From the sequence record OU343168.1: 64,000 nt of DNA; one strand, given 5' to 3'. The number at the start of each line of letters is the position of its first letter. Within the stretch, counting starts at the first letter, position 1. Shown one piece after another: positions 1 to 64,000 of this stretch. Position numbers and translations under genes: made by a program. Below the pieces are notes generated by a model, which had not been told where the DNA came from, did no database searches, and saw nothing but the letters and a program-made list of their open reading frames with translations.

Positions 1-185
1 GTATTCACGTGATTAACCCGGTAGAGGGCGAGGTGGTTACCGCTGACGATGTTGTCGGTAAAGTCCTGGCCGCCTTCAACCTGGGCAAGACGATTGTTGT
101 GAACGCTGACGTCCCCGCTAGCAATAAAGGGGTGAATTACCGGTTCGAACGGATTGGGGGAGCGTACTACCTGGTCCGGAAGTAG
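1..185 (+). CDS. 3' end of a hypothetical protein (partial, runs off the window)
   Basis: Open frame from position 3 (IHVINPVEGE...AYYLVRK) to TAG at 183-185, followed by a terminator hairpin. Confidence 0.7.
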   Translation, partial: IHVINPVEGEVVTADDVVGKVLAAFNLGKTIVVNADVPASNKGVNYRFERIGGAYYLVRK

Positions 186-196
186 CTAACGACTCG

Positions 197-240
197 CCCT
201 CCTGCCTTATTGGCAGGGGGGTGTATGTCCTTTATTTGTT
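197..240 (+). terminator. Intrinsic terminator
   Basis: Stem CCCTCCTGCC/GGCAGGGGGG followed by CCTTTATTTGTT. Confidence 0.7.
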
Positions 241-251
241 GCGAGGTGGTT

Positions 252-914
252 ATGTCAAGGCAATCGTTGTTGGAATATGGGAGAGGGTGGTTGTGTGACC
301 AGGGTGGTGAGGGTAAAGAGGAATGGACCGGGGGTGACGCGGTGTTCTACTCCATGAGTGTCAGTCCTTTAGCTTATCCCACCACCACCTTTTGGACGGG
401 TCGTTTCAATATCCACATGGAGAACATCACTGTTCGGTTACATTCGCACGATAATGATCCTGAATTGGTGTTGTTCTTCAATAAGCTCAATCTACTGGAA
501 CAGGGTATACAGGAGTATTGCAAGGCGTTCAGGAAGGCCCTCAATAACCCGAAGAAACCCCTAAAGGAAACCGTCTATAAGCGGCAGTGGCTCAACCCTG
601 AGAACATTGAAGCGCCCTTTACGGGGTATTATTTCTATTGCATCGATCAGGATAAGGCGGGTCGGTTCTGCGTTGGGGATTGCCACCGGACCATTGTGAT
701 GTGGATGGACATTCACCACAATGACGGGAGGGTCTTTAACAAAGCGCTGTTAGAAGTTCAACTCAACGCCCTGCAATGTCTGGTGACCTATTTGAAGGAG
801 GCTCAGGTTAAGATCAAGAGTCTTCGTAAGCAATACAAGGTCTTAGGTTGGGATAAACCCCAGGAGCTCCAGAGTGACTCACCCCCTGAGGACGTTCTTC
901 CAGATCCCCAGTAG
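252..914 (+). CDS. Hypothetical protein (~220 aa)
   Basis: Long ORF. GAGGTG SD precedes ATG 252; the track start at 210 lies inside the terminator hairpin. Confidence 0.65.
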   Translation: MSRQSLLEYGRGWLCDQGGEGKEEWTGGDAVFYSMSVSPLAYPTTTFWTGRFNIHMENITVRLHSHDNDPELVLFFNKLNLLEQGIQEYCKAFRKALNNPKKPLKETVYKRQWLNPENIEAPFTGYYFYCIDQDKAGRFCVGDCHRTIVMWMDIHHNDGRVFNKALLEVQLNALQCLVTYLKEAQVKIKSLRKQYKVLGWDKPQELQSDSPPEDVLPDPQ

Positions 915-922
915 AAATTAAT

Positions 923-942
923 AAACCTATATTACTCAGGTG
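923..942 (+). promoter_or_regulatory. Phage promoter-like motif AAACCTATATTAC
   Basis: Same core recurs upstream of several + strand genes; resembles the phiKZ early TATATTAC motif. Confidence 0.6.
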
Positions 943-978
943 TAATGCAATTAGGTATGGTTTAACAGGAGTACGAAG

Positions 979-2655
979 ATGTCTCAAACGCTGCTGGTAC
1001 ATGGTGAAGATGCCCAAGGAATCATTAAACAGGTCTTGAGTGAGGTGTATGATGCCGTCACTTCGACCATGGGTCCGAATGGTCAGTTGGTGATGATCAA
1101 GAATGGGGTCTCCACCAAGACCACCAAGGATGGGGTGACGGTAGCCCGTTCCATTCGCTTTGCAGATGAAGCCCATGAATTGGTGAACCGGGTAATTACC
1201 GAGCCGGCTACGAAGACCGATGAGGAATGCGGGGATGGCACTACTACTACCATCATGCTGACCCATGCGCTCTATCACCTGTTCAAGGACTTCCCAGGCT
1301 TCCAACACCACCGGAACATTGAAGACCTGGTAGAGCGGGTTATCCAACGTTTGGAATCCATGGCGATACGAGTGGAAGTGGATGACCCTCGGTTGTATCA
1401 AGTGGCCCTGACCTCGTCCAACCAGGATGAAAAGCTCGCCCGACTGGTCAGTGAGCTCTATGCGAATAACAAAGGGAGTTATCCGGATATTGAACTCAAG
1501 GAAGGGGTCAACTTCGAAGACCAGATCGAACAAACCACAGGGCGCACCATCCGCATGTTCTACGCGAATCCCTGGTTTGCGAAAGGCCACCAAGGGGGTG
1601 TGACAGAATTGACGGGGTTTACGGCGTTCGTTATCGATCGTCGGATTGACAAGGAAGACACCCAGAAGTTGATTGATGGTGTGAATCACCTTGTGAAAAC
1701 CCACAAACAACACCTGATCCTTCCCATCCTGCTGATTGCACGAAGTTTCGAAGAAGCCGCTAACTCGACCCTGATGCAATTGAATGCGGCGCACCCAACC
1801 CTGGTAGAAGATGGGCGCCCTTGGTTGATTCCGTTGAGTACGCCGGTAGGTGGTGCAATTGGGACCTCTGAACTGCAAGACATCGCGGTCATGCTGAACG
1901 CCCCTATGCTCAGTGACGTAGGGGATCTGACCAAGTTGGATGCCCATTCGATCAATAGCCAACACGGCCAACTGGAACTGGGGGGGAATCGGTCTATCCT
2001 GAAGAGTACCACCCCTAAGGATGAAGACCGGATCGAACAACATGCTCGGGGTATTGAGGAACTGTTGGAGGGGTTTAGCCTCAGCGATAAGTTCTCTGTA
2101 CGCGCTCGGTACAACGAACGGCGTATCCGGACCCTACGGGGTAAGTTGATTACCATTTCCGTAGGTGGTGAAACCTATTCTGAAGTCAAGGAACGGGTAG
2201 ATCGGTACGAGGATGTGGTGAAAGCCATTCGTTCCGCCTTGGAGAACGGTATCCTTCCTGGCGGTGGTGTATCCCTGGTTAAGGCGGTCTTCGGTACGAT
2301 CAAGGAAGGCCTCGAAGATAAAGACCAGAGCGCTGAGTTTGCTAAGCGGTATATCAACTCAGGCATTGCCAATGAGTTGATGCGACTGTCCACTATTCAG
2401 CATAAGCTGTTGTTCAAGGACACAGCGCTGTATAAGGAAAATGGGAGTTTCCATTTTAATGATGATTGGCTCAATACACCGACCGTCATGAATCTGGCAA
2501 CTGGTGAGATTGGTACCCCGGAGGGATTGGGTATTTATGACACCGCGTATGCTTCTATCACTGCGCTGAAAGGCGGTCTCCAAACCGCTAAGATCTTGGC
2601 CACTACGAAGACACTGATCCTAGGGGAGAAGTTGTCGGCGGTTAAGGTACGGTAA
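979..2655 (+). CDS. groEL: Phage GroEL-like chaperonin (EL gp146 type)
   Basis: TMGPNG, TKDGVTVA, GDGTTT and ILPGGG chaperonin motifs; 558 aa; AGGAG SD; matches my recollection of EL gp146. Confidence 0.97.
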   Translation: MSQTLLVHGEDAQGIIKQVLSEVYDAVTSTMGPNGQLVMIKNGVSTKTTKDGVTVARSIRFADEAHELVNRVITEPATKTDEECGDGTTTTIMLTHALYHLFKDFPGFQHHRNIEDLVERVIQRLESMAIRVEVDDPRLYQVALTSSNQDEKLARLVSELYANNKGSYPDIELKEGVNFEDQIEQTTGRTIRMFYANPWFAKGHQGGVTELTGFTAFVIDRRIDKEDTQKLIDGVNHLVKTHKQHLILPILLIARSFEEAANSTLMQLNAAHPTLVEDGRPWLIPLSTPVGGAIGTSELQDIAVMLNAPMLSDVGDLTKLDAHSINSQHGQLELGGNRSILKSTTPKDEDRIEQHARGIEELLEGFSLSDKFSVRARYNERRIRTLRGKLITISVGGETYSEVKERVDRYEDVVKAIRSALENGILPGGGVSLVKAVFGTIKEGLEDKDQSAEFAKRYINSGIANELMRLSTIQHKLLFKDTALYKENGSFHFNDDWLNTPTVMNLATGEIGTPEGLGIYDTAYASITALKGGLQTAKILATTKTLILGEKLSAVKVR

Positions 2656-2664
2656 GGGGTTTGT

Positions 2665-2705
2665 AAAGGAGTAGGGGGAAGACCCCTACTCCTTTATTTT
2701 TTTTT
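2665..2705 (+). terminator. Intrinsic terminator
   Basis: AAAGGAGTAGGGG/CCCCTACTCCTTT stem plus ATTTTTTTTT. Confidence 0.9.
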
Positions 2706-2816
2706 AAGGAAATCGATGGATGACGAAGCATTTGAAGGAGGTAGACATCCTATGCAGTGAGTCTTGTAACTTCTTTTGACTTACTCCCATTGGATCACCT
2801 TTAAGAGGATAAAGCA

Positions 2817-3446
2817 ATGGCTTCAAACCTTCCAATCCAAACGATCTTCCTCGACAAGTTCGTCGAGTTCAACAAAGACCGCTACAAAGACCAGGCGGAA
2901 ATGCTCGCCCTCTTTGACGGCCTGACCCTCGCGGACATCACGATCTCCGATATCACCGCCGACGGCACCAACCCCGAGCTGCAAAGCGCCACGGTCACCT
3001 CTGTGAGCCGCAACTTCAAGGGTGTCGAACAAAAATGGCTCCCGGCGAACATCAACACTCCGTTCGCCTTCGTGGTGGTGAACAAAGGCGCTCCCCTGAC
3101 CGGCGAAGACCAACTGGCCGAGCAGACCACCCCGGGTGCCTACGTTTACCTGGTCGGTGAAGGCGAAGAAGCGGTTCAACGCGTGGGCCTGGTGCTGGCT
3201 TCCACCACCACCACTGAAACCCAAGCCGCCGACGCCCTGGCGCTGTTCAAGGCCAACTTCGAATACGTCCTGGACGACGCCGATGTCGATACTGCCACCG
3301 CCAAGGTGCTCAAGGTAACCACCAACCCGTTCACCCGCGGCGAGCTCGTGTACGAAATTGGTAAGGCTCCGATCATCGAGATTCCGGAAACCGACTACGG
3401 TCGTCTGGAATTCAAAGAAATCGTTCAACCCGAACCCCAACCGTAA
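2817..3446 (+). CDS. Putative virion structural protein, paralogue of 15134-15727
   Basis: 209 aa, strongly C-ending codons; N-terminus FLDKFVEFNKDRY resembles FLERFIAFNKERY of the 15134-15727 product. Confidence 0.6.
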   Translation: MASNLPIQTIFLDKFVEFNKDRYKDQAEMLALFDGLTLADITISDITADGTNPELQSATVTSVSRNFKGVEQKWLPANINTPFAFVVVNKGAPLTGEDQLAEQTTPGAYVYLVGEGEEAVQRVGLVLASTTTTETQAADALALFKANFEYVLDDADVDTATAKVLKVTTNPFTRGELVYEIGKAPIIEIPETDYGRLEFKEIVQPEPQP

Positions 3447-3453
3447 GCTAGAT

Positions 3454-3500
3454 AACTACCAAGTGGGCTAGCCCCACTTGGTAGTTTACCTCTCTTCGTA
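3454..3500 (+). terminator. Terminator-like hairpin
   Basis: 14-bp stem AACTACCAAGTGGG/CCCACTTGGTAGTT right after the stop codon. Confidence 0.7.
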
Positions 3501-3521
3501 CCTCATTTCAATTCCAGTGAA

Positions 3522-3545
3522 TTTCAAATCTACATCATCAGTGTG
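3522..3545 (+). promoter_or_regulatory. Phage promoter-like motif TTTCAAATCTACATCATC
   Basis: Variant of the TTTCAAACCTACAT(A/T)AT motif at 15829 and 33578. Confidence 0.5.
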
Positions 3546-3623
3546 AGCCAGGGGCAATAAAAGTTCACGGATGAATGAATTCTCTTGCAACTGGTGCTTT
3601 AAATGTCATTAGGAATATTCACC

Positions 3624-4184
3624 ATGAGTATGAGTACTGCTAAAAGGGGTAACTTTTCTACGTCCCCCGGCAAGGAAGACGATGATCTTCCTCTGCACGA
3701 GATCCGGGATGCCTTTAATCCCGCGTTTGTGAAAACGTTTGACAAACTGGGCCTCGACCCACAATTGATTAAAGAGTTTATTTACGCGCTTGATCTGCTC
3801 GACAACATCGTTAAGACCCCCAACTTCGTATCGGGCAGAATTCTGAATAACCGAGATATTGAAGCATACGGCGAAGAAGCGGTCTTCGCGTTCAACCGGA
3901 ATAACAACATCCCGTACTACTACGTACGGTTGGGTATTACCGTGTCGGAAACGGTGTACAAATTGCAGGACGAGTTTCTGGAACGTGATTATCCCAAAAC
4001 GATCCTGAGTATTCTCCGCCCCATGCGCACACCCGGTATTGACGTGACTGTAGACGGTCACCCTTACAACGTAGGGATCACCTTCAAAACACCTCATCCT
4101 TTGTTCGGTTTGGTGAATTACCAAGATCTCCGGACTGGGGTGAACACTTCAGTCCCCTTCCTACTCACTCGGGTGGGACTTTGA
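3624..4184 (+). CDS. Hypothetical protein
   Basis: ORF with AGGA SD before ATG 3624 (track start 3603). Confidence 0.7.
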   Translation: MSMSTAKRGNFSTSPGKEDDDLPLHEIRDAFNPAFVKTFDKLGLDPQLIKEFIYALDLLDNIVKTPNFVSGRILNNRDIEAYGEEAVFAFNRNNNIPYYYVRLGITVSETVYKLQDEFLERDYPKTILSILRPMRTPGIDVTVDGHPYNVGITFKTPHPLFGLVNYQDLRTGVNTSVPFLLTRVGL

Positions 4185-4284
4185 TCCTCTACCTGCTCCA
4201 CTGGGCTTAACGCTCCGGTGGAGCGGGGTAGGGGTTATTACCGCTTTAAATTTTTCAATACACCAACCCAAAAAGGTAATAACC

Positions 4285-5169
4285 ATGCCGAAGAATGAGA
4301 ACAATCCTGATAAACAAGGTCTTACGTCTATCTCTGATGAAGACTTGAATAAGGCACTCAACGAACTGGACGACGCAGGGGAAGACGTAACTCCGATGTC
4401 CAAAGAGACCGCTACGCAGCATCCGGGTACGTCGGACATCCTCAACCGCTATTCTCACCCCGCCCTTCAGCCGAAGAAGGGAACCCCTGAATACATCGAG
4501 TGGAAAGCCGCTCTCAAACAGGAAGAGGACCGATTAGTGGAATCCTTGAAGACTTCGGTGACCCGGGAACATGAAGAGAATGTCCTGAAAGGAAATACCC
4601 TGGGTACTAAACCGAAGACCAAGCAGGTAGAAGGCCTGTTGGAGATGGTGGTTCGTAAGAAGGCTGAACTCACCCAAGAAGACACCGTAGACGCCGCAGA
4701 ACGCGCATTGGCAGCGCTGAAGCGAGTACGGGAATATAACCGTAAGAAACGTATTCGACTGTGGTCCATTGTTGTTGGGCTCTTGGCGGTTGTGGGAAGT
4801 GGTCTCTATGGGGGGTGGATGTTCGTCCAGAAACAAATGCTCACCGGTCACTATACCGTAGTTGCGGAGTGCAAAGTTCCTTACGGGGATTTTGAAATTA
4901 CCGGCAAGCGGTACTACCGCTACGCGTATCAATCGATTCTGGGTTACCACCTCGTGGATGAGAGTACGGTCGAAGAAGTCACCGAAGTCAAACTCCCTGG
5001 GGATAAGATCATTATCCTGGGATTCGATGCGAGTAAAGGGAACTGGTGGCGGATGAACTATGACCGGGGAGAATTCGGTACCGTTAAACTCAAACCTACA
5101 GATAAGTACTGGTTCGTCGGCGAGAAAGATCGTACAACCCTGGTACCTTATCACTCGTTCTGCCATTAA
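4285..5169 (+). CDS. Membrane-anchored hypothetical protein (single TM)
   Basis: Charged N-terminal region, then RKKRIR followed by hydrophobic LWSIVVGLLAVVGSGLYGGWMFV and a beta-rich C-terminal domain. Confidence 0.7.
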   Translation: MPKNENNPDKQGLTSISDEDLNKALNELDDAGEDVTPMSKETATQHPGTSDILNRYSHPALQPKKGTPEYIEWKAALKQEEDRLVESLKTSVTREHEENVLKGNTLGTKPKTKQVEGLLEMVVRKKAELTQEDTVDAAERALAALKRVREYNRKKRIRLWSIVVGLLAVVGSGLYGGWMFVQKQMLTGHYTVVAECKVPYGDFEITGKRYYRYAYQSILGYHLVDESTVEEVTEVKLPGDKIIILGFDASKGNWWRMNYDRGEFGTVKLKPTDKYWFVGEKDRTTLVPYHSFCH

Positions 5170-5198
5170 ACGGTAACCTTACCGAGGGAATCAATCCC

Positions 5199-5777
5199 AT
5201 GCTGAATACCTCAGACCAACCTGTGGGTCTCTTGTCCAGTCAACTGTACATCGATCCCAACGATGGTTCTTTCTTCATTGGTCATTTGGAAAAGTCCCAC
5301 AAGAAACGGTGCCACTTAGTACGCCACAAGCTCCAATACGCTATCCGGTATTATTCGTCCGTTAAACTGCCTGATGGGTGGTTGGTGGGGATTAGTGATC
5401 GGGAGGCAAGCCGGTATTATTTCTTCCCCACCCAGGGAAGACGGAGGACTATTCAGGTTCCTTTACCCAGTACAGCGTACCGGGAGATATGGTTTAACCT
5501 GTTTAAAGGGCTCTGGATGACCGGTAGCCGGGAGGTTATCTACCTGCACAGTGTGGCGTATCCCCATCTCATGGAGCTCTTGAACGAATCCTTAGTCCCC
5601 AGAGTGATTTCTGTTGAAGGTGAATGGAAAGGGGAAGGGTATATTGCGTCTCTGGAATGGAAGCCTGAAAAACCCGGTCGGTTGATCGTAACAACGACCT
5701 TGGATAATGCTAAAGACCACAGTGTTCCGATCCAATGGCATCCCATTGATGCAGTGGTTCGTCTCATCCGAAAGTAA
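5199..5777 (+). CDS. Hypothetical protein
   Basis: 192-aa ORF with GAGG SD, in operon. Confidence 0.7.
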   Translation: MLNTSDQPVGLLSSQLYIDPNDGSFFIGHLEKSHKKRCHLVRHKLQYAIRYYSSVKLPDGWLVGISDREASRYYFFPTQGRRRTIQVPLPSTAYREIWFNLFKGLWMTGSREVIYLHSVAYPHLMELLNESLVPRVISVEGEWKGEGYIASLEWKPEKPGRLIVTTTLDNAKDHSVPIQWHPIDAVVRLIRK

Positions 5778-5789
5778 GAGGATTACATC

Positions 5790-6653
5790 ATGAAAGAAGA
5801 AAACCAGAAGAAGACCAACAGTTTCCAACGTGGCGATGTTCGGGTAGTGTCTTCTAAGACGCATCCCGGCAAATCTAAACTCCTCCCAGTAAACCTTATG
5901 GGACCGGATACGATCGAGAACCCTGACCAACTGGTCCTCCGAGTTCATCACCGTCTGACCGAAGGCCAGAAAGCGTTCTACCACACCCTGGAAACCTACG
6001 GGCTGTGTAAGGCCTACAGTTCGTCACCCGATCCTCGCACGTTGGTGATCAACATCGCTACCGGTCTTCCCCACACCAAGGAAGAGAAAGACGCCCCTCG
6101 CCGCAGCATCGAGCTGGACGCCGGCATTATCCTCTATGCGGTTATCAGCGAACGGGAGGGCGGGGCCTTCAAGATCGTTATCGTGGGGACCGCTACCCAT
6201 ACGTCTTATTTGGTGATCCGTGAAGACGTTGCCTTCTCGTTTATCATCGATAAGGTGTCGTTGTCGGTTCAGGATGCGGTGGTCGCCCTGTACGCCAGCA
6301 ACCTCAGCAAAGGCCGGGGTCTCTTCGAGAACACCGCTAAACACCTTCCGGACTTCTTCTACAAGCTGTTTAAAGCGGTCTTCCCGGAAATGGTTCGTCT
6401 GGAATTCACGATCACCCACATTCATGAAGACAGTGTTCGTGTTGCACTGTACTGGGATCCTAGGGGACCTAACAAGAATCTCATTGCCTGCAATGGGTTT
6501 GTCTTCCCGTTGGACATTTCCCAGTTCCCGGGTAAACAAATCTCCCGGGGGTATAACCTCCAGAAGAAAGAAACCCGGCATGTCACCCACAAACAAAAGG
6601 GATCTGACCTGTCAGTCAATACCCAGCGTCTGTTGGAAAAGTTCTCGAAATAG
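5790..6653 (+). CDS. Hypothetical protein
   Basis: 287-aa ORF with GAGG SD, followed by a terminator. Confidence 0.75.
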   Translation: MKEENQKKTNSFQRGDVRVVSSKTHPGKSKLLPVNLMGPDTIENPDQLVLRVHHRLTEGQKAFYHTLETYGLCKAYSSSPDPRTLVINIATGLPHTKEEKDAPRRSIELDAGIILYAVISEREGGAFKIVIVGTATHTSYLVIREDVAFSFIIDKVSLSVQDAVVALYASNLSKGRGLFENTAKHLPDFFYKLFKAVFPEMVRLEFTITHIHEDSVRVALYWDPRGPNKNLIACNGFVFPLDISQFPGKQISRGYNLQKKETRHVTHKQKGSDLSVNTQRLLEKFSK

Positions 6654-6664
6654 TCTGTGAGTAC

Positions 6665-6690
6665 GAGGCGGGGGGTAACACCCCCGCCTC
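6665..6690 (+). terminator. Terminator-like hairpin
   Basis: GAGGCGGGGG/CCCCCGCCTC stem. Confidence 0.65.
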
Positions 6691-6736
6691 TATCTATGCT
6701 GTAACGCGCTGTAACACCCTTTAAAGAGTTTTTAAC

Positions 6737-7237
6737 ATGAAAGGTACCCTACCCCATTACCAGATCAGAATTATCGCTAGAAGTGCCTTTACAGACGATT
6801 TAAAGGAGAGACTCAAACCACTGTATGAAAACCTCTTCCACCACGAACTCCATCTCGTCATCGGTACTAAAACAACCCGTAAGCTGTTTAAACCCTCCGC
6901 GCGTAGACATCCCCATCCCTCCGTTATTGAGAAACGGTACGAAGACTTCTTCAAAATAACCGACAAGATAGTACTCGTTACTCACTTGGGAGAAGCCGTG
7001 GGATATCTGGCGGTGGTTAAGAACAAGATCACCTCACTCTTTGTTGAAGAAGACTTCCGGAAGCTAGGCTTAGGGCGGATCATGGTGTCCAAGTTACAAC
7101 GGGGTGGACATCCTGTGAACCGGTTCCTCTACGTTCAATGCTTTACCCAGAATACAGCTGGTATCAACTTCTACCGGAAAGTTGGGTTTAAGGAAATTGA
7201 CAGAGGAGAGATCTACACGGTTTTGTTAATGGAATAA
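6737..7237 (+). CDS. GNAT-family acetyltransferase
   Basis: Motif A LFVEEDFRKLGLGR and motif B NTAGINFYRKVGF. Confidence 0.85.
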   Translation: MKGTLPHYQIRIIARSAFTDDLKERLKPLYENLFHHELHLVIGTKTTRKLFKPSARRHPHPSVIEKRYEDFFKITDKIVLVTHLGEAVGYLAVVKNKITSLFVEEDFRKLGLGRIMVSKLQRGGHPVNRFLYVQCFTQNTAGINFYRKVGFKEIDRGEIYTVLLME

Positions 7238-7295
7238 ACACCGTACTAGGAGTAGCCCATAAGGGCTACTCCTAGGGGTGTATTTTATTTTTGTT
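7238..7295. terminator. Terminator between convergent genes
   Basis: 13-bp stem CTAGGAGTAGCCC/GGGCTACTCCTAG plus TATTTTATTTTT. Confidence 0.85.
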
Positions 7296-8222
7296 TCAAA
7301 AGAAGCGGTAGATATCACGGTAGCGTCCTGCTTGGTAGTAATCTCCTGATCCAATGGTGGAGGAATTAACACCCCCTACCAGGTAAATCCCACTGTCATC
7401 CGTGAGCATCTCAAAGGCATACCGTTTTGTTACCGTGGTCATTTGCTTGTACCAACGGTCTTTCAGTATGTCGTAAATATGGAACACGATGTAACCGTTT
7501 TCAACACCACAGAGAATCAGAAACTGTTTCCACGAAGTCCCCCCAGTCCAACTACTGGCAATAGGTGCTTCTGTTACCGTTCTCCAGGTGTTGGTAACGG
7601 GATCGTATTCCCTGACCAATCTTGACGTACCCGCGGGGTCGTTCCATCCCCCGAATACATAGATCTTTCCATTGAACTGTCCGATGTAATGCCCATTGAG
7701 CGCCATCGGCATATCCGCTTTACGGGTCCAGACGTTGGTGGTGGTGTCATACTGGTGGTTGAGGGCTGTGGGTTTATTGGTACTCCCCATGTAACCCCCC
7801 ATGCAGAAGATCGTCTTATCATCCAGGGTAATACACCGACCTTGTCCTCGGGCTCCATCCGGGAGGTTATTCAAGTTCGTTGAAGACCCTGTTGAAGGAT
7901 TCAATTTCCACACGTGACTCACATAGTTCCCATTATTACCGGTAATACCCCAGAAGGAACTGTTGCAGTAACACCCGCCACTCCAGGCCCATACGGAGAT
8001 ATTCCCGGTAGTGGCCCACGTACGGGTGGTAAAGTCATAACGGGTATACGTCTGTTGTTGACCCCCACCGGCAAACTGACCTCCGAAGATATGAATCTTC
8101 CCTCCACCGATACCCGCACTGAAGTTAGCAATACCGTTGAAAGGAACTTGAGTCACCCATTCCATTCGTCCCAGAATGTAGGGGTTATCATCAGAAAGGG
8201 TAAATAGTTGACTCTCTAACAT
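7296..8222 (-). CDS. Kelch-repeat beta-propeller protein, probably tail associated
   Basis: Repeated GG...Y..W units (IHIFGG, IFCMGG, IYVFGG, IYLVGG; YDPVTNTW); last gene of the tail-fibre cluster. Confidence 0.85.
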   Translation of the reverse strand: MLESQLFTLSDDNPYILGRMEWVTQVPFNGIANFSAGIGGGKIHIFGGQFAGGGQQQTYTRYDFTTRTWATTGNISVWAWSGGCYCNSSFWGITGNNGNYVSHVWKLNPSTGSSTNLNNLPDGARGQGRCITLDDKTIFCMGGYMGSTNKPTALNHQYDTTTNVWTRKADMPMALNGHYIGQFNGKIYVFGGWNDPAGTSRLVREYDPVTNTWRTVTEAPIASSWTGGTSWKQFLILCGVENGYIVFHIYDILKDRWYKQMTTVTKRYAFEMLTDDSGIYLVGGVNSSTIGSGDYYQAGRYRDIYRFF

Positions 8223-8267
8223 GAAGCCGCTCCTAAAGAGAGGGAGTTAATCCCTCTCTTACTGATT

Positions 8268-8951
8268 TCAGTTCAACACAAACAAAGGACCCGGAACGGA
8301 AGGCAGTTCCTCTGCGTCGGTGGCTGCTTCGGCTCTATCCATAAGGGACCATATCGTTTCCAGTCCTTCCTGGATACGGGAAGTCACTTCGTTGGACAAG
8401 TCAATGGTTTCTTGAGCGGTCAGGGAAAGTGTTACACCTTCCTTGGTGCGAATAGAAGCGGAGAAGGGTTTCTCCTCACGCAATGCTTCTTTCGCCTGGA
8501 TACTCAAGGCCGTCAAATGGATTCGGTGGGTGGATTCGATCAAGAGGGTGTGGACCGTCTCCCCGAATCGCACTTCCATGCCTGTGTAGAAAGCCGCCGC
8601 AATCACATTCTGGATTTCATTCTTACGAATGTCCTTAGCGGATCGGAGGCGTTCTGCGACTTCCTCAGGGGTAAAGTCCCGAGTGGTCCACTGCTGGGTC
8701 CAATACCCATCAATCTGTTTAGGGGGGAGTTCAACCGGTACATCCCCGGCGGGTGGTTGGGTCAATTGAACGACAGCCATCAGGAAGGGTTCTCCTTCCA
8801 AGGCACTGGCTTGTAGCTTACTGGGAATGGGCCAGTCAGGGAACTTCTTCCGAACATCCTCAATGTAAAGAGGATATTCCCCCGTGCGCGTATCAATCAA
8901 GGCGGTGCTTTCATATACCACGGTTACCTTATCCATACTCATTCTCCTCAT
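8268..8951 (-). CDS. Putative tail fibre assembly/chaperone protein
   Basis: Position in the fibre cluster; QIDGYWTQQWTTRDFTPEE and C-terminal helical pattern typical of Tfa/DUF4376-like proteins. Confidence 0.55.
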   Translation of the reverse strand: MRRMSMDKVTVVYESTALIDTRTGEYPLYIEDVRKKFPDWPIPSKLQASALEGEPFLMAVVQLTQPPAGDVPVELPPKQIDGYWTQQWTTRDFTPEEVAERLRSAKDIRKNEIQNVIAAAFYTGMEVRFGETVHTLLIESTHRIHLTALSIQAKEALREEKPFSASIRTKEGVTLSLTAQETIDLSNEVTSRIQEGLETIWSLMDRAEAATDAEELPSVPGPLFVLN

Positions 8952-10453
8952 TACGTGATTTTAATTCGATACCCTTGGGAACCGCCAAAGAGGTAGAGGG
9001 CTTGGTTGTAGTTCACCCCCCACGCACTCGTAGCAACACCCGAGCCCAAACTTCCCAATAGCACCCACTTGTTCAACCGAGGTTCAAAATACTGAATTGG
9101 TTGATCATTAACACTCCCCGCAATCGCGTAGAGTTCTCCATTGTTCCCCAGTACAAAGGCTGCACCAACTGGGATACCAGGAAGAGTCACCGTTGTCCAG
9201 GTGTTCGTAGCCGGGTTATACTGGTACATCCCAGGGTTGTTCGCCCCCGCCACTACCCCACCAATAACACTCACCTTCCCTTGGTAAACCATTACCGTAA
9301 AGTCAGAACAATCTCCACTCTCAGCGAAGGCCTTAAGGACAGTGTGGGTATTGGCAATAGGATCGTACTCAATCAAGAAGCCTTTATTCGTGGTGGGGGT
9401 TCCTGACTGTACTCCACAGATGTACACCTTCCCATTGAGATAAACCGCTCCACCTGTCAGCGGAGTCAGGGGCATATTAGGTAAACGGGTAACGATGTTC
9501 GTAGTGGGATTGTACCCGTACGCGTCATTCGCACCGCCCCCTAGGAAGTACAGGGTATCCTTACCGTCAGAAACCAGAATGGAGTTCTTCCGAGAGGGAT
9601 TGGCGGGCCCTGTTGGACTCAGGGTTTCAAGCGCTCGTGTTTCGAAGTTAACCCGACGGAACTCCCGGGTAGCGGTCTCTACTCCACCGTAGTAGTAGAT
9701 ATGGTTCCCATGGACACACCCCCGCCCGGTATTGAATAGCAATGAACCCGGCCAGTTATCCATCGCCTCACTCTGACCTTCAATAAACGGGTACGACCCC
9801 TTGGCATACAGAATAGGACGCCATCCTTGAGTAGGGACTTCAGAATCACTGGCGGAGTACGTGACATTCTTAATGGTGTACCACCCTCGATACGCTTGAG
9901 TGGTACCGGGTTCATTACCCGTAATGTCTTTACCCCAGTTGGTATTCCCGTCAGTATTCCCACCACTGGCCGCTTGATTCATCCCCAGTTCTGCATCCGT
10001 GAACCGAGTGGGCCAGTTGAATCCATTGGGATCTGATACATGGACGTTATACAACAACCGGTCCCATTCAGACGTTGCCGTATTGCCATCACTCCCCATG
10101 GTCAAGAGACCCACGGTGTAAATAACCCCTCGGTACCGGAGCTCATAGCTCCCTGTCCGTAGACCGGCTTGGGTCAACAGAATACGCCGAACATTATTCC
10201 GGATCGGCATTTGAGGAATGTAACAGGTTTCATTGTGGTTCGAAAACTTCAACCACGGTTTGCCTTCATTGATCACTTTACCAAAGGCAATCCCAGTGAG
10301 TTTCGCTAAATCTTCGTAACCAAACAGTTCTGTCGCAGGAGTAATCCCGTACCATCCTTGCGCAGGACTACCTGCTTTCAGTTTAGAAGGCCCCGGATAA
10401 GGATCGTCCGGAAAGGCATTCGCGGTCGATGTAAAGAGTAACGCTTCTATCAT
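8951..10453 (-). CDS. Virion protein with N-terminal jumbo-phage structural domain and C-terminal Kelch propeller
   Basis: N-terminal PGPSKLKAG...WLKF...PIR pattern; C-terminal Kelch repeats (IYYYGG, YFLGGG, YDPIANT, YNPATNTW). Confidence 0.75.
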   Translation of the reverse strand: MIEALLFTSTANAFPDDPYPGPSKLKAGSPAQGWYGITPATELFGYEDLAKLTGIAFGKVINEGKPWLKFSNHNETCYIPQMPIRNNVRRILLTQAGLRTGSYELRYRGVIYTVGLLTMGSDGNTATSEWDRLLYNVHVSDPNGFNWPTRFTDAELGMNQAASGGNTDGNTNWGKDITGNEPGTTQAYRGWYTIKNVTYSASDSEVPTQGWRPILYAKGSYPFIEGQSEAMDNWPGSLLFNTGRGCVHGNHIYYYGGVETATREFRRVNFETRALETLSPTGPANPSRKNSILVSDGKDTLYFLGGGANDAYGYNPTTNIVTRLPNMPLTPLTGGAVYLNGKVYICGVQSGTPTTNKGFLIEYDPIANTHTVLKAFAESGDCSDFTVMVYQGKVSVIGGVVAGANNPGMYQYNPATNTWTTVTLPGIPVGAAFVLGNNGELYAIAGSVNDQPIQYFEPRLNKWVLLGSLGSGVATSAWGVNYNQALYLFGGSQGYRIKIT

Positions 10454-10517
10454 GATGACTTATACCCCAAAAAGAATACCAGGGAGACCCCGTAGAGCCC
10501 CCCTGGTAGTCATACTG

Positions 10518-13500
10518 TTAAGGAACAACAGCACCCAACGCACCAATCCACTTGGTTCCATTCCAAGTAAAGACGTAGACCAGTTCAGATCCACTGACGG
10601 ATGGGGGAGTTCCGTTATGCCACACCAAGGGTGTTGCATCCTTACCGGAGAAGGTCACAACACCCGCTCCGCCGGTGACATTAACCGTCAGGACCATCCC
10701 CCGTACCGGGGCTTTAGGTCCATCAGCAATCACCATTTGCTTACCCCCCGCCGCGGTGTTATTGATCTGGATGTACTGATCCACCAACGGATTGATTTCC
10801 CCACTGGTCGTAAAGACCTTAATCGGCAAATCATAGCGGTCAAAGGTGAGCTCCAGTTCCTTCCATTCAGGAATATCCGTGCCGGCACGGAAGACCCGAA
10901 CGTACTGTTTACCATCCTTGGCTTGGAGGTCTTCAATACCCTTCGGAAACTCAATGGCTTTCCATTCGGTACCGTCACCTTCTGCATTGACAGCCTGGGC
11001 GTAATACGTCCCCGCAACCGCATTCGGCACGGGACCAATAGGGAGGGGTACCCAACGGTTACCCAACCGAACAACTCGGCCTTCAGACTCCATGGGGGAA
11101 TTGACATCACCTGCCACCAAACGTCCCCACAGGACCCAACCCCGATCAACGGTCTTGTAGAAGACGTTGAAGGTCTCAGAGACTGCCCAGTCACCGACTC
11201 GACCACTGAAGGCATCCGATGGTGCGTCTACACCCGGCGGCAACGTAAGCCACCGGCTGCCTTGCTCGCCTTGAATACCGGGTTTCCCTTGAGGGCCGGG
11301 AGGACCATCACCCCCGGTCTTACCGGTTTGACCGCGCCATTCACCGGTTTCACGCCAGGCGTTAGTCGACGTACTCCAGATGGCTAGGGTGTTGGACTCC
11401 GCCAGGTAATACGCATCCCCCGCAACCCCCGCAGGAATAGCCGCTTGTAAAGCCGCCAGGTTCGCATAATCCCCTTTAATGGGCACCGCAGGGCCTTCGG
11501 GGCCTTGTTCACCCCGTTCCCCGTTCTTACCCGGTTCACCCCGGAAGTCAAACCCAGGACTCCACTCGCGCTCATCATTCACGAAATACGTTAAATGATT
11601 CTCCAGAACGAGGATAGCGTCACCTTGCTTATAATCACCTGCCGCAGGCAGTTCTGCCAAGGTGGGCACCACATCCACCATGTTCAACCCAGCACCGGGA
11701 GCGCCATCACTCCCTGGCATGGACACCGGACCCACGTTATCCCAACGAGTTCCGGTATTCACCCAGAGGTCTTTATTCAGGTCAACGTAGGCTTTACCTT
11801 GAGTTTCCTCGTTAATCGGAGGAGGATCGGCATCCGCAGGTGTCAGGACCTTAATGATGTCCAAGGACTTACCATTCAGGCCATCCTTACCGTTCTCACC
11901 ATCCTTCCCTTTAAAGACACCCAGATTCGCCCACGCATTCGAAATGAATCCATAGATCGCGTTTTCATCACGAACCGCATAGACCCATTGATCTTCAGGA
12001 TCCGCAGGAAGGTCCGCTACTGTGTCAACCACACCCCGAAGAACAATGTTGGTGCCGTTACGTCCATGGAGGCTGGCTAGGAACTCCTCTTCACTCCCAG
12101 TATTCCCTTTGGAAATCCAGAGTTCATACGTGGACTGACCATCGATACCGTCTTTCCCTTTAAAGGGACCCAGGTCCAACCAGGTCGAACTCGCTGCACT
12201 CCATACGTACAACCGAAGGGTGTCTCGTGTCACATACCCGTCTTGGTTAGCCGGAGGGTTGGGTAGGTTGTCCAGATCAGCACGGGTCCCTACAGTCCCC
12301 AAGACATTCAGGTTCTCACCAGGTTCGCCTTTCATGGCCGCCCAGTAATCATCTTCCGTCTTACCTTGGTTCTCGGGTTTATTCAACCAGACCTGAACAC
12401 TGTTCAGACCACCCGGTCCTACATCACCCTTATCCCCTTTAAACCCCCCCAGCTTCCGCCACGCGCTGTTCAGGTAGATGTACAGGGTATTCTCATCCTG
12501 AACCGAATAAACATCCTGTTCTACACCGGGGTTGGGGAGGTCATCTATGGTCGCTACGGTGTCTTTAACGATCAAATTACGACCGTCAACACCGTTTCTA
12601 CCATCTTCTCCCTTGAATTTACCCAGAATTACCCAGTTATTCTCAATCCACATACGGACTGTATTGTCCGCGCGAACCGACCAGGCATCCTGTTCAGCCG
12701 CGTTACTCGGGAGTTCACTGGCCAGGTCTACCGCCCCTTTCACCACGATACTCTTACCGTCGGTACCGTCCTTACCGTCCTTGCCCTTATACTGACCGAC
12801 ATCAACCCAATCCGTACGGTCTGCAATGTAGATCCACAGGTGGCCCGTATCCAACGTCACCCAGCCATGTTGATCAACCGGGTCTTTAGCATTCAGCGCA
12901 TTACGGTCAGCCACCGTTCCCTGTACCTGAAGGTTAGCCCCGCGTTCACCCCGAATGGCTTCCTGCCACTCTGTAATGGTTTTGTTCTCGTTACCGGGAA
13001 TCTTCTTCCAGGTTTCGAACGCATCATCTCCCTGAGCACCTTTATCTCCTCGTTGGGAAGCCAGGAATTCCTGAAGGGTCTTTTCTTCATTCCCAGGAAT
13101 CTCTTTCCACAGCTCGAAGGTACTCTTGCCGTCAGGACCTCGAATGTTCAAACTTTCCCAGACAAACTCACCTGCTGTTTTACCCGGAACCAGAACATGG
13201 ATATCATTCCGCCACAGGTAGGCATCTCCGGGTTTATTCCCTTCAGGCAGTGGGAGATCGAGGTTGTCAGGCCAAACGCCCAACAGGTTAATCCCCCGTT
13301 CCCCTTGCAAGGAACCCGAAGACGCCCATTCGTTACCGTTCCATACCCGTAGGGCAAAGTTAACGAAGTACGCGGTACCGATCGGAAGCTCTTGGGTATC
13401 AATAGCTTCCAGTTCAGCTTCCGAATTGAGTTTACCTTTAAGAACAACCCCTTGAGTTGAGAGGGATTCTAGACTCTCCTTCAACCACCGGGTACGCGCA

Positions 13501-13658
13501 TCCAACACCCGAGCTTGGAAGTTAGCCGCACCCTCGCCGTTGTCTCCCCCGCGAACCCGTACGTCAGTCACCAGAGCCGGGAGGTGTTCTTCCCATCGAG
13601 ACTCCTCGACAATCGCCGGTAGTTCACCCGGTGTTACTGTTTCATCGCCAATAGCCAT
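10518..13658 (-). CDS. Long tail fibre with collagen-like Gly-X-Y spacers and repeated ~45-aa modules
   Basis: N-terminal fibre-attachment motif W..HLPAL...V.GG..G.AN.QA..L..RT.WLK; about 10 repeats of G.nl.v.gtV....dLp...W..lG.fKG.DG.DG. Confidence 0.88.
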   Translation of the reverse strand: MAIGDETVTPGELPAIVEESRWEEHLPALVTDVRVRGGDNGEGAANFQARVLDARTRWLKESLESLSTQGVVLKGKLNSEAELEAIDTQELPIGTAYFVNFALRVWNGNEWASSGSLQGERGINLLGVWPDNLDLPLPEGNKPGDAYLWRNDIHVLVPGKTAGEFVWESLNIRGPDGKSTFELWKEIPGNEEKTLQEFLASQRGDKGAQGDDAFETWKKIPGNENKTITEWQEAIRGERGANLQVQGTVADRNALNAKDPVDQHGWVTLDTGHLWIYIADRTDWVDVGQYKGKDGKDGTDGKSIVVKGAVDLASELPSNAAEQDAWSVRADNTVRMWIENNWVILGKFKGEDGRNGVDGRNLIVKDTVATIDDLPNPGVEQDVYSVQDENTLYIYLNSAWRKLGGFKGDKGDVGPGGLNSVQVWLNKPENQGKTEDDYWAAMKGEPGENLNVLGTVGTRADLDNLPNPPANQDGYVTRDTLRLYVWSAASSTWLDLGPFKGKDGIDGQSTYELWISKGNTGSEEEFLASLHGRNGTNIVLRGVVDTVADLPADPEDQWVYAVRDENAIYGFISNAWANLGVFKGKDGENGKDGLNGKSLDIIKVLTPADADPPPINEETQGKAYVDLNKDLWVNTGTRWDNVGPVSMPGSDGAPGAGLNMVDVVPTLAELPAAGDYKQGDAILVLENHLTYFVNDEREWSPGFDFRGEPGKNGERGEQGPEGPAVPIKGDYANLAALQAAIPAGVAGDAYYLAESNTLAIWSTSTNAWRETGEWRGQTGKTGGDGPPGPQGKPGIQGEQGSRWLTLPPGVDAPSDAFSGRVGDWAVSETFNVFYKTVDRGWVLWGRLVAGDVNSPMESEGRVVRLGNRWVPLPIGPVPNAVAGTYYAQAVNAEGDGTEWKAIEFPKGIEDLQAKDGKQYVRVFRAGTDIPEWKELELTFDRYDLPIKVFTTSGEINPLVDQYIQINNTAAGGKQMVIADGPKAPVRGMVLTVNVTGGAGVVTFSGKDATPLVWHNGTPPSVSGSELVYVFTWNGTKWIGALGAVVP

Positions 13659-13675
13659 TTAAGAAATTCCTCTGA

Positions 13676-15118
13676 TTAAGGGGTAAAAACAAGATGGGTG
13701 TTCAATTGACCCACCCGCACGGTGGTCGTTTGGGCGACCCCTTTCTTCAACACAATCACGACCCGGAGTTTCAAGGCCTTAGGGGCTCTGGCCAATTCAA
13801 GGATTTGGGTATCGAAGATCCCCGAGAGATCCCCTTGACGCAGGGGGTAATTCAGTTCAACGTTCTGACCCGAGCGTACAGTTTGGACTTGATCGTCCTG
13901 GTAGGTTACTTCCAGTTCCAGTCCTACTTGCAAGACCGCTTCCGCATCGGTTTGAATCGCCCAACGACCCTGAGCTACCAATTTCATCCCTACGGTCAGG
14001 TTTGTAATAGGGAGATCCTGTTCCATTCCCAAGGTCGGTTGATTACCGGTAGGCGTGCCCGTAAAGGACATCACCTGGTATTCGCCCCCTGAAGGGTTGG
14101 TTTCCTTGGTAATAGCAACGGTCAAACCGGTCAGTTGACTACCCCCAATACCGGTATTCGAGGCGATCTCTACCGTAGTAATAGTAGCACCTCCCGAATC
14201 CCCCGCTCCACCATCATTACCGATCAACAAAGGGTTGGGGTTAATGCTCCCGAAGAAGTGGGCGGTCTCTGGCGGTGTCGTGCTGAACGGGATGTAACTG
14301 GTTGGCAAGGTAATGGTATTCTTGAACAGCTTGCTCACCGCAGCAGCGACATGGTTACCAATGACCTCGGCTCCTTTGGGACTCGGGTGTGCACCGTCCC
14401 CCAGCATGCCCGCCAGCGGCTTATTGACATTACCCGGCTCTACCATGTCATCCCAGGGGTTAACCACCACAATGCCCCGTTTAGGCAGCTCAGAGAGCAT
14501 CCACTGGTGCACTTGGTAATGAATAGCCAATTGTTCATCACTGAGCCCAATAGCGGCTTGTTCTACCGGGGTTTCAGCGATCACAATGACGGTTTTGCCA
14601 TTGGCCAGCAATGTGGCGTAAATCTCGGAGAGGTTATTGATCGTTTCATTGAACGTCTGGTTGCGCAGACGGTCGTTCCCCGAACCCAAATGGATAATGA
14701 CATCGAACTTATCCAGGGAAGCCAGGAGTTGGGGAAGGCGTTGGGCTTGTTGGGAGGTAGTATTCCCATCGACACCGGCGTTCATGGCATCCGGGAAGGC
14801 TACGGCTCCCTCGGTCTTCGCACTGGTCCAGAAGGCCAGACCGACGTTACCTTTCACGCACTGGTAAGCCCGGCTATCACCGTATACCACGATATTGCGG
14901 TTAAACGGCAACCGGTCATTACTTACCGCATTGACTTTGGTGGTCAGGGTATTCACTTCTTCTTTCAAATAACGGGTACGAGCGTCCAGCACACGCGCTT
15001 GCTTGTTCGCATTGCCGGTGCCTTCTTCGGTGGCTTCAACCTTGTCATCCGGCATCAGAGCCAGTAAAGGTTCAACCCATTCCGGTTGTTCATTAATCAC
15101 TACGGGATTGTCAGCCAT
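13676..15118 (-). CDS. Tail fibre/spike with SGNH (GDSL) hydrolase domain
   Basis: Same N-terminal ANKQARVLDARTRYLK motif as the fibre; SGNH blocks GDS, GVDG, GSGND, DGAHP all intact. Confidence 0.88.
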   Translation of the reverse strand: MADNPVVINEQPEWVEPLLALMPDDKVEATEEGTGNANKQARVLDARTRYLKEEVNTLTTKVNAVSNDRLPFNRNIVVYGDSRAYQCVKGNVGLAFWTSAKTEGAVAFPDAMNAGVDGNTTSQQAQRLPQLLASLDKFDVIIHLGSGNDRLRNQTFNETINNLSEIYATLLANGKTVIVIAETPVEQAAIGLSDEQLAIHYQVHQWMLSELPKRGIVVVNPWDDMVEPGNVNKPLAGMLGDGAHPSPKGAEVIGNHVAAAVSKLFKNTITLPTSYIPFSTTPPETAHFFGSINPNPLLIGNDGGAGDSGGATITTVEIASNTGIGGSQLTGLTVAITKETNPSGGEYQVMSFTGTPTGNQPTLGMEQDLPITNLTVGMKLVAQGRWAIQTDAEAVLQVGLELEVTYQDDQVQTVRSGQNVELNYPLRQGDLSGIFDTQILELARAPKALKLRVVIVLKKGVAQTTTVRVGQLNTHLVFTP

Positions 15119-15133
15119 GAGAATAGGCCCTGT

Positions 15134-15727
15134 TTAATACGTGAGGGTGCCGTCGTAACGGAATTGTCCGTTAAAACGAGGAATGGCGTCGTATTGGCTT
15201 TCTACGACAGCCAGGGTACCGGTAACGGTGTTGGAATCAATGGTGGCCTGAGTGAACTCCCCGTCGAGGGTAATTTCATCATCCGTCAAGTCGTAGTAGC
15301 ATTTGGCTTTGATCAGCGCTTTAATGTGTTCAGGGTTACGACTCCCTTTGAACACCAATACCGCTCCTTCAATGATATCTTCGTCTCGTTTGACTTGGTA
15401 AATACCTTCCACCCCCTGGGTTTGTAAAACGTCCCAATCAACCGGATCAGGGGTTTCCAGCATGGAGACCTTATTCTTCACATAATCCGCTGGGAGGTAC
15501 CGTTGGTTCTTACCGGTCAGTTTACCTTCGGAATCGATATTGACCACCCGGGCAAATTCACCGCCTTCTACCTCAACTTTCCTGAGGTCAGAGAGGGTAG
15601 TATTATCCAGGGTGAGTTGCTCTAATACACTAACAATGTTCGGTTCATCGGAATAACGTTCTTTATTAAAAGCGATGAACCGTTCCAGAAACAGTAGATC
15701 GTTTGGAAAGGCCATGGGCGTGTCCAC
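15134..15727 (-). CDS. Putative structural protein heading the tail-fibre operon
   Basis: 197 aa; paralogous to 2817-3446; C-terminal RFNGQFRYDG motif like those of tail/baseplate proteins. Confidence 0.55.
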   Translation of the reverse strand: MDTPMAFPNDLLFLERFIAFNKERYSDEPNIVSVLEQLTLDNTTLSDLRKVEVEGGEFARVVNIDSEGKLTGKNQRYLPADYVKNKVSMLETPDPVDWDVLQTQGVEGIYQVKRDEDIIEGAVLVFKGSRNPEHIKALIKAKCYYDLTDDEITLDGEFTQATIDSNTVTGTLAVVESQYDAIPRFNGQFRYDGTLTY

Positions 15728-15828
15728 AGAAGTAGATAGAGGGTTCGGTCATTAGACCATAAAATTGGTAAATAAAATAGTACCCAAACCCATATTCTTC
15801 ACTTACCTGGTTATTTAACTTGAGGTTC

Positions 15829-15853
15829 TTTTCAAACCTACATAATCAGGGTG
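15829..15853 (+). promoter_or_regulatory. Phage promoter-like motif TTTTCAAACCTACATAATC
   Basis: Repeated motif upstream of a cluster of small genes. Confidence 0.6.
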
Positions 15854-15895
15854 AAGCACAGACAGAGACCGTTTAACGGTCAAGGAGCCTTGTCA

Positions 15896-16054
15896 ATGAA
15901 TACCCTTCAGGCTAAAATTGAAAGCCTGCGCCAAAAAGCTCGTCGTTATGCCCGTCAGGCGATGTGTTCCCTAGAACCGTCTTACCGGCAACATTACCGT
16001 CAACTGAGCTACGAAGCCAGCCGTATGGCAGATCGCCTTCAACGTCAACTGTGA
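15896..16054 (+). CDS. Small basic hypothetical protein (52 aa)
   Basis: AAGGAG SD before ATG 15896. Confidence 0.65.
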   Translation: MNTLQAKIESLRQKARRYARQAMCSLEPSYRQHYRQLSYEASRMADRLQRQL

Positions 16055-16092
16055 TTGGTGTTTACCCCCCTTCCCCCGCACACAGGTGTAAG

Positions 16093-16323
16093 ATGAGCAA
16101 CGTTATCGATATGTTCAGCTGGCGGGACTCGAAGAATAAGCGTTCGAGTCAGTTCTCAGTGCTTCATCGTGAAATCGAAGCACTGTACGTCATTCAGAAC
16201 CGCGCGCTTCAGGAGATCGCTTCAGCGGATACAGTCTTGGCGTATGAACAAGCTAAACTCTTCCTGTTGGATGTCAGGATTGAAATTTACACCAAGACCA
16301 TTGCGTTGAGTCAGTGTATCTAA
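16093..16323 (+). CDS. Small hypothetical protein (76 aa)
   Basis: AGGT SD before ATG 16093, in frame with track ORF 15964. Confidence 0.6.
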   Translation: MSNVIDMFSWRDSKNKRSSQFSVLHREIEALYVIQNRALQEIASADTVLAYEQAKLFLLDVRIEIYTKTIALSQCI

Positions 16324-16338
16324 GGACATTTAACGTCC

Positions 16339-16368
16339 AGTTGTAATCAGGTCTATATTACTTGGGTG
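16339..16368 (+). promoter_or_regulatory. Early promoter-like motif (TCTATATTAC)
   Basis: 23-nt AGTTGTAATCAGGTCTATATTAC is identical to 17628-17650. Confidence 0.75.
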
Positions 16369-16409
16369 TTTAAGTACGCAACATTCATTCCTTTTTGGAG
16401 GTGTACACC

Positions 16410-16889
16410 ATGGCTAAACAATCGAACTTCACCATCGCCAACTACAACGCCGTCCTGGAAGCTGTTAAAGCCAACAACGGTTACGTGATCGACACCCACG
16501 GTGGTAGCCGTGGACCTTATCGTGCTGCTGGTATCGCCGCACTGGTGAAGGGCGAAAGGGTTACCCCGGTGCTGCTGTGCCATGGTTCCTACTTCTGCCT
16601 GAACTCGCTGCACAAGGAAGCCGATGGTTCGGTGACCCTCTCCAGCTGGTCGGTAGGTGGTACCATCTTCACCCACCAGCACGGTGGGCTGGAAGAAGCG
16701 ATCCAAGCCTACAACAAGGAGCAATCCGAGTGGGCGCTGTCGGGCGGTCAACTGATGCATGTACGCATCTTCGACTACACCGACGAAACCGCACCTGTGT
16801 TCGGCGAGCCAGTTGATCTGGCAGGCGAAGTCGTGGGTGCGCTGGCAGCACAAGAGCCGATCGCCAAGGTCGACATCCCTGCTCAATAA
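16410..16889 (+). CDS. Early hypothetical protein (159 aa)
   Basis: GGAGGT SD, C-ending codon bias, directly behind the promoter motif. Confidence 0.8.
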   Translation: MAKQSNFTIANYNAVLEAVKANNGYVIDTHGGSRGPYRAAGIAALVKGERVTPVLLCHGSYFCLNSLHKEADGSVTLSSWSVGGTIFTHQHGGLEEAIQAYNKEQSEWALSGGQLMHVRIFDYTDETAPVFGEPVDLAGEVVGALAAQEPIAKVDIPAQ

Positions 16890-16934
16890 CGAGCAGTTTT
16901 CTGTACGTAATCTGACTTCATTAGGAGCAATGCC

Positions 16935-17342
16935 ATGAGTAATGTAATGCACGTTAGCACCATCGCCGGTCGTACCGCCCTGACGGTGATCACACCCGAC
17001 GACCTGCCGGTTACCAACTGGATGGAAAATGTGCTTGCTGCACAGATCCAGAAAGTGGTTGACGAAGGTAAGGGTTGGCCCAACGACGCCGAGTTCAAGG
17101 TGGAGGTTACCTACCACACTTGGCCACAGGGTTGGGACCGGGAAGTGTACACGCACTTCTTTACCAACCGCGCCGAGCTGGACTCCTACATCAAGGACCA
17201 GCACGAGTGGGCCCGTTGTGAGGACAACATGGTGAAGATCAAGATCTACAACTGGGACCTCGGTCCGAACTTCATGGAAACTCGTGAGTTCGGTGGTCCT
17301 GAGTTGTGGAACAGCCCTCTGAGCCGTCCTTACTTGACGTAA
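16935..17342 (+). CDS. Early hypothetical protein (135 aa)
   Basis: AGGAG SD; C-ending codon bias. Confidence 0.8.
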   Translation: MSNVMHVSTIAGRTALTVITPDDLPVTNWMENVLAAQIQKVVDEGKGWPNDAEFKVEVTYHTWPQGWDREVYTHFFTNRAELDSYIKDQHEWARCEDNMVKIKIYNWDLGPNFMETREFGGPELWNSPLSRPYLT

Positions 17343-17350
17343 GGCTAGCG

Positions 17351-17396
17351 CTACCTCCCTGCCAGTGGCAGGGAGGTAGTACTCCTTTTATTTTTT
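17351..17396 (+). terminator. Intrinsic terminator
   Basis: 13-bp stem CTACCTCCCTGCC/GGCAGGGAGGTAG plus CCTTTTATTTTTT. Confidence 0.88.
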
Positions 17397-17627
17397 GCTT
17401 CATTTCCATTTTTATAGTTCACTCAACACAACGAGCAAAGTAATGCCTGACACTAACAACGGTCCTGTGGAAATAAAGATGGAACGTGTGCAGTTCAAAA
17501 GAATAAAAGTAAGGGGTCTTCGTAAATTCTGGTTACTCATCAAACGCTTACTGAGTAAGGACACCGATTATAAGAACACTTGACGAACGCATGGCTAAGT
17601 CAATGGAACTAAGGGTAATTAACTTCT

Positions 17628-17660
17628 AGTTGTAATCAGGTCTATATTACCTTTGTGTAT
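17628..17660 (+). promoter_or_regulatory. Early promoter-like motif (TCTATATTAC)
   Basis: Exact 23-nt copy of 16339-16361. Confidence 0.75.
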
Positions 17661-17718
17661 ATTAAGGCGTGGTTGCCTTCCTATTTTTAAGACTGAATAA
17701 ACACAAAGGATGTTATCT

Positions 17719-18066
17719 ATGAGTCGAGTCAAGAAGGTGATGAAAGGTGTTCTGAAAGGTAACAGTCGAACGGCCGATAAGTTTGTATTACGGATGCCAG
17801 TCGGGCTACGTGATAAGGTTAGCAGACGCGCAACGACCAACGGGCGGAGTATGAATGCTGAATTCATCATGCTCATACAGGCTGCTATGAGCGGTGGGAA
17901 CACAGGTGTAACCCAAATAAGGACTATTCCATCAGTAGGTGGACCTGTTCGGGTTGAAGGACTTCCAGGCGTGGTAACTGAATTGATACCAACACCGACT
18001 GGATTTAAGATCCGGGCAAAAACCTGTGAGGGAGAGGATATTTATTCGTTATGGGAGATTGTTTGA
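17719..18066 (+). CDS. Arc/AmrZ-family ribbon-helix-helix DNA-binding protein
   Basis: SRTADKFVLRMPVGLRDKV...RSMNAEF closely matches the recalled P. aeruginosa AmrZ N-domain SRTADKFVVRLPEGMREQI...RSMNSEI; AAGGA SD before ATG 17719. Confidence 0.85.
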   Translation: MSRVKKVMKGVLKGNSRTADKFVLRMPVGLRDKVSRRATTNGRSMNAEFIMLIQAAMSGGNTGVTQIRTIPSVGGPVRVEGLPGVVTELIPTPTGFKIRAKTCEGEDIYSLWEIV

Positions 18067-18067
18067 T

Positions 18068-18268
18068 ATGACTCGTTTCGAGAACTCGGATAAGGAAAAG
18101 AAACCCAGTGTTCCTTTGCAGAACAAAATCGGGTTTGCGGGGATAGGGCCCGACGATGAGCCCATGTTGTGGACACTCACCCTCCCCGGTGAAAACTCGG
18201 TGGGTTACGCAGAACCCTTTCGACCTGAGAAAGAAGACCTGATCCCTCAACCGGTCTTCTTCGATTAA
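18068..18268 (+). CDS. Small hypothetical protein
   Basis: ATG directly after the preceding stop, GGAG SD, followed by a terminator. Confidence 0.6.
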   Translation: MTRFENSDKEKKPSVPLQNKIGFAGIGPDDEPMLWTLTLPGENSVGYAEPFRPEKEDLIPQPVFFD

Positions 18269-18280
18269 AAGCGTCATATA

Positions 18281-18330
18281 CCCTTACCCAGCCGAAAAGG
18301 GCTGGGTAAGGGTTAATCTCTTTATTTTTT
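18281..18330. terminator. Terminator between convergent genes
   Basis: CCCTTACCCAGCC/GGCTGGGTAAGGG stem plus CTCTTTATTTTTT. Confidence 0.85.
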
Positions 18331-18332
18331 GT

Positions 18333-19001
18333 TTACTTCACTTTGGTAACACACGACGATCTGACCAGTTCGGTGATACCGATCATCGTAGCTGCCACCG
18401 TCTCGGTGATCTTATCCACCTCGACCACCCCACTCAGCAGTCCTTTCAGCTCATCGAGTCGCTTATTGAGGGCTTCCTTATCGGTGTCGTTACTGTAGTG
18501 GTTGATTTGACCTTCCACCTTGGCAATCTTGCTCTCCAGTACTCGGCGGGTCTCAAAGATGCTCATCCAACTGTTGGACATTGCTTCTTCACAACGACCG
18601 ATTTTTCGGACAAATTCCTTAGCGGAATTGAGGTCTTTGATCGTTGTCACTTTAGGCAAGCCGATAAGTCCATTCACGTATTGCTGGATACCAATAACCA
18701 TGCCATCCGCTACGCCAGAATCCTCACCTTCATCTGCCAGTTTCTGGTACTTCGCTTTACGCTCATTCAAACGAGCCACCGCGGCTTCCAGTTTGGCGAC
18801 CTGATTGCGCATTAGACTGCTGTGAATGATTCTGGACTCAAAGACTTCCTCGATCACCTTCTTGGCCTGTTCGGGTTGGTGTTCCACCGGAAGGGCTTTA
18901 ATGTCGTCAAGTTTCTTAACCACGGTCTCCTTGGCGCTTTGGTCCTCGATCTTGTTGGCGACTACGGTGCTGCAGAGTATTACCTCGGTATTCCCCCACA
19001 A
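18333..19001 (-). CDS. N-terminally shorter paralogue of 19062-20099 (start uncertain, TTG)
   Basis: Shares GLIGLP...RC(E/Q)EAMSNSWMSIF...KI with the upstream gene. Confidence 0.7.
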   Translation of the reverse strand: MWGNTEVILCSTVVANKIEDQSAKETVVKKLDDIKALPVEHQPEQAKKVIEEVFESRIIHSSLMRNQVAKLEAAVARLNERKAKYQKLADEGEDSGVADGMVIGIQQYVNGLIGLPKVTTIKDLNSAKEFVRKIGRCEEAMSNSWMSIFETRRVLESKIAKVEGQINHYSNDTDKEALNKRLDELKGLLSGVVEVDKITETVAATMIGITELVRSSCVTKVK

Positions 19002-19061
19002 TCGGAATAAGTCCTACCTACCCTCCAGCCCTAGGGCTGGAGGGTAGGAGACCACCTTTCT

Positions 19062-20099
19062 TTATTCAACGGTTACAATGCATTTACGCAACACAACCGC
19101 AATATCCGACATGGCCAGTGTCACTTTGGTGGTGTTCTCGCCCACCCGGTTGATACCCTGGAGATGCTGCTTCAGTTCCTTGATCTGTGCATCCAGTTCT
19201 TTGTTCACTTTATCATCACCCGTCCAGTGGTTGATTTTCTCCGACACCTCACTGATCTTCTTCTGGACCGCCTGTTGGCTGTTGAAGATGCTCATCCAGC
19301 TGTTGGACATGGCTTCCTGGCAGCGCCTCAGCTTGGCCAAGAACGCCTTGGCGGTTTCCAAGTTGGTGATGCTGGTAATACCAGGCAGGCCGATCAGACC
19401 GTTCAGGTAGGTCTGAATACTACCTGCCATATCACTGTCATCATCAGTTTTGGCATACTCTTCCTTGAGCGCTGTCAAGTTTTCGGCAGCTTGTTTCAGT
19501 TGAGCGGCATGCTGCTTCAGCTTGGCATTGTCTTCCAGCGAGGCTTCGAAAACTTCGCTGACCAGTTTCTTCACCGCCGCCGGTTGGCTGCTCTCTGGCA
19601 TGGTCTTGATCTTTTCCGCTTCCGCCTTCAACTTGGCTTTCTCGGCATCGGCCTGTTTGATCTGATCGATCCGTGCCCACAAGGCCTTCATGATCTTTTC
19701 GTTGGCCGCTTTATCAGCCGGTGTTTGTTCAGCTTTCTTGATCACTTCCTCGGTCTTCTGGATCTCGACCTTGACTTCTTCCTGGCGGTCCTTCACCTTC
19801 TTCTTGAAGAACCCACCGAAGATCGATTTGAACAGGTTCTTGATGTATTCCCAGGCTTTCTTAATCCCTTCACCAATCGACGACAGGAAACCCTCATTCC
19901 CCGCCACTTCATTACGGGTCAGGTAACCCGCGGTATGGAGAACGGACTGAAGGTAACGCTGATTCGCGGTCAGGTCCATTCCTTCAGTTCCCATGACCGT
20001 ATCCGAGAGACCGTCGAGCACTTGCTCAATGTGTTCCATTTCTGGAACACCGTCCATCAGTTCGTCTTCGTATTCAACCGTATTGGCTTGCTGATTCAT
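19062..20099 (-). CDS. Putative internal head (ejection) protein with acidic propeptide
   Basis: Acidic N-terminus with G-T-E and G-N-E sites (S/A/G-X-E protease motif), then GFLSSIGEGIKKAWEYIKNLF, typical of phiKZ-like head paralogue families. Confidence 0.65.
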   Translation of the reverse strand: MNQQANTVEYEDELMDGVPEMEHIEQVLDGLSDTVMGTEGMDLTANQRYLQSVLHTAGYLTRNEVAGNEGFLSSIGEGIKKAWEYIKNLFKSIFGGFFKKKVKDRQEEVKVEIQKTEEVIKKAEQTPADKAANEKIMKALWARIDQIKQADAEKAKLKAEAEKIKTMPESSQPAAVKKLVSEVFEASLEDNAKLKQHAAQLKQAAENLTALKEEYAKTDDDSDMAGSIQTYLNGLIGLPGITSITNLETAKAFLAKLRRCQEAMSNSWMSIFNSQQAVQKKISEVSEKINHWTGDDKVNKELDAQIKELKQHLQGINRVGENTTKVTLAMSDIAVVLRKCIVTVE

Positions 20100-20116
20100 T
20101 ATCTGTTCCTTAAGGG

Positions 20117-22939
20117 TTAAAAGAGTGAAAGAACACTCCGGGAGGTATACAGAGAATGGGTTTCAGGTTCATCCCCCATATCAAACATTTCTTGGCCGGT
20201 GATATTACCCAACAACTCATGACCCTGTTCTTTACTCATGAGAATGTCCACTTGTTCCTTAGACCATTCCATGATGTTAATACTGCGGGTCATAATGTTG
20301 AGTTTATCCCCGGTGTCCATATCCAAGAGTTTAAAGTAACAGGGAGCATCCTGACCGGTACGCCAGGTACGGGCTTGGACCTGTTTCACTTCATACTCTC
20401 GGAAAGGGGCATTCAACAGAATGGTCAGGTTCGCCATAATCAAGGGATACCCTTCCTTCAGGGAATCAAAGATCGCAATCAACGCACGGAGAGTGGGGTC
20501 TTTCTCAAAGCGTTTGATATTGGTGTCTCGTTCGTTGCTGTTTTCACCGTATACTGTCACATTCGGATACCCGGCCTTCGTGAGGTATTCCTCGCAGAGT
20601 TTAAGGGCATCCACGTAGGAGGTAAAGATCAGAGTCTTCTTCTCCACGTTATCGATGAGCTCAGGGAGTCCTGCGTGCGCAATGGTGTCCTTAATAGCGT
20701 TAATACGGGCTCGTCCTAAAACGTTCCCTAAGGCCTCTCCACGCAGTTTTAGACCCAGGTACTTAACCGCGGACTTAATGTTCCTGAAATCCTTCAGGGC
20801 GGTCCCTTTAAGGCCCTTCTCGATGTCTTCTTCCACCCGCTTACAGAACTGACTGTCTTGGTTATCCGTAAAACTGTTATACCCCCGGGTTCTGAACCGG
20901 TGAACAATCTGTTTGTACTTCACCAGATTCTCAACCGCTTTAGCATTCCCCTGGATGGACAGTTCATACGACGTCAGAACATCGTTGTAGAATTCCAAGA
21001 AGCTCGGCATATGTTTCGTATAGAACGCAATCCGTTCTCCAATGTAGATCTGCATTTGGAGGCGAATAGCATCCAAGGTGTATTGATCCGAATTCGGGAT
21101 CTTCACCTTAACCAGTTCCATAGGAGGAGGATCGCCCAATCCCACCAGTTCAGGGATCGTAAACTTCATACGTCCAATACGCCGGCTCAGCAAATCCATT
21201 AACGAGGGACGGTTACGTCCATAGGACGCCATAAAGAACTCCCGAGCCTTCTTATCGAAGTAGGGATCGATCATACAGGTCGTTGGGAAGATCTCACTCC
21301 CCTGGGCCTTTAGCGGCGTCCCTGACATCGGAAGGTGATGCCCGAACAGTTCCATGTCGCACCATTCGATCAACTTCCGTGTACGGGCTGCTTTAGGGTC
21401 ATTGAAGTTCTGGGATTCATCCAGAATCATCTTCAAAGCGCCTTTATGCTTCTTACTCAGCGTAATGAGGAAGTTCTCCAAGTATTTCCCCATAACACTG
21501 GTCATGTAATCGTAATGGACGATGTAGAAGTCATACCCTTCTTCTAAGACCTTACCGCTGATACTGGTCCAGATACGGGGTGGAACCTTAAAGTGCTGGA
21601 GGGGTTGTTCTACCCAGACTTTATCCACAATGTTCATAGGGCAAAAGACAACCGTCGGAGCCGTATTAATCAATTGAGACCACACCAAGGACGTAAAGGT
21701 ATTGTGGGTCACGATGTAGTCATCTACCACATACAGCTTCTCGTCATTGTCCAAGGCAATGCAGCAAGTCTCTTGATCCTCCACTTTCTCCCAGTGCGTC
21801 AGCTTCAGTTGCAGGTCTTTATACTGGGAGAAGCCATACATTCCCTGAACACAGGGGTTGTCTCCAATTAACCCAGTCATCATCTTGTCGACGTCTCGGT
21901 GCTTAAAGTCAACCTTATACAAACCGTTAACCAACACTGGCTCCGTAGCTGTTCCTCCAATGGACCACATCAACCGACGGAAGTTCTCCATCCCAATCCG
22001 GTTCTCGTGATACGCGGATAAGACGGATTCACTGATTAAACACCCCACGTGTTCAATCACCGATGTGACTATATTAAAGCGATCCCGATACGGGAGCTCC
22101 AATACACCGCCCCCTATTACAACGTCGGTATTAACCAGCTCCCTTGCGGCGGCTTCAGACGAAGTATTACAAGGGACGTTGTATCCATTGATCTCACCCA
22201 CTAAAGGGAAGTACACATCCTCTTTACGGGCTTTATGGAGTACTTCCAACGTGGTTAAGATTTCATCGACCCCATTCACCGTGGTTTTCCACAAATGATA
22301 CGGATGAGAGTCAGCCGTTCTACCGTCTTCGAAATAGAAGCGATAAACTTCCGTGATCCCCTGAGGGTAAATACTCTCCACACACGCGGTATCACCTCCA
22401 GGGGTCACTACGATATCCTTGACCTTTAGGTCACCCAAGGCTTTCCACCCATTTGGGACTTTAACCCGGGTTGAGAGAGGCATGGCTTTCCCTGAACCTG
22501 GTTTAGCATCCAGCAGCATCCCTTTCAAGTGATAACTGTTCACAATGATAGGGTATTGCTGAAGAAAGTCCAACTGCTGAGGAAAGGGAACCGTATTGAA
22601 CTGATTCAGTTTCTTAAGATCAAAAGGTTTACCTCCCGGATTAACCGTATCTTTAATCCAGGTCTCGGTTTCAATGAGTTCCTTCAATTCACTCAACGCT
22701 CGTCTGCGGGTACGGAGGTTCCGTATTTTGAGGAGTTCCCCCACAATGTGGTGCAATTCTACCAGGAAGAAGTTATGCACCTTAATGGTGTCCCAGGATT
22801 CGCGTCGAATCTGATGTTTCGTTAAGAGAGAAGTGCTGTAGAACTTCTCAATGTCTTTGGCTAAATCGTAATAGGACACACCCGTAATGTGTACGTAGTC
22901 TCCCGTTTGTTTGATCTTAACTGAAAACAGTCCTAACAT
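20117..22939 (-). CDS. SF2 (SNF2/DEAD-like) helicase containing an intein
   Basis: Walker A AKPGSGK|T interrupted by the intein; LDESQN, MSGTP and QVQARTWRTGQ motifs; 678-aa extein. Confidence 0.92.
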   Translation of the reverse strand: MLGLFSVKIKQTGDYVHITGVSYYDLAKDIEKFYSTSLLTKHQIRRESWDTIKVHNFFLVELHHIVGELLKIRNLRTRRRALSELKELIETETWIKDTVNPGGKPFDLKKLNQFNTVPFPQQLDFLQQYPIIVNSYHLKGMLLDAKPGSGKAMPLSTRVKVPNGWKALGDLKVKDIVVTPGGDTACVESIYPQGITEVYRFYFEDGRTADSHPYHLWKTTVNGVDEILTTLEVLHKARKEDVYFPLVGEINGYNVPCNTSSEAAARELVNTDVVIGGGVLELPYRDRFNIVTSVIEHVGCLISESVLSAYHENRIGMENFRRLMWSIGGTATEPVLVNGLYKVDFKHRDVDKMMTGLIGDNPCVQGMYGFSQYKDLQLKLTHWEKVEDQETCCIALDNDEKLYVVDDYIVTHNTFTSLVWSQLINTAPTVVFCPMNIVDKVWVEQPLQHFKVPPRIWTSISGKVLEEGYDFYIVHYDYMTSVMGKYLENFLITLSKKHKGALKMILDESQNFNDPKAARTRKLIEWCDMELFGHHLPMSGTPLKAQGSEIFPTTCMIDPYFDKKAREFFMASYGRNRPSLMDLLSRRIGRMKFTIPELVGLGDPPPMELVKVKIPNSDQYTLDAIRLQMQIYIGERIAFYTKHMPSFLEFYNDVLTSYELSIQGNAKAVENLVKYKQIVHRFRTRGYNSFTDNQDSQFCKRVEEDIEKGLKGTALKDFRNIKSAVKYLGLKLRGEALGNVLGRARINAIKDTIAHAGLPELIDNVEKKTLIFTSYVDALKLCEEYLTKAGYPNVTVYGENSNERDTNIKRFEKDPTLRALIAIFDSLKEGYPLIMANLTILLNAPFREYEVKQVQARTWRTGQDAPCYFKLLDMDTGDKLNIMTRSINIMEWSKEQVDILMSKEQGHELLGNITGQEMFDMGDEPETHSLYTSRSVLSLF
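21701..22486 (-). mobile_element. 262-aa intein, Ala1, class-3 WCT signature, degenerate endonuclease region
   Basis: Starts AMPLSTRV after GSGK and ends IVTHN before Thr+1; block B HPYHLW (Trp), block F ETCCI (Cys), block G Thr. Confidence 0.92.
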
Positions 22940-22968
22940 TGAAGTCGTCCTTAAAGAAGGGGTTTAAA

Positions 22969-24135
22969 ATGCGTCAAGTAGAAGTAGGATCCGTGGGCTA
23001 TAACAACCTGGCTCGTCTATACGACCACCTGTGGGGTGGAGAATTGGTTGAGGTAGGCCAACGGGTAGAAGGGGAAACGGAATATCGAGATGTGCTGACC
23101 CTCGGAGATGTCGAGATCCATCACTTCTTCACCCTCAATAAAGAAGGCAAAGAAGAAGCCTACGTGCGGTATACCCGTGACAACGGTACCCTCACGTTCC
23201 GACTGAACGAGAAGTGGACCCAATACCTCTTCAATGACGAAATCTTCACCATTCCAGAAGAGATCGTAGAGGGTATGGGGAGGGTCTCTATAGAGTTCCC
23301 CAGCAGTTGGTTACAGGTCGCGGCTAAACACCCCGCTGATGATGTGCTTCAAGATGACCTGAAAACCACGGATAAACTGGTGATTAAGCTCTCCAATAAA
23401 CTCCGTCATGCCGTGGATGTTATCACCAAGAAAAGCAATCATTTGGTTGAATGGGTAGGTAAACGTGACCACGACCTCTACCTCACGTTCAAAACCAAGA
23501 AAGACGACCTTTCTTACTTTACGGTTCGGTTTGATAAAGTCTACCCTGAAGTCCCTAAAGAAGGGATTACCCTCGGGGAAGGGGAAACGTTGGAGATCGA
23601 TAACCCCGATGACCGTCAGGAAGTTAAGGACCTTATTAAGACTATCGGTGAACTGGAACACCAAGTGAACCGACAGATTCAATATTACCGCAAGCATGCA
23701 GACCTGACTAACGCGGGTAAAGCACTCTTCGAGCAGGAAGTCCGTACCCTTCTATTTGCTGCCAGTCACTTCAGTAGACGCATCTATCCTTTCAACAGTG
23801 TACATGGTAAGGAATGGTTGGATAAGGCGGCTAACGAGATCCTGGAGCGCTTGTACGCCTATAAAGCCACCACAGACGTTCCCTTCGGGTTGGATGTGAA
23901 CAGTTGGTTCGTGTGGAGTTATCCACTGGATGGGAGTGAGCCGGTTAAGGTCACGGATGAATCGGTTGACTTCATTGAACGCGTACTTAATCGGTACACG
24001 GAGAGTTTTGTTGATATCCTGACGGGTTTCCTGATGGATTTGAACCACACGGAAGTCATCCGCCCGTATCACTACGTAGTTCCTGCTGACCTCAGTGACG
24101 GATACTCGATCGGCTCGATTCGTCGGGTAAAATAA
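22969..24135 (+). CDS. Hypothetical protein (~388 aa)
   Basis: Long ORF, AAGGGG SD before ATG 22969, divergent from the helicase. Confidence 0.75.
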   Translation: MRQVEVGSVGYNNLARLYDHLWGGELVEVGQRVEGETEYRDVLTLGDVEIHHFFTLNKEGKEEAYVRYTRDNGTLTFRLNEKWTQYLFNDEIFTIPEEIVEGMGRVSIEFPSSWLQVAAKHPADDVLQDDLKTTDKLVIKLSNKLRHAVDVITKKSNHLVEWVGKRDHDLYLTFKTKKDDLSYFTVRFDKVYPEVPKEGITLGEGETLEIDNPDDRQEVKDLIKTIGELEHQVNRQIQYYRKHADLTNAGKALFEQEVRTLLFAASHFSRRIYPFNSVHGKEWLDKAANEILERLYAYKATTDVPFGLDVNSWFVWSYPLDGSEPVKVTDESVDFIERVLNRYTESFVDILTGFLMDLNHTEVIRPYHYVVPADLSDGYSIGSIRRVK

Positions 24136-24147
24136 CGAAAACGACTA

Positions 24148-24181
24148 TACTCCAGGAGAGCCCAACGGCTCTCCTGGAGTA
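24148..24181. terminator. Hairpin between convergent genes
   Basis: 15-bp stem TACTCCAGGAGAGCC/GGCTCTCCTGGAGTA. Confidence 0.8.
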
Positions 24182-24188
24182 GTCGGTA

Positions 24189-24821
24189 TTACGGTACACC
24201 CAATCGAGACTCTAGATCCTTAATGTATTCATCCCTGGCCACTAAGGCTGCTTCCAGATCCCGGATACGAGACAAATCATTACTGTCATCCGTAATCGTG
24301 TTCTTGCGGGTGGTTTCAAACACATCATGCTCATTCTTCGAGACATACCCAATGACCGGTACAGTTCCCAAAGTGGATTTCCCTTCCACTCCGAAATGGG
24401 CTTTGATGTAGGTATCAAAATGTTGCATCGCCAAGACGAGGTTATCCTTCATCTCGGGGGGTAATGCACCGCAGTCGGTGACAATACACATGCGTTCGTA
24501 CGAATACCCGTCTACCAAAGGGAAACTCTTTAGGTAGGTGGTCAGCACGTAGACCGGTGGACCACTCCGCGGTATTAACGACACCACCACGGCGTTTTCA
24601 CTGATCGCCTTTTCCAGTACCGCAGGGTAATCTGCTTCGCTGAGTCCAATGGGTTTAAAGACCCGCTCGTAGATCTTAATCTTCAATCCCTGCATTTCAG
24701 GGATCGTTCGAGTGGCCTCTACGGTGTAGAACGTATTGGGATTCACCACGGTTGAGAAGGGTGCGATAGCTTCAAACCGTCCGGCTGCACCAATGGCTGG
24801 AATGATGTTTTGCTCAGCCAT
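24189..24821 (-). CDS. Hypothetical, probably virion structural protein
   Basis: 210-aa ORF with GAGGAG SD, coupled to the upstream gene. Confidence 0.6.
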   Translation of the reverse strand: MAEQNIIPAIGAAGRFEAIAPFSTVVNPNTFYTVEATRTIPEMQGLKIKIYERVFKPIGLSEADYPAVLEKAISENAVVVSLIPRSGPPVYVLTTYLKSFPLVDGYSYERMCIVTDCGALPPEMKDNLVLAMQHFDTYIKAHFGVEGKSTLGTVPVIGYVSKNEHDVFETTRKNTITDDSNDLSRIRDLEAALVARDEYIKDLESRLGVP

Positions 24822-24824
24822 TCA

Positions 24825-26171
24825 TTAATCCTCCTCTACAATCCCGTCTTGAATCATTTGCCACCGGGTGAACATCACGTATTTCACTTTACCAATACGC
24901 TTGGCCACACAGACCTTATCCAAGCGAGTCAGACGGCTGACCCCGGGAGGCAGCAAAGAGAACGGCGTAACCACTTCAGCGGCTGCTACCAGGTCCTCCA
25001 TTCCACGGATAAACGCCATGGTGGCCTCACCCATGGATCCAAAATCAGGATCCAGGGAGGGAATCAATTGGTACTGGGGAACAATTGAACGAATCTTCTG
25101 CATCCCTTGACGGTTGTTCTTTTTAGCTACAAACCCAATCTGAATCGATTTATACAGCATGGGTAGGGTTTGGAAGGATTTTATGATGAAGTCTTCTGGT
25201 ATTGTTGGGACCAAGTACCGCTTGGCAATATCGATTTCAGTCTCACGATCGACAATGGGGGAGAACGAGCTAGCACCGGTGGTGCGGTCTACAATCCCAA
25301 TCATGTCGAAACGGGGGATGGCATAGAACTCCAGCGGGTTGAAGAGATCGGGGATCTTTTCTTCCCAATCTTCACGGGGATACTTCGAATCTTTCAAGAT
25401 CTCATCTTGAATCTGTTCGTAGAGCTGATCTTCCGCCTCGGTACCATTACCCCAGGACAGGATAGACCAGTACCCCATGTTGAACTTGCCGGTGTTAATC
25501 AGGTCAAGTATCTGGAATTCTTCGACGTTGCGCTCTGTATAGGGCCAGCCTGCATTCCGAGTCGCTTCATGTTCACGTTGCGCGATGACCGTCGGGGTTT
25601 CCCGTGCGAACCGTTCAGCAATCTGCTGATAGTTCATGGTCATCAGGTTGTCCATCTCGTTTAACGGGATGGGGTGGATAATCGTAAACTGAACACGGGG
25701 ATATTGGATCAGGAAGTACGCGTCAGCCATCCACAAGTAGAACGGTTGGTTATCACCACCCACGACATGATAGCCACGAACAAAGCTCGGTAGCCAGATC
25801 GTGTTATTGGTGACCATTTCACCAACGTCTTCAATCACAACATTGGTGGTGAATTGGGCTTTGAGTAGCGCAAGGGTGTTAGGACGACTGTCAGTGATTT
25901 TCCCGCTTAGAGCTTGTTCATACAACCAGTTGGACACACCGATTTGAGCTTCAGCAATCGCTTGCGGCATAACAATCTCTGTTCCATCGGTTTCGGAATA
26001 GAAATTGACCAATACGGTTGCACTGGGAATGTTCGCAGCCAGGGTAAACTTACCCGGGTCTTTGGCGTAACTGTTGGACTTGTTCGACAGTTCGCCAATA
26101 GGGGAGGTTGTGAGTAGACTGTTGTCGTGAAGCTTTGCTATACTTGCGAAAGAAAGGAACGTGGTACTCAT
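24825..26171 (-). CDS. Hypothetical, probably virion structural protein
   Basis: 448-aa ORF in the conserved jumbo-phage core block. Confidence 0.6.
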   Translation of the reverse strand: MSTTFLSFASIAKLHDNSLLTTSPIGELSNKSNSYAKDPGKFTLAANIPSATVLVNFYSETDGTEIVMPQAIAEAQIGVSNWLYEQALSGKITDSRPNTLALLKAQFTTNVVIEDVGEMVTNNTIWLPSFVRGYHVVGGDNQPFYLWMADAYFLIQYPRVQFTIIHPIPLNEMDNLMTMNYQQIAERFARETPTVIAQREHEATRNAGWPYTERNVEEFQILDLINTGKFNMGYWSILSWGNGTEAEDQLYEQIQDEILKDSKYPREDWEEKIPDLFNPLEFYAIPRFDMIGIVDRTTGASSFSPIVDRETEIDIAKRYLVPTIPEDFIIKSFQTLPMLYKSIQIGFVAKKNNRQGMQKIRSIVPQYQLIPSLDPDFGSMGEATMAFIRGMEDLVAAAEVVTPFSLLPPGVSRLTRLDKVCVAKRIGKVKYVMFTRWQMIQDGIVEED

Positions 26172-26204
26172 GATTGGCTCACCGTTGATGTAAGGAATAC
26201 GCCC

Positions 26205-26660
26205 ATGGTTTTAGGTATTGCAAAGGAGATGGCGGATAGATTCATAGAATTCGTTCTTAAATTCTTCAAAGGGGAGTCTGCTGAAGACCAACTGAGCAAA
26301 GCCCTTAAAGTTTCAGTACTTACTATTGCCCTGCTACTGTTTGGTTTGTTTGCATTGTTGAGTAACAACCTCAACCTGCGCATGGATCTGGCGGATGCTG
26401 AAATTGGTCTGGCTAAGATTAATATGCTCTTCGACCCTACTGTGGGGGAAGGGGGACCTTTAAAAGAGTTCGTTCGTATCAATGATGCGTTGAGTCGACA
26501 ACTAGACAGTGTTAAGAATCAAAATATCATCTTGTCGAAACGAACCATTACTGCGACGGCTGAAAACAAGGTACTTAAGGAACATCTACTTAAGGTCCTT
26601 GAAGAGAACAAGATTCTACAAAATAATAACCAAATGCTGTTGAGAAAATGCACACAATAG
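26205..26660 (+). CDS. Membrane-anchored coiled-coil protein
   Basis: AAGGA SD near ATG 26205; TM segment VSVLTIALLLFGLFALLS followed by heptad-rich C-terminus. Confidence 0.6.
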   Translation: MVLGIAKEMADRFIEFVLKFFKGESAEDQLSKALKVSVLTIALLLFGLFALLSNNLNLRMDLADAEIGLAKINMLFDPTVGEGGPLKEFVRINDALSRQLDSVKNQNIILSKRTITATAENKVLKEHLLKVLEENKILQNNNQMLLRKCTQ

Positions 26661-26726
26661 GGACCGGTTAAATTCCACAAGGATGTGTATCCCATGTACA
26701 TGCACCTATTAGAATGAGTTAACGTA

Positions 26727-28238
26727 ATGGAAGCCATCACACCGTCTGTCAACTGGGTTATGTACCTCCTGGTGGGGCATAACAGCAAGTTAAAGAAAAA
26801 CGGCTACTTCCTGGGTGGTCATGGGTATTCTTACGATATCCAACAAGAAGGTAAGCGTAAGCTAACCAAGGATGTCCCGACGTCGGCGGGGTATTATACC
26901 GGTAATCCTCAGAAGACCAATACGGCTGTAACGATTCGGGATATTGTGTCGTTGACCGTAGTGAATGCGGAGAGTGAGCTGGAAGCCCTCTTGAAGGGAT
27001 ATTGGGAAGTCCTGAATGCCCTTACCACCGATCCCATCCTGAAGAACCTGTGTGTCATTACCGAACACAAAGTCTTGGAAGCCTTGAGTAAGGTAGATAA
27101 GAAGAACGTCGAAGACACTGAAGAGTTCAAACTCGGAAGACTGGTTTTAAGTGCAACAGAGCGAGCGGTGTTGTTAGACATCCTCACCTGCTTGGAAATA
27201 GCCAGTCAAACAGACCGTCGGGTGGTCTTCGATTTTCCAGGTGTTGCAGAAGGGGGTCAAGGGAATAAGGAAGCCGCCAAACAAAGGGACCTTGCTGAAA
27301 CAATCAGTCTGTTTGGGTTTAAGAAGGAAACCAACCTGGAAGTGGTTTCCCGTAAGGAGTATGAAAACCCAGAGGTGGAATTCAACAAGATCGTCAGTGC
27401 CTCTCGGTGGTATTTCAATACCTTGGATCCTGAAGCGTTCTATAAAGAACAACACGGGTATCGGGTGTACGGGTTTGGTAAAGTCGAACGGGATAAAACG
27501 TACTACGGTAAGCTCACCCCGGATGTGACCTATTCCAAACTCTACACCAAACGACCCCTTCGTTTACTGGATAAGTTGTTTGACTTTACGGTACAACGGA
27601 TTGCCAATCCCGAGGGGTATTTGTCAGCAGGTGATCTGAACCACATTGTCACCAAGGATGTGGCGCGGTTAGTGGATCATTTCCCAGGGGTTCCTAAGGA
27701 AAAGGAACTGATTTCCCCTTTCACCAAACAGAATACGAAACCGGTTCTGATTGAACTGATCTCACCAGTATTGATGTCGTATCGGATCAGGGATTTCTTA
27801 ATTGGGATGGACATTCTGTTTGAAGGGTTTATGAACAAGGATACCGAGAACCGGTATGGATATCTGACGTTCTACATTATCACGGATTTGATTTACCAGA
27901 AGGAAGTCAATGGAAAAGGGGTGGAGAAGCTTAAGCTGGATCCAGCCTTTACCCAGACTCGGGAAACGATCAGTTTAAAGGTCACTCATCCCAGCGCAAT
28001 TAAGCCGGTAACCATTAAGCTGTCCATCGGGTACGACACCCCGGATCGCAACGCTTTTAATTCGATTACGGACCCTAAAGTTAAGGTCTGGTGCGTGACA
28101 GACACCCGGAACAAGGAAGGTTTGCGGTACGCGACGATTGTGGAGACGGATGAGTTTATCTATATCCATACGTCGGCGATTGCTAACCTTCGGGTGTTAA
28201 CCTTGGCGGAGTTAGGACGAAGTACTGATAAAGCGTGA
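26727..28238 (+). CDS. Core hypothetical protein, possible degenerate RNase H-like N-terminus
   Basis: 503 aa; LGGHGYSY resembles my recollection of phiKZ-group RNase H-like proteins and the gene order fits, but the first catalytic Asp is not evident. Confidence 0.4.
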   Translation: MEAITPSVNWVMYLLVGHNSKLKKNGYFLGGHGYSYDIQQEGKRKLTKDVPTSAGYYTGNPQKTNTAVTIRDIVSLTVVNAESELEALLKGYWEVLNALTTDPILKNLCVITEHKVLEALSKVDKKNVEDTEEFKLGRLVLSATERAVLLDILTCLEIASQTDRRVVFDFPGVAEGGQGNKEAAKQRDLAETISLFGFKKETNLEVVSRKEYENPEVEFNKIVSASRWYFNTLDPEAFYKEQHGYRVYGFGKVERDKTYYGKLTPDVTYSKLYTKRPLRLLDKLFDFTVQRIANPEGYLSAGDLNHIVTKDVARLVDHFPGVPKEKELISPFTKQNTKPVLIELISPVLMSYRIRDFLIGMDILFEGFMNKDTENRYGYLTFYIITDLIYQKEVNGKGVEKLKLDPAFTQTRETISLKVTHPSAIKPVTIKLSIGYDTPDRNAFNSITDPKVKVWCVTDTRNKEGLRYATIVETDEFIYIHTSAIANLRVLTLAELGRSTDKA

Positions 28239-28289
28239 ACATTATACCTACTGGGAGGTGTGAACCTCCCAGTAGGTATACGTATGTTA

Positions 28290-29132
28290 CTATTTTGCTT
28301 TGGTTACAATCGTCTCGGTCTGATCACGGAAGACGGCCGCCAGTTCGTTCAGGAGGGTCATCATCGCTCCGCAGATGTCCGTAAACTCCACAAAACGATT
28401 AACCACCAACTCCACTTCGGTCAGAATCTTCTCATCCACTACGAGATCATTGGTTTTGATCTTCTCAACCAGGAGTTGTCCCAGTTCATAGACCCGAGAC
28501 AATTCCCGACTGGCCATTTCAACATCCCGAGCGCCCAGTAGCTTGGCCGACACGTTGTAGGTTTCCAGTACGCTGTACAGTTCTTCGAAATTGACGTAAA
28601 CTTCACCCAGGGTACACGTCTTGCGGTGGGGGTTGGAAGGGAGGCCTTTAAGGAACTGTTCGGAACGGTCCAGTACCGTATCGAAGTTGGTAATGGTCCA
28701 ACGGAAACGGGTTTCGGGACGACCAGTCTTAATCAGTTGCTTAAGCCAATCGTATAGTCGAATTGCTTCAGTTTTCATACTACTAACCAGATAGACCCCA
28801 TCCGTGGCTACGAATTGAGTATAGGCCATCATATTACCGAGGCCGGGTGTGTAGGTCTCCGGGACAATGACTGGCAACCCAGCGTTCTTAACAAAGAGAA
28901 TCTCTTTCCGCTGGATCGTTTTACGGAACTTTTCAACGTCCAGAGTGATAACCGACTTTTCGAAGGCGGCCAGACGGCGGTCTATAGAGGCACCGAACTC
29001 AGAGAAGAAAAGACCCACACTTTCCCCTACACTGAGTTTTTCAGCCCCCAGGACTGAGAGAAGCTGGGGATTCTTGATCCGTTCGATGAAGTCTTTCGAT
29101 GTAAAGGAATGTTCCATAACTGAAAATCTCAT
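28290..29132 (-). CDS. Conserved hypothetical/structural protein
   Basis: 280-aa ORF next to UvsX, as in the phiKZ-like core block. Confidence 0.6.
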   Translation of the reverse strand: MRFSVMEHSFTSKDFIERIKNPQLLSVLGAEKLSVGESVGLFFSEFGASIDRRLAAFEKSVITLDVEKFRKTIQRKEILFVKNAGLPVIVPETYTPGLGNMMAYTQFVATDGVYLVSSMKTEAIRLYDWLKQLIKTGRPETRFRWTITNFDTVLDRSEQFLKGLPSNPHRKTCTLGEVYVNFEELYSVLETYNVSAKLLGARDVEMASRELSRVYELGQLLVEKIKTNDLVVDEKILTEVELVVNRFVEFTDICGAMMTLLNELAAVFRDQTETIVTKAK

Positions 29133-29229
29133 GAGTATAGTTTGGGGAATGGGTTTTTACGCAGACCCATCTAAAGCAGGGCGTTGCCCTTTCAGCTAAA
29201 GTTCATAAAATACGAGGAATAAGAGGAAC

Positions 29230-30699
29230 ATGAGTACGCCTCTTCTGTTTACCCAAGAGTTGGAATCGTCGGATACGTTGATTGTAAATCTTCCGTTTTC
29301 CCCTATTTTCGATATGTTAAACACCGAGATCTTGATGAGTGCATCAGGGGTGGCGTATAACAACGGGGGTCTTTGTCGTAACAATGCGATCGTCGGTGGG
29401 AACAACACCCAGAAGACCGGGATGACCGTACTGGGTATGGCACGGGTCTTGATTCGGTTTAAAGGGTCTGTTGTCTTCTTCTTTGATATTGAGGCCACCT
29501 TCTCCGTAGACCGTCTGGCGGAAATGATAGACCGAGAGATCGGTATTCACGGGTACTTCAACGAACAGATACTCGGCAAGCGCTTCTTCTACTTCTCTCG
29601 GAATGATTTGGTAAATCCCTGTGATGGCACCTTTGTTCATGATAAGTTCAAATGGTTGAAGGGGAAGATCGCTGAACAGATTAAGGCCAAAGCCGATATC
29701 TTCATGAAGACCCCGTTTACGGACAGCAAAGGCAACCCCGTTAAAATCATTACCCCTATTCTGTGCGTGGTCGACTCTATCTCTGAAATGCCCTTCCATC
29801 GGGTATCGGAACATTTCCAAGAAGGGGATGTTGATCAAGGCGGAGAGAAGAAGACACGAGACCTGGTGATTGGGAACCTCCGTCGTATCGTCTATGAAGA
29901 CGCCGATATCTTGGGTGGGGTATCGGGTTGTTACCAGATTTGGGTTGCTCAGGTTGTTGATAAGATCAACATGACTGGGCGTCCTGAGGAGAAGGAATCT
30001 ATTTTCATCCGTCCGGGTAAGAAGCTGAAAGGTCCTAAGGCCATGATGCGTATTCCGCAGATCGGTCACGAGATCCTTAAAGGTTCAGTACTTAAAGGCG
30101 GAAGTAATGGTCAAGAGTGGTTGTACCCGAATCCCTTTGGTAAAGATGTTATTGTGACTCCTGATGCCAAAGAAATGCCTGACTTGATGATTTATAATAA
30201 TCAACCCTATCGGAATAAGGCGGGGATGTCAGGTATTAACGCGTTCTTCATTGGTTCCCAGTCCATGGGAATTCAAGAAGGTCTGACCATGTACCATGTA
30301 CTGAAGACAGCTAAGTACTTCGGCCTGGAAGGGAGTGACCGCAGTCATCACTGCATCCCGTATCCTGATCTGAAGGTGGGTCGAACCACTGTATGGGAAA
30401 ATACCATTGAAGACCGTAAATTCCTGCGAGCACTGACCATTATTTACCACTTGTGGTTCATGCAAACCTTCTGGCTGACACTTCCCCACAAATACCGTCT
30501 GACTCCTCAGGCATTGTACGACGGTATTATTGCTCAAGGACTGGACTGGAACGATATTCTGGAGAACACAGTAGACTACTGGTACACGAATCCAGATATT
30601 GACAAGTACACTGTTACAACGTATGAACTCATTCGCATTGCACTGGGTGAACGTAAACCTTACTGGAAAGAGAAAGGTGCACCTAAGGCTATTATTTAA
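29230..30699 (+). CDS. uvsX: UvsX/RecA-like recombinase
   Basis: Degenerate P-loop GGNNTQKTG, FFFDIEATF, Walker B LCVVDSIS, WVAQV motif 3; 489 aa. Confidence 0.8.
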   Translation: MSTPLLFTQELESSDTLIVNLPFSPIFDMLNTEILMSASGVAYNNGGLCRNNAIVGGNNTQKTGMTVLGMARVLIRFKGSVVFFFDIEATFSVDRLAEMIDREIGIHGYFNEQILGKRFFYFSRNDLVNPCDGTFVHDKFKWLKGKIAEQIKAKADIFMKTPFTDSKGNPVKIITPILCVVDSISEMPFHRVSEHFQEGDVDQGGEKKTRDLVIGNLRRIVYEDADILGGVSGCYQIWVAQVVDKINMTGRPEEKESIFIRPGKKLKGPKAMMRIPQIGHEILKGSVLKGGSNGQEWLYPNPFGKDVIVTPDAKEMPDLMIYNNQPYRNKAGMSGINAFFIGSQSMGIQEGLTMYHVLKTAKYFGLEGSDRSHHCIPYPDLKVGRTTVWENTIEDRKFLRALTIIYHLWFMQTFWLTLPHKYRLTPQALYDGIIAQGLDWNDILENTVDYWYTNPDIDKYTVTTYELIRIALGERKPYWKEKGAPKAII

Positions 30700-30704
30700 A
30701 TAAA

Positions 30705-30745
30705 GGGTGGGAGGGTAGCCTGAGTCCTCCCACCCCGACTTTGTA
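30705..30745 (+). terminator. Terminator-like hairpin
   Basis: GGGTGGGAGG/CCTCCCACCC stem after the uvsX stop. Confidence 0.6.
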
Positions 30746-30757
30746 AAGGACCCCCTC

Positions 30758-31132
30758 ATGGAAACAGCACCGTGCCCTACCACCATTCTCATTATGGCGG
30801 ACAGTAACTTTATTAATCTTTGCCTGGATCCGTTCGACTACATCAGGCGGTTGAAAGAACGGGTGTCTGCCGTGCGGGAGGATAACCCGTTGTTGTATAC
30901 CGTCAGTGGTCGCTATGGTGTGAGCGCGATTGACAGTGAAATCCCGGTGATTGAAGTGAATGACCGGAATAAGACCCTCTTCAGTCAAACCTTGGAGAAC
31001 TGCTCCATGTTGTTTGACGAACTCCTGGCGATCAGTACGGTCGAAAGTGATCCCTTTATTAACTCCGCCAAAGAAGTGATTACATTGGCCAACAAGACGT
31101 TTACACATTACAAATACCCGAGGAAAGTGTAA
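30758..31132 (+). CDS. Hypothetical protein
   Basis: 124-aa ORF with AAGGA SD, TAATG-coupled to the next gene. Confidence 0.7.
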   Translation: METAPCPTTILIMADSNFINLCLDPFDYIRRLKERVSAVREDNPLLYTVSGRYGVSAIDSEIPVIEVNDRNKTLFSQTLENCSMLFDELLAISTVESDPFINSAKEVITLANKTFTHYKYPRKV

Positions 31133-31809
31133 TGGCTGGTAACCGGAAGGCATTTGAAGAACATGTGTATAAAGCCTTTGGCCCTCTGACCAAAGGGGGT
31201 GGCAATAAGAAGATTTATGAGAAACTCTTTGCCACTATGGACGATGACGCTTTTGAAGACTTCGTCCAGTGGTTGGAAAAAGGAAATCCGCTAGCGATTT
31301 GGGCCAGTAACTTTGTCCCTGAAGAGAAACTGAATTTTGATAACCTGATGAGACTCTGTAAACAGTTCGGTATTGAAGTTGAACACCAACTGGTTATTTA
31401 CGACGAAGACACCGGGATCAAGTCACTGACCGCTTATAAGGCGATTGTAGGACGTGCTGAAGTCCGTAAACAACGTCAGATGTTGTCCAAGAAGTTCAGT
31501 GCGGCTAAGAACGATTACGAAATCGATGACCTCACCGGTCAACCCATGGGGGACAGCCGGAGTGCGGGGATCAGCGGTCCTGAGGTTACCGTACTGCGTA
31601 ACCTGGGTTTGAACATCATGGCGAATGAACTGTACAACGTTAAAGGCGGCGACCAAGAGGCCTTTAAGGCGTACAAGAACGATTTGTTGACCACCGGTAA
31701 GACTACCACCAATGGGAGCCTGCGTAAAGGCTCGGGTACCAAGGTGCTGAGCACGGTCCACCACCTCATGCGTGGTCGTCATATCGACACTAACTTTAAC
31801 CAGAAGTGA
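31132..31809 (+). CDS. rpoB: Virion RNA polymerase beta subunit, C-terminal fragment (phiKZ gp149-like)
   Basis: DDLTGQPMGDSRSAGISGPEVTVL...ELYNVKGGD aligns by eye with beta region I (TQQPLGGK...GEMEVWAL...EMLTVKSDD). Confidence 0.8.
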   Translation: MAGNRKAFEEHVYKAFGPLTKGGGNKKIYEKLFATMDDDAFEDFVQWLEKGNPLAIWASNFVPEEKLNFDNLMRLCKQFGIEVEHQLVIYDEDTGIKSLTAYKAIVGRAEVRKQRQMLSKKFSAAKNDYEIDDLTGQPMGDSRSAGISGPEVTVLRNLGLNIMANELYNVKGGDQEAFKAYKNDLLTTGKTTTNGSLRKGSGTKVLSTVHHLMRGRHIDTNFNQK

Positions 31810-31818
31810 TCTCTCCCC

Positions 31819-32232
31819 ATGGATAAACTCATTCATTTGTCGAATACCATTCAAGAAGTATGGTTAGACCTGTCAACCGGAGAAGCTCCTCCTCCCATTC
31901 TTCAGAACTTCTCGTCGCTTATCAACCGTCCTTTGATCTGTTTTAATGAAGCCTATTCAGTCTTCATGAACCAAGTGGGAAGTAGTAGTGATCTCTTCGA
32001 CAGTTGGGTCAGTATTCAAATGATGGTTATCACCCGCTTGGGCGAGCATCAGGTGGCATTCAGTCAGTTCAGTCAAATGTTCAAGGAAGTCTTTAAGACC
32101 ATTGAAGGGGGTAATGGACTGGATATTTCCGATGAGAATGAATATAAACGCTGGAGTTTCTTGATTGCTTTAGCGTTTAGGGTGTATACCACTCATTTCA
32201 TTGTACCCCCATCTAAAGGACGTAAGGCATGA
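31819..32232 (+). CDS. Hypothetical protein
   Basis: 137-aa ORF in operon. Confidence 0.65.
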   Translation: MDKLIHLSNTIQEVWLDLSTGEAPPPILQNFSSLINRPLICFNEAYSVFMNQVGSSSDLFDSWVSIQMMVITRLGEHQVAFSQFSQMFKEVFKTIEGGNGLDISDENEYKRWSFLIALAFRVYTTHFIVPPSKGRKA

Positions 32233-33011
32233 ATCGGGTATTAACCGCCTACGCGGATGTGGACAGTCTCTTCGATTATCGGAGGGGATTGATTCAGAAG
32301 TGGTTAACACGAGACATGGCTGTTAGTGATGAAAACAGCTTGAGTGATGAAGCCTTTGCAGCGTATCAAGAGAAACGCCGGCTTCAAGGGGACACCCTGT
32401 GGGAACTTCATATTGAGAAGAACTACAGGGAAAGAAGGATGGATACGTTTAGTTATCCGTTCTTTGGGTTCACCCGACAGATATTCAGGGAACTCTATCA
32501 GAAACGGAGCTTACGGGATTGGGGGTATGGGTATTACCCTACCGGGTTCCTGTCTAATTTCGTTAAGGTGATTATCGAGCATGAACAACTGACCGATAAA
32601 CCTATCGAGATCAAAGGGGTGACCCTCACGATCAACTGTTTCCCTTATGTCATGGATACGGCCCTTAAGGAGGAGTTGATCGAGCACGTTAAGACTCGGT
32701 TAGGCTACCGGGTAGAGGTGAAGACCGTTGATGACGACATTATCAATGCGACACCCTCCTACTATCGACAGTTCGATTATGTCTTCAAATACGACTTCCT
32801 GTTGAATGAAGACTATAAGTCCTTCTTTGAGAACGTCGGTAAACCGCCTATTCCTGATACGGCGTTTTTGGTTCCAGATCTCCTGGTTCAAGAAACCGAG
32901 TATTTGGAAGGGAGTATTTATGACCGTATCTTCGCCCAATCCATTGCGTTAGCTCCTGTATTGAAATTGATTCCGATCAATAAAGGTTTCTATGATTACT
33001 TGACGGAATAA
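32229..33011 (+). CDS. Hypothetical protein
   Basis: 260-aa ORF with ATGA overlap. Confidence 0.75.
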   Translation: MNRVLTAYADVDSLFDYRRGLIQKWLTRDMAVSDENSLSDEAFAAYQEKRRLQGDTLWELHIEKNYRERRMDTFSYPFFGFTRQIFRELYQKRSLRDWGYGYYPTGFLSNFVKVIIEHEQLTDKPIEIKGVTLTINCFPYVMDTALKEELIEHVKTRLGYRVEVKTVDDDIINATPSYYRQFDYVFKYDFLLNEDYKSFFENVGKPPIPDTAFLVPDLLVQETEYLEGSIYDRIFAQSIALAPVLKLIPINKGFYDYLTE

Positions 33012-33020
33012 CCCCTTTAT

Positions 33021-33050
33021 TAACTGGGTGGGGAAATCCCCACCCAGTTA
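33021..33050. terminator. Hairpin between convergent genes
   Basis: 13-bp stem TAACTGGGTGGGG/CCCCACCCAGTTA. Confidence 0.8.
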
Positions 33051-33061
33051 TGTTCGCTTGG

Positions 33062-33574
33062 TCAAATTTCCTCACCATCGATACCCACCAGTTGATTCCC
33101 CTGGACCAGCTCTTCTTCCGTAATGGGACTCAAGGTAGGATCCAGAGGCAGGGGTTTAGAGGGATCCAGTACGAAATGGGAGAACTCAAAGGTGGGGAGT
33201 TTAATCCCTCCACTTTGAATACGCTCCATAGCCTCCAGCATTTGGTTAAAGGCCAGTCGGTTGCCTTCATTCTCTTTCTTCTTAGCCCGCTCTTTACGGT
33301 CATCCCGTACGGTCTTCTCAATCTGCGCAATAATCTGTGTGACCCCTTCCAGCAGATGCGCGTTCTTCGGATTATCCAAATACGCAGACATAGCGTATTC
33401 TAGAATGAAAGCCCGGTTACGTTGTACTACCTTAACCAGTTCTTCCTGTTCGATATCCTCCAGATTACCAGTCATTGCCTTACGGAGTTCTTCCAGAACC
33501 GTTTGCATTTTATCCGTATCCAAAGGACTGGCTTTCTTCTTTTCCTTTTCGGGTGTGTCGTCAGGCGTTTCCAT
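33062..33574 (-). CDS. Hypothetical protein
   Basis: 170-aa helical, charged ORF. Confidence 0.7.
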   Translation of the reverse strand: METPDDTPEKEKKKASPLDTDKMQTVLEELRKAMTGNLEDIEQEELVKVVQRNRAFILEYAMSAYLDNPKNAHLLEGVTQIIAQIEKTVRDDRKERAKKKENEGNRLAFNQMLEAMERIQSGGIKLPTFEFSHFVLDPSKPLPLDPTLSPITEEELVQGNQLVGIDGEEI

Positions 33575-33577
33575 GAT

Positions 33578-33598
33578 TTTTCAGACCTACATTATTCG
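33578..33598 (+). promoter_or_regulatory. Phage promoter-like motif TTTTCAGACCTACATTATT
   Basis: Matches the 15829 and 3522 motif; lies 25 nt upstream of 33624. Confidence 0.6.
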
Positions 33599-33623
33599 TT
33601 TGAGTGGTTAGGAGTATGTGTAA

Positions 33624-34202
33624 ATGGCACTAACTAAACGGGCTCTATTCAGGTGGTTAAGCTGGATACCTGGTATAGGTAACCTGTTTAACCGAAAACT
33701 GGATTCCCTCACGATCGAGCGGCTGACTGAGATTAATCAACGGTTCTCTAAGGCTTCAGTACGGTTCGCAGCTCAGATCCAGGATCTATACGATTGCTTA
33801 AAGCCCCTAAATACGTCCTTTGACATCGATCCGAGGGTCTACCTACCCTTACCTATTGAACTGTCAACAAAGTCCTCTAAGGACGCTCACAGGCTGGTAG
33901 AGAGGGTACTGTCAGGTTACTCGTGGAACCCTGACGAACACTTCGTGAGTAACATGATCGAACACTACCCCAGTTTCCTAGACTGGTACAGTAACGGTTA
34001 CAGTCTCGACGGGTATTACCAGGGAATGGTGAAACTCATGGAACTGTATTGTGCCTTATTCCCCGTTATACCGAATGAGGACGATCCTGTTGAATGTCAT
34101 CCTGTCGTAGAGAACTTCTTAACCAGCCGGTGGTTTAGGCTGATGGTTATTGACCTGATCAAAATACTGACTCTGGTACTTATCCAACGTCGGGGAGGTT
34201 AA
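33624..34202 (+). CDS. Hypothetical protein
   Basis: 192-aa ORF with AGGAG SD. Confidence 0.7.
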   Translation: MALTKRALFRWLSWIPGIGNLFNRKLDSLTIERLTEINQRFSKASVRFAAQIQDLYDCLKPLNTSFDIDPRVYLPLPIELSTKSSKDAHRLVERVLSGYSWNPDEHFVSNMIEHYPSFLDWYSNGYSLDGYYQGMVKLMELYCALFPVIPNEDDPVECHPVVENFLTSRWFRLMVIDLIKILTLVLIQRRGG

Positions 34203-34637
34203 ATGGAAGAAAACAGAAAGAGACCCAAAGCCAGCCGGTTGGAGAGTATCTCCCACAAGTTTGTACGGGATGAAGAACTCAGAGATCCCCCCGCCCGGTT
34301 ATTCCGGGCAATTCTGAACAAAGTGGTTCCTACCCCTCACAAGTGGAAGAACTACTTACGGGATTATCTGGAGTATGTGGTGACCACCCGAGATCCCCAA
34401 CGGGCTAAGACCGAACGCATTACCCGGCAAGGTAACATTAAGGCAACCTATTTCCAAAGCTATACGTTAACCTTCCAGAAACTCTTGGAAGGGTTGTCTA
34501 TCCTACGGATGAAATCTTGCAGAATCATCATCGAGGTTGTTGATGAACACGGTGAAATACTCACAGTGGAAGAAACCATTCGCATCGTAGAGAAGAAGCG
34601 TTTGGAGAAACCCATTGTAGATGAACCGGAAGAGTGA
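34203..34637 (+). CDS. Hypothetical basic protein
   Basis: 144-aa ORF with GGAGG SD. Confidence 0.7.
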   Translation: MEENRKRPKASRLESISHKFVRDEELRDPPARLFRAILNKVVPTPHKWKNYLRDYLEYVVTTRDPQRAKTERITRQGNIKATYFQSYTLTFQKLLEGLSILRMKSCRIIIEVVDEHGEILTVEETIRIVEKKRLEKPIVDEPEE

Positions 34638-34642
34638 ATGCA

Positions 34643-34695
34643 GGAGTAGGTGCGCTAGCGCACCTACTCCCCTTCCCCTTTATTCTTTATTTTTT
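34643..34695 (+). terminator. Intrinsic terminator
   Basis: 28-nt palindrome GGAGTAGGTGCGCTAGCGCACCTACTCC plus TTTATTCTTTATTTTT. Confidence 0.8.
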
Positions 34696-34706
34696 GGAGT
34701 GCCGCT

Positions 34707-35816
34707 ATGGGTATCCTTGACGGGTTCAATCTGTCGTCGGGTATTAATGCCTTTAAGAAAGAAACCGAAACCGCAATGCGGGGGGTTAAAAGTGAAACCC
34801 TAACCCCTATTGATGTCACCGCCAGTCGCCTTAAAGAAGGGGTGGCTCTTACTAACCCGAATGACACCACACTCAAGTCAACCATCACCGCGTACCGGAG
34901 TTCGGTTGTAGAAGCCCTAGACGGTGTTATTGGAGCCCTGTCAGGCGGTTTACTCAATACGAAGGACATTACCCGAGCCATTCGTATTGATAGCAATGGG
35001 GTCAGTTTCAGTGATGATGACTTGATTACCGCGGCAGGGAGTCAAATGGGCGTTAACGTCTGGGGTAAGAACGGCGTTAAGCAACTCATCGCAGACACTC
35101 TCACCGCAGAATTCAATCGGCTCACTGGATTGAATGTGGGTCAAATTATCCAGGTCGGTTATGGTGACAAAGGTTCACCCTTCCGTATCAATGACAGTTG
35201 GAGAACTCAGCTCGGTAGTGCCACCCTCGATATGCTCAGGGATTATACCGGTATTGATGAGTTTGTAGACGTCAGTGTTCAATCGGCGTTTTACAACGCC
35301 ATCCTGTACAACTCAGCGATGTACGGGATGAGTGACAGTTATAAAACCCAATGGGATAACTACCCGTATCTCTCTCTGAGACAAGATGCCTTTATTGAAG
35401 CCATTCAGTACATGATTACGAATGGGGATGTTGAGAGTATCAGTAAGGTCTTTGAACTCATTAATACCGAAGGGAAGAATACCTTACTGAGTAAATACCC
35501 GGATTTCATTGAAACCCTCTTTACGAAGTTCTCTTTCGACAGTCAAGTCCACAGTGAAGAGCACCCCGCCATTCGTACGAAACTCTTAAACGTTTTAGAA
35601 ACGGTAGCGGGTAAAGAGTGGTATTACCGGGAGACCCAATTCGGTAAAGCGTACAACCTGGGGTTGGTATCGAACATCAGTGACGACATGGTAACCCTGT
35701 TAACGCCTGTTGAAGAGTTGATTCCCCTCTTAACCACTCGGGGGATCTTTCAGACTGAACGGGCAACGGATGTATTGAATCAATCCTTCCCGAATGCCCC
35801 TATTCGCATTAAATAA
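34707..35816 (+). CDS. Hypothetical, probably virion protein
   Basis: 369-aa ORF with GGAG SD. Confidence 0.65.
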   Translation: MGILDGFNLSSGINAFKKETETAMRGVKSETLTPIDVTASRLKEGVALTNPNDTTLKSTITAYRSSVVEALDGVIGALSGGLLNTKDITRAIRIDSNGVSFSDDDLITAAGSQMGVNVWGKNGVKQLIADTLTAEFNRLTGLNVGQIIQVGYGDKGSPFRINDSWRTQLGSATLDMLRDYTGIDEFVDVSVQSAFYNAILYNSAMYGMSDSYKTQWDNYPYLSLRQDAFIEAIQYMITNGDVESISKVFELINTEGKNTLLSKYPDFIETLFTKFSFDSQVHSEEHPAIRTKLLNVLETVAGKEWYYRETQFGKAYNLGLVSNISDDMVTLLTPVEELIPLLTTRGIFQTERATDVLNQSFPNAPIRIK

Positions 35817-35827
35817 CCCTAACGAAG

Positions 35828-35859
35828 ACTCCCCTACCCCTTAATTGGGGTAGGGGAGT
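35828..35859 (+). terminator. Terminator hairpin
   Basis: ACTCCCCTACCCC/GGGGTAGGGGAGT stem; a second hairpin at about 35920-35944 serves the convergent gene. Confidence 0.75.
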
Positions 35860-35954
35860 TATTACTGAATAAGTTCTTTTTGTATTGATTAATAGAGGGT
35901 GTGATTTCCGCTTAGTAGACTCGGGGGCGTGAAACCCCCGAGTTTACTGGCTTT

Positions 35955-38147
35955 CTATCTTGCAAGAGGGCGTGTTGCGAGTCTGAGCAGATCTGCCGCT
36001 ATCGAGTCATTTATCTTAGCCGCGATGTTGTCAGAACGAATACTGGTCTTAATATCCGTGACCACACCCGTCAGTTGACGGTTCAAACGCGACCACCGCA
36101 GAATGGTATCCAGGTAGTCCATCCCTGTGATACGACTGGCAAAGTTGTTGAACGCACTGTCATCCGACAGAATACGACTGACCACCGCATTCGGATTAGT
36201 AAGATCCAGGATACTAATGGACCGATCAATGGGAAGGGTGACCAGGGGTTCCAGATCGGTAATCTGTAAACTGGCCGTCATATTCAACGGTTTACGATCA
36301 CGAGTCCACCCCGCATCTCCTTCCCCCAGGGTCAGATCCAATTGAGTCACCAGACCGGTACGGATGATTCCACGAGACTTACAGAAAGCTTTCACGTAGA
36401 AGGGGGAGGTATGGGTTCCACCGCCTGAGGTATTACCGGCCACTAAGGGCAGTAGGAGGGAAATCAATACCCAGATCTTAACAATCTGTTCATACGGGTG
36501 TGCGTAGTTACACACTGACTTAATGGTGTAGGTCTCCGTATGGAGATTGCAGGTGGATTCAGTCCAGTGGTCAGGGATCTTGACGTAACTGTTATTGGCA
36601 ACAGCCAGGGGGATATTTCCAATAACAGACCCTGAAAGGGCTCCCATAGCCGCGTCTTTAACAATGTTAATCAGTCCATCGACAATGGCTAAGCCAGTTT
36701 GACCTTTAGCCACATCGAAGGTGAAGTCATTGGTAGTGCGAACAATGGAATTGAACTTCTCCGCCATAGGCGATTGCCCAGTGCTATTAGAGAAGGAATC
36801 CCGAGTAGCTCCCCCGTTCCCCTCTACGCGGAAGGTGATCCCATCCATACCGCCAGATACAGCGGTTTTAACGAGGTCGTAAATATCTCCCATCCAGGTA
36901 CGATCGTTAGGGTTGTCTTCGTAGTAGAACTGATCCCCATTGTTAATAGCGGGATTAGCGGTTACTGAGGGGGTAGCGGGAGAGGGGCGTTGAGGCCGTT
37001 CGTTGGGGTTTACAGGAGGAGCTGAAGTACCATAAGACTCACCCGTTCCCATAGGCTGCATGGTGGAGGTGGGTTGTCCGTCAGGTCCGGTTGGGGGTTG
37101 TTCCAGTTCAAGGTTGGCAATTCCATATTGCTTATTACGTGCAGGGTCGATGTCTTGATAAGCGCCTCGGTTGAGGTAGGCACTGTCTTCTTCAACGTAG
37201 TTGGGTTCGTTATCACCCCGGTATTTACCGACTGTGCTCATTTCCTTTTCAATATACTCTTGAGAAGGTCTGCCAGCGGTTACTGAACGATCGAAGGTGA
37301 CTTCTTGAAGGATTTGTTTGGCTCGTTCCAATTTCTGTTGGGGGGAGTTAATTGAAGTGTCGTTGTCCATAGAGGCCAGACGCTCCAACATTACCCGGTG
37401 TTTACGCACCCCTTTATTGACCAACCGCATGAGGTCAATAGTCCCATCCTGGTTGACGCAATCAGGAAAGAGGGTAGACAAACTGGAAACGACTTTACTG
37501 TTGTCGTAATCGGGTTTAAGACCGTACAGGGGATCGGTCTGTTGCTGGTTCATCTTAGGTAGGATGGGATCGATGTACCCCAGTTTCACCATGAAGTCAT
37601 TCAGTACACCGGTAGCCACCATGGTGTACGCCCCAACCGCAGGCTTAACAGTCCAGAACTGATGCTTGGGGGAATCTGCTAAGAATGCCAGGAATTGGGT
37701 GCTGATACTCAACAGCTGCATAGGCCAAAAGGCAATAGAACCGATGGCTTGTCCCATGTAGAACGACAGACTGGGCGCCCGCCCTTTGTTCGCAATGATA
37801 GCCGCTGTGGGAGAGAACATGTTTGTAATGAATGACAGCAGACCAGCAAACTGAGCCACGCCTGGGGTAATGGTTAAGAGAGTGGCGTTGTTGTCGTAGA
37901 TCTCTTTATACATGGAGCCGAATCCCCCTTCTGGGGTGACCATTAACCGTCCGTACCGGGGATCGGTCGCAGGGCTCCATTGAGGCACAGGGTTCACAAA
38001 GCGGTTATCCCCTGTTGCACTACTGAAAACGTTGAAATATTTGTCCCAATCGAGGATGTCTAATACTTCACTCGGTGGGATACCGCGGGTTAACAGACGG
38101 AACGATTTCGTGATAATGTCCCGGTCGCGTGTCGTCACCTGAGCCAT
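35955..38147 (-). CDS. Tail-tip/baseplate-associated structural protein (phiKZ gp182-like by gene order)
   Basis: 730 aa, immediately downstream of the giant lytic tail protein; tail-tube-like C-terminal fold pattern. Confidence 0.55.
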   Translation of the reverse strand: MAQVTTRDRDIITKSFRLLTRGIPPSEVLDILDWDKYFNVFSSATGDNRFVNPVPQWSPATDPRYGRLMVTPEGGFGSMYKEIYDNNATLLTITPGVAQFAGLLSFITNMFSPTAAIIANKGRAPSLSFYMGQAIGSIAFWPMQLLSISTQFLAFLADSPKHQFWTVKPAVGAYTMVATGVLNDFMVKLGYIDPILPKMNQQQTDPLYGLKPDYDNSKVVSSLSTLFPDCVNQDGTIDLMRLVNKGVRKHRVMLERLASMDNDTSINSPQQKLERAKQILQEVTFDRSVTAGRPSQEYIEKEMSTVGKYRGDNEPNYVEEDSAYLNRGAYQDIDPARNKQYGIANLELEQPPTGPDGQPTSTMQPMGTGESYGTSAPPVNPNERPQRPSPATPSVTANPAINNGDQFYYEDNPNDRTWMGDIYDLVKTAVSGGMDGITFRVEGNGGATRDSFSNSTGQSPMAEKFNSIVRTTNDFTFDVAKGQTGLAIVDGLINIVKDAAMGALSGSVIGNIPLAVANNSYVKIPDHWTESTCNLHTETYTIKSVCNYAHPYEQIVKIWVLISLLLPLVAGNTSGGGTHTSPFYVKAFCKSRGIIRTGLVTQLDLTLGEGDAGWTRDRKPLNMTASLQITDLEPLVTLPIDRSISILDLTNPNAVVSRILSDDSAFNNFASRITGMDYLDTILRWSRLNRQLTGVVTDIKTSIRSDNIAAKINDSIAADLLRLATRPLAR

Positions 38148-38214
38148 CGTGAATAAATTCCTAAGGTTAACTAAAGAGGCGGGGAGTACTGATGTACTCC
38201 CCTATTAAGATGGA

Positions 38215-41200
38215 TCAATTCAAACGGACGGTTTTATCGGTTCCCTGATTCACCTGTTTGTCTTGCATCTCCGCCATCCGACCCAGTACCTTGTAGATCT
38301 CAGCCAGAATACTGTTCGTATCCGAACTGTTATCACCCAGTTTACCCAACGAGGCCTTAAGCTCAGCCACCAACGCAGAGTCATCGCTACGTGCGGTCGT
38401 GAGCGCCTCGGTACCCCGAGGGGACTGAGGAACAGGTTCAAATGGTGCAGACGGAACCGGTTGAGGTGCAGAGGGCGGTGGAGAACCCTCATTAGACCTC
38501 GGAGTCGAGATCGGAACATCCGTAGCCGGGTTACCAAAGGTGGGAGTAGGTGTAGGTGGAACGTTCCGTTGCATCGGTCCTACCACACCACCGCCCAGTC
38601 CGGTGGTATCCTGCCCGTTCGCGGACTGTCCGCCTCGTACAGCGTTAAGGAACTTGTTCGCTGCTTCAGGGGACTTAAAGGCCGCGTGGATATGCCCGCC
38701 CGTACCGAGTGCCGTTCGACTGCGGTATTCATTGATGACTTGGAATTCCTGAGGGCTTAATCCTGCCCGACGAAGAATATCCGTTACAATGGCAACCGCT
38801 TGGTCACTTCCTTGTGCGCCATTCACCAGGGTGAAGTCTAAGGCCAGGCCTTTAGGATGAGCGCCTTTAGACCCCTTATTGACGTGGTAGGCGTCATTCA
38901 GTGCAGAGAAGTACCGGAAACCCGGAACTGTCTGTTGAATGATTTTACCCAGTTCTTCCACAGCAGGGTGGTGTTCACCCCCCGCAATGGCTTCAGGGGA
39001 TTTCAGGCGCAATCCACTGCTACCCGGTGTATTGGTGTTAACGATCATCCCACCGTTATCACCTGACCCGTATTGTCCCCCTCCGCCTCCCATGGTTCCA
39101 TTCAGGGACGGCAGACTACCACCCACAACGCCCGGAGCCGGTCTACTGACTTGAGGACGCTGGGGTTCGCTGGGGGCTTCTTGACCGTACAGGTCGGACC
39201 CGGTTTGGCTCCCTAACCCACTCCCAGCCGTTTTATCAGCTGTGGTCAGTTCACCACTTTGTAGTTTCTTCAGGTAATTCAGATAGAGCGCATAGCGCTG
39301 AGGCATTTCAGGTAACGGATTACCCCCATTCAGCCCTGTGGCTGCTCTACCGAAGTCACCGGTTTGGCTAATACTCCTCAAGAGCTTAGAGTTCCTGAAG
39401 AAGTTCACCGCAATGGCTGCCATGACATTCGGATCGTTACTGGCCAGCTCTGGTCTGTTCTCCAGATCAATACCCAGCTCTTGCCCAACCCTCCGGTAAT
39501 TAGCCCGACCCGTCAGCTGAATAAACCCACGCCCTCGGTAACGGTACCCATCACCGGCTTCCCTGTTCCCTAAGGAGGCGCCTTTACCCCCACCGTACAC
39601 GGTATTGGCGATGGCCACTTCGCCGGCTTGTACGAGGGCTCTCGCCTGTTCCATGCTCTTCACTTCCCTGAAGAGTTGAACCAAGCGTTCCGGACTGCTG
39701 TACTTCATGTTCTCAGTGGTCCGGGAATAGCCTGAAGACTCGTAGTTGGTAAGGGCGAGCATTTCAGCGATTTCACGGGGATCCGTAAAGCCTTGTTTCA
39801 GCATCTCACGGATGATCAACTGCTCCGCCAACGGCTTAGGAACACTCACCCCTCGATCCGTTCCTTGGTTCGTACGCACACCGGTCATATCCAGATGACT
39901 GGTGTCCGAATCACCCGTAATAGGCGTGAAGCCAAAGGCATTCTCAGGGGTTCTGAACCGACCGTCGCTGCTGTACGTATTCCCAGCGTCTCCGCCAAAG
40001 GTACCGTACATCCCTCCTAGAGCAGAATCTCTCCGAGACCGGAACTGTTCCGGGGTAGAAACATTCGCCTGTTGGTCGGTGAACCCACCCCCTACCCGGT
40101 GAGGACTGATCTTCTCAGCCCAGGTTTGGGCGTTGGTCTTACCCGCTTCCAATTCAGGGTCTTTGAGTTTAGCCTCTACTGACGCTTCCCCCAAGAGGTT
40201 CAACATCCTGTCAACTTTATCCGACCGTCCGGGAGAGGTTTCCCAGGCGAAGGGTGCTGCTCTCACATTCCACACCGAGATGGTAAAGCCAAAGACGCCA
40301 TTGACTTGGGTTTGAGTCAGTTCCTTGGCGATCTCATACCGTGCGGTAGCGGAAAGGGTTCTCCAAACCACACCCGGTAGCCCCCGACGGTATTTCCTCA
40401 TCAGGGTCATGTAGTTGGTCAGCACCGGCAGGAACCGATCCCTGAACCACTTGCACCAGGCATCCACGTACCGATCATCCACCCGGAAGGCGTCCTTGAA
40501 CCGAGCGAAGAGTTCACCTATGTTGCCCTTGAACACCATGTCATCCCCTTTCGCCATAAACAGGGATTCACAATGACGTTCCAACTTGAGGACGGCTTCG
40601 ACTCGCCAGGGGACATCCTTATCGTTCCCGTAGGTAGCCACCCGGATAGCGGTAAGCATATCCAAGGCTTTACCATCTGGCATCAGGTCTTGGATATAGA
40701 TCTGGCCGACAACCGCATTGGCGGTATACGCTTTCCCTAACCGATCGATTTCACCTTTAACCTCCTTCAGGCGATCGGTGGCCTCCATCTTCTCCCCGAA
40801 GTCTTTCCACTGGGTACTCCGGTCTTCCAGCTTCCGTTCCAGTTGAACCCGTTCCTTCTGAAGGGACTCCAGACTTTGGCCTTTAACCGTAGAAACAGCA
40901 AAGGGATCAATGCTGGGATCTTTAGCCCCGACATACTTCTTAAGGGCATCCAAGAGGTTACCCACCCGGATGATCGTCATTTGTTGATCAAGGAGAGGAG
41001 TCTCTTTGTCAATCTTAGCTACGATCTGGTACGGGGAAGGCACCAACCCACTGAGGGCACTGTGGGCTTGTTTGGCCACTTTGTACACGATTAAGTCAGA
41101 CGAATCGTCATAGTCCTTCAACGATCGCAGTTTAACCGCATCCAAACAGGCCAGGTAGGTCAAGTAAACGGGTTTGAACCGTCCATTGAACCAGGTAAAG

Positions 41201-44200
41201 ACTTCACCAATTTCATTACGGTCTTGAGGATTGCCTACGAAGAGACGAAGGACTTCCTCAATAGGCGCTTGCTTAGACAGCGACGCGCGCCCATTCCCAA
41301 TCACCACATGGTCTTTTAGCAGGTTCTCAACGTTGAGGATTTTAGCCGCCAGGGGACCGTGAGGATCTGAGAGACCGTACTGAACCATCCGTAGTTCAAT
41401 TTGCTTCCCTTTACCTGAACCAAACAGGGAATCCCATCCCCATTTAGAAGTCCCCAACATCACCCCAAAGGGACTGTACATCGAAGACCCCAGGGCATCC
41501 GTAGTGGGACTCTTTCCTTTGACCTTTTCCAAAATCCATTTCGCAATGGTCTGTCCACCCAGTAAGCCCGCGGTGGCACCCACTTGTTGGTAAAGACTAT
41601 TACCGGCTTTACCCACTTTAAGGATTTGGTCGGTGGTACCGAGTTTCTTCGTTTCTTCGTCAGTAGCGACCTGGTACATTTCGTACGCAGACAATGCACC
41701 TGCGCCAATCAAACCGGCGCGTCCTGCACCCAGTTTACCCAAGTGTCCGAGTCCACCCAGACCATTCAATAACCCACCGAGTCCACCAGCGACGCCCTTA
41801 GCGATAATCGTCAACAGTTTAAGTCCCATACGACCGAACTTAAACAATGCACTGAACCCGCTCCAGAGGACCTCAGAACCCAGGAAGCTGGTCAGCCACT
41901 CGAAGCCTTTCTTAACACCCCCTACCAAACTGCTCAGGAGACCGAAGATACCGAACTTCTTCTTCTTACCGAGTTCTTTCTCATCCTTCATACCGAAACC
42001 GAAGTTTTCAGCAATCGAGATGATGGCGTTCTTAACGGTGTTGTCTTTCTCTTCCTGGAGTTTTTGCGCACGGTCGGCCAGGGAGTTAGCTCGGGTGGCA
42101 TCATTGGACGACGCTGACCGACGGAACCGATCGGTGTTGTCCCCTTCCCCCGCTTTTCCTTTAGCGGCTCTAAAGCTCTCCAGGGCGTCTTTAAGCGCTG
42201 GATTCTTTTCCATAAGGGCTTCGGTAAGGGTAAGATCGTTTCGATCTCCTAGGGACCCTGGAGGGCCTTCTGGGCCATCTTGGGAACCTGGTGCTGGGGG
42301 AGTGAAGGGATTGGGGCTACCATCCGGTGAGTTATACCCCCAATGTTTCAAGAGGAGGTAATAGATCCGATCCACGGAATTGACCACCGGAGAGTGATCC
42401 GTACTGAACGGATTCTTAACCCGACCCCCCATGCCTTTCGCATACCCGCCCGCACGGTCTTTCAGTTTACCGAAGAGATCCAACCCGAACTGTCCGGCTT
42501 GTTTAAGCCCTGCACCCAGCTTGTTGATACTGGTCCCCATGGAGGTTTTAAGTCCACGGTCGTATTCTTCAGCCGTGATCAGGGTATTCCCTTCCTTGTC
42601 ATACACAGGTCCATCGATCTCATCCCATCCCTGGAGTTCAACGAACCCGTCTCCACTCCGTTTGAAGTATTGACCTTTACCAAAGCGACTCCCCAGCAAA
42701 ACCGGTTCGTCTTCACCTTCAATGTAAATATCCATCCGGTACAGACGGGTACGAGCTTTATCCCAAAACCCTTTAATGCGGTTAACAGGATCCAGCCAGT
42801 TAAAGGCTTTCATAAAGAGATCCCGAACCTTATTCAGGCCTTTAAGGAATACTTCCTTGTTGTCTTCGGTAAAGAGTTTACCCGCTAAGCGGCTAGCGCC
42901 AATAACGGCTCCATTGGCCAGGTCTTTAATACTCCCAGTAATCTGATCCCACCCCTGAATGATCTTCCCGGTGAGCATATCCAGATACTCACCCTTAAAG
43001 AGTTTAAAGGATTCAAGGATCGGGGTATCAGACCCTTCTTCGTACAGGTCTTCCGTGTTCTCGGCTCGACGAGCAGCCGCTCTGGCACGCAACTTGTTAT
43101 ATGCCATCCCTAGCGCCAAGCCACCTCCTACCAATGCAGCACCTTTCGGGTTGTAGATCGCCATACCAGCCAATCCACCCAGTAACCCACCCAGTACCAA
43201 CGGTTGATTGTCCAGGAGTTTATCTATTCCCTTATTAAACAGATCCCCAAACGACGTACTCTTAATCCGTTCCAGAATACTCCGTTTCTGTTGTTGAATG
43301 ACCTCTTCAGCTTCAGGAGTGGTTTTCTCGTAGGGTTGACGTTCCAAGATCTTGGTGAGGATATCGTTCCGATTCCCCCCCAGTTCTACCAGTTTACCCA
43401 GCAGGCTGTTCCCTTGAGTCACCTGGTCGTTCAGGGTGGTGAACATCGAAGACGGATCCGTAAGACCCGAACGACTTACGCCTCCCTGTTCAATATGAGC
43501 CCCGAGTTTATCCAAAGTTTCCCGTACACCCTGAAGGGTTTCATTCAACTGAGCGTTCTCAGCCGCAATCACACCTCCGGCGTCTCGACGTCCTCTTCCT
43601 CGTCTGCCAAAGGAACGGGTCTTACGCACCGCTTCTTCCAGAGGGTTGTCATACACCATAGCACGGTCAGGGTTATCAATGAAGGACTGGAGGACGTTCC
43701 GGAAGGTGTCCATATTGACTTCATCGTGGCCATTTTCAGACTTGATGATGCCGGCTTCTTTCATGACGTTGTAATACCCAGACGAACGCAGCATATCGAC
43801 GCGCTCGGCAATGTCCGGCATAAACCGACCCAGGAGGTTGGATTGTTCCGTTAACTTGGCGGCGCGTTCTCGGGCTTGTTCTGTAGGAAGACGAGCAATG
43901 GCGCTCGCCCGGTCCAGGGTACTGCCCTCCTTAAAGGCCGTAAAGGCTTCCGGGGTAATATCAAAATTCCGTTGGAACAATTCCCGGATTTCATCCGCTA
44001 CCTGACGGTTTACCCCTTTGGTCTCCAAGTTCATGTACAGGTACGGACTGAACCCTTTCCGTTTATCCGCATTCTGAACCAGTTGCATCGCCAATACACG
44101 GCGGGCTTCGTTGGACAATTCCTTATTGGGGTCAATGGAATCCACCAATCGAAGGGACGTATCCGCTTGGGACTTGAATTGGTCTTTATCCATTACCCGG

Positions 44201-45846
44201 TTAAAGGTATCCGCTACCTTTTGGTTATGGCTGACCAACTTACCCCGTACGTAGTCATAACTCGACGCTTTAAGGGTATCATCCCCCGTACGGATCTTTT
44301 CAATCGACAAGTGAATGTGGCTGAGCAGTTCGGGGATCACTTCATTCAGGGTACGGGAGGACTGTTTGTTCCAGATCTCCGGTTCGTGGGCATCCATTAA
44401 CCCGCGACGTTTCAGGCTGTAACGACTCCCGGTGGGTTGGTACAACTCATCCAACAACCCCGCCATGCCTTTATTCGCCCCTTTCTTCAGGGTATTAATA
44501 ACCGTCCATTCCACTTTACCCAAGGGCTTTTGACCTGAACGGAGCGTACTGAGGTATTGTTCGTAGTCCCCGTCCTCGTCAAACGAGGATCCCCAGTTGT
44601 GGTATTCCGAAAGGGTATTGACCATTCCTTCCGCATTACTGAGGTTATACGACGCTATGTTACCCAAATCCGTGAGTTGCGCGTACGCGTTATCCGCCCA
44701 TTTCCCCAGTTCCGGGAATTGTTTCTTGAACTTAGCAACGTATTCCTTTCCCTTACGGGAATTGATCATCCGGGGGAGGTTGCTAATGAACATTTGGGCC
44801 GCAACGTTACCCACCATGGTCCCTACGTTGAGCGGCATGCCTTCCGACATCTCCGCCGCCATGCGCATGGCGCCAATCAGGTCACCTGCACCTCGGATTC
44901 CGTCCCCTCGCGCATCCTTACCGAACCGCTCGTTAATAAACTCACGTATTCCTCCAAAGGAGCCTTTAACCGTATTGAAGACCGATTCCCGAATGCTATT
45001 ACGCATCGCTTGACTGTGGGTGGTCTTTTCGTAATCACTCTTAGCGGAGTTCAGGGCAATGGTCTTCAGTTCAGCAATCATCCGGTGATTACTGGCTTCC
45101 ATGAACTTGTAGAACTTCGCGCTGGTCAAATAGGAACGGGCCAACAGGTTCACCTTGAGGGTATCATTCCTCAATTGAACTTTACGTTGGTAATTCACCA
45201 TTTGTTCCAGCAGTTGGTTACTCCGCCCAATACTCAGGTTCAGGGTATTCAACCCCCCAATGGTGCGGCCACCTACTTCGGTCATCATGGCGGTAATACT
45301 TTCACCCACCCCAATGACCGTTTCCCGCTCTAACAGGGAGTTAGCATCTTCACTCCCCAGTAGGTCTTTCACATCATTTTCGCCCACATTTTCCATGGAC
45401 GGGGTGTCACTCGCCGACGACGTATATGGCTTCCAACTGCTGAAGTCATTTTGACTGAACCGAGTCAGCCCACTGGCTACACCCCCGGTGATCTTATTAG
45501 GAGCTATTTTACCTAACTTATCACCACCCCGTTTAGCCAAGTATTGGAGGTCCACGACTGCGTCGTAGCTTTCACGTTTAAGTTCGTCTACGATCTCCCT
45601 CCGACGACGGTTAATGTCCGACGCCGTAGTAAAGGCAGTCCCCCAGGTCTTAGGGAGGACCATCTTCAGGGTGTTCAACCGAGCATCGGTGTCCCCTACT
45701 GTCTGATTCACTACACCTGACAAAAACCCGGTTGCTACCGAACGAATGAACCCCGGTTTCTTCCCATCGAAATCGGTATCGAAATCAATATCCCCGGTAA
45801 AGGGATCCTCTCCCCAATCGAAATCATCGAATGTATTATCCGCCAT
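38215..45846 (-). CDS. Giant tail-associated lytic (tape-measure/tail-tip) protein, phiKZ gp181/EL183-like, with GH19 and M15-like domains
   Basis: 2543 aa; TM-like Gly-rich segments; GH19 motifs NYESSG..TTE and DGYRYRGRGFIQLTGRANY; M15-like SKGAHPKGLALDF...GHIH. Confidence 0.88.
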   Translation of the reverse strand: MADNTFDDFDWGEDPFTGDIDFDTDFDGKKPGFIRSVATGFLSGVVNQTVGDTDARLNTLKMVLPKTWGTAFTTASDINRRRREIVDELKRESYDAVVDLQYLAKRGGDKLGKIAPNKITGGVASGLTRFSQNDFSSWKPYTSSASDTPSMENVGENDVKDLLGSEDANSLLERETVIGVGESITAMMTEVGGRTIGGLNTLNLSIGRSNQLLEQMVNYQRKVQLRNDTLKVNLLARSYLTSAKFYKFMEASNHRMIAELKTIALNSAKSDYEKTTHSQAMRNSIRESVFNTVKGSFGGIREFINERFGKDARGDGIRGAGDLIGAMRMAAEMSEGMPLNVGTMVGNVAAQMFISNLPRMINSRKGKEYVAKFKKQFPELGKWADNAYAQLTDLGNIASYNLSNAEGMVNTLSEYHNWGSSFDEDGDYEQYLSTLRSGQKPLGKVEWTVINTLKKGANKGMAGLLDELYQPTGSRYSLKRRGLMDAHEPEIWNKQSSRTLNEVIPELLSHIHLSIEKIRTGDDTLKASSYDYVRGKLVSHNQKVADTFNRVMDKDQFKSQADTSLRLVDSIDPNKELSNEARRVLAMQLVQNADKRKGFSPYLYMNLETKGVNRQVADEIRELFQRNFDITPEAFTAFKEGSTLDRASAIARLPTEQARERAAKLTEQSNLLGRFMPDIAERVDMLRSSGYYNVMKEAGIIKSENGHDEVNMDTFRNVLQSFIDNPDRAMVYDNPLEEAVRKTRSFGRRGRGRRDAGGVIAAENAQLNETLQGVRETLDKLGAHIEQGGVSRSGLTDPSSMFTTLNDQVTQGNSLLGKLVELGGNRNDILTKILERQPYEKTTPEAEEVIQQQKRSILERIKSTSFGDLFNKGIDKLLDNQPLVLGGLLGGLAGMAIYNPKGAALVGGGLALGMAYNKLRARAAARRAENTEDLYEEGSDTPILESFKLFKGEYLDMLTGKIIQGWDQITGSIKDLANGAVIGASRLAGKLFTEDNKEVFLKGLNKVRDLFMKAFNWLDPVNRIKGFWDKARTRLYRMDIYIEGEDEPVLLGSRFGKGQYFKRSGDGFVELQGWDEIDGPVYDKEGNTLITAEEYDRGLKTSMGTSINKLGAGLKQAGQFGLDLFGKLKDRAGGYAKGMGGRVKNPFSTDHSPVVNSVDRIYYLLLKHWGYNSPDGSPNPFTPPAPGSQDGPEGPPGSLGDRNDLTLTEALMEKNPALKDALESFRAAKGKAGEGDNTDRFRRSASSNDATRANSLADRAQKLQEEKDNTVKNAIISIAENFGFGMKDEKELGKKKKFGIFGLLSSLVGGVKKGFEWLTSFLGSEVLWSGFSALFKFGRMGLKLLTIIAKGVAGGLGGLLNGLGGLGHLGKLGAGRAGLIGAGALSAYEMYQVATDEETKKLGTTDQILKVGKAGNSLYQQVGATAGLLGGQTIAKWILEKVKGKSPTTDALGSSMYSPFGVMLGTSKWGWDSLFGSGKGKQIELRMVQYGLSDPHGPLAAKILNVENLLKDHVVIGNGRASLSKQAPIEEVLRLFVGNPQDRNEIGEVFTWFNGRFKPVYLTYLACLDAVKLRSLKDYDDSSDLIVYKVAKQAHSALSGLVPSPYQIVAKIDKETPLLDQQMTIIRVGNLLDALKKYVGAKDPSIDPFAVSTVKGQSLESLQKERVQLERKLEDRSTQWKDFGEKMEATDRLKEVKGEIDRLGKAYTANAVVGQIYIQDLMPDGKALDMLTAIRVATYGNDKDVPWRVEAVLKLERHCESLFMAKGDDMVFKGNIGELFARFKDAFRVDDRYVDAWCKWFRDRFLPVLTNYMTLMRKYRRGLPGVVWRTLSATARYEIAKELTQTQVNGVFGFTISVWNVRAAPFAWETSPGRSDKVDRMLNLLGEASVEAKLKDPELEAGKTNAQTWAEKISPHRVGGGFTDQQANVSTPEQFRSRRDSALGGMYGTFGGDAGNTYSSDGRFRTPENAFGFTPITGDSDTSHLDMTGVRTNQGTDRGVSVPKPLAEQLIIREMLKQGFTDPREIAEMLALTNYESSGYSRTTENMKYSSPERLVQLFREVKSMEQARALVQAGEVAIANTVYGGGKGASLGNREAGDGYRYRGRGFIQLTGRANYRRVGQELGIDLENRPELASNDPNVMAAIAVNFFRNSKLLRSISQTGDFGRAATGLNGGNPLPEMPQRYALYLNYLKKLQSGELTTADKTAGSGLGSQTGSDLYGQEAPSEPQRPQVSRPAPGVVGGSLPSLNGTMGGGGGQYGSGDNGGMIVNTNTPGSSGLRLKSPEAIAGGEHHPAVEELGKIIQQTVPGFRYFSALNDAYHVNKGSKGAHPKGLALDFTLVNGAQGSDQAVAIVTDILRRAGLSPQEFQVINEYRSRTALGTGGHIHAAFKSPEAANKFLNAVRGGQSANGQDTTGLGGGVVGPMQRNVPPTPTPTFGNPATDVPISTPRSNEGSPPPSAPQPVPSAPFEPVPQSPRGTEALTTARSDDSALVAELKASLGKLGDNSSDTNSILAEIYKVLGRMAEMQDKQVNQGTDKTVRLN

Positions 45847-45876
45847 TGTTAATGCACTCCCGCATAAGGAAACCGT

Positions 45877-47319
45877 ATGAAACCGACTAACATTACCCTC
45901 TTAGACCCCCGGACGATTGTTCCGGGTGTCTTTAAACCTATTACGTCCACGGACTCGTTTGAAGGGATGACTCAGAACCTCAATGATGATGGTCTCTTCT
46001 CCCTTGACATCTTCGGTAAACTGGGTAGTAAACAACGTGATAACACGGAAGCGTATATCGACGTTAAACTTCCCATCTTCAATCCCACTTACCTAAAAGC
46101 CCTTATACAGATCAAAAGTCTGTATCATTCAATTTTGAAAGGATCGGAATACGCGGTATGGGATCCCGAACTGAAGGATTTCATAAAATCGAACATCCTG
46201 GAAGGGGAAAAGGGTTTCGCCTTCTTCCTGAAACATTTTGATGAAACCGTCTTCTCCCTGACCCCCTCTCATAAACGCAAACAACGGGTGGAACTGGCGA
46301 ACCAATTCCGTAACACGGCGTTAACGGATAAGGTCCTGGTCATCCCCGCGGGTCTCAGGGATATCCAATTCAATCCAGATGGTTCCCACACCGAACCTGA
46401 AATCACTGAATTCTACCGCGCCTTAATGTTCCGGGTGAGGGTGATCCTCGGGAATAAGGAAGATGCCCTGAACCCCCTTTACGATACCGTTAGGTGGGGG
46501 GTACAGAATGCTTTCTTGGAATTGGATAATTACCTCTTTGGTTTACTCCAAGGGAAAGGGGGTGTTCTCCAGCGCCGTATGTCCACCCGGGGGGTTCACA
46601 ACAGCACCCGGAACGTCATTACCGCCCGTAAAGTCTCCAGGACACGTTTAGACTTCGACGACGGTGTAGGTCCTAACTCTGCGGACATGGGACTCTACCA
46701 AGCCCTACTGAACTTCCCTTATGTCTGCATCAATGCGTTAACCAACGGCTACCTTTCCAACATCTTCACCCCCAGCTCTCAAACCGCTAAGCTGGTGAAT
46801 ACCAAGACCCTGGAATACGAATACGCTGAAGTCTCCCCTGAGGTGGTAGAGAAATGGACCACCGCCACCGGGTTAATGAAACTCTTCAACGGGTTTGCCG
46901 ATCCCTCCTTACGGAGTAAACCCATTGTCATTGAGTGGAAATACTTAGCCCTCATTTATGATGATGGGACTGATGTGTGTGTTCTCCATGACATCAACGA
47001 TCTCCCTCAAGGGAAAGACCGTAAATGGGTGAAACCTATCACCTACATGGAACTCTTCTACTTGAGTTGCCACAGTGTCATCGAAGAACAGATTACGGGA
47101 CAAACCCGGTATCCCATTACGGGGATTGGCTCTATCTTCCCGGCTAAGGTGAACCTACGTACCACCACCAATGCGAGTCAGAGGGTGATCCGTAATCCGA
47201 TTGATTGGAGTGTACGGGAAACCTGTAAACGGTTCCCTAAACGCGAAGCGCATCCCGATTACTTCGATGCCATGTCCGTAGACCCCTCTAGAGAAGCTTT
47301 GCTCGACAGTGACCATGAT
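45877..47319 (+). CDS. rpoC: Virion RNA polymerase beta' subunit fragment (phiKZ gp180-like), exon 1
   Basis: DGLFSLDIFG, VLVIPAGLRD, LQGKGG..R...RGV motifs; ends ...LLDSDHD at the 5' splice site. Confidence 0.9.
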
Positions 47320-49091
47320 TAGATAGTGATGCATGATATAAACTCACTATACAACTCCTATTGTATGCGGAAGTGTTCGCATTCGACCATAAGGAGTTGT
47401 AAAGATGCTAACGTGTTTTGGAAAGAAATACGTGTTGTCTACAACCAACACGGTTTACAATGTCACCGATAAGACAGATGTTCCAGTCCATCGGATGACA
47501 GACGGGAATACGTTCTTCATCGCACGGGGCGATGAAAACGAACTGGTTAAGATCAAACTGGGGTTAATGATCCTCCATGGAGAAGGAAAGTTCCATCTTC
47601 CTCTCTCTGAATGGGAACAGGTGAAAGTAGGTTTTCTGGATGACGATACAGGAAACTTTGCAGCGGATAACCTTTACTTGGTCTATCCTGAAGAGGGCAT
47701 CCCTTACCCTGAACTCTCTGGGTACTACTACATCCCTGGGTTTGAACTCAACGCAATCAACCGAGACGGTGTGGTATACCGAACAGTTAGAAAGAATCTT
47801 TACCCACCGTATCTGGGTGGTAACACCGTTCCTAACAGTTTCTACCCCTTTGTTCGACTGGATGTGGTCAGTGGGGATGAACGCAAGTATGTCCACCGGC
47901 TACTGGCGGAGACCTTCGGTAAGCCGCCTAAGGGCTACCCCAAGCTACTGGTCGACCATAATGACGGTAACAAGATGAACTTCAAGCTCTTTAACTTGAT
48001 TTGGGTTACCGCTAAGGACAACTCCTTCAAAGCGTACAACAATCAAGAAGCGAGAGCGGACAATAATCCCCTGGAGGTTTTTGACAGGGAATTAGGTCAA
48101 GTCTTTAAGTACGTCAGTCAAAATGAGTTTGCTAGAACCATGGAGGTGGATTCTTGGTGCATTGGTCTGGTGCTCAAACGTCCTCGCTCGGTGTACAAGA
48201 ACAGGTACGTTCTTCGTCGGAAGGGAGATACACGTGACTTCCAAGAGATCTGGGACTATAAGCCCCCTGTGGGTAAGAAGATCCTTGCCCGGAATGTCTT
48301 CACCGGTGAAATCACGGTGTATAATTCATTGGCGGAGGCCTCTAGAGCAACACAGGTAGGGACAACAGGCATCCTGACGTCCCTGAGTAACACCAACCCG
48401 AGATCCGCCTTTAAAGACCTTCAATTCAAGCGGGAGTCTGACGAGACCCCTTGGCCCGATTTGAATGAATACGAACTGGAATGCATCCGGCGCAAGATGC
48501 ACCCTGCTACAGCTGTGTATGAAATGTTTGATTCGGTAACCCAGGAGACGTCGATTGTGTATGGCGTTGATGCAGTTACCCGAATCACCGGAGCCAATCC
48601 CCGTACCGTTATCGTTTGCGCACGAGAAGGTAAGTTGCTCCATTCCCGTTATCGTTTCAAGAAACTTACACGTTAACGAGTTTATATCCATCACTTAGTC
48701 CGGCTAGGCACGAAAGTCCTAGACCGTATTCCTCTGAATTGCTGGGAGTTCACAAAAGTCTGTTGGCTACAACGTAACTGGAAACAGTAAGCGTGAATGC
48801 GACCGAAAGGTAGAAAGAACAACAGACCTGACCTACGCTAACCAATAACGCTAAGGGTCGTAAACAAGGGACAATCAGCCGCTAAGACGCTACCGGGTAT
48901 TAGACCCTATGCGTAAAGTTCAACGACTAAGGGAGTTATGACCCTGTACACCTACCAAGGAAGGGGGTGGAAGTGGAGGAGACCTAAGGGGGAATAGACC
49001 TATTCCCTACGGTCAAGATATAGTCTGGCCCTGTTTAATAAACAGGCAGGCACCTGAGTGTGCCGGGTCCTAGTACGGACTGACCACCGCG
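47320..49091 (+). mobile_element. Group I intron (1772 nt) with HNH gene in the P1 loop
   Basis: P GAATTGCTGGGA 48736, Q ACAATCAGCC 48871, R GTTCAACGACTA 48918, S AAGATATAGTCT 49015 (P7 GACUA/UAGUC); P1 GAU|UA pairs with UAGUC 48696-48700 giving a U.G pair; ends in G. Confidence 0.93.
47405..48676 (+). CDS. Intron-encoded NUMOD4/HNH homing endonuclease
   Basis: YVHRLLAETF...VDHNDGNKMN....NLIWVTAKDN; repeated C-terminal NUMOD1-like DNA-binding modules. Confidence 0.92.
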   Translation: MLTCFGKKYVLSTTNTVYNVTDKTDVPVHRMTDGNTFFIARGDENELVKIKLGLMILHGEGKFHLPLSEWEQVKVGFLDDDTGNFAADNLYLVYPEEGIPYPELSGYYYIPGFELNAINRDGVVYRTVRKNLYPPYLGGNTVPNSFYPFVRLDVVSGDERKYVHRLLAETFGKPPKGYPKLLVDHNDGNKMNFKLFNLIWVTAKDNSFKAYNNQEARADNNPLEVFDRELGQVFKYVSQNEFARTMEVDSWCIGLVLKRPRSVYKNRYVLRRKGDTRDFQEIWDYKPPVGKKILARNVFTGEITVYNSLAEASRATQVGTTGILTSLSNTNPRSAFKDLQFKRESDETPWPDLNEYELECIRRKMHPATAVYEMFDSVTQETSIVYGVDAVTRITGANPRTVIVCAREGKLLHSRYRFKKLTR

Positions 49092-49274
49092 GGCGATCAA
49101 TTGTCGAGCCATTCTGTTGTAGCGGAAGACAGCAAACAACAGGCCTACGAACTCTTTGGGAAACGGGAGTATTACATCAGTGGTACAGGTCGGTTTTTGT
49201 ATGATCCGATCAATGAACCGATTCTCTTTATGTTTAAAGCAGCGACGAGCGGCTTAGAGGATATTGAGGTATGA
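49092..49274 (+). CDS. rpoC: RNAP beta' fragment exon 2 (60 aa; not in the ORF track)
   Basis: GGC GAT CAA... (GDQLSSHSVV...EDIEV*) completes DHD|GD; its stop overlaps the next ATG (ATGA); spliced product 541 aa. Confidence 0.9.
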   Translation, partial: GDQLSSHSVVAEDSKQQAYELFGKREYYISGTGRFLYDPINEPILFMFKAATSGLEDIEV

Positions 49275-52200
49275 GCAATCCAATTACGTATTCCGAGTTC
49301 TTTAAGCACTTTGTGCTGCGTAAGAAACAAGACGTTGTAAACCCTAAAGTCCTGGGTATTGGTGAAGTGATCCTTCCTAAGGGGAGTTTGCTGCACTTCG
49401 TACCGAAGACGGTTAATGAAAAGGGACCGGGTAGTAGTGAAGCGTTTATCAGTAACTTCCCTAAAGAGGTCTTTATTGAGTTTGTAAGGGACGGGTATAA
49501 GCCGGTGATGGGGCATGGGCGGGTAGTCGCCTATGACTACCCTAAGGCGGTTAAGGCGTACCGGGCGAGTCACTACATGTACAGCTGGGTGCGTGAGATC
49601 AGCACGGTGTACAACAAAGAGAACGTGCTAGTCGTTAAGAACTACGGGATGATTCCTCAGGGGTTCGTTTACCGTCCGAGTATTTTCGTGAATTATGAAA
49701 AATACTACAACATGATGCACCTGCTCATTGAGAACATCAATGCGGAAGCCGAGAAAGGGGTGCGTCGGCAGTATATGCGGATTGACCTGCCGTTGAACCT
49801 ACCGTCCCTGGTTGAGCTTGAGAAAGACTACGGACGGTTTATTGATGGGTTTAAGGACGGGCATCCTGTCCTGATGCGCAACATGCTGGAGAGTACGAAG
49901 GCTGAGAACTGCTATTGGCTGTTGGACCTACTGGGGTTCCTGTTTGGCCAGTATTCGTTCAGTTTGTTCGGTAAACTCACCGACCAGGCGTATAAGGATT
50001 TGCATATCCTCTTTACGTCACAAAGTAAAGTCATTGTGGTACAACTGGGGCTGTTGAAGGGTTGGTTAGATGAGACAAATCCTAAAGACGAGAAAACCTA
50101 CCCCTCTGCTCGGAAAGAGTTTGAAAGTCTGAAGACATTGACCCGCCATAATGCGGTTAAACGTTTCTATTTGGCTTTGATGAATCTTTCTCGTGGAGGC
50201 GTTCCTGAGAATGTACTCATTAAAGAGGAAACGAAAAATGTCATCCCAATTGCCGGAGAGAAAGGTACCGTTGACCAAGTGGCTGCGGGAACGTCACGAG
50301 AAGAAGAAGAAGAAACATCCAATCTTCCAGAAACCCGAGACCATACTGGCTCGGGCACGGTTCCCCGTGCTGATCGTCCTGCTGGTTCTATCCTTGATGT
50401 TTTCAGCCGAAGTGAAGGACCTGGCGAGGCACATGACGAAGAGCAAGACACAGCGGGAGAACGAGGTGCTGATTCAAATCTTGAAGAGTGGACATCGCCG
50501 GTAGATGATAAACTGCTGGAGGTGGAGAAAGTCCAAACCGAGATCAATACCAACAAGAATGTGTTTAAGACGCCTGAGAGTGGTGTAAAGCGGGCGTTGG
50601 AGGAGCGGGCTAAGGAAGGTACGCTGACGGTGGCTGAACATGATTTCTTCATGCGTAAAGCGACCCGTTATCAGCACATTGAAATGGAGAACGGTCAAAC
50701 GTTCGAAGAGTTCATTCAGATCAAACCCGAAGAGGTTAAAGACCTGGGTGGAGAGATTGAAGGTGAGTTTCTCCCCGTACTGGATGAGAGCATGTTGCGG
50801 AGTCGTGCTAAATCCCTCAAGATCGAGTATCCTCAGAAGTTTTTACACCGGGATATTGGTCGAATGGTGTTGGGTCTTCAGAACGCTGGCTTTGCGATGA
50901 ACGACTACCGGCGTGAGAAGGTCGTCAGCGTAGAAGGCAGTTACGAGGTCCACAGCATTCAGTTGCACGAAGTCAATGGTGATCAGGTCACTGTACATAC
51001 TCGGTTGCCCACGGTGCTGAAAGACGGTACGTACGTCATTGATGGTGTTAAGCAACACATGCAACTGCAACGTCGGGAGAAACCCTTCCGGAAGATCAGT
51101 CCTCGGGAAGTGGTACTGTCGAGCTACTACGACCGTAAGCTCATGGTGAGTCGTAGTCCGAAGATGGTGGATAACCTCTCTACGTTCATGGTGAAGCAAA
51201 TCTCCCTCCAGAGTAAGCGGAAAGGCTATACGGTCACTAAAGGCAGTACCTGGGATCGTTCCCTTAAAGCCCCCCGGATTTACAGCATTCTGGCTCGTCA
51301 GTACAAGTACATTACTGTCGACGGGTTGGTATTGGACTTCCGGTTGAAGGATCTCCTGGAACTCCACCCTGAGTTCAAAGCCTATACCCGCCCTGATCGG
51401 TTCTTGATTGGGGTAAAAGACGGATTACCTTTGATCATTGATGATTACGGTAACCTGTACAAAGGGGAAGAGGAGCTCGGTACCGTTGAAGACTTGCTCG
51501 GTATTGATGTTCGTAAAGCGCCTTTGGAACACGTGGTGATTAACATCAGCGGGTATTCGTTTCCGTTGGGAGTGGTCCTGTGCTTCTACTTCGGTATTGA
51601 TGAACTGTTGCGGGTGATTAAAGCCACGACACGTTCGGTACCCGTAGGGACTCGCCCTAAATTGACGGAGGATGAATACGCGATTCAGTTCAATGACGAA
51701 TACCTGATCTTTAACCGTCGGGAGAAGCTCACCACGTTGATCTTCGGTGGAATGCCGAAGTTGAACAACATCAGTAACTTCAGTCGGAGTGATTTGAATA
51801 ATAACAGTATCTGGAGTGCATTGATGGGAGACCCGCGGGTTCGTCCATCTCAGTTCCAGGAAATGAAGAACCTCTTCGATCTCTTTATCGATCCCATTAC
51901 GAAAGACCTCTTGAAAGAGATGAAGCTGTCTGAAGACTTCCATTACTTGCTGATTGATGCGGCTAAGGCATTGGAAACGGATTACAGTCGACACGAGGTG
52001 GAGATTGAAGAGCAACGCATTGTAGGGTATGAACGCTTCGCGGGTCATCTCTACACGGAATTTGTAAAGTCCATTCGTCAATACCGGAATAAAGGGAAAG
52101 GACGTAAACACAAACTGGACTTTAATCCGGATGCGGTTATTATTGCCATTGGTACTGACCGGTCTACGAACTTGGTGGAAGAAGTGAATCCGGTTCACCA

Positions 52201-52471
52201 AGTGAAGGACCAAGAGGAAGTGACGTTTGGGGGTACGGGTGGTCGTAGTGAAATCACCATGGTCAAACGCGCACGGACTCAGCTGGAGAGTTACAAAGGG
52301 GTCATCAGTGAAGCCAACAAGGACAGTGGTAAAGTGGGGTATGTGACCTACACCACCTCTGATCCGGGTATCGCTGATTTCCGAGGCAATGTTGATCCCA
52401 AGAACAAACGTACTCCTACCGGTGACGGTTCGGTAACTATGAACCTGATGTACGGTGGAACGCATGACGAT
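49271..52471 (+). CDS. rpoB: Virion RNA polymerase beta subunit (phiKZ gp178-like), exon 1
   Basis: EEVNPVHQ...EEVTFGGTGG, EANKDSGKVG beta motifs; ends ...GGTHDD at the splice site. Confidence 0.9.
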
Positions 52472-52886
52472 TGAGCTGTTGTGAAAACAATAGATCACTC
52501 AGTCCAACCAGGGAGTAATCCCTTGTTGCCATTACCTTTAATTGCGGGAACCTACTGAGAGCCTTATCTACCAAACCCGAGCAGGAAACCAACGGGTGGC
52601 CAACCATAACGGGTTGGGGACGGTAATAACGATAAGGATTGGGGAACCCTACGCAGCGAAGCACCTACGTATTGTCGAGAGGACAAGATAGGGTGAACGT
52701 TCAACGACTACGGATGAAATTTCCGGTAGAGGTGTCAGGATGATACTTCCAAAAGTAAGGTTGCCCTGTATGCTTGAGGTGTGAATAACACTGAGTACAG
52801 GGATGAAATATAGTCTCGTCATCTAAGGGAAAACCTTAGAGCGTGGTGCTACGCGCACCGGCGGATAGGATATCCGTGAAGAAACG
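52472..52886 (+). ncRNA. ORF-less group I intron (415 nt)
   Basis: P AATTGCGGGAA 52540, Q ACGCAGCGAAG about 52651, R GTTCAACGACTA 52699, S GAAATATAGTCT 52805; P1 GAU|UGAG pairs with CUCAGUC; ends ...AAACG. Confidence 0.93.
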
Positions 52887-54005
52887 GTCAAACGAGCAGT
52901 ATTCACATCGACTCAGGCCTCTCAAGCAGTGATGGCTAAGAACTACGAGATCGTTACCCTGAGAACGGGTTACGAGAATGTACTGGCTCACCGGACCTCT
53001 GACCTCTACAGCAAAGTAGCCGCTGAAGATGGTAAGGTCACTAAAGTGGAGAACGATCGCTTACTCGTCGAATACAAGGACGGAACAACGGACTCGTATC
53101 CCTTGGGGTTGGTGATTGGGGAAGCCAGTGGGGAATATCATCCCCACAGCCGTACCACAGATCTGAAGGTCGGAGATACCTTCCGTAAGGGAGATGTCAT
53201 CGGTTGGGATGAAAACTGGTTCGGTCGAGATCCCTTCTGCCCAGGGCAAGTCGGGGTTAAGATGGGTAAAATGTGCCAGATCGTTATGGTGGAAGATCAG
53301 GATGTGTACGAGGACTCTATTGCAATTTCGAAAGAATTGGCGATGGAAGCACGTACCCCATTCATTAAACCCAGTCGGTTTGCCGAGGACGTGTCAAACA
53401 ACCTGGTAATGCGGGTTAAGGTAGGAGATTACGTCGAACAGGACACGATTTTATGTGATATCGAAGAGCCTCACTTGGTGGAGGGCGAGGAGCTTCCTGA
53501 GCTCGAAGCAGACATCAACAAACTCGGTATCAAACAGATCCGTTCGAAGCATCATGGAAAGATCGTACACATCGATGTTCGGTACAACTCTCCCTTAGAC
53601 AAGATGTCTGACTCGTTCCGTTCGTTCATTGTTCAGAAGGATAAGGAAACGAAACGGAAAGGGTTGGTGGAAGGAACCGGTGTCGAGAACAATGCCATTT
53701 CCACGATGTTCAATCTTAATCGTCCCATGTTAGGTCCAGGTAAGGCGTTCATTACGTTCTACATCGAGTCGTTAGACCCGAGTACCAATGCGGATAAGTA
53801 TGTCATTGGGAACCAGATGAAAGCCACTGTGGGTCGTATCATGGAAAGACCGCTTAAGACCGCCAGTGGGATTGTCATTGATGTGAAGTCGAGCTTTAAA
53901 GGGATGTTTAACCGAATGGTGCTCAGTTTGAGGAACAAGCTGGTTGCTAACGAGTATGGTTACCAAATCACTCGCCAGGCCATTAAACTCTACAGAGGTA
54001 AATAA
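52887..54005 (+). CDS. rpoB: Virion RNAP beta subunit, exon 2
   Basis: VKRAVFTSTQASQAV joins HDD to mirror bacterial HDDANRALMGSNMQRQAV; YEDSIAIS and ADKYVIGNQMKAT motifs; spliced product 1439 aa. Confidence 0.9.
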   Translation, partial: VKRAVFTSTQASQAVMAKNYEIVTLRTGYENVLAHRTSDLYSKVAAEDGKVTKVENDRLLVEYKDGTTDSYPLGLVIGEASGEYHPHSRTTDLKVGDTFRKGDVIGWDENWFGRDPFCPGQVGVKMGKMCQIVMVEDQDVYEDSIAISKELAMEARTPFIKPSRFAEDVSNNLVMRVKVGDYVEQDTILCDIEEPHLVEGEELPELEADINKLGIKQIRSKHHGKIVHIDVRYNSPLDKMSDSFRSFIVQKDKETKRKGLVEGTGVENNAISTMFNLNRPMLGPGKAFITFYIESLDPSTNADKYVIGNQMKATVGRIMERPLKTASGIVIDVKSSFKGMFNRMVLSLRNKLVANEYGYQITRQAIKLYRGK

Positions 54006-54007
54006 CG

Positions 54008-54886
54008 ATGAACTTCCGGACGAAGAACGGTTACCGAGACCTGCAAGCGTTGGTTAAGGAACTGGGTCTTTATACCGGGCAGATTGACGGTGTGTGGGGG
54101 AAGGGAACTTCCTCCTCCACTGAAACCCTGCTCCGGGGGTATGCCGAGGTGGTGGGTAAGAATACCGGAGGTATCGGTCTCCCCACCACCTCGGATGCCA
54201 GTGGTTATAACGTCATTACAGCGCTCCAGCGTAATCTGGCCTTCTTGGGTCTCTATTCCCTGACTGTGGATGGTATTTGGGGGAATGGGACCTTGAGTGG
54301 CTTGGATAAGGCATTCGAGGTGTACAAGGAGCGTTACCGCACGCCGACCTACGACATTGCGTGGAGCGGTAAAGTCAGTCCTGCCTTTACGGCGAAAGTG
54401 AAGGATTGGTGCGGCGTTCATGTGCCGAATCACCGAGCTCCTCATTGGCTGATGGCCTGTATGGCTTTTGAGACCGGCCAGACATTCAGCCCGTCTATTA
54501 AGAATGCGGCGGGTTCTGAAGCGTATGGGTTGATTCAATTCATGAGCCCAGCCGCCAATGATTTGAATGTTCCGTTGAGTGTGATTCGATCTATGGATCA
54601 GCTGACTCAATTGGACCTGGTCTTTAAGTACTTCGAAATGTGGATGAAACGGGGTAAGCGTTATACCCAGCTGGAAGATTTCTATTTGACGATCTTCCAT
54701 CCGGCCTCAGTAGGTAAGAAGGCTGATGAAGTCCTCTTCCTTCAGGGGAGTAAAGCGTATCTCCAGAACAAGGGGTTCGATGTAGATAAGGATGGTAAGA
54801 TCACCCTGGGTGAAATTTCTTCTACATTGTACACCACGTATTACAAAGGTCTGTTGCCTGAAAATCGTCACGTTATTTCGTATTGA
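54008..54886 (+). CDS. Modular endolysin (EL188-type): two PG-binding repeats plus lysozyme-like catalytic domain
   Basis: IDGVWGKGT and VDGIWGNGT repeats; MAFETGQTFSP..AYGLIQFM; 292 aa matching my recollection of EL188. Confidence 0.95.
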   Translation: MNFRTKNGYRDLQALVKELGLYTGQIDGVWGKGTSSSTETLLRGYAEVVGKNTGGIGLPTTSDASGYNVITALQRNLAFLGLYSLTVDGIWGNGTLSGLDKAFEVYKERYRTPTYDIAWSGKVSPAFTAKVKDWCGVHVPNHRAPHWLMACMAFETGQTFSPSIKNAAGSEAYGLIQFMSPAANDLNVPLSVIRSMDQLTQLDLVFKYFEMWMKRGKRYTQLEDFYLTIFHPASVGKKADEVLFLQGSKAYLQNKGFDVDKDGKITLGEISSTLYTTYYKGLLPENRHVISY

Positions 54887-54917
54887 TTCACCTTCTTTTC
54901 CGTAGGAGAGTTTCCCT

Positions 54918-55094
54918 GTGAAAGCAGAACTAATCAACAATGTCATTGCACTGGCGAATACCGCGGAGTTCGTTAAACAGACGATCCGTAAGGTAGGACT
55001 GGAGTACATTGCGCCGCTGGATCCCAGTATTCAGGCTGAGAAGATCAGCAAGGCCCTCACGAAGCGTGTTGTTAAACAAGGAGCGAACCAATGA
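54918..55094 (+). CDS. Small hypothetical protein (58 aa; not in the ORF track)
   Basis: AGGAG SD, GTG start, stop overlaps the next ATG (ATGA). Confidence 0.65.
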   Translation: MKAELINNVIALANTAEFVKQTIRKVGLEYIAPLDPSIQAEKISKALTKRVVKQGANQ

Positions 55095-56641
55095 TCAGTA
55101 AGGACAGCCTGGCGTTGGCAGAGAACATCGCCGTCGCGCTCCCTGAAGGCACTGTAGTCCCATCCACCCCGATCCTTCAGGGGTTGAATACCCTGAGTTA
55201 TGGGGCGTTCCCGTACGAGGAGGACTTCCGGGATAAGGTGGTTGAAGTGACTTCCGAGATCACGGAGCATTCGGCAGCGATTGAGGCGGGGAGTGACAAA
55301 GCCGCTGAGACCATCCGCGGTGCGTTCGAGATGGTGAAGTCCTACGGCGTCCCGATGGCGGACGCCGTCCAGGAGAAAGTGGGTCTGCTGTACAGCCGAG
55401 GTGATCTGAACTGGGCGTCGTTGCGTCATTTCAATATCACGTACATCAATGTCTCGGATCCGTTCTTTGACTCGGCTATTTATCCTACTGAAGTCAAGAA
55501 CAAGGCGTTGTCGTTTGACAGTGTGGGTCTGGATGTCCTGAAACGGTTGGAGTTTGAATTCGCAACGGAACAGGAGATCCGGGATTACGTGGCAACGTCT
55601 CACCCAGAGATTAATGCCATCCTGGATTCCAAACTCGAAGACATCGTGTACGCGTTCTACGCGATTACGATGCTGGCCGATCTCAAATCCCTTTTCCACT
55701 ACAAGGGTGAGGCGACCTTTGACTTCACGCGTGTGAAATCGGTACGCCTTAACCTGCTGCTGAAGACCTACGTGATCTTGACGAAGATGTACAGTCAGGA
55801 AGACCCGGCGTTCCTGGTTAAGGGGTCGTTGGAGGATTACCGGGAGTATATCAACCTGCTGTGGAATGGGATGACCCATTACCTCATTGCGTTGAAGAAC
55901 ACGGTTCAACTTTACCGTAACCGTAAAGCGGCTATCTACGAGGCTGAAGCCTCTAAGTTGGTGGACTTTAAACCAGTTGATGCCCTGGACGTTACCGTTA
56001 AGGGATTGAGTGGTAATGTCGTCGTGTATTACAGTGATGAGGTCCTCAAGACGGTAACCGGTAATGGGGGGAGTTTGAACGACTGTGTGATCGCCTCGAT
56101 CTATGGGCGTCTCACCGGTCGTCCGAATGGCTTCCTGGACCTCATCAATAACCCTGACCTGGTTAAAGACTTGACGGCTAACTACTTCGAGGGTATTCAC
56201 CGTCCACTGAACCAAGATGCCCGTAAACATTTCATTAACAACAGTGTTGGGGCTATTGTTCAGTTCCTGAATGAACGGGAAGAGGCTCGGGCGGCGTTGT
56301 ATGAGCATTTGGATGCAGAAGGCTCTTCGGTCCGTACCCTCATTGAAGAGAACCTGAGCGGCGACCTGGACGTTCTCTACACCCTCTACGAGAATGATGT
56401 CCGCAAGAGCAGTGGCGTTGAACCTGTGAGCATGGAGATTGAGGCTCAACGGGCGAAAGAGGTCATCTTCCAAACCAAACTCGTCCCTAACTTCTTGAAG
56501 TTGTTGGGGTGTGAACTGGCTGCGGAGATCATTGAGCTGACCTTTGTTAAGCTCGGTGAGGAAGACAACCTCAACAGCAAGCGTGAACGCCTCCATGGGG
56601 CGTTGATTGAACTGCTGGTGGGTGAACTGCTGGGAGTTTAA
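55091..56641 (+). CDS. Core virion protein (phiKZ gp177-like by gene order)
   Basis: 516-aa ORF between the RNAP and protease genes. Confidence 0.55.
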   Translation: MISKDSLALAENIAVALPEGTVVPSTPILQGLNTLSYGAFPYEEDFRDKVVEVTSEITEHSAAIEAGSDKAAETIRGAFEMVKSYGVPMADAVQEKVGLLYSRGDLNWASLRHFNITYINVSDPFFDSAIYPTEVKNKALSFDSVGLDVLKRLEFEFATEQEIRDYVATSHPEINAILDSKLEDIVYAFYAITMLADLKSLFHYKGEATFDFTRVKSVRLNLLLKTYVILTKMYSQEDPAFLVKGSLEDYREYINLLWNGMTHYLIALKNTVQLYRNRKAAIYEAEASKLVDFKPVDALDVTVKGLSGNVVVYYSDEVLKTVTGNGGSLNDCVIASIYGRLTGRPNGFLDLINNPDLVKDLTANYFEGIHRPLNQDARKHFINNSVGAIVQFLNEREEARAALYEHLDAEGSSVRTLIEENLSGDLDVLYTLYENDVRKSSGVEPVSMEIEAQRAKEVIFQTKLVPNFLKLLGCELAAEIIELTFVKLGEEDNLNSKRERLHGALIELLVGELLGV

Positions 56642-56644
56642 TGA

Positions 56645-57373
56645 ATGGACGTTACTTCTCTCGTACGAGACCGAAGTAAGATCCGTAAGGCGTACACCCT
56701 CCACGACGATCACAGTGTCACTGCAAATCGTCCTCTGGAAGTTCATATTCCCAAACGTTTTACTGAACATGGGTTAGCGTTTATTGGGGATAAGGTGACC
56801 ACTACGTTAGTGGCGGGTGTTGTCATCCCGGGGGAGTGTTACTCCCCTTGGGTGGCGTTGACGGATGTCACGATGGTCCCTATGAACGTTCGGGAGACGG
56901 GTATTGACGGCGTTCAGTACCTTATCCTGGAGTTTGAAGAAGGGGATACCCTTATTGAGAACCTTCGGTATATCCAAGACCCCAATAAGCCCTACTTCTA
57001 TTTCACTGAGTTTGACCTCTACGCGAAGATTCCTTGGTACTTATCAGACAATGATGTCACCTCCTTGTTTGATAACGCTAAGATACAATCAGGCAGTGAA
57101 GTTGGTGATACGCCGCAACACATGCGGATCTTTAATTCCGTTATGATGCGGGATCCGGATAACTTGGACAATCCGTATCGTAACAGTCAAGCCATGCTAG
57201 ACGGTCGCCCTCCGGTATGGGTAGGGTTGAATAACAGCTCAATGCTGATTGACGGCACTTACTTGAAACTCACCGGAGGTTTCCTCCAAGACAACACGGT
57301 GGCTGCTATTATCAAGCAAGACACCAAAGTAACCGATCTGGAAATGATCGTTAAAGGGGTCCCAGATGAGTAA
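56645..57373 (+). CDS. Core protein (phiKZ gp176-like by gene order; candidate small vRNAP subunit)
   Basis: 242 aa directly upstream of the protease; the vRNAP assignment is inference only. Confidence 0.45.
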   Translation: MDVTSLVRDRSKIRKAYTLHDDHSVTANRPLEVHIPKRFTEHGLAFIGDKVTTTLVAGVVIPGECYSPWVALTDVTMVPMNVRETGIDGVQYLILEFEEGDTLIENLRYIQDPNKPYFYFTEFDLYAKIPWYLSDNDVTSLFDNAKIQSGSEVGDTPQHMRIFNSVMMRDPDNLDNPYRNSQAMLDGRPPVWVGLNNSSMLIDGTYLKLTGGFLQDNTVAAIIKQDTKVTDLEMIVKGVPDE

Positions 57374-58229
57374 TACTTTAACCTTTGAGAATACCCTGCT
57401 GGCAAACAGTGGTAAACGGGGTATTCTCAAACCCATGGACAGTTCGGGGTACTACCGGATCAATGCGGGAGGGTTCAATATCCCTAACCGTTCCGGTATT
57501 ACCTACCGGGTGAATGACTACATTCGTGAGTGTGCTCGTCCAGGCAGTGATTTTGACCGTCGGGTGAACGAAGGTCAGATGTATTGTGAAATCGGCCACC
57601 CACCTCAGTATTACAAGATCTTGGTCAATGGCGAAGTGGTTCGCAAGCAGATCACGGATCTCTTCGAATGGATTAACCGCCTTCGGACCATTGACTTTGA
57701 TAATGTCTGTGGTCATATTCGTAAAGTCCATTGGATCTTTACGGGTGGACCGAACGATCCGGTTTACAATGACATTGAAGTGATTCCGTGGGCGAAGAAC
57801 CCGCATCATAAGCAACTGCTGCAAGAAAGTCTGGATAATCCGGATATCAATACGGCGTTTAGTATCCGTACGGTAACCAAGCCTCAGAACTTTGGCGATA
57901 AAACGCGCGAGGTGGACTACTGGAGCACGTATGACGCTGTCATAGAGCAGGGTATACTCCGTGCCTGTAAACACCTCACAGCGGGCTTGGAGAGCCTTCT
58001 GGACGACTATTCCGCTGAGGGTGGGGAAATGGAGTTCACCACGACCATGGAAGAGCTCTTCTTTATCTGTGATCAGAAGATGCGTTCACCTGAAGTGGCG
58101 GAACGTTATGCGGGTACGGAAAGCTTTGTTCGAGTACAGGAAATGCTGGATGATCTTCGTAGACGAACGCCTGCTCAATCCAAACCTGCGCGGTTGATTG
58201 TGTCCAGTTCGTTGGATGTGTTCCGGTAA
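57366..58229 (+). CDS. Prohead (head maturation) serine protease, phiKZ gp175-like
   Basis: CEIGHPP (His), AFSIRT (Ser) and TYDAV (Asp), in the order of the herpes/phage prohead protease fold. Confidence 0.85.
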   Translation: MSNTLTFENTLLANSGKRGILKPMDSSGYYRINAGGFNIPNRSGITYRVNDYIRECARPGSDFDRRVNEGQMYCEIGHPPQYYKILVNGEVVRKQITDLFEWINRLRTIDFDNVCGHIRKVHWIFTGGPNDPVYNDIEVIPWAKNPHHKQLLQESLDNPDINTAFSIRTVTKPQNFGDKTREVDYWSTYDAVIEQGILRACKHLTAGLESLLDDYSAEGGEMEFTTTMEELFFICDQKMRSPEVAERYAGTESFVRVQEMLDDLRRRTPAQSKPARLIVSSSLDVFR

Positions 58230-58244
58230 GCCTGAGCCAGCACG

Positions 58245-58285
58245 CCTAGCCTTGGGGTCTACCCCAAGGCTAGGTTATTAATTTT
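58245..58285 (+). terminator. Intrinsic terminator
   Basis: CCTAGCCTTGGGG/CCCCAAGGCTAGG stem plus TTATTAATTTT. Confidence 0.8.
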
Positions 58286-58347
58286 AGCTGTTTGTTTATT
58301 CTTATAGTCCGTTGCGGCTATCTATCTAAACCAGAAGGAATTTCCTT

Positions 58348-59016
58348 ATGTTGATCGAAAAGCTTAATTTCCAAACCCTGGTGCTTCATCTGCGTGAGGT
58401 GAAGGGAGGGTTTAATGTTCTCCAGGTATTGTGGGAAACCGCCCAGAAGGAATGGGAACGTTCCAAGAATGCTGATACAGACATCCATTTCATCAAAGGG
58501 GTGTTTACTTCCACTCAGAAAACCGATGCGGTCCGGATCTATGTGGCGAAGCTGGCTAAGCTGTACATGAACACCGTGGGGGTACTGCCGGGGATGTGGT
58601 CCAAACATACTCTGACCCATGAGCATGTTCTGACCAAAGCCACTGTGGACAAGATTTGTACCATGGAAGTGAACAGTTCCGAACAGTTGTTCGAATTGGT
58701 CGCCACCCGTGTATTGGGAGTTGATAAAACCCTGGTGGAGTATATCCTGACCGATGAAGACAAACCCCAGGATCGTGCCCGTATCCTGATTAACTACCTG
58801 GGGTACCGTGTGGATGAACCGGGTGTCCCGGAAGAGGACTACCCTGACCTCATCAGTAGCCTGAGTGAGTTGATCAGTAACAATGGGTTTACGGATGAGT
58901 TCTTTGAGAATCTGCTGAAGGAAGCAGAAACCTACTTCGACAGCGGATCGGTTGATTTCCAACAAACCCCGTTGGATGTGTTGGAGAACTTCCTGCACCA
59001 ACCCTCCAAGCAATAA
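58348..59016 (+). CDS. Conserved hypothetical protein
   Basis: 222-aa ORF with AAGGA SD. Confidence 0.75.
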   Translation: MLIEKLNFQTLVLHLREVKGGFNVLQVLWETAQKEWERSKNADTDIHFIKGVFTSTQKTDAVRIYVAKLAKLYMNTVGVLPGMWSKHTLTHEHVLTKATVDKICTMEVNSSEQLFELVATRVLGVDKTLVEYILTDEDKPQDRARILINYLGYRVDEPGVPEEDYPDLISSLSELISNNGFTDEFFENLLKEAETYFDSGSVDFQQTPLDVLENFLHQPSKQ

Positions 59017-59034
59017 GGGGTTCTGCCCAAAAGA

Positions 59035-59058
59035 TTTCAAGTCTATATTACTTGGGTG
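59035..59058 (+). promoter_or_regulatory. Early promoter-like motif TTTCAAGTCTATATTACTTGGGTG
   Basis: GTCTATATTACTTGGGTG is identical to 16351-16368. Confidence 0.75.
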
Positions 59059-59155
59059 AGCGACATCAGGACCTACCTGACGAGGGCAGTACACCACTTC
59101 CCTTGCTTTGTCTTGGTGTCGCCACACCACCACTTTTGGACAGTAAGAGGTTGTT

Positions 59156-59596
59156 ATGTCGATCAATAAAGAATACGGCGAATGGATGGAAAAGGGTGTT
59201 AAGGGTCTGGTAGACGCGCACGACTACAACAAGGCCACCAACCACATCACGTTCGATTCGGAGAAGGTGGAACTGCCTAAGGGTGTTACCCAAGACAGCA
59301 TTCTCCAGCATGTCAATTTCTTCAATGATATCAGCGCGCAGGTTGAAACAGCCACCTCCCAGATCGCCCGGAGTCAATTCGAAAACAACAAGGAACTGAC
59401 CACCGTCGACGGTACCCTGAACCTCGGGGGGTTGAACATCAATTCCCAGCATCACCTGAAACAGAAAGTGGGTGAAGATTATCTGTGGGGGCAAAGCACC
59501 ACCGCAGTCGATTACACGCATACCGAAGAACAAGCCGTTTGGTTGGAAACCCAACGTACGGCCAGCCAGGAACAGGCTGCTAAGCTGTTCGAGTAA
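59156..59596 (+). CDS. Early hypothetical protein
   Basis: 146-aa ORF with GAGG SD behind the promoter motif. Confidence 0.8.
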   Translation: MSINKEYGEWMEKGVKGLVDAHDYNKATNHITFDSEKVELPKGVTQDSILQHVNFFNDISAQVETATSQIARSQFENNKELTTVDGTLNLGGLNINSQHHLKQKVGEDYLWGQSTTAVDYTHTEEQAVWLETQRTASQEQAAKLFE

Positions 59597-59866
59597 ACCG
59601 GTAGGGGATTGAGCACCCCGGTGTACGACAAGCGGAACTTGGACTGTACCAACTGACCATCACCGCCTCAGGACCGGTGTGTAAGTTCTCGTTGGTTGAG
59701 TTCAGCACGATTAAGGATCCATGTACACGTAACCCGGTGCTCGAGTTCGCCCTCGACGCCAATGGCCGGTCGGTCTTACGGATGAGTTTGTCCGTAAGAC
59801 CGACCACACCGATGGACATATCCTGTGTATCTCGCGGGACTACAGTGACCCGGAGCTTAAACTTAA

Positions 59867-60106
59867 ATGAGTATCAAAGCCCTGTTGTTGGCGACCCTCA
59901 CGTTAGCCGCCAATGAACCCCGCGTTGTCACCACGACCAACGTCCTTGACAGTGCGGACGAATGTGTACCAGCGATGCGACAAATCGCTGAGCACCACAA
60001 TCTACAAAACCACATCTTCTCGCAGGGCAAGGAATACCTCAAAGCTCGTCAATCCACCGCTCAAGGTAACATTACCTTGAGCATCAGCTGTAAGGAGCTT
60101 AAGTAA
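59867..60106 (+). CDS. Small protein with signal-peptide-like N-terminus
   Basis: MSIKALLLATLTLAA, GGAG SD, two Cys, TAATG coupling to the next gene. Confidence 0.6.
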   Translation: MSIKALLLATLTLAANEPRVVTTTNVLDSADECVPAMRQIAEHHNLQNHIFSQGKEYLKARQSTAQGNITLSISCKELK

Positions 60107-60480
60107 TGCAATACACCCAAGAGAGTTTGGCTGAGACTCCAATGGAGCAGCGTATCGAAGCGATGCTGTTCGGGCTCCAAACACTGACCTTCCAACTCAA
60201 CGCGTCGTTGGTCGAGTTTTACATCGGCGAGATCAAGCTGAAGGCACAACCGGGCGCCTTGGTGGCCGACATCGTTGTTGAACGCGACGGCGAACTGCTG
60301 GTAAATTACCGCGCCCGTTCCGAAGGCACCACCATTTCGATACCGAAGTCCAGCGTTGGTGAAAAAGATCTCATCGAGTATCTCGAGAAGTTCTTGGTTA
60401 TGGTAACCTACGCCATCCACCGATCGTTTATCAAGGAACACTGCGATAACCGCACTACCCTCATCCCTCCCCAAGAGTAA
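60106..60480 (+). CDS. Hypothetical protein
   Basis: 124-aa ORF with AAGGAG SD. Confidence 0.7.
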   Translation: MQYTQESLAETPMEQRIEAMLFGLQTLTFQLNASLVEFYIGEIKLKAQPGALVADIVVERDGELLVNYRARSEGTTISIPKSSVGEKDLIEYLEKFLVMVTYAIHRSFIKEHCDNRTTLIPPQE

Positions 60481-60532
60481 TCTTACCTAGGGGTAGGCAA
60501 CTACCCCTTCCCTATTCCAAGGACTGTTCGAG

Positions 60533-60646
60533 ATGAAACGTTTATTTAAAGCCATCAACTGGGAGGACAATCAACGCGGTATCCCTATTGGTATTAAGAA
60601 CAACCTGTATTTCCGATTTCAAGACCACGAGGGGTACCTATGCTAA
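60533..60646 (+). CDS. Possible 37-aa peptide (not in the ORF track)
   Basis: AAGGA SD then ATG AAA CGT...; overlaps the next start. Confidence 0.4.
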   Translation: MKRLFKAINWEDNQRGIPIGIKNNLYFRFQDHEGYLC

Positions 60647-60945
60647 GTGATAACATCATTACGTTCGAGATGGCACTGGAGGCTGAACCTTCGGTGATTC
60701 GAACGTTTGAATATAAACCCTTGAGGGTTATGATGGGGCATCTCGAAACCTTCATTGTCATTGAACAGGGGAAGGAGGGTGTGGTGTATGCCACGATCGA
60801 AATCCCCAGCGACGGTGATATCACCGTGAATATCGAAGGGAGTCCGTTTAGCCGTAAGGACACTGAAAAAGCTCTCTCGCTGATCTTTGAACAGATCTCA
60901 GAGAAACTCAAAGCTGCAACACCCCCCGCTTCCGCTGTCAACTAA
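60640..60945 (+). CDS. Hypothetical protein
   Basis: 101-aa ORF with GAGGGG SD. Confidence 0.7.
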   Translation: MLSDNIITFEMALEAEPSVIRTFEYKPLRVMMGHLETFIVIEQGKEGVVYATIEIPSDGDITVNIEGSPFSRKDTEKALSLIFEQISEKLKAATPPASAVN

Positions 60946-60957
60946 GAGGTTTATTCC

Positions 60958-61782
60958 ATGATCGTCCCTAAACAAGTGGTTAAAGAGTCGCACGAATTCA
61001 AGAAGTACGGTGAATTCACCTACGGGGTTCATTCTCCCAGTGTTGAAGCCTTGGTGCCTGTTAACGAGGCCACGATCTTGGGCCAAGAAGCCACCCTCAA
61101 GATCCTGAACGAACTGGATAGTGCAGTCATGGGTTCTGTTCGTTCCCTGAACAACCAGTATGAACTCTTCCGTCAAGGGATTGCCTACGGTCTCCCGTAC
61201 CGGATCCGTACCGATGGGAATATCGAGTTCGCCGTGTACCAACGTACCAAGAAAGCTGGGGATCAACGCCTGAGTAGCTGCTTGTCCCTGGCCCCCGGTG
61301 GTCATATCGAGAAGGAAGACATTTCCTACTACCTGGAAGCTGATAAGTTCTACGGGGAATTCCATACGGAGGTGATCGATTGGGCTCATACCGTGGAGGC
61401 TAACCTCCGGCGTGAATTCCTGGAGGAGATCACCTTCTATTCGTTTGATCGGGGTGACATCACCGAAGAAGTTACTCAGAAGGCGTTTCCTATTGGGTTC
61501 GTGATGGATAAGGGCGAACCCGGGCACGTTGGGAATATTCACGTCGGTGTCATCTGTCTGGTTCCGGTGGTGGAACACAACGCCACGTTCGATATGTCCA
61601 ACGAAGTGAACAACGTGGGAATGGGGTGGTTTACGGTCAAAGAGTTGGTCGCCCAACATACCGGCGAAGACGCCCCCATCAAGTCGGATGACGGTGAACT
61701 CGTTCACTTCGAACCCTGGTCAGGTTTGATCATCAACCGGATTGACCAGATTGTGGATATCATCAAGGGGCAGGGTCAGTGA
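60958..61782 (+). CDS. Nudix-family hydrolase/phosphoesterase
   Basis: SLAPGGHIE...(insertion)...NLRREFLEEI Nudix box; HVGVI..V; FEPWS. Confidence 0.75.
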   Translation: MIVPKQVVKESHEFKKYGEFTYGVHSPSVEALVPVNEATILGQEATLKILNELDSAVMGSVRSLNNQYELFRQGIAYGLPYRIRTDGNIEFAVYQRTKKAGDQRLSSCLSLAPGGHIEKEDISYYLEADKFYGEFHTEVIDWAHTVEANLRREFLEEITFYSFDRGDITEEVTQKAFPIGFVMDKGEPGHVGNIHVGVICLVPVVEHNATFDMSNEVNNVGMGWFTVKELVAQHTGEDAPIKSDDGELVHFEPWSGLIINRIDQIVDIIKGQGQ

Positions 61783-62114
61783 GAGGGGATTCCTTCTGTA
61801 CCAAAGCAACCAGTAAGACGCTTTTGGACACGTTCTTCCAACTGTTGGAGGTTCTTAAAGAACAGGGGAAGGATCAAACGCCCACGGTATACCAGACCGA
61901 AGGTCGTAACGGGTTGACCGCCGTTATCAGCACGAATGGGGTTTGGTTCTACCATTTCCCATCCCGGGAAACACCGGTGGCTAAACTGACCTCTACAGGC
62001 GAATATGTCTCTTTGGGTATTATTAGCCTGTCCACGCGAGAACGTATCGCCTTCTACGAGGAAGATCTCACCGTGGTACTTAAAGAGATCATTGCTCACT
62101 ATCAACCGCAATAA
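61779..62114 (+). CDS. Hypothetical protein
   Basis: 111-aa ORF with GTGA overlap. Confidence 0.6.
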   Translation: MRGDSFCTKATSKTLLDTFFQLLEVLKEQGKDQTPTVYQTEGRNGLTAVISTNGVWFYHFPSRETPVAKLTSTGEYVSLGIISLSTRERIAFYEEDLTVVLKEIIAHYQPQ

Positions 62115-62123
62115 CCAGACGAT

Positions 62124-62168
62124 CAGTAGGTAGGGGATACCCCTACCTACTGGTTTCTTTATTTATTT
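62124..62168 (+). terminator. Intrinsic terminator
   Basis: CAGTAGGTAGGGG/CCCCTACCTACTG stem plus TTTCTTTATTTATTT. Confidence 0.85.
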
Positions 62169-62180
62169 GGAGGAAAGAGA

Positions 62181-63098
62181 ATGGCTGTTATTAATTTGGC
62201 TTGGAGTGGTGGGGTGGAATCTGTGGCGATGTATCATAAAGCCATGAAAGCCGGTCATACAGTGAATCCTTGCTTGGTGAACGCCACGGGTAGTGCATGC
62301 GTGACCTTGGTGGAATTAATAGCACTCGCTAAAGTGGAAGACTATTTCAGAGATCACATGGATGACTACCCAGGGTCCATTGGAAAGACCTTCGTGATGA
62401 TGGACACGAGTATGAGTATTCCTTCCACTTACACCATTGATAGCAATAGACAGAGTCCATTCGTTCATATGTTTAATCAATCCCTGAATGTGGTATTGGG
62501 GATGATGCAAGCGTCTCGGAGTAACATTCACCTATTCCCCACCACGTGGGTAGGGTTCATACAAGAAGACACCTCAGAACACACGTTAAACATCAATGAA
62601 TGGAGTGAAGCAGATTACCAGGTACTGTTGAATCTTCCCGCCACACTCGGTAAATTGGCGGGTACGGATATAGGGTGTCGTCCATTCATAGCCCCATTGT
62701 GGGATATTCCTAAGCGAATCCTTTACAACGATCTTCCCGGAGAGTTGAAAGAGCTAGTACTCCCCAATCTCATTTCACATTGGTATACTCTAAAAGAGAA
62801 CGATGAAGTGGTCCTTACGGTCTCTAAGGAGAAGGAAGTAGAGTGGGAAAGGGCAGGTATCCCTCTACCGACTCAACGCTTTGTCTTTCGTTTGAAAGAC
62901 GCCACCCCTGCGATGAGGTTATTGGTAGGGTTGCCCACCCCTAAAGACCTAGAGATAGAAGATGATCTTGGCGGAGCGCTACATGAGATCACCCAGGGTA
63001 TCATCAGGAGGAAACCCGGTTACTGGATGAATGACTATGAATACGTTAAGGGGGTTTATCTGGATGTGATTAATGATATCTTACGGAGTAGAGAATAG
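62181..63098 (+). CDS. PP-loop (QueC-like adenine nucleotide alpha hydrolase) protein
   Basis: N-terminal NLAWSGGVES matches the SGGxDS PP-loop; no QueC Zn-binding Cys cluster. Confidence 0.55.
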   Translation: MAVINLAWSGGVESVAMYHKAMKAGHTVNPCLVNATGSACVTLVELIALAKVEDYFRDHMDDYPGSIGKTFVMMDTSMSIPSTYTIDSNRQSPFVHMFNQSLNVVLGMMQASRSNIHLFPTTWVGFIQEDTSEHTLNINEWSEADYQVLLNLPATLGKLAGTDIGCRPFIAPLWDIPKRILYNDLPGELKELVLPNLISHWYTLKENDEVVLTVSKEKEVEWERAGIPLPTQRFVFRLKDATPAMRLLVGLPTPKDLEIEDDLGGALHEITQGIIRRKPGYWMNDYEYVKGVYLDVINDILRSRE

Positions 63099-63121
63099 CC
63101 TTTAACACTGGAGTATTCGTT

Positions 63122-63301
63122 ATGGCTAACAACGATGTTAAAATCGACCGTAAACTACTGGAATCCCTCGGTAAGGTTTACGATCATATTCCTGAAGAAC
63201 GCCGTCCGTACGACCCCAGCAGACCTGAAGGGGATGCGGGTATCCTCAAGACGTATGAGAAACCCAAGCAATTCAACTTTGAAATAAAAATCGGGAAATG
63301 A
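63122..63301 (+). CDS. Small hypothetical protein (59 aa; not in the ORF track)
   Basis: GGAG SD, ATG 63122, stop overlaps the tmk start (ATGA). Confidence 0.6.
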   Translation: MANNDVKIDRKLLESLGKVYDHIPEERRPYDPSRPEGDAGILKTYEKPKQFNFEIKIGK

Positions 63302-63951
63302 CTATGAATTTCGCTAGTCTCTACTCTGGGATGTTTTGTGTGGTGGAAGGGTTGGATGGAACGGGTAAGACCACTGTTGTTAATCGCATTGCGAACTGGT
63401 TAGTAGAACGTGGTGTGGATGTGGTTAAGACCCGAGAACCAGGTGGGACTCCGTACTGTAACCGTATCAGGGAATTGCTCCTGTCGCTGGATGAGGGTGA
63501 AGAAGGTCCTTGCCAAATGACGGAACTCCTGTTGTTCAATGCGGCTCGGGTACAACACCTTGAAACCTTGGTTAAACCCCGCTTACAAGCTGGGAAGTTT
63601 GTACTCTGTGATCGGTATGTGCATACGACCATAGCGTACCAAGGGGAAGCCCGGGGATTGGGGGTAGGGAAAATCCTGGAGTTACACCGCTTGCTGACCC
63701 AAGACTTTTGGCCTCACTTTACGTTCATTCTGGATGCACCGGTTGAGGTGGTGTTGGACCGAGTCCATCAACGGGGTGGTATGAACCGTCTGGATTCTCA
63801 AACGGTTGAATTCTATGAAAAGGCCCGTACAGCGTATCGTCGTATGGGGCAGACAGGCCGTGATTGCGCACTCATTGACGCCACTGTGAGTGAAGACGAG
63901 GTGTTCAATCAAATGACCACCTATCTGGAACGCCTGTCTAATAAATATTAG
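63298..63951 (+). CDS. tmk: Thymidylate kinase
   Basis: VEGLDGTGKTT P-loop, TREPGGT, LCDRY, AYQG motifs. Confidence 0.95.
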   Translation: MTMNFASLYSGMFCVVEGLDGTGKTTVVNRIANWLVERGVDVVKTREPGGTPYCNRIRELLLSLDEGEEGPCQMTELLLFNAARVQHLETLVKPRLQAGKFVLCDRYVHTTIAYQGEARGLGVGKILELHRLLTQDFWPHFTFILDAPVEVVLDRVHQRGGMNRLDSQTVEFYEKARTAYRRMGQTGRDCALIDATVSEDEVFNQMTTYLERLSNKY

Positions 63952-63960
63952 AACACATCA

Positions 63961-63992
63961 CTACTGCCTAGCCGTAATGGGCTAGGCAGTAG
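63961..63992 (+). terminator. Terminator hairpin
   Basis: CTACTGCCTAGCC/GGCTAGGCAGTAG stem. Confidence 0.7.
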
Positions 63993-64000
63993 GTTGTTGT

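Follow-up and report, generated by a model that had tools for sequence, protein, structure and literature searches.

Introns that carry HNH endonuclease genes occur in RNA polymerase (RNAP) genes of phiKZ-like phages, as a sequence-only reading of the DNA analyzed here had correctly stated, and in phiKZ the very gene described below holds one (PMC11620839, PMC12676376, PMC10914365). The phiKZ gp179 intron, located in gp180, was predicted in 2002 and is referred to as "intron-encoded" in later work (PMC10914365, PMC12676376), and a full-length transcriptome study found no spliced reads for it under its conditions (PMC10914365). For PhiPA3, experiments have established that the intron-borne endonuclease gp210 nicks the allele of a competing phage that lacks the intron (Birkholz et al. 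2024, PMC11620839), and a weapon role between co-infecting phages has been shown for it (PMC11620839). [quoted passage not shown]

The window, i.e. 64,000 nucleotides of record OU343168.1, is the genome of an EL-type Pseudomonas phage (Elvirus). Within it, positions 47320-49091 very probably represent a mobile group I intron with an HNH gene inside the gene that encodes the N-terminal half of the virion RNAP beta' subunit. We are equally confident of its position, which falls within the Mg-binding DxDGD motif, after the second Asp and before the Gly (DSDHD/GDQ; here and below, a slash within a motif or codon string marks a junction). Splicing of this segment is predicted from sequence. The main features are as follows.

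45877..47319, + strand: exon 1 of the beta' N-terminal subunit gene (gp184), from the ORF list, tblastn, family profile and alignment
47320..49091, + strand: very probable group I intron, 1772 nt, from Rfam RF00028, intron-less homologues and covariation
47405..48676, + strand: HNH homing endonuclease gene (EL gp185, 423 aa), in the P1 loop, from Pfam, PDB and homologues
49092..49274, + strand: exon 2 of the beta' N-terminal subunit gene, unannotated, from tblastn and alignment

The 481-aa ORF at 45877-47322 closes with ...REALLDSDHD and a TAG stop at 47320-47322. Its end, ...LDSDHD, supplies the first two Asp of the DxDGD triad, and the intron begins UAG, an in-frame stop for unspliced RNA. 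The intron closes with a terminal G at 49091 (G49091/GGC GAU CAA), and from 49092 the frame is open again for 60 codons plus stop (GDQLSSHSVVAEDSK...GLEDIEV). This second exon begins GDQLSS, carries the third catalytic Asp, and has its stop (49272-49274) overlapping the ATG of gp186 at 49271. The DSDHD-TAG stop, the 1772-nt insert and the unannotated 60-codon frame had all been pointed out from the letters alone, and all lie exactly where they had been placed.

Homology supports continuity of the two exons. In tblastn, exon 1 is 100% identical to EL gp184 and 57% identical to gp231 of Erwinia phage Joad, while exon 2 is 72.7% identical to Joad with a match starting one base after that of exon 1. 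Joad has no intron and reads an unbroken ...SDHD/GDAL... at the junction point. Matches adjoin likewise in N1M2, Yubaba, LAh10, AH04, pAEv1810, AerS_266 and EarlPhillipIV, i.e. they are base-adjacent in 8 intron-less phages. An alignment of 22 sequences has exon 1 ending ...SDHD and GDQ of exon 2 in the very next column, and the frame obtained by joining the exons agrees with intron-less homologues residue by residue. In EL, the DxDGD motif arises only when the exons are joined (DSDHD plus GD); in all 86 full-length relatives it is contiguous. Among the best 120 clusters, family length is bimodal, with 86 longer than ~535 aa and containing DxDGD and ~29 stopping inside or just past the motif. 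The element itself is kept in all nine Elvirus genomes of the phage collection (97.8-100% identity).

The family profile of gp184 matches the beta' subunit of the AR9 non-virion RNAP (7S00/7S01; E about 1e-10), with weaker matches to plastid, cyanobacterial and bacterial beta'/gamma subunits, and the family motif DFDGDQLN aligns with the catalytic AR9 GDYDGDVLN. As judged from these profile and motif matches, gp184 is the N-terminal half of beta'. The family profile was needed to reach beta' since a PDB search with exon 1 as a single sequence returned nothing; a Pfam search of both exon products and gp186 found no family. By analogy with phiKZ gp180, which is annotated "structural head protein", the EL protein would reside in the virion. 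EL-type phages are reported to have a separate non-virion beta'/beta set (PMC2919709), but this belongs to a different enzyme and so would not stand in for the virion polymerase.

Jumbo-phage RNAP genes are often divided into separate subunits (PMC7598289), and the locus could be read in the same way, with gp184 (481 aa) on one side of a free-standing HNH gene, the frame of a small, independently translated protein on the other, and the two proteins assembling without any splicing. In principle, translation of a 57-aa product might begin at a TTG at 49101, and the phiKZ counterpart lacked spliced reads in one study (PMC10914365). However, a start at 49101 drops Gly-Asp-Gln, including the third catalytic Asp, and there is no start codon before GDQ. 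Furthermore, where beta' is known to be naturally split, the break follows the double-psi beta-barrel domain (PMC7598289), a position equivalent to the end of exon 2 and not to the DSDHD/GD point, where the relatives are contiguous at exactly that residue. Together with the nature of the intervening RNA, i.e. a covarying group I ribozyme whose P1 U.G pair falls exactly at the codon boundary, this makes a natural split very improbable.

The ribozyme of the proposed intron was recovered by the Rfam group I search that the sequence-only reading had suggested. The RF00028 match (48673-49045) covers the full model (1-253) at 50.6 bits (E 6.8e-10), which exceeds the gathering score of 50 by a small margin, and RF00028 is the sole Rfam family to reach its gathering score across the 64 kb. 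Its elements, all on the + strand, are listed below.

48737-48746, + strand: P element (AAUUGCUGGG), from sequence and Rfam
48873-48879, + strand: Q element (AAUCAGC), from sequence and Rfam
48918-48929, + strand: R element (GUUCAACGACUA), from sequence and Rfam
49015-49025, + strand: S element (AAGAUAUAGUC), from sequence and Rfam
48704..48722, + strand: P2 hairpin, 7 pairs, 5 with compensatory changes, 100% paired
48729-33 with 48976-80, + strand: P3, from helix coordinates, covariation and Rfam alignment
48740-45 with 48875-80, + strand: P4, from the same three sources
48749-52 with 48869-72, + strand: P5, plus extensions, from the same three sources
48886-90 with 48911-15, + strand: P6, from the same three sources
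48925-48929, + strand: P7 5' strand GACUA, from sequence and Rfam alignment
49021..49025, + strand: P7 3' strand UAGUC, forming the P3/P7 pseudoknot with 48925-48929, from Rfam alignment
48930-34 with 48942-45, + strand: P7.1, covariation in 3 of 4 pairs
48949-55 with 48963-69, + strand: P7.2, covariation in 5 of 7 pairs
48981-84 with 49011-14 and 48988-93 with 49003-08, + strand: P8 (span 48981..49014), 10 pairs, 8 compensatory, 100% paired
49030-36 with 49040-46, + strand: P9, read from sequence and Rfam alignment
49049-53 with 49060-64, + strand: P9.1, from covariation
49066-70 with 49077-81, + strand: P9.2, from covariation

The four core elements P, Q, R and S, with P7 formed by GACUA and UAGUC, are thus present as the letters had suggested, and the RF00028 match agrees with them. 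The P3 span (48729..48980) encloses P4, P5 with its extensions, P6, the 5' strand of P7, P7.1 and P7.2, while the peripheral helices P9, P9.1 and P9.2 span 49030..49081. All core helices are intact, and the placement of P7.1 and P7.2 between the 5' strand of P7 and the 3' strand of P3 points to an intron of subgroup IA type.

Covariation was counted over 7 related sequences, with a tested structure derived from these same sequences. Of its 78 pairs in 16 helices, 94.9% are paired, compared with 36-45% when partners are slid, and 46 show changes on both sides, compared with 8-17 in the slid controls; no measure attained its observed value in any of 500 shuffles. P7 is invariant in all 7 homologues and is therefore uninformative for covariation, and P9 is out of register in the MAFFT alignment, so no covariation is countable for it. 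RNAalifold cannot draw the P3/P7 pseudoknot and replaced P7 by two small local hairpins; these artefacts, and a spurious pairing of columns 10-11 with 439-440, were removed and P7 was inserted before pairs were counted. The sequence features, the family membership, the covariation and the continuity of the exons by homology are direct observations, and the intron identity, both boundaries, the U.G splice site, the location of the HNH gene within the P1 loop and the split motif proposed for this segment are borne out by Rfam, covariation and the residue-exact alignment to uninterrupted homologues.

The 5' splice site is defined by P1, which would be assembled from distant strands as follows.

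47317..47321, + strand: P1 5' strand, i.e. exon GAU, splice site and intron UA, from sequence and cofold
47325..47345, + strand: P1 extension 5' strand, i.e. AGUGAUG, a CAU bulge and GAUAUAAACUC, from sequence and cofold
47350..47401, + strand: hairpin upstream of the HNH gene, a 10-bp stem (47350-47359 with 47392-47401), from folding
48678..48700, + strand: P1 extension 3' strand (48678-48695) and guide UUAGUC (48695-48700), from sequence and cofold

The P1 pairs are G47317-C48700, A47318-U48699, U47319.G48698, U47320-A48697 and A47321-U48696, which sets the U.G wobble (U47319.G48698) at the 5' splice site, GAU/UA opposite UAGUC. The exon contributes only three base pairs to P1, or five with an internal loop, and inspection by eye for a P10 that would join the guide region to the first bases of exon 2 gave nothing convincing. 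The long-range stem had been proposed to loop out the HNH gene and close P1 with this U.G pair, and its two helices are indeed found, 47325-47331 with 48689-48695 (7 bp) and 47335-47345 with 48678-48688 (11 bp). Cofolding the two strands gives -25.5 kcal/mol, with none of 1000 shuffles as good (mean -11.9), and an equally good pairing occurs in 1 of 9139 31-nt segments sampled every 7 nt across the window. The pairing of GAU/U.. with ..AGUC also exists in phiKp_32, VP4B, TSL-2019, ZK_P1 and the second EL intron described below, and the same GAU/guide pairing can be read by eye in phiKZ; FishSpeaker has UGUC where the others have AGUC.

The neighboring beta gene contains a second candidate.

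52472..52886, + strand: second group I intron, ORF-less, 415 nt, from Rfam, collinearity and splice sites

Its RF00028 match (40.5 bits; E 6.8e-7 for the whole window) is below the gathering score. It follows gp186 (...GGTHDD) and precedes the point where the gp187 frame truly begins (VKRAVF...), with splice sites GAU/UGAG and ..ACG/GUC. In Joad, gp232 (1438 aa) aligns collinearly with gp186 followed by the extended gp187 frame, and at this point the phiKZ gp178 sequence is EHDD/PKRINF. Removal of the second intron would join gp186 and gp187 into one beta-like protein of ~1439 aa, with a predicted ligated junction CATGACGAT/GTCAAACGA.

These data also bear on whether the beta' element is a decayed relic that no longer splices, with gp184 a pseudogene and early transcription carried out by another enzyme. 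The borderline Rfam score, the short exon part of P1 and the missing P10 could be taken as signs of such decay. By contrast, all EL core helices are intact, both exons are strongly conserved at the protein level (57% and 73% identity to Joad), element and exons are kept in nine independently isolated and viable Elvirus phages, and the beta gene is arranged likewise, so we regard a relic as very unlikely, much as we do a natural split. An intein or ribosomal bypass of the interruption is less probable still: inteins are known in jumbo phage genes (PMC13282480; bioRxiv 10.1101/2020.12.14.422802), but this insert opens with an in-frame stop and does not share one open frame with the exons, its HNH ORF lies in another register with a Shine-Dalgarno of its own, and no intein domain was found. 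Overall, intein, frameshift and natural split were rejected on reading frames and homology.

For the preferred reading, a group I intron, we infer splicing itself, the activity and target of the nuclease, and any regulation. In the pre-mRNA, the last exon bases GAU and the first two intron bases would pair with UUAGUC 1.38 kb downstream to form P1, with the 7- and 11-bp extension helices closing a 1.33-kb loop that holds the endonuclease gene, and the P3-P9 core would fold downstream of this closed loop. The first attack, by guanosine, would fall after U47319, and the second, by the released exon 1, after G49091. The resulting message, ...GAC CAU GAU/GGC GAU CAA..., would encode a 541-aa subunit with the triad intact, with GACCATGAT/GGCGATCAA as the predicted exon junction in RNA and ...LLDSDHDGDQLSS... 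or ...EALLDSDHDGDQLSSHSVVAEDSK as the predicted junction peptide of the spliced product. Unspliced RNA would be translated up to UAG, the first intron codon, and yield 481 aa without the third Asp and the last 58 residues. The proposal that the intron could be removed viably only by its precise loss is a reasonable and standard inference, which has been put in general terms elsewhere (PMC12908238).

The intron-encoded gp185 matches Pfam HNH_3 over residues 161-207 (42.6 bits, cut-off 24.8; E 4.7e-11), and weakly NUMOD1 (13.9 bits, below the cut-off of 22.8). It aligns with I-HmuI (PDB 1U3E; E 0.0012) through the DH..GN..N motif, i.e. VDHNDGNKMN...NLIWVT in gp185 with VDHKDGNKDN...NLRWVT in I-HmuI, and shares 30-37% identity over its length with ORFs of homologous introns. 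These matches suggest an I-HmuI-like HNH endonuclease with predicted nicking activity. By analogy with I-HmuI and PhiPA3 gp210, gp185 presumably nicks this conserved DNA in intron-less alleles at co-infection, which would lead to homing. Expression of gp185 may be restrained: its Shine-Dalgarno AAGGAG is sequestered in the stem of the hairpin at 47350-47401 (MFE -23.9 kcal/mol, z = -4.27, a stability matched by none of 200 shuffles), and this predicted fold could plausibly act as a brake.

Exon 2 is unannotated in the EL RefSeq (NC_007623) and is not an exon in any of the 8 other Elvirus records. Two essential polymerase genes are wrongly described in each of the nine public Elvirus genomes of the phage collection: gp184 is annotated without its last 60 codons, which include a catalytic Asp, and gp186 and gp187 are really one gene; the phiKZ gp180 annotation has the same gap. 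No description of the EL intron was found in the literature searched, which did not cover the 2005 EL genome paper. That paper (Hertveldt et al. 2005, J Mol Biol 354:536) is cited by a 2026 review for jumbo-phage introns. The EL intron adds a genuine, though expected, case to a known class of mobile elements, and changes no concept in the field.

Homologous introns are present in phiKp_32, VP4B, PDCC-1, TSL-2019, FishSpeaker and ZK_P1 (mean column identity 65-68%), and 4 of 5 scanned match RF00028 (37.5-51.7 bits), with FishSpeaker and ZK_P1 outside the Rfam scan. These related introns occupy at least three sites inside the DxDGD motif, each after an Asp GAU codon. A fourth site in the motif holds a different insert, the 258 nt of Aeromonas phage PS1, which stays unclassified since it has no Rfam match at E up to 10. 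With homologous introns at neighboring Asp codons of other jumbo phages as well, mobile introns are seen to favor the Mg-binding motif of the virion polymerase as a landing site, which fits the idea that such elements persist best at places where losing them imprecisely would be lethal. In view of the PhiPA3 case, these introns are further candidates for nuclease-mediated phage competition. Tentatively, and with more doubt than confidence, we suggest that one ribozyme-plus-HNH family with an ..AGUC guide on GAU sits at three DxDGD Asp codons and after the beta Asp-Asp, that the DNA of the RNAP active site may be a recurrent battleground of homing nucleases, and that these could act as inter-phage weapons.

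Among known systems, the phiKZ gp179 intron interrupts the same catalytic motif of the same gene as the EL intron does, and is also group I (Rfam 92.2 bits). Its HNH-type ORF is homologous to gp185 (26% identity, E 1.6e-16), its 5' exon likewise ends GAU opposite an ..AAGUC guide (by eye), and exon 2 of gp180 is unannotated as in EL. It differs in being inserted two codons upstream (GAD/FDGD vs DHD/GD), in being shorter (1443 nt), in having a core too distant for blastn detection, and in an ORF whose 3' end overlaps the ribozyme start. The intron of Klebsiella phage phiKp_32 (LC768500, 218606-218985) shares with EL an identical insertion point (DFD/GDQ), a homologous core and the P1 design (GAU/UG with CAGUC, a compensatory A-U to G-C change). 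However, it is ORF-less, 380 nt long and has a simple local hairpin as P1, and looks like the form without a nuclease gene.

PhiPA3 gp210, like gp185, is an HNH protein in a group I intron of a virion RNAP subunit gene of a phiKZ-like phage, and its intron is placed right after conserved acidic residues, but in the beta gene (gp211/209) rather than in beta'. The equivalent beta site of EL is occupied too, by the ORF-less intron at 52472-52886. The nicking activity of gp210 has been shown by experiment, whereas that of gp185 is predicted. More distantly, the Staphylococcus Twort-like phage introns show ~81% identity to EL in P4-P5 over ~65 nt and the same subgroup IA type architecture with P7.1/P7.2, but the similarity is short and local, and genes and hosts differ. 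The nucleases of the SPO1/SP82 introns (I-HmuI/I-HmuII) belong to the same structural HNH family as gp185, but their host gene is a DNA polymerase, and gp185 has 423 aa with a long C-terminal extension compared with the 174 aa of I-HmuI.

The region 45877-49300 of the window matches Pseudomonas phage vB_PaeM_phiRU at 100% identity, phage EL at 99.0%, and six further Elvirus records at 97.8-98.5%. Genes are named here as in the EL RefSeq record:

gp183: minus strand, 2543-aa protein
gp184: 45877-47322, annotated as "RNA polymerase beta subunit"
gp185: 47405-48676, HNH endonuclease
gp186: 49271-52474
gp187: 52929-54005

EL RefSeq carries no annotation between gp185 and gp186, and the beta' intron (47320-49091) and exon 2 are unannotated in every record of the nine Elvirus genomes. 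Separately, the record of phage HHBS8_1 (PQ287644; locus L002, 1501-2944) divides beta' exon 1 between two CDS that overlap (1501-2253 and 2132-2944), which suggests a frameshift or sequencing error in the deposit.

The sequence-only reading had proposed that a group I intron splits the beta' gene, and the features it named are all present. Specifically, the ORF at 45877-47322 terminates ...REALLDSDHD-TAG, and the frame open from 49092 downstream of the insert reads GDQLSSHSVVAEDSKQQAYELFGKREYYISGTGRFLYDPINEPILFMFKAATSGLEDIEV, its stop overlapping the gp186 ATG. The P, Q, R, and S elements and P7 lie where they had been placed, with GACUA (48925-29) pairing with UAGUC (49021-25). Both long-range stems (47325-31/48689-95 and 47335-45/48678-88) are perfect, and they run on into P1 with a U.G pair at the splice site (G47317-C48700, A47318-U48699, U47319.G48698, U47320-A48697, and A47321-U48696). 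The cofold of the P1 and long-range strands reaches -25.5 kcal/mol, with 0 of 1000 shuffles as good, and among 9139 tiled segments from the whole window just one pairs as well as the P1 extension.

In an Rfam search, which that reading had also proposed for the group I models, RF00028 alone reached its gathering score anywhere in the window (48673-49045; 50.6 bits against a gathering score of 50, E = 6.8e-10). Given this thin margin, homologous introns were sought. Searches with the core (blastn) recover homologues in the jumbo phages VP4B, PDCC-1, FishSpeaker, TSL-2019, ZK_P1, and phiKp_32, all six of which carry theirs in the same beta' gene, and RF00028 is matched independently by 4 of 5 homologous introns scanned with Rfam (37.5-51.7 bits). 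The seven aligned cores have a mean column identity of 68%, and RNAalifold recovers P2, P3, P4, P5 with its extensions, P6, P7.1, P7.2, P8, P9.1, and P9.2; the P3/P7 pseudoknot was added by hand before pairs were counted. Across these cores, 94.9% of cells are paired, a share that falls to 36-45% once the partners are shifted by 1-3 columns, and 46 of 78 pairs show changes on both sides vs 8-17 in the shifted controls. None of 500 covariation shuffles equals the observed value on any measure. The presence of P7.1/P7.2 points to subgroup IA, and a short P4-P5 stretch is similar to that of Twort-like Staphylococcus phage introns.

We conclude that the insert at 47320-49091 is a group I intron, and we infer that it is spliced. 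The structural and comparative evidence is not outweighed by the weak points, namely an exon part of P1 that is short, a P10 that was not found for this intron, and the zero spliced reads obtained for phiKZ introns in one transcriptome study (PMC10914365).

The predicted junction is supported by intron-less relatives. When the two exon products are run as separate tblastn queries, the exon 1 match ends one base ahead of the exon 2 match in Joad (215285/215286), N1M2, Yubaba, LAh10, AH04, pAEv1810, AerS_266, and EarlPhillipIV. Joad, for example, is uninterrupted at the EL insertion point (...REAGLGSDHD/GDALSAIAV..., the slash marking here and below the splice or insertion point). Aligned against 20 full-length relatives, the last residues of EL exon 1 (...DSDHD) and the first of exon 2 (GDQ) fall in adjoining columns, with zero gap or overlap. 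Exon 1 closes with a whole GAU codon and a G stands immediately before 49092, so no alternative splice-site pair keeps both the frame and D/G.

For the host protein, a PDB single-sequence search and a Pfam scan found nothing; the gp184-family profile matches beta' of the non-virion AR9 polymerase (7S00/7S01, E about 1e-10), with weaker matches to cellular beta'/gamma subunits. The phiKZ homologue of gp184 is gp180. The family's SDFDGDQLN aligns with GDYDGDVLN of AR9, and the EL intron therefore parts the first two metal-binding aspartates from the third.

Within the five codons of DxDGD, homologous beta' introns are found at three positions: after the first, second, or third aspartate.

Insertion sites in the compared beta' loci
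EL and phiKp_32 (L004): after the second Asp (DxD/GD)
TSL-2019 (L006): after the first Asp (GGD/YDGD)
VP4B (L008), FishSpeaker (L009), and ZK_P1 (L010): after the third Asp (DxDGD/Q)
phiKZ (L011): after the first Asp (GAD/FDGD)

The 5' exon ends on GAU in all seven phages, and the guide sequence ends in AGUC in most of these introns and in UGUC in FishSpeaker. Among the 120 best protein clusters in public data, 86 are full-length with DxDGD and about 29 (roughly a quarter) stop after D1, D2, G, or D3; from these ORF ends we infer that the truncated clusters carry introns. Intron-free, D2-cut, and D3-cut forms all occur among the relatives nearest to EL (70-77% identity), a sporadic distribution that is typical of mobile introns.

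In phiKZ (AF399011), gp180 terminates ...PLGAD and is followed by a 1443-nt group I intron with gp179 (L011 7959-9401; Rfam 92.2 bits). Exon 2 (9402-9590), opening FDGDTVSFNAV..., is unannotated, and the type phage therefore shares the Elvirus annotation gap.

Two other loci depart from this arrangement. As deposited, exon 1 of Photobacterium phage PDCC-1 (MN562221; L005 4932-6651) ends ...LGGD on GAC, not GAU, and exon 2 opens QLN; the codons YDGD are absent from the entire locus. The 5' part of its intron and the nuclease gene match TSL-2019 (nuclease protein 100% identical) and the core and 3' end match VP4B. The choice lies between two tandem introns collapsed during assembly and a dead recombinant allele. 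In Aeromonas phage PS1 (NC_070998; L007 about 3944-4201), the motif is interrupted between DFDG and D by a 258-nt insert bounded by U/ and G/. No Rfam family matches this insert, even at E = 10, and tblastn points to a like arrangement in PS2, ZPAH34, ACP1, and AhC3_1.

The intron-borne gp185 has an HNH_3 domain (Pfam, E = 4.7e-11), and its match to the I-HmuI structure (1U3E) retains the catalytic DH...N...N pattern. Along its length it shares 30-37% identity with the intron ORFs of FishSpeaker, ZK_P1, and TSL-2019/PDCC-1; its identity to phiKZ gp179 is 26%. The gene lies wholly within the P1 loop, its stop codon (48674-76) ending one base short of the stem. At exactly this insertion point, phiKp_32 has an ORF-less intron whose P1 shares the EL design but forms a short local hairpin, as would be expected if the nuclease gene entered, or was lost from, the P1 loop. 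A 10-bp hairpin (47350-47401; MFE -23.9 kcal/mol, z = -4.27) hides the gp185 Shine-Dalgarno AAGGAG, and the AUG sits in a second small hairpin. Translational restraint has been described for T4 intron nucleases, and the hidden Shine-Dalgarno suggests, by resemblance only, a similar restraint of gp185.

At 52472-52886, between the end of gp186 (...GGTHDD-TGA) and the gp187 frame, lies a second group I intron, 415 nt long and without an ORF. It scores 40.5 bits in Rfam (E = 6.8e-7), short of the gathering score. The predicted splice sites are GAU/UGAG and ACG/GUC, with P1 formed by GAU/UGAG and CUCAGUC. The gp187 frame is open from 52869, and its annotated GTG start (52929) is probably spurious. 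From 52887 (VKRAVFTSTQ...) the frame is collinear with Joad gp232 and phiKZ gp178, so gp186 and gp187, treated earlier as possibly separate ORFs in EL (PMC2919709), would together make a single protein of about 1439 aa. This second intron follows two conserved beta-subunit aspartates, a position equivalent to that of the PhiPA3 gp210 intron; gp210 has been characterized by experiment (PMC11620839).

RNA polymerase gene introns of jumbo phages are already well documented, including those of AR9 and Staphylococcus jumbo phages (bioRxiv 10.1101/2020.12.14.422802) and of 201phi2-1 (gp273/274; PMC2919709). The prediction of phiKZ gp72 and gp179 as "intron-encoded homing endonucleases" dates from 2002 (discussed in PMC10914365 and PMC12676376), and the 2005 EL genome paper is itself cited as a source for introns. 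That such introns favor active-site codons, where imprecise loss is lethal, is a textbook principle (PMC12908238). Set against these known introns, and with the intron and exon 2 unannotated across Elvirus, we therefore rate the EL beta' intron as new, or at least newly delimited.

Follow-up and report, generated by a model that had tools for sequence, protein, structure and literature searches.

A hairpin over the ribosome-binding site of an intron-encoded HNH endonuclease gene in an EL-type jumbo phage: a probable translational repressor

A group I intron in a virion polymerase gene

The DNA analysed, here called the window, is a 64,000-nucleotide stretch of record OU343168.1 and comes from the genome of an EL-type jumbo phage of Pseudomonas. 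EL is assigned by its taxonomy line to the Chimalliviridae, a family whose members keep transcription, which takes place in the phage nucleus, apart from translation (PMC11620839, PMC12908238). A jumbo-phage setting had been proposed earlier by a sequence-only reading of the same DNA. The intron that carries the HNH gene splits a polymerase gene of this phage. The features of the locus are collected in Table 1.

Table 1. Features of the intron locus (positions in the window)
Feature	Position	Strand	Basis
Exon 1, virion RNA polymerase beta' N-terminal subunit gene (EL gp184)	45877..47319	+	phrog_2986 positions 5-486
Group I intron, 1772 nt	47320..49091	+	RF00028 core match; exon halves contiguous in intronless phages
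5' strand of P1 and P1 extension (GAU/UA, U47319.G48698 wobble)	47317..47345	+	duplex energy, cofold
Local alternative hairpin AUAGUGA/UCACUAU	47323..47350	+	MFE of isolated leader
Hairpin over the ribosome-binding site	47350..47401	+	arms 47350-47359 / 47392-47401; inner hairpin 47365-47382
TATG, candidate phiKZ-type late start site (G47367)	47364..47367	+	motif match
Shine-Dalgarno AGGAG of HNH gene	47392..47396	+	within 3' arm of hairpin
HNH homing endonuclease gene, EL gp185, 423 aa	47405..48676	+	PF13392, phrog_59
Ribozyme core P2-P9	48673..49045	+	Rfam RF00028
3' strand of P1 extension and internal guide sequence	48678..48700	+	duplex energy, cofold
Exon 2 (G-D-Q-L..., 60 codons and stop)	49092..49274	+	phrog_2986 positions 487-538

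The first exon ends in ...L-L-D-S-D-H-D, within the catalytic Asp motif, and its tblastn matches in intronless phages stop precisely at 47319. When each exon was compared singly with intronless homologues, the two matched adjoining codons in Joad, Aphrodite1 and phiKT1019 (the junction falling at 215285/215286 in Joad and at 15514/15515 in Aphrodite1), and they fall on consecutive positions of the phrog_2986 profile, 486/487. As predicted from these comparisons, ligation of the exons restores a reading frame colinear with the intronless homologues. EL gp184 and exon 2 are one beta' fragment of 541 residues, the catalytic aspartates of which are split by the intron, a split that public annotations overlook. 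The stop codon of exon 2 overlaps, as ATGA, with the start ATG of the polymerase gene that follows.

Splicing is placed after U47319 at the 5' site and after G49091, the terminal G, at the 3' site, and the first three intron bases form an in-frame stop, TAG. The covariance model RF00028 was matched over its full length (1-253) with 50.6 bits and an E value of 4.8e-11; this score is barely over the gathering threshold of 50 because of large insertions. The full-length model, the U.G at the 5' splice site and the terminal G are all shared with the group I introns of RF00028, and cores 67-69% identical to this one occur in VP4B, PDCC-1, FishSpeaker and 2 TSL-2019. The J8/7-P7 element AAGAUAUAGUC, typical of phage introns, is also present.

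The 5' splice site is held in a long-range P1 helix of 23 pairs, in which the U47319.G48698 wobble was present upon cofolding. Its duplex energy was -24.2 kcal/mol, as compared to -10.6 +- 2.7 for shuffled sequences, and none of the 300 shuffles was as stable. The intron of phiKp_32, which lies at the same site and has no ORF, shows by eye a matching P1 layout (3+2+bulge+7) with compensatory sequence, and the strain variant 48694 C>T, from DNA contigs, preserves its pair in the P1 extension as G.U. It is to be noted that the first nucleotides of the intron can also fold locally (47323-47350), and this hairpin and the cofolded pairs of the P1 extension are mutually exclusive; the local fold would compete with the P1 extension as long as transcription has not passed the 3' strand. 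A duplex search for long-range P1 in PDCC-1, 2 TSL-2019, FishSpeaker and phiKZ gave nothing above shuffles. Inspection by eye revealed no convincing P10.

The HNH gene is not free-standing but sits in loop L1 of this intron, where together with its 59-nt leader it forms an insertion of 1.33 kb. Its product, EL gp185, matched PF13392 (HNH_3; 42.6 bits, 4.7e-11) and, over residues 2-422, phrog_59 (169 bits, 3.7e-49), with a weak match to I-HmuI (1U3E; E 0.0012), and four other phages have homologues at this intron position. The stop codon (48674-48676) is followed, 1 nt later, by the 3' strand of the P1 extension, which begins at 48678. Since the HNH gene is itself intron-encoded, as documented by RF00028, the exon junctions and phrog_2986, the parallel with phage T4 that the sequence-only reading had drawn is closer than it had claimed.

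The hairpin and its recurrence in related introns

Upstream of the HNH gene, ACAACTCCT (47351-47359) had been described as the perfect reverse complement of AGGAGTTGT (47392-47400), with the HNH Shine-Dalgarno sequence in the latter. Both statements agree with a direct reading of the sequence, and the stem gains an outer pair, T47350-A47401, so that the arms TACAACTCCT (47350-47359) and AGGAGTTGTA (47392-47401) form 10 perfect pairs around a 32-nt loop. The Shine-Dalgarno sequence AGGAG, spaced 8 nt from the HNH ATG (47405), had a duplex energy of -8.8 kcal/mol with the 3' end of 16S RNA. The loop contains an inner hairpin of 7 bp (47365-47371/47376-47382), and the composite structure had a folding energy of -20.3 kcal/mol; folding of the region 47320-47440 gave z = -3.46 against dinucleotide shuffles. 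Perfect hairpins of at least 10 bp with loops of at most 45 nt number 28 in the window (2.05 +- 1.4 in shuffled sequence), and it is therefore very unlikely, about 3e-4 by our estimate, that one would overlap a given ribosome-binding site by chance.

The cost of opening the region from -15 to +5 of the HNH start was 15.3 kcal/mol, versus 7.1-7.3 (sd 2.2-2.5) for controls in which the upstream 55 nt were shuffled, and only one of 200 shuffles was as high. This start ranked fifth in a crude set of 59 genes called in the window, for which the median was 9.7; four other starts of the set match or exceed its opening cost. The hairpin was nearly invariant in seven EL-type isolates (comparison covering 47300-47420), the sole change inside it being at the unpaired position 47373; DNA contigs add a variant at 47386. 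This variant and the one at 48694 were obtained from four sequencing runs, the contigs of which were DNA-like (flat depth, Nextera adaptor ends, no joints). Covariation in the hairpin is absent among the EL-type isolates because they are 98-100% identical. When the leader was inspected for an autorepression operator, just 6-mer repeats of exon sequence (GACCAT, CATGAT) were found, at about chance level.

A wider comparison was offered by the related intron HNH genes of jumbo phages, 10 of 11 of which have a hairpin over their own ribosome-binding site. The stems are non-homologous, with no sequence in common and a variable distance to the 5' splice site, but in each case it is the 3' arm that covers the ribosome-binding site. 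In eight of these 11 genes, the opening energy was above nearly all shuffles; among these, it was 18.9 in VB_ZK_P1 (8.9 shuffled, 0/200), 14.4 in PDCC-1 (7.1), 10.6 in FishSpeaker (5.0), 11.6 in Goslar (6.1), 12.1 in Totoro (6.2), 10.4 in HPP-Temi (5.0) and 7.7 in pir03 (4.0). In phiKZ, the AGGA of gp179 is covered by a perfect stem of 10 bp, GUUAUCCUAU/AUAGGAUAAC, with a modest score that 13 of 200 shuffles reach; gp72 has a 6-bp hairpin only, and no hairpin was found over the ribosome-binding site of gp56. The ORF-less relatives phiKp_32 and VP4B are without the hairpin. Such recurrence supports translational repression as the function.

The position of the hairpin may also be viewed in architectural terms. 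It begins 4 nt past the P1 extension (47345 to 47350), at the base of the P1 helix, on which it could stack, and helices usually close off the large insertions of group I introns. The hairpin might, then, serve mainly to bring the P1 strands together or to protect the RNA, as a peripheral stem at the foot of the L1 insertion, and would overlap the ribosome-binding site only incidentally. This is improbable, however: the hairpin is local, whereas the P1 strands are joined by the P1 extension itself, and in the relatives the distance to the splice site varies, yet the 3' arm is always over the ribosome-binding site; moreover, the two introns without an ORF do without the hairpin.

TATG as a candidate late start site

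The sequence-only reading had also pointed to a TATG between the arms, which is indeed there, and had proposed from it the full regulatory logic of T4, in which the hairpin represses the long transcripts while a late promoter, with its start at G47367, yields a short transcript without the 5' arm, to be translated late. Such a scheme would extend the repression model rather than exclude it, and we regard it as possible but doubtful. TATG is located 5-8 nt past the 5' arm, and RNA starting at G47367 is predicted to fold its 5' end into the stem-loop GCGGA/UUCGC and to leave AGGAG free. The late promoter element of phiKZ is TATG with the G as +1 (PMC4666361, PMC12809450), and the virion polymerase genes of phiKZ are middle genes (PMC4666361), with which a later internal start would be consistent. 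A TATG between the 5' arm and the ribosome-binding site occurs in five of the 11 intron HNH leaders against 2.06 expected, although the resulting P = 0.039 is optimistic because the five positive lineages are partly homologous and not independent. In EL, VB_ZK_P1, Goslar and Totoro, the G of the TATG sits 1-8 nt past the 5' arm, and YCTATTR(A)TATG is common to the first three of these.

Several observations argue against a start at this site. The chance probability of a TATG in the EL zone is about 0.15, the motif having a frequency of 2.08 per kb per strand in the window, and it was not enriched before window genes (22 in 8.1 kb upstream, or 2.7 per kb, versus 2.08 overall). In phiKZ itself, TATG is necessary but not sufficient, and is frequent genome-wide (PMC4666361); phiKZ is the sole phage in which TATG promoters are proven, yet its gp179 leader lacks the motif. 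The subunit of the phiKZ polymerase that reads TATG is GP123 (PMC12809450). Its EL homologue keeps two of the seven TATG-contact residues (S334, Q466), as read from an alignment that is 16% identical and hence uncertain; the changes at the TATG pocket are S144P, N186S, S330E, N398L and S402N (residues from PMC12809450). Overall, the hairpin part of the sequence-only reading has held, since the structure is real, non-random by the shuffles and recurrent in the relatives, and occludes the ribosome-binding site, whereas the late start at TATG is not supported and stays a candidate in view of the five of 11 leaders that carry the motif.

Genome-wide motif tests, which covered the window and the EL record, were extended to other candidates, and these were rejected. 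The longer motif TATTN(1-2)TATG, noticed by eye also in phiKZ P119L, was not enriched in the EL genome (5 versus 3 in the control), and the 6-mer ATTGTA, found 5 times before genes versus 0.67 expected, had 17 sites without a common context. Intergenic k-mers consisted of terminator stems and T-rich tails only, and a sigma-70 scan of the leader found nothing.

The recurrence of TATG could have another cause, in that the AUG of UAUG may open a short upstream frame, the translation of which would melt the hairpin and couple to the HNH start; the conserved element would then be a start codon and no promoter. The frame of VB_ZK_P1 (AUG UGG AUU UAU AAU AGG GGG UUU UGA) indeed ends in UGAUG at the HNH start, and the 8-codon frame of Goslar stops 1 nt ahead of the HNH AUG. 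Nonetheless, the EL frame from the AUG at 47365 overruns the HNH start and continues to 47472, the frames of Totoro and pir03 have only three codons before the stop, none of these AUGs is preceded by a Shine-Dalgarno sequence, and transcription starting at the G of TATG would delete the AU. We therefore consider such an upstream frame highly improbable.

Proposed translational repression and comparison with known systems

The reading that we prefer is that the hairpin is a translational repressor of the intron-encoded homing endonuclease, to which we assign a probability of about 0.7. The 5' arm UACAACUCCU would pair with AGGAGUUGUA both in the unspliced precursor and in the intron after excision, and the Shine-Dalgarno sequence would be closed to 30S subunits. 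Only 1 nt separates the end of the HNH ORF from the 3' strand of P1, so that a ribosome translating this ORF would be expected to unwind P1 and to block splicing of the mRNA for an essential virion enzyme; repression would also hold the dose of the nuclease low. We infer that the hairpin forms in vivo and lowers translation, and, by analogy with T4 I-TevI, that protection of splicing is the selective reason. By the same analogy, the hairpin probably keeps ribosomes off the intron and allows it to splice, as in phage T4. Possible routes by which the nuclease is nevertheless produced are an internal start site, leakage of the hairpin or RNA processing.

The arrangement resembles that of T4 I-TevI (td), I-TevII (nrdD) and I-TevIII (nrdB), in which the endonuclease ORF is likewise located in the group I intron of an essential gene. 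The intron ORFs of T4 are located in P6 or P9 loops, unlike the EL-type ORF, which sits in loop L1. Late promoters of T4 are sigma-dependent (TATAAATA), whereas the EL-type phage relies on its own multisubunit polymerases; an internal promoter has been mapped in T4, as opposed to just a 4-nt candidate match in the EL-type phage. [quoted passage not shown] Precedents for such hairpins include I-TevI, I-TevII, I-TevIII and segB of T4 and mobE of Aeh1, and deletion of the I-TevI hairpin reduces td splicing (PMC2988022). It is to be noted that the T4 rationale, namely interference by co-transcriptional ribosomes, may not hold as such in EL, because the Chimalliviridae separate transcription from translation.

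A related case is the gp180-gp179-gp178 intron of phiKZ, which targets the same gene (the N-terminal part of beta') and the same catalytic motif, and has a group I core at 92 bits. Its HNH protein, gp179, is homologous to EL gp185 with 26% identity; the insertion site is 6 nt upstream of that in EL, after the first Asp codon, and the loop of the gp179 hairpin is just 9 nt. A long-read transcriptome of phiKZ showed no splicing under the conditions used (10.1101/2023.10.13.562163). PhiPA3 gp210 is similarly an HNH endonuclease, encoded in a group I intron that interrupts a jumbo-phage virion polymerase gene at conserved aspartates (PMC11620839); unlike the intron of EL gp185, that of gp210 is in the beta subunit gene. 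Nucleases of the gp210 type have a fitness role in co-infection, as a weapon between jumbo phages (PMC11620839); a term search of that paper returned no mention of a promoter or a hairpin.

A conserved module of an anti-Shine-Dalgarno arm and a TATG start in the intron HNH genes of nucleus-forming jumbo phages, i.e., a T4-like timing switch adapted to multisubunit polymerases, is on present evidence unlikely. If it is true, the hairpin would silence the exported precursor and the excised intron RNA rather than protect co-transcriptional folding, and a late transcript dedicated to the nuclease would be its sole source, timed for competition with co-infecting relatives. The element is compact and testable, comprising 52 nt, one stem and one candidate start site. 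If repression by the hairpin is true, the rule known from T4, that intron nucleases are left untranslated on the RNA of the host gene so that the intron can splice, would extend to giant phages with their own polymerases and a phage nucleus.

An HNH-bearing intron in the virion polymerase gene

Over 45800-49400 the DNA matches Pseudomonas phage vB_PaeM_phiRU at 100% identity and phage EL at 99%; in the annotation of EL, gp184 and gp186 are each named 'RNA polymerase beta subunit' and gp185 'HNH endonuclease'. A full-length Rfam match to the group I intron core was found at 48673-49045, directly 3' of the HNH stop codon. When the exons were searched one at a time, by reference, the 200 codons ending at 47319 and the frame 49074-49271 matched adjoining positions in intronless phages (Table), and the two pieces cover positions 5-486 and 487-538 of the PHROG 2986 profile; the intron was therefore placed at 47320-49091. 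It is preceded by U47319, opens with an in-frame TAG (intron bases 1-3) and ends with G49091, so that exon 2 starts at 49092, residue 7 of its frame, and ends in an ATGA overlap with the next polymerase gene. The exon junction, L-L-D-S-D-H-D|G-D-Q-L, is the counterpart of NADFDGD, the magnesium-binding motif of beta', and the spliced product would be a 541-aa protein with all three catalytic aspartates. Public EL-type annotations stop gp184 at the intron's TAG, and exon 2 is left unannotated or small hypothetical genes are placed in the intron core. The core query had a second match in EL-type records, at 52472-52886 of the window.

Related introns occupy three insertion points, 6 nt apart, in the codons of one Asp motif: after the first Asp in PDCC-1, 2 TSL-2019 and phiKZ, the second in EL and phiKp_32, and the third in VB_ZK_P1, FishSpeaker and VP4B. 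By sequence, these codons look like an insertion hot spot, with independent or sliding events. The PDCC-1 and 2 TSL-2019 introns have identical 5' leaders and different 3' ends (near 2400-2440 of the PDCC-1 record, L003); at its 3' end the PDCC-1 intron is similar to that of VP4B, and four motif residues (YDGD) would be lost on splicing there. This intron may be recombinant or defective. In phiKZ gp180-gp179-gp178 (L013:2217-3670), a high-scoring group I core (92 bits) lies 3' of gp179 and the exon ends would join GAD|FDGD; a long-read transcriptome reported splicing to be absent there (10.1101/2023.10.13.562163).

Predicted occlusion of the HNH ribosome-binding site

The sequence-only reading had described a hairpin over the HNH ribosome-binding site, and its coordinates were all found correct when read directly in the window; the stem has one more pair than first stated, TACAACTCCT (47350-47359) pairing with AGGAGTTGTA (47392-47401). 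An inner 7-bp hairpin lies within its 32-nt loop, the composite has a modeled folding energy of -20.3 kcal/mol, and the leader region folds with z = -3.46 against shuffles. Perfect hairpins of comparable size number 28 in the window versus about 2 in shuffles, and the likelihood of one falling at random on a given ribosome-binding site is therefore negligible; the majority of the others look like terminators. Many of the 28 (2664-2696, 7246-7275, 34643-34670 and others) are intergenic and have stem words such as AGGAGTAG/CTACTCCT and GGTAGGGG in common, and T-rich words such as TTTATTTTT likewise occur only between genes; they probably form one terminator family. By the cost of opening positions -15 to +5, the HNH start (ATG at 47405) took fifth place in a crude set of 59 gene calls for the window. 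Among EL-type isolates the leader hardly varies, the only in-hairpin changes being at the unpaired positions 47373 and 47386, with 47408 (HNH codon 2) variable too, although at 1-2% divergence this near-invariance weighs little. The last bases of exon 1, GACCAT and CATGAT, recur in the leader (47385-47390, 47332-47337), one copy directly 5' of the ribosome-binding site; these repeats are at about chance level, but T4 I-TevI has an operator resembling its own homing site.

Searches by tblastn and blastn retrieved homologues of the HNH gene and of the core from the same polymerase gene in other phages, namely with an HNH gene in Raoultella phage VB_ZK_P1, Photobacterium phage PDCC-1, Vibrio phage 2 TSL-2019 and Shewanella phage FishSpeaker, and without an ORF in VP4B and phiKp_32. 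Leaders of phiKZ gp179, Goslar, Totoro, pir03, a DNA polymerase intron of HPP-Temi, and phiKZ gp56 and gp72 were also compared, and for 11 leaders the opening energy was set beside that of 200 versions in which the 55 nt upstream had been shuffled (Table).

Table. Predicted intron helices, exon junctions in intronless phages, and opening energies of leader ribosome-binding sites
Feature	Position	Opening (kcal/mol)	Shuffle mean	Shuffles reaching	Remark
P1	47317-47321 / 48696-48700				cofold; includes U47319.G48698 wobble
P1 extension	47325-47331 / 48689-48695 and 47335-47345 / 48678-48688				cofold
P2	48701-48726				cofold
Joad, intronless	215285|215286				exon-by-exon match
Aphrodite1, intronless	15514|15515				exon-by-exon match
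phiKT1019, intronless	145151|145152				exon-by-exon match
EL leader		15.3	7.1-7.3	1/200	
VB_ZK_P1 leader		18.9	8.9	0/200	
PDCC-1 leader		14.4	7.1	1-2/200	
FishSpeaker leader		10.6	5.0	3-4/200	
Goslar leader		11.6	6.1	2/200	
Totoro leader		12.1	6.2	6/200	
HPP-Temi leader		10.4	5.0	8/200	
pir03 leader		7.7	4.0	7/200	
phiKZ gp179 leader		7.5	4.8	13/200	
phiKZ gp72 leader		9.3	9.3	73/200	
phiKZ gp56 leader		1.1	3.7	191/200	

A hairpin with its 3' arm on the ribosome-binding site was found in 10 of the 11 leaders, the phiKZ gp56 leader having none, and eight scored above nearly all shuffles. The score of phiKZ gp179 is modest, yet a perfect 10-bp stem covers its AGGA; the gp72 stem is only 6 bp and mostly in the fixed segment, so that the shuffle control is not apt for gp72. 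No sequence is common to the stems, which lie at variable distances from the splice site, as would be expected if selection acted on covering the ribosome-binding site and not on ribozyme architecture. An architectural role is unlikely, given that the hairpin is a local one and is missing in the ORF-less VP4B and phiKp_32.

The TATG in the hairpin loop

TATG lies at 47364-47367, and the sequence-only reading had proposed from it a late transcript that starts near 47367 and would lack the 5' arm. Late transcription in phiKZ needs TATG with its G at +1; the motif is also common across the genome and insufficient alone (PMC4666361), and a GP123 pocket recognizes it (PMC12809450). The position is suitable, and an RNA from G47367 is predicted to form a small 5' stem-loop that leaves AGGAG exposed. 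Of 11 leaders, 5 have a TATG between 5' arm and ribosome-binding site (2.06 expected, P = 0.039), and its G lies 1-8 nt past the 5' arm in EL, VB_ZK_P1, Goslar and Totoro. However, for EL alone a TATG in this zone has a chance probability of about 0.15, and three of the TATG-positive leaders are not independent, since a homologous YCTATTR(A)TATG is common to them. Moreover, TATG is not enriched upstream of genes in the window, none of the longer motifs is enriched in EL, the phiKZ gp179 hairpin itself has no TATG, and 2 of the 7 pocket residues named for GP123 are kept in its EL homologue, which aligns at 16% identity. Overall, such a promoter is rather doubtful. That homologue, the non-virion polymerase beta-lobe subunit gp80 (L020:913-2625), is only about 16-21% identical to GP123 and its TATG pocket residues are mostly changed; judged from these sequences, late promoters of the EL clade may therefore differ from TATG.

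On another, unlikely reading, the AUG of the same UAUG would open a short upstream frame coupled to the HNH start. In VB_ZK_P1 (L002:855-885) and Goslar (L014:950-985), an 8-codon frame from this AUG stops on the HNH start codon (UGAUG) or 1 nt before it, which suggests coupling, but the EL frame continues to 47472 and has no ribosome-binding site ahead of it.

P1 and probable translational repression

Cofolding of the intron 5' end with the segment 3' of the ORF produced P1, its extension and P2. The long-range duplex scored -24.2 kcal/mol versus -10.6 ± 2.7 for shuffles, none of 300 reaching the EL value, and a strain variant, 48694 C>T, retains its pair as G.U. The ORF-less intron of Klebsiella phage phiKp_32, at the same site, has the same P1 layout (by eye, three exon pairs, two more, a bulge and seven) in a sequence fully unlike that of EL and yet complementary, closed by a 3-nt loop versus about 1.33 kb in EL. 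Thus, the leader and ORF (47346-48677) are an insertion in loop L1, with 4 nt between the P1 extension and the hairpin, and 1 nt between the HNH stop codon (48674-48676) and the 3' strand of the extension. A local hairpin, AUAGUGA/UCACUAU (47323-47350), shares bases with the extension; as modeled, it would form first in transcription and have to give way when 48678-48695 is transcribed, some 1.3 kb further on, and may be a placeholder or a kinetic control of splicing.

A ribosome completing the HNH ORF would sit on the helix by which the 5' splice site is defined, and would unwind it. On long T4 transcripts, a stable hairpin masks a consensus Shine-Dalgarno positioned about 8 nt ahead of the AUG, and removal of the I-TevI hairpin reduced td splicing (PMC2988022); in EL, likewise, an 8-nt spacer separates AGGAG from the start codon, and AGGAG is inside a predicted stable hairpin. 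By this analogy, the most likely role of the EL hairpin is translational repression, which would keep ribosomes off P1 and limit the nuclease (probability roughly 0.7). T4 already provides an example of this kind of control; no description of it for jumbo-phage intron nucleases was found when a literature library and a set of papers on jumbo-phage introns were searched by term. EL belongs to the Chimalliviridae, in which transcription takes place in a phage nucleus, apart from translation (PMC11620839, PMC12908238), and the benefit of the hairpin may therefore concern exported unspliced or excised RNA rather than co-transcriptional folding.

Follow-up and report, generated by a model that had tools for sequence, protein, structure and literature searches.

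A putative self-splicing group I intron without a reading frame in the virion RNA polymerase beta gene of phage EL and its relatives

The beta gene and its intronless allele

Phage EL, a Pseudomonas jumbo phage of the genus Elvirus (placed in Chimalliviridae by the GXNNE2 record), carries a homolog of phiKZ gp178, which is the beta subunit of the RNA polymerase packaged into virions (vRNAP), and RefSeq presents this homolog as 2 coding sequences, gp186 and gp187. Are these 2 genes, or is a single gene interrupted by an intron? We addressed this question in a 64,000-nt stretch of sequence record OU343168.1 (the window; all coordinates refer to it unless stated otherwise, and the beta exons and intron elements lie on its + strand), of which 1.6 kb around the putative intron were 100% identical to Pseudomonas phage vB_PaeM_phiRU and 99.8% identical to EL. 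The RefSeq labels read "RNA polymerase beta subunit" for each of gp184, gp186 (1067 aa), and gp187 and "HNH endonuclease" for gp185, and the intron is not annotated; in Elvirus records other than the intronless ones, either 2 genes are annotated here or none. A note in the Moabite record states that EL protein 186 was detected in virions by mass spectrometry.

The first-pass annotation of the window had proposed that 2 apparent beta ORFs of 1067 and 358 aa are fused by the splicing of a 415-nt group I intron, and both frames were borne out by the ORF list (49271-52474 and 52929-54005) and by translation. Exon 1 (gp186; 49271..52471) comprises 1067 codons, ends in ...GGTHDD, and is colinear with residues 1-1067 of the GXNNE2 protein. 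Exon 2 (52887..54005) comprises 372 codons and a stop, starts with VKRAVFTSTQASQAV, and was placed by translation, by correspondence to GXNNE2 residues 1068-1439, and by alignment to Thermus beta. The RefSeq start of gp187, ATG 52932, lies 15 codons downstream of the exon 2 start, and on reading the sequence we identified no Shine-Dalgarno-like sequence upstream of it.

A natural intronless allele fixes the intron boundaries independently. In the sister phages GXNNE2 and GXNNA8, exactly these 415 bases are missing, and an uninterrupted protein of 1439 aa is encoded; the 2 records are of identical length and come from one laboratory, so the allele effectively represents one independent isolate. 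Alignment of EL with GXNNE2 DNA removes precisely 52472-52886, with boundaries GAT/T...ACG/GTC (slashes mark splice boundaries here and below), and this exact excision establishes the proposed length and the HDD/ junction. The joined protein reads ...GGTHDD/VKRAVFTSTQASQAV, and the GXNNE2 gene is identical to it residue for residue at the junction.

We searched for the identity of the encoded protein. Pfam returned no RNA polymerase domain for either beta half alone, and only a phmmer search of PDB sequences with the full-length protein of the intronless allele identified it as beta, by a match to Thermus beta chains (E 3e-8; query 1053-1219 to chain 540-695). Across the junction, the joined protein can be aligned with residues 540-695 of Thermus thermophilus beta (HDDANRALMGSNMQTQAV; E 3e-8), and, by the same phmmer match, it carries the beta motif HDDxxRAxxxSxxxxQAV together with the domain that follows it. 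The 1439-aa CDS of GXNNE2 and the Thermus alignment agree with the suggestion of one beta subunit colinear with its bacterial counterpart, and the reading of EL gp186 and gp187 as one gene that would encode one 1439-aa subunit is supported. The predicted nucleotide junction after splicing is CATGACGAT/GTCAAACGA, and the predicted tryptic junction peptide of the joined beta is TPTGDGSVTMNLMYGGTHDDVK.

Predicted fold and splice sites

Judged by its sequence, 52472..52886 is a group I intron of 415 nt; it is ORF-less, and its first 3 bases, UGA, form an in-frame stop. The Rfam group I model (RF00028) matched the stretch 52437-52841 over the full model positions 1-253 with 40.5 bits, at an E-value of 8e-9 in a local search and 6.8e-7 over the whole 64-kb window and both strands. 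This score falls below the curated gathering score of 50 bits, a shortfall due mostly to long inserts and a P1 that was mis-assigned; with default settings, Rfam gave only the other group I intron of the window, at 48673-49045, and the beta intron surfaced with E-value thresholds.

The named core elements, short P1, GAAA loop, and P9 hairpins of the first-pass annotation could all be located, with the R and S elements and hairpins readable beside the full-length RF00028 match. P1 (52469..52504; sequence reading and MFE fold) pairs GAU/UGAG (52469-75) with the guide sequence CUCAGUC (52498-504) over 7 bp, in which only 3 exon bases take part. The final base of exon 1, U, pairs with G in P1 (U52471.G52502 at the 5' splice site), and the final base of the intron is G (G52886, set by the intronless allele). 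The P1 extension, a 7-bp stem (52476-82/52487-93) with a GAAA loop, corresponds to the loop that holds the HNH ORF in the PhiPA3, Totoro, and upstream EL introns. It is followed by the P2 hairpin (52505..52528) with a GUAA loop, which was found in the MFE fold and shows compensatory changes across 6 related introns.

The 5' half of the core (52533..52710) was placed by the Rfam alignment, with RNAalifold pairs for P4, P5, P6, and P7, and comprises the 5' strand of P3 (52534-39), P4 (52543-48 with 52647-55), a branched P5 extension (52549-52646), P6 (52656-52700), and a canonical R element, GUUCAACGACUA, with the 5' strand of P7 (52699-52710). Between P7 and the 3' strand of P3, the MFE fold contains 2 extra P7.1/P7.2-like hairpins (52711..52750), which are an insert relative to the Rfam model and in which the P7.1 pairs covary. 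The Rfam alignment then places the 3' strand of P3 (52754-61) and the P8 hairpin (52764-52803), which covaries, ahead of a canonical S element, AAAUAUAGUCU, with the 3' strand of P7 (52806-16). The P9 region (52817..52886; sequence reading and MFE fold) includes a P9 hairpin (52823-39), a second hairpin (52862-76), and a possible third (52845-59), and the intron tail, UGAAGAAACG, ends in the terminal G at 52886; the 3' region as a whole resembles that of the PhiPA3 and Totoro introns. Extra P7.1/P7.2-like hairpins are a feature of subgroup IA introns, and in its modelled fold the beta intron looks like a member of that subgroup.

The MFE fold was more stable than all 100 shuffles (z = -4.5) and recovered P1, P2, the P5 extension, P7.1/7.2, P8, and P9. 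RNAalifold, run on 6 introns (EL beta, PhiPA3, 201phi2-1, Totoro, Yaphecito, and upstream EL), recovered P2, P4, P5, P6, P7, P7.1, P8, and a hairpin of the P9 region. In this small covariation sample, with uncertain peripheral alignment, 26 of the 46 predicted pairs still pair after changes on both sides (in P2, P5, P6, P7.1, and P8), and P7 is invariant. For P10, the pairing of the guide sequence with exon 2, the standard register is unpaired and a weak 3-bp alternative joins 52493-95 with 52887-89; many group I introns have only a weak P10 or can do without it.

Occurrence in Elvirus, the upstream intron, and mobility

The intron was identified in 7 of the 9 Elvirus records, the other 2 being GXNNE2 and GXNNA8. 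Over its 415 nt, 1 substitution was found in HHBS8_1 and 4 in IR-QUMS, against about 2% in the flanking DNA, and conservation of the intron within Elvirus is at least that of the coding flanks. In HHBS8_1, T52524G turns the sole C.U mismatch of P2 into C-G. A tree of 6 Elvirus loci over 14 kb, for which there was no usable DNA outgroup, had GXNNE2 as the most divergent lineage with the longest branch, and local tree topologies differ, which indicates mosaic recombination. In the nearest non-Elvirus relatives (73-82% protein identity), beta is uninterrupted. Given these uninterrupted relatives and the divergence of GXNNE2, a single gain in the ancestor of the non-GXNN isolates is the most parsimonious history, and precise loss in the GXNN lineage is a conceivable alternative. 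In most Elvirus isolates the intron was probably passed on by vertical descent, and the GXNN lineage lacks it.

Two further features of these records were noted. Window positions ~59400-60500, a region of small hypothetical genes corresponding to EL gp194-197, differ from EL, IR-QUMS, MIZ-Pa99, and GXNNE2 by 120-220 substitutions per 500 nt and many indels (about 10 per 500 nt elsewhere) and are nearly identical to HHBS8_1; the segment looks like a swapped mosaic module. In MIZ-Pa99, whose taxonomy line reads Straboviridae, inconsistent with Elvirus, the stretch 7573-7980 of its extract (equivalent to window 52472-52886) misses several single T bases, including in a P1 strand, and the exon 1 CDS as annotated runs on for 15 nt; the missing bases look like a sequencing or assembly error rather than biology.

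A second group I intron of 1772 nt (47320-49091) splits the gene for the N-terminal part of vRNAP beta-prime inside the catalytic DxDGD motif. Its P1 pairs GAU/UAG with CUUAGUC, the P1 loop contains the HNH gene gp185 (47405-48676), and the core (48673-49045) scores 50.6 bits in Rfam. The beta-prime locus (45877-49274) has as exon 1 gp184, which ends in ...SDHD, and as exon 2 a stretch of 60 codons (49092-49274) that starts with GDQLSSH and is unannotated in EL; the uninterrupted homolog of Erwinia phage Joad reads SDHDGDALS, and the predicted spliced junction is GACCATGAT/GGCGATCAA. We obtained no match for gp184 by phmmer against PDB sequences, and its identity as beta-prime comes from the DxDGD motif and homolog annotations. 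Each of the 2 EL introns comes directly after a GAU codon and has an in-frame stop as its first codon. The start codon of the beta gene and the stop codon of beta-prime exon 2 share bases in the ATGA at 49271-49274, an arrangement that suggests possible translational coupling of the 2 vRNAP subunits, only after the upstream intron has been spliced.

The proposal that the beta intron encodes no endonuclease held up: the longest + strand ORF inside 52472-52886 has 49 aa, and tblastn with 3 HNH proteins found no HNH remnant there. Where related introns carry the ORF, in the P1 loop, EL has a GAAA-capped stem that is paired throughout and shows no trace of coding sequence. A close ORF-bearing relative was found neither by blastn against the phage collection nor by an IMG/VR pattern scan with blastn, which yielded only Elvirus copies and short matches to the core of unrelated introns. 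The first-pass annotation had offered a lost ORF or mobilisation in trans as alternatives. Loss of an ORF, whether clean or ancient, and a history without any ORF appear about equally likely. Lacking an endonuclease, the intron would be unable to home on its own, and it may be read as a passenger, in the ORF-less phase of the homing cycle.

One idea, which we regard as rather doubtful, is that the intron is kept as protection. By splitting the HDD site, it would make the EL gene immune to same-site HNH endonucleases of rival P. aeruginosa jumbo phages, the known enzyme being of the PhiPA3 gp210 type, which cripples phiKZ by nicking there (PMC11620839). If so, the intron would be a defence against interference competition rather than a parasite in decay. 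In a related scenario, it may still spread with the help of a trans-acting nuclease.

That the beta intron is still mobile, moved in trans by an endonuclease encoded elsewhere, seems unlikely to us. One candidate is the HNH protein gp185, in the intron 3.4 kb upstream, which could act by cleavage near the empty beta site or by long co-conversion from the target of its own intron. The HNH gene sits in the adjacent gene, its product is a distant relative (25-28% identity) of the HNH proteins encoded in the beta introns of PhiPA3 and Totoro, and silent differences at exon 2 positions +3 and +6 (GTC AAA versus GTG AAG) track intron presence in every Elvirus record aligned. However, these silent changes are not diagnostic, as intronless relatives use both AAA and AAG, and exon divergence, sought as a signature of co-conversion, was not higher near the insertion site. 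GXNNE2 has the upstream intron and gp185 but no beta intron, so the 2 introns are not co-inherited; further, the 2 empty target sites share little beyond GAT/G, and no other HNH relative was identified in the 64-kb window. Free-standing endonucleases mobilise ORF-less introns in cyanophage psbA; trans mobilisation of the EL beta intron is possible but unsupported.

Predicted splicing, and same-site introns in other giant phages

The beta gene of EL vRNAP very probably contains a self-splicing group I intron whose removal joins the exons for one 1439-aa protein, catalysis and the single virion polypeptide being predicted from the sequence. The primary transcript would fold such that CUCAGUC pairs with the last 3 exon bases and the first 4 intron bases; free guanosine would attack after U52471, the released exon end would attack after the terminal G52886, and CATGACGAT would be joined to GTCAAACGA in an mRNA for a beta subunit of 1439 aa and ~160 kDa. 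Because UGA occupies intron positions 1-3, translation of unspliced RNA would be truncated to a 1067-aa fragment without the conserved beta motif and all that lies downstream. The family assignment suggests a phage nucleus in which transcription takes place apart from translation, so that the intron would fold without help from ribosomes.

It is very improbable that the gene is truly split, with the 415 nt a dead intron relic or spacer and gp186 and gp187 2 beta polypeptides that assemble. In jumbo phages, the RNA polymerase genes are frequently divided into separate subunits (PMC7598289), distinct ORFs in EL were raised as a possibility in a 2010 paper (PMC2919709), RefSeq annotates 2 CDSs, and the Rfam score is under the gathering cut-off. 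In contrast, all core elements are preserved, together with the U.G pair and the terminal G, and the intron is conserved at least as well as the coding flanks, with one change that restores a pair. A gp187 that started at 52932, where no ribosome-binding site is visible, would lose VKRAVFTSTQASQAV, the segment aligned to the conserved bacterial beta motif. The sister phage encodes one continuous protein here, as do the 281 of 295 phage records that are uninterrupted over this beta region, and among 80 IMG/VR loci EL itself is the sole one split at this site. A chance resemblance in a non-coding spacer, which the sub-threshold Rfam score might suggest, is hardly credible against a window-wide E of 6.8e-7 and an insertion site common to verified introns, and it is refuted for practical purposes by the exact excision and uninterrupted CDS in GXNNE2.

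Read as an intron-containing gene, the EL locus calls for an annotation fix and does not represent a new kind of element, as the kind of intron and its exact site are already known from related phages; novelty is lower because the site is a known intron hot-spot (PhiPA3, 201phi2-1). Our literature search found no paper on the EL intron or on a gp186/gp187 fusion. The correction concerns the reference annotation of a much-used model phage, in which gp186 and gp187 would become one gene and gp184 the N-terminal half of beta-prime, with its last 60 codons missing from the annotation, and the right subunit sequences are needed for proteomic, structural, and comparative work on jumbo-phage vRNAPs. 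With EL, the lineages that share this recurrent intron hot-spot, located at the fidelity Asp of beta, would number 4. Culturable Pseudomonas and Serratia phages offer sites that are empty, occupied with an ORF, and occupied without one, which opens the homing cycle to direct tests, and the natural pair of EL (intron present) and GXNNE2 (intron absent) allows a test of intron endonucleases as weapons between co-infecting phages.

Comparison with related phages backed the placement of the insertion point, which directly follows the 2 Asp residues of the conserved HDD motif (E. coli RpoB D675): the same codon boundary holds group I introns in PhiPA3, 201phi2-1, and Serratia Moabiteviruses, and where such an intron includes an HNH gene, the gene lies in the P1 loop. 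Exon 1 ends in GAT in all 5 intron-bearing sequences read (EL, PhiPA3, 201phi2-1, Totoro, and Yaphecito), and intronless alleles end in GAT (18) or GAC (26) at this position, as expected if the U.G pair is required. By gap-tolerant pairwise alignment, identity to the EL beta intron was 74% for PhiPA3/201phi2-1, 69% for Serratia, and 63% for the upstream EL intron; the closer likeness to same-site introns than to the upstream one weakly hints at shared ancestry by site.

The PhiPA3 group I intron, with its HNH nicking endonuclease gp210, lies directly after 2 conserved Asp residues, the second being RpoB D675 (PMC11620839), and gp210 nicks the empty site in phiKZ (Birkholz et al. 2024, PMC11620839). 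This intron of the vRNAP beta gene (gp211/209) resembles that of EL in its site and its P2 and P9 regions; exon 1 ends in NDD/, exon 2 starts with MKR, and P1 pairs GAU/UGU with ACAGUC. Unlike the EL intron, it encodes in its P1 loop an HNH nicking endonuclease of 330 aa, an enzyme that homes and interferes with phiKZ.

In 201phi2-1 (Thomas et al. 2008), the intron shares with EL the same gene, the HDD/ boundary, the ORF-less state, the architecture, and a guide sequence ending in AGUC. Its gp273/274 is a joined CDS in GenBank, described as "interrupted by a mobile ..." and "similar to phiKZ gp178, EL gp186 and EL gp187", and according to a statement in PMC2919709 that cites Thomas 2008, gp273/274 forms a single SDS-PAGE band. 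The 201phi2-1 intron has 336 nt, reads HDD/MKR at its junction, scores 87 bits in Rfam, and is ~74% identical to EL over the aligned core (gap-tolerant alignment), without the long P5 extension. It (12582-12917, minus strand of its extract) keeps the last ~45 nt of a PhiPA3-type HNH frame, TACAAAGATTTAATAGATACAGTCCCACTAGGTAGCGATACCTAG, a remnant that precedes and overlaps the guide sequence and reaches P2. This remnant resembles a deletion scar, and the 201phi2-1 copy looks as if it lost its ORF by deletion.

All 3 states of the homing cycle are found within the Serratia Moabiteviruses (site YDD/PKR), a parallel to the occupied and empty alleles in Elvirus: Totoro and Kodama have an intron with HNH, Yaphecito an ORF-less intron, and Moabite an empty site, and the Serratia introns are ~69% identical to that of EL. 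The Yaphecito intron (2778-3200 of its extract) has A instead of G before exon 2 (...GACUAGA/CCAAAG, with the frame set by Moabite/Totoro), which might reflect an error in the record, an atypical 3' splice site, or decay of the intron. Further, sequences of 58-80 nt that match the P6-P7 core of the EL beta intron at 75-87% identity were identified in PA7, fnug, OMKO1, Vibrio JA-1, and others (phiKZ-like, Aeromonas, Klebsiella/Raoultella, and Vibrio phages). Many of these matches fall where no feature is annotated, and they may mark further unannotated group I introns.

The introns of T4 td, nrdB, and nrdD and of the SPO1 DNA polymerase gene are self-splicing, belong to subgroup IA, and interrupt conserved motifs of essential genes. 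They have an in-frame stop at or near the intron start and extra helices after P7, as in EL. The likeness is one of general description, and the host genes differ: those of T4 and SPO1 serve nucleotide metabolism or encode a DNA polymerase, whereas that of EL encodes a subunit of a multisubunit RNA polymerase.
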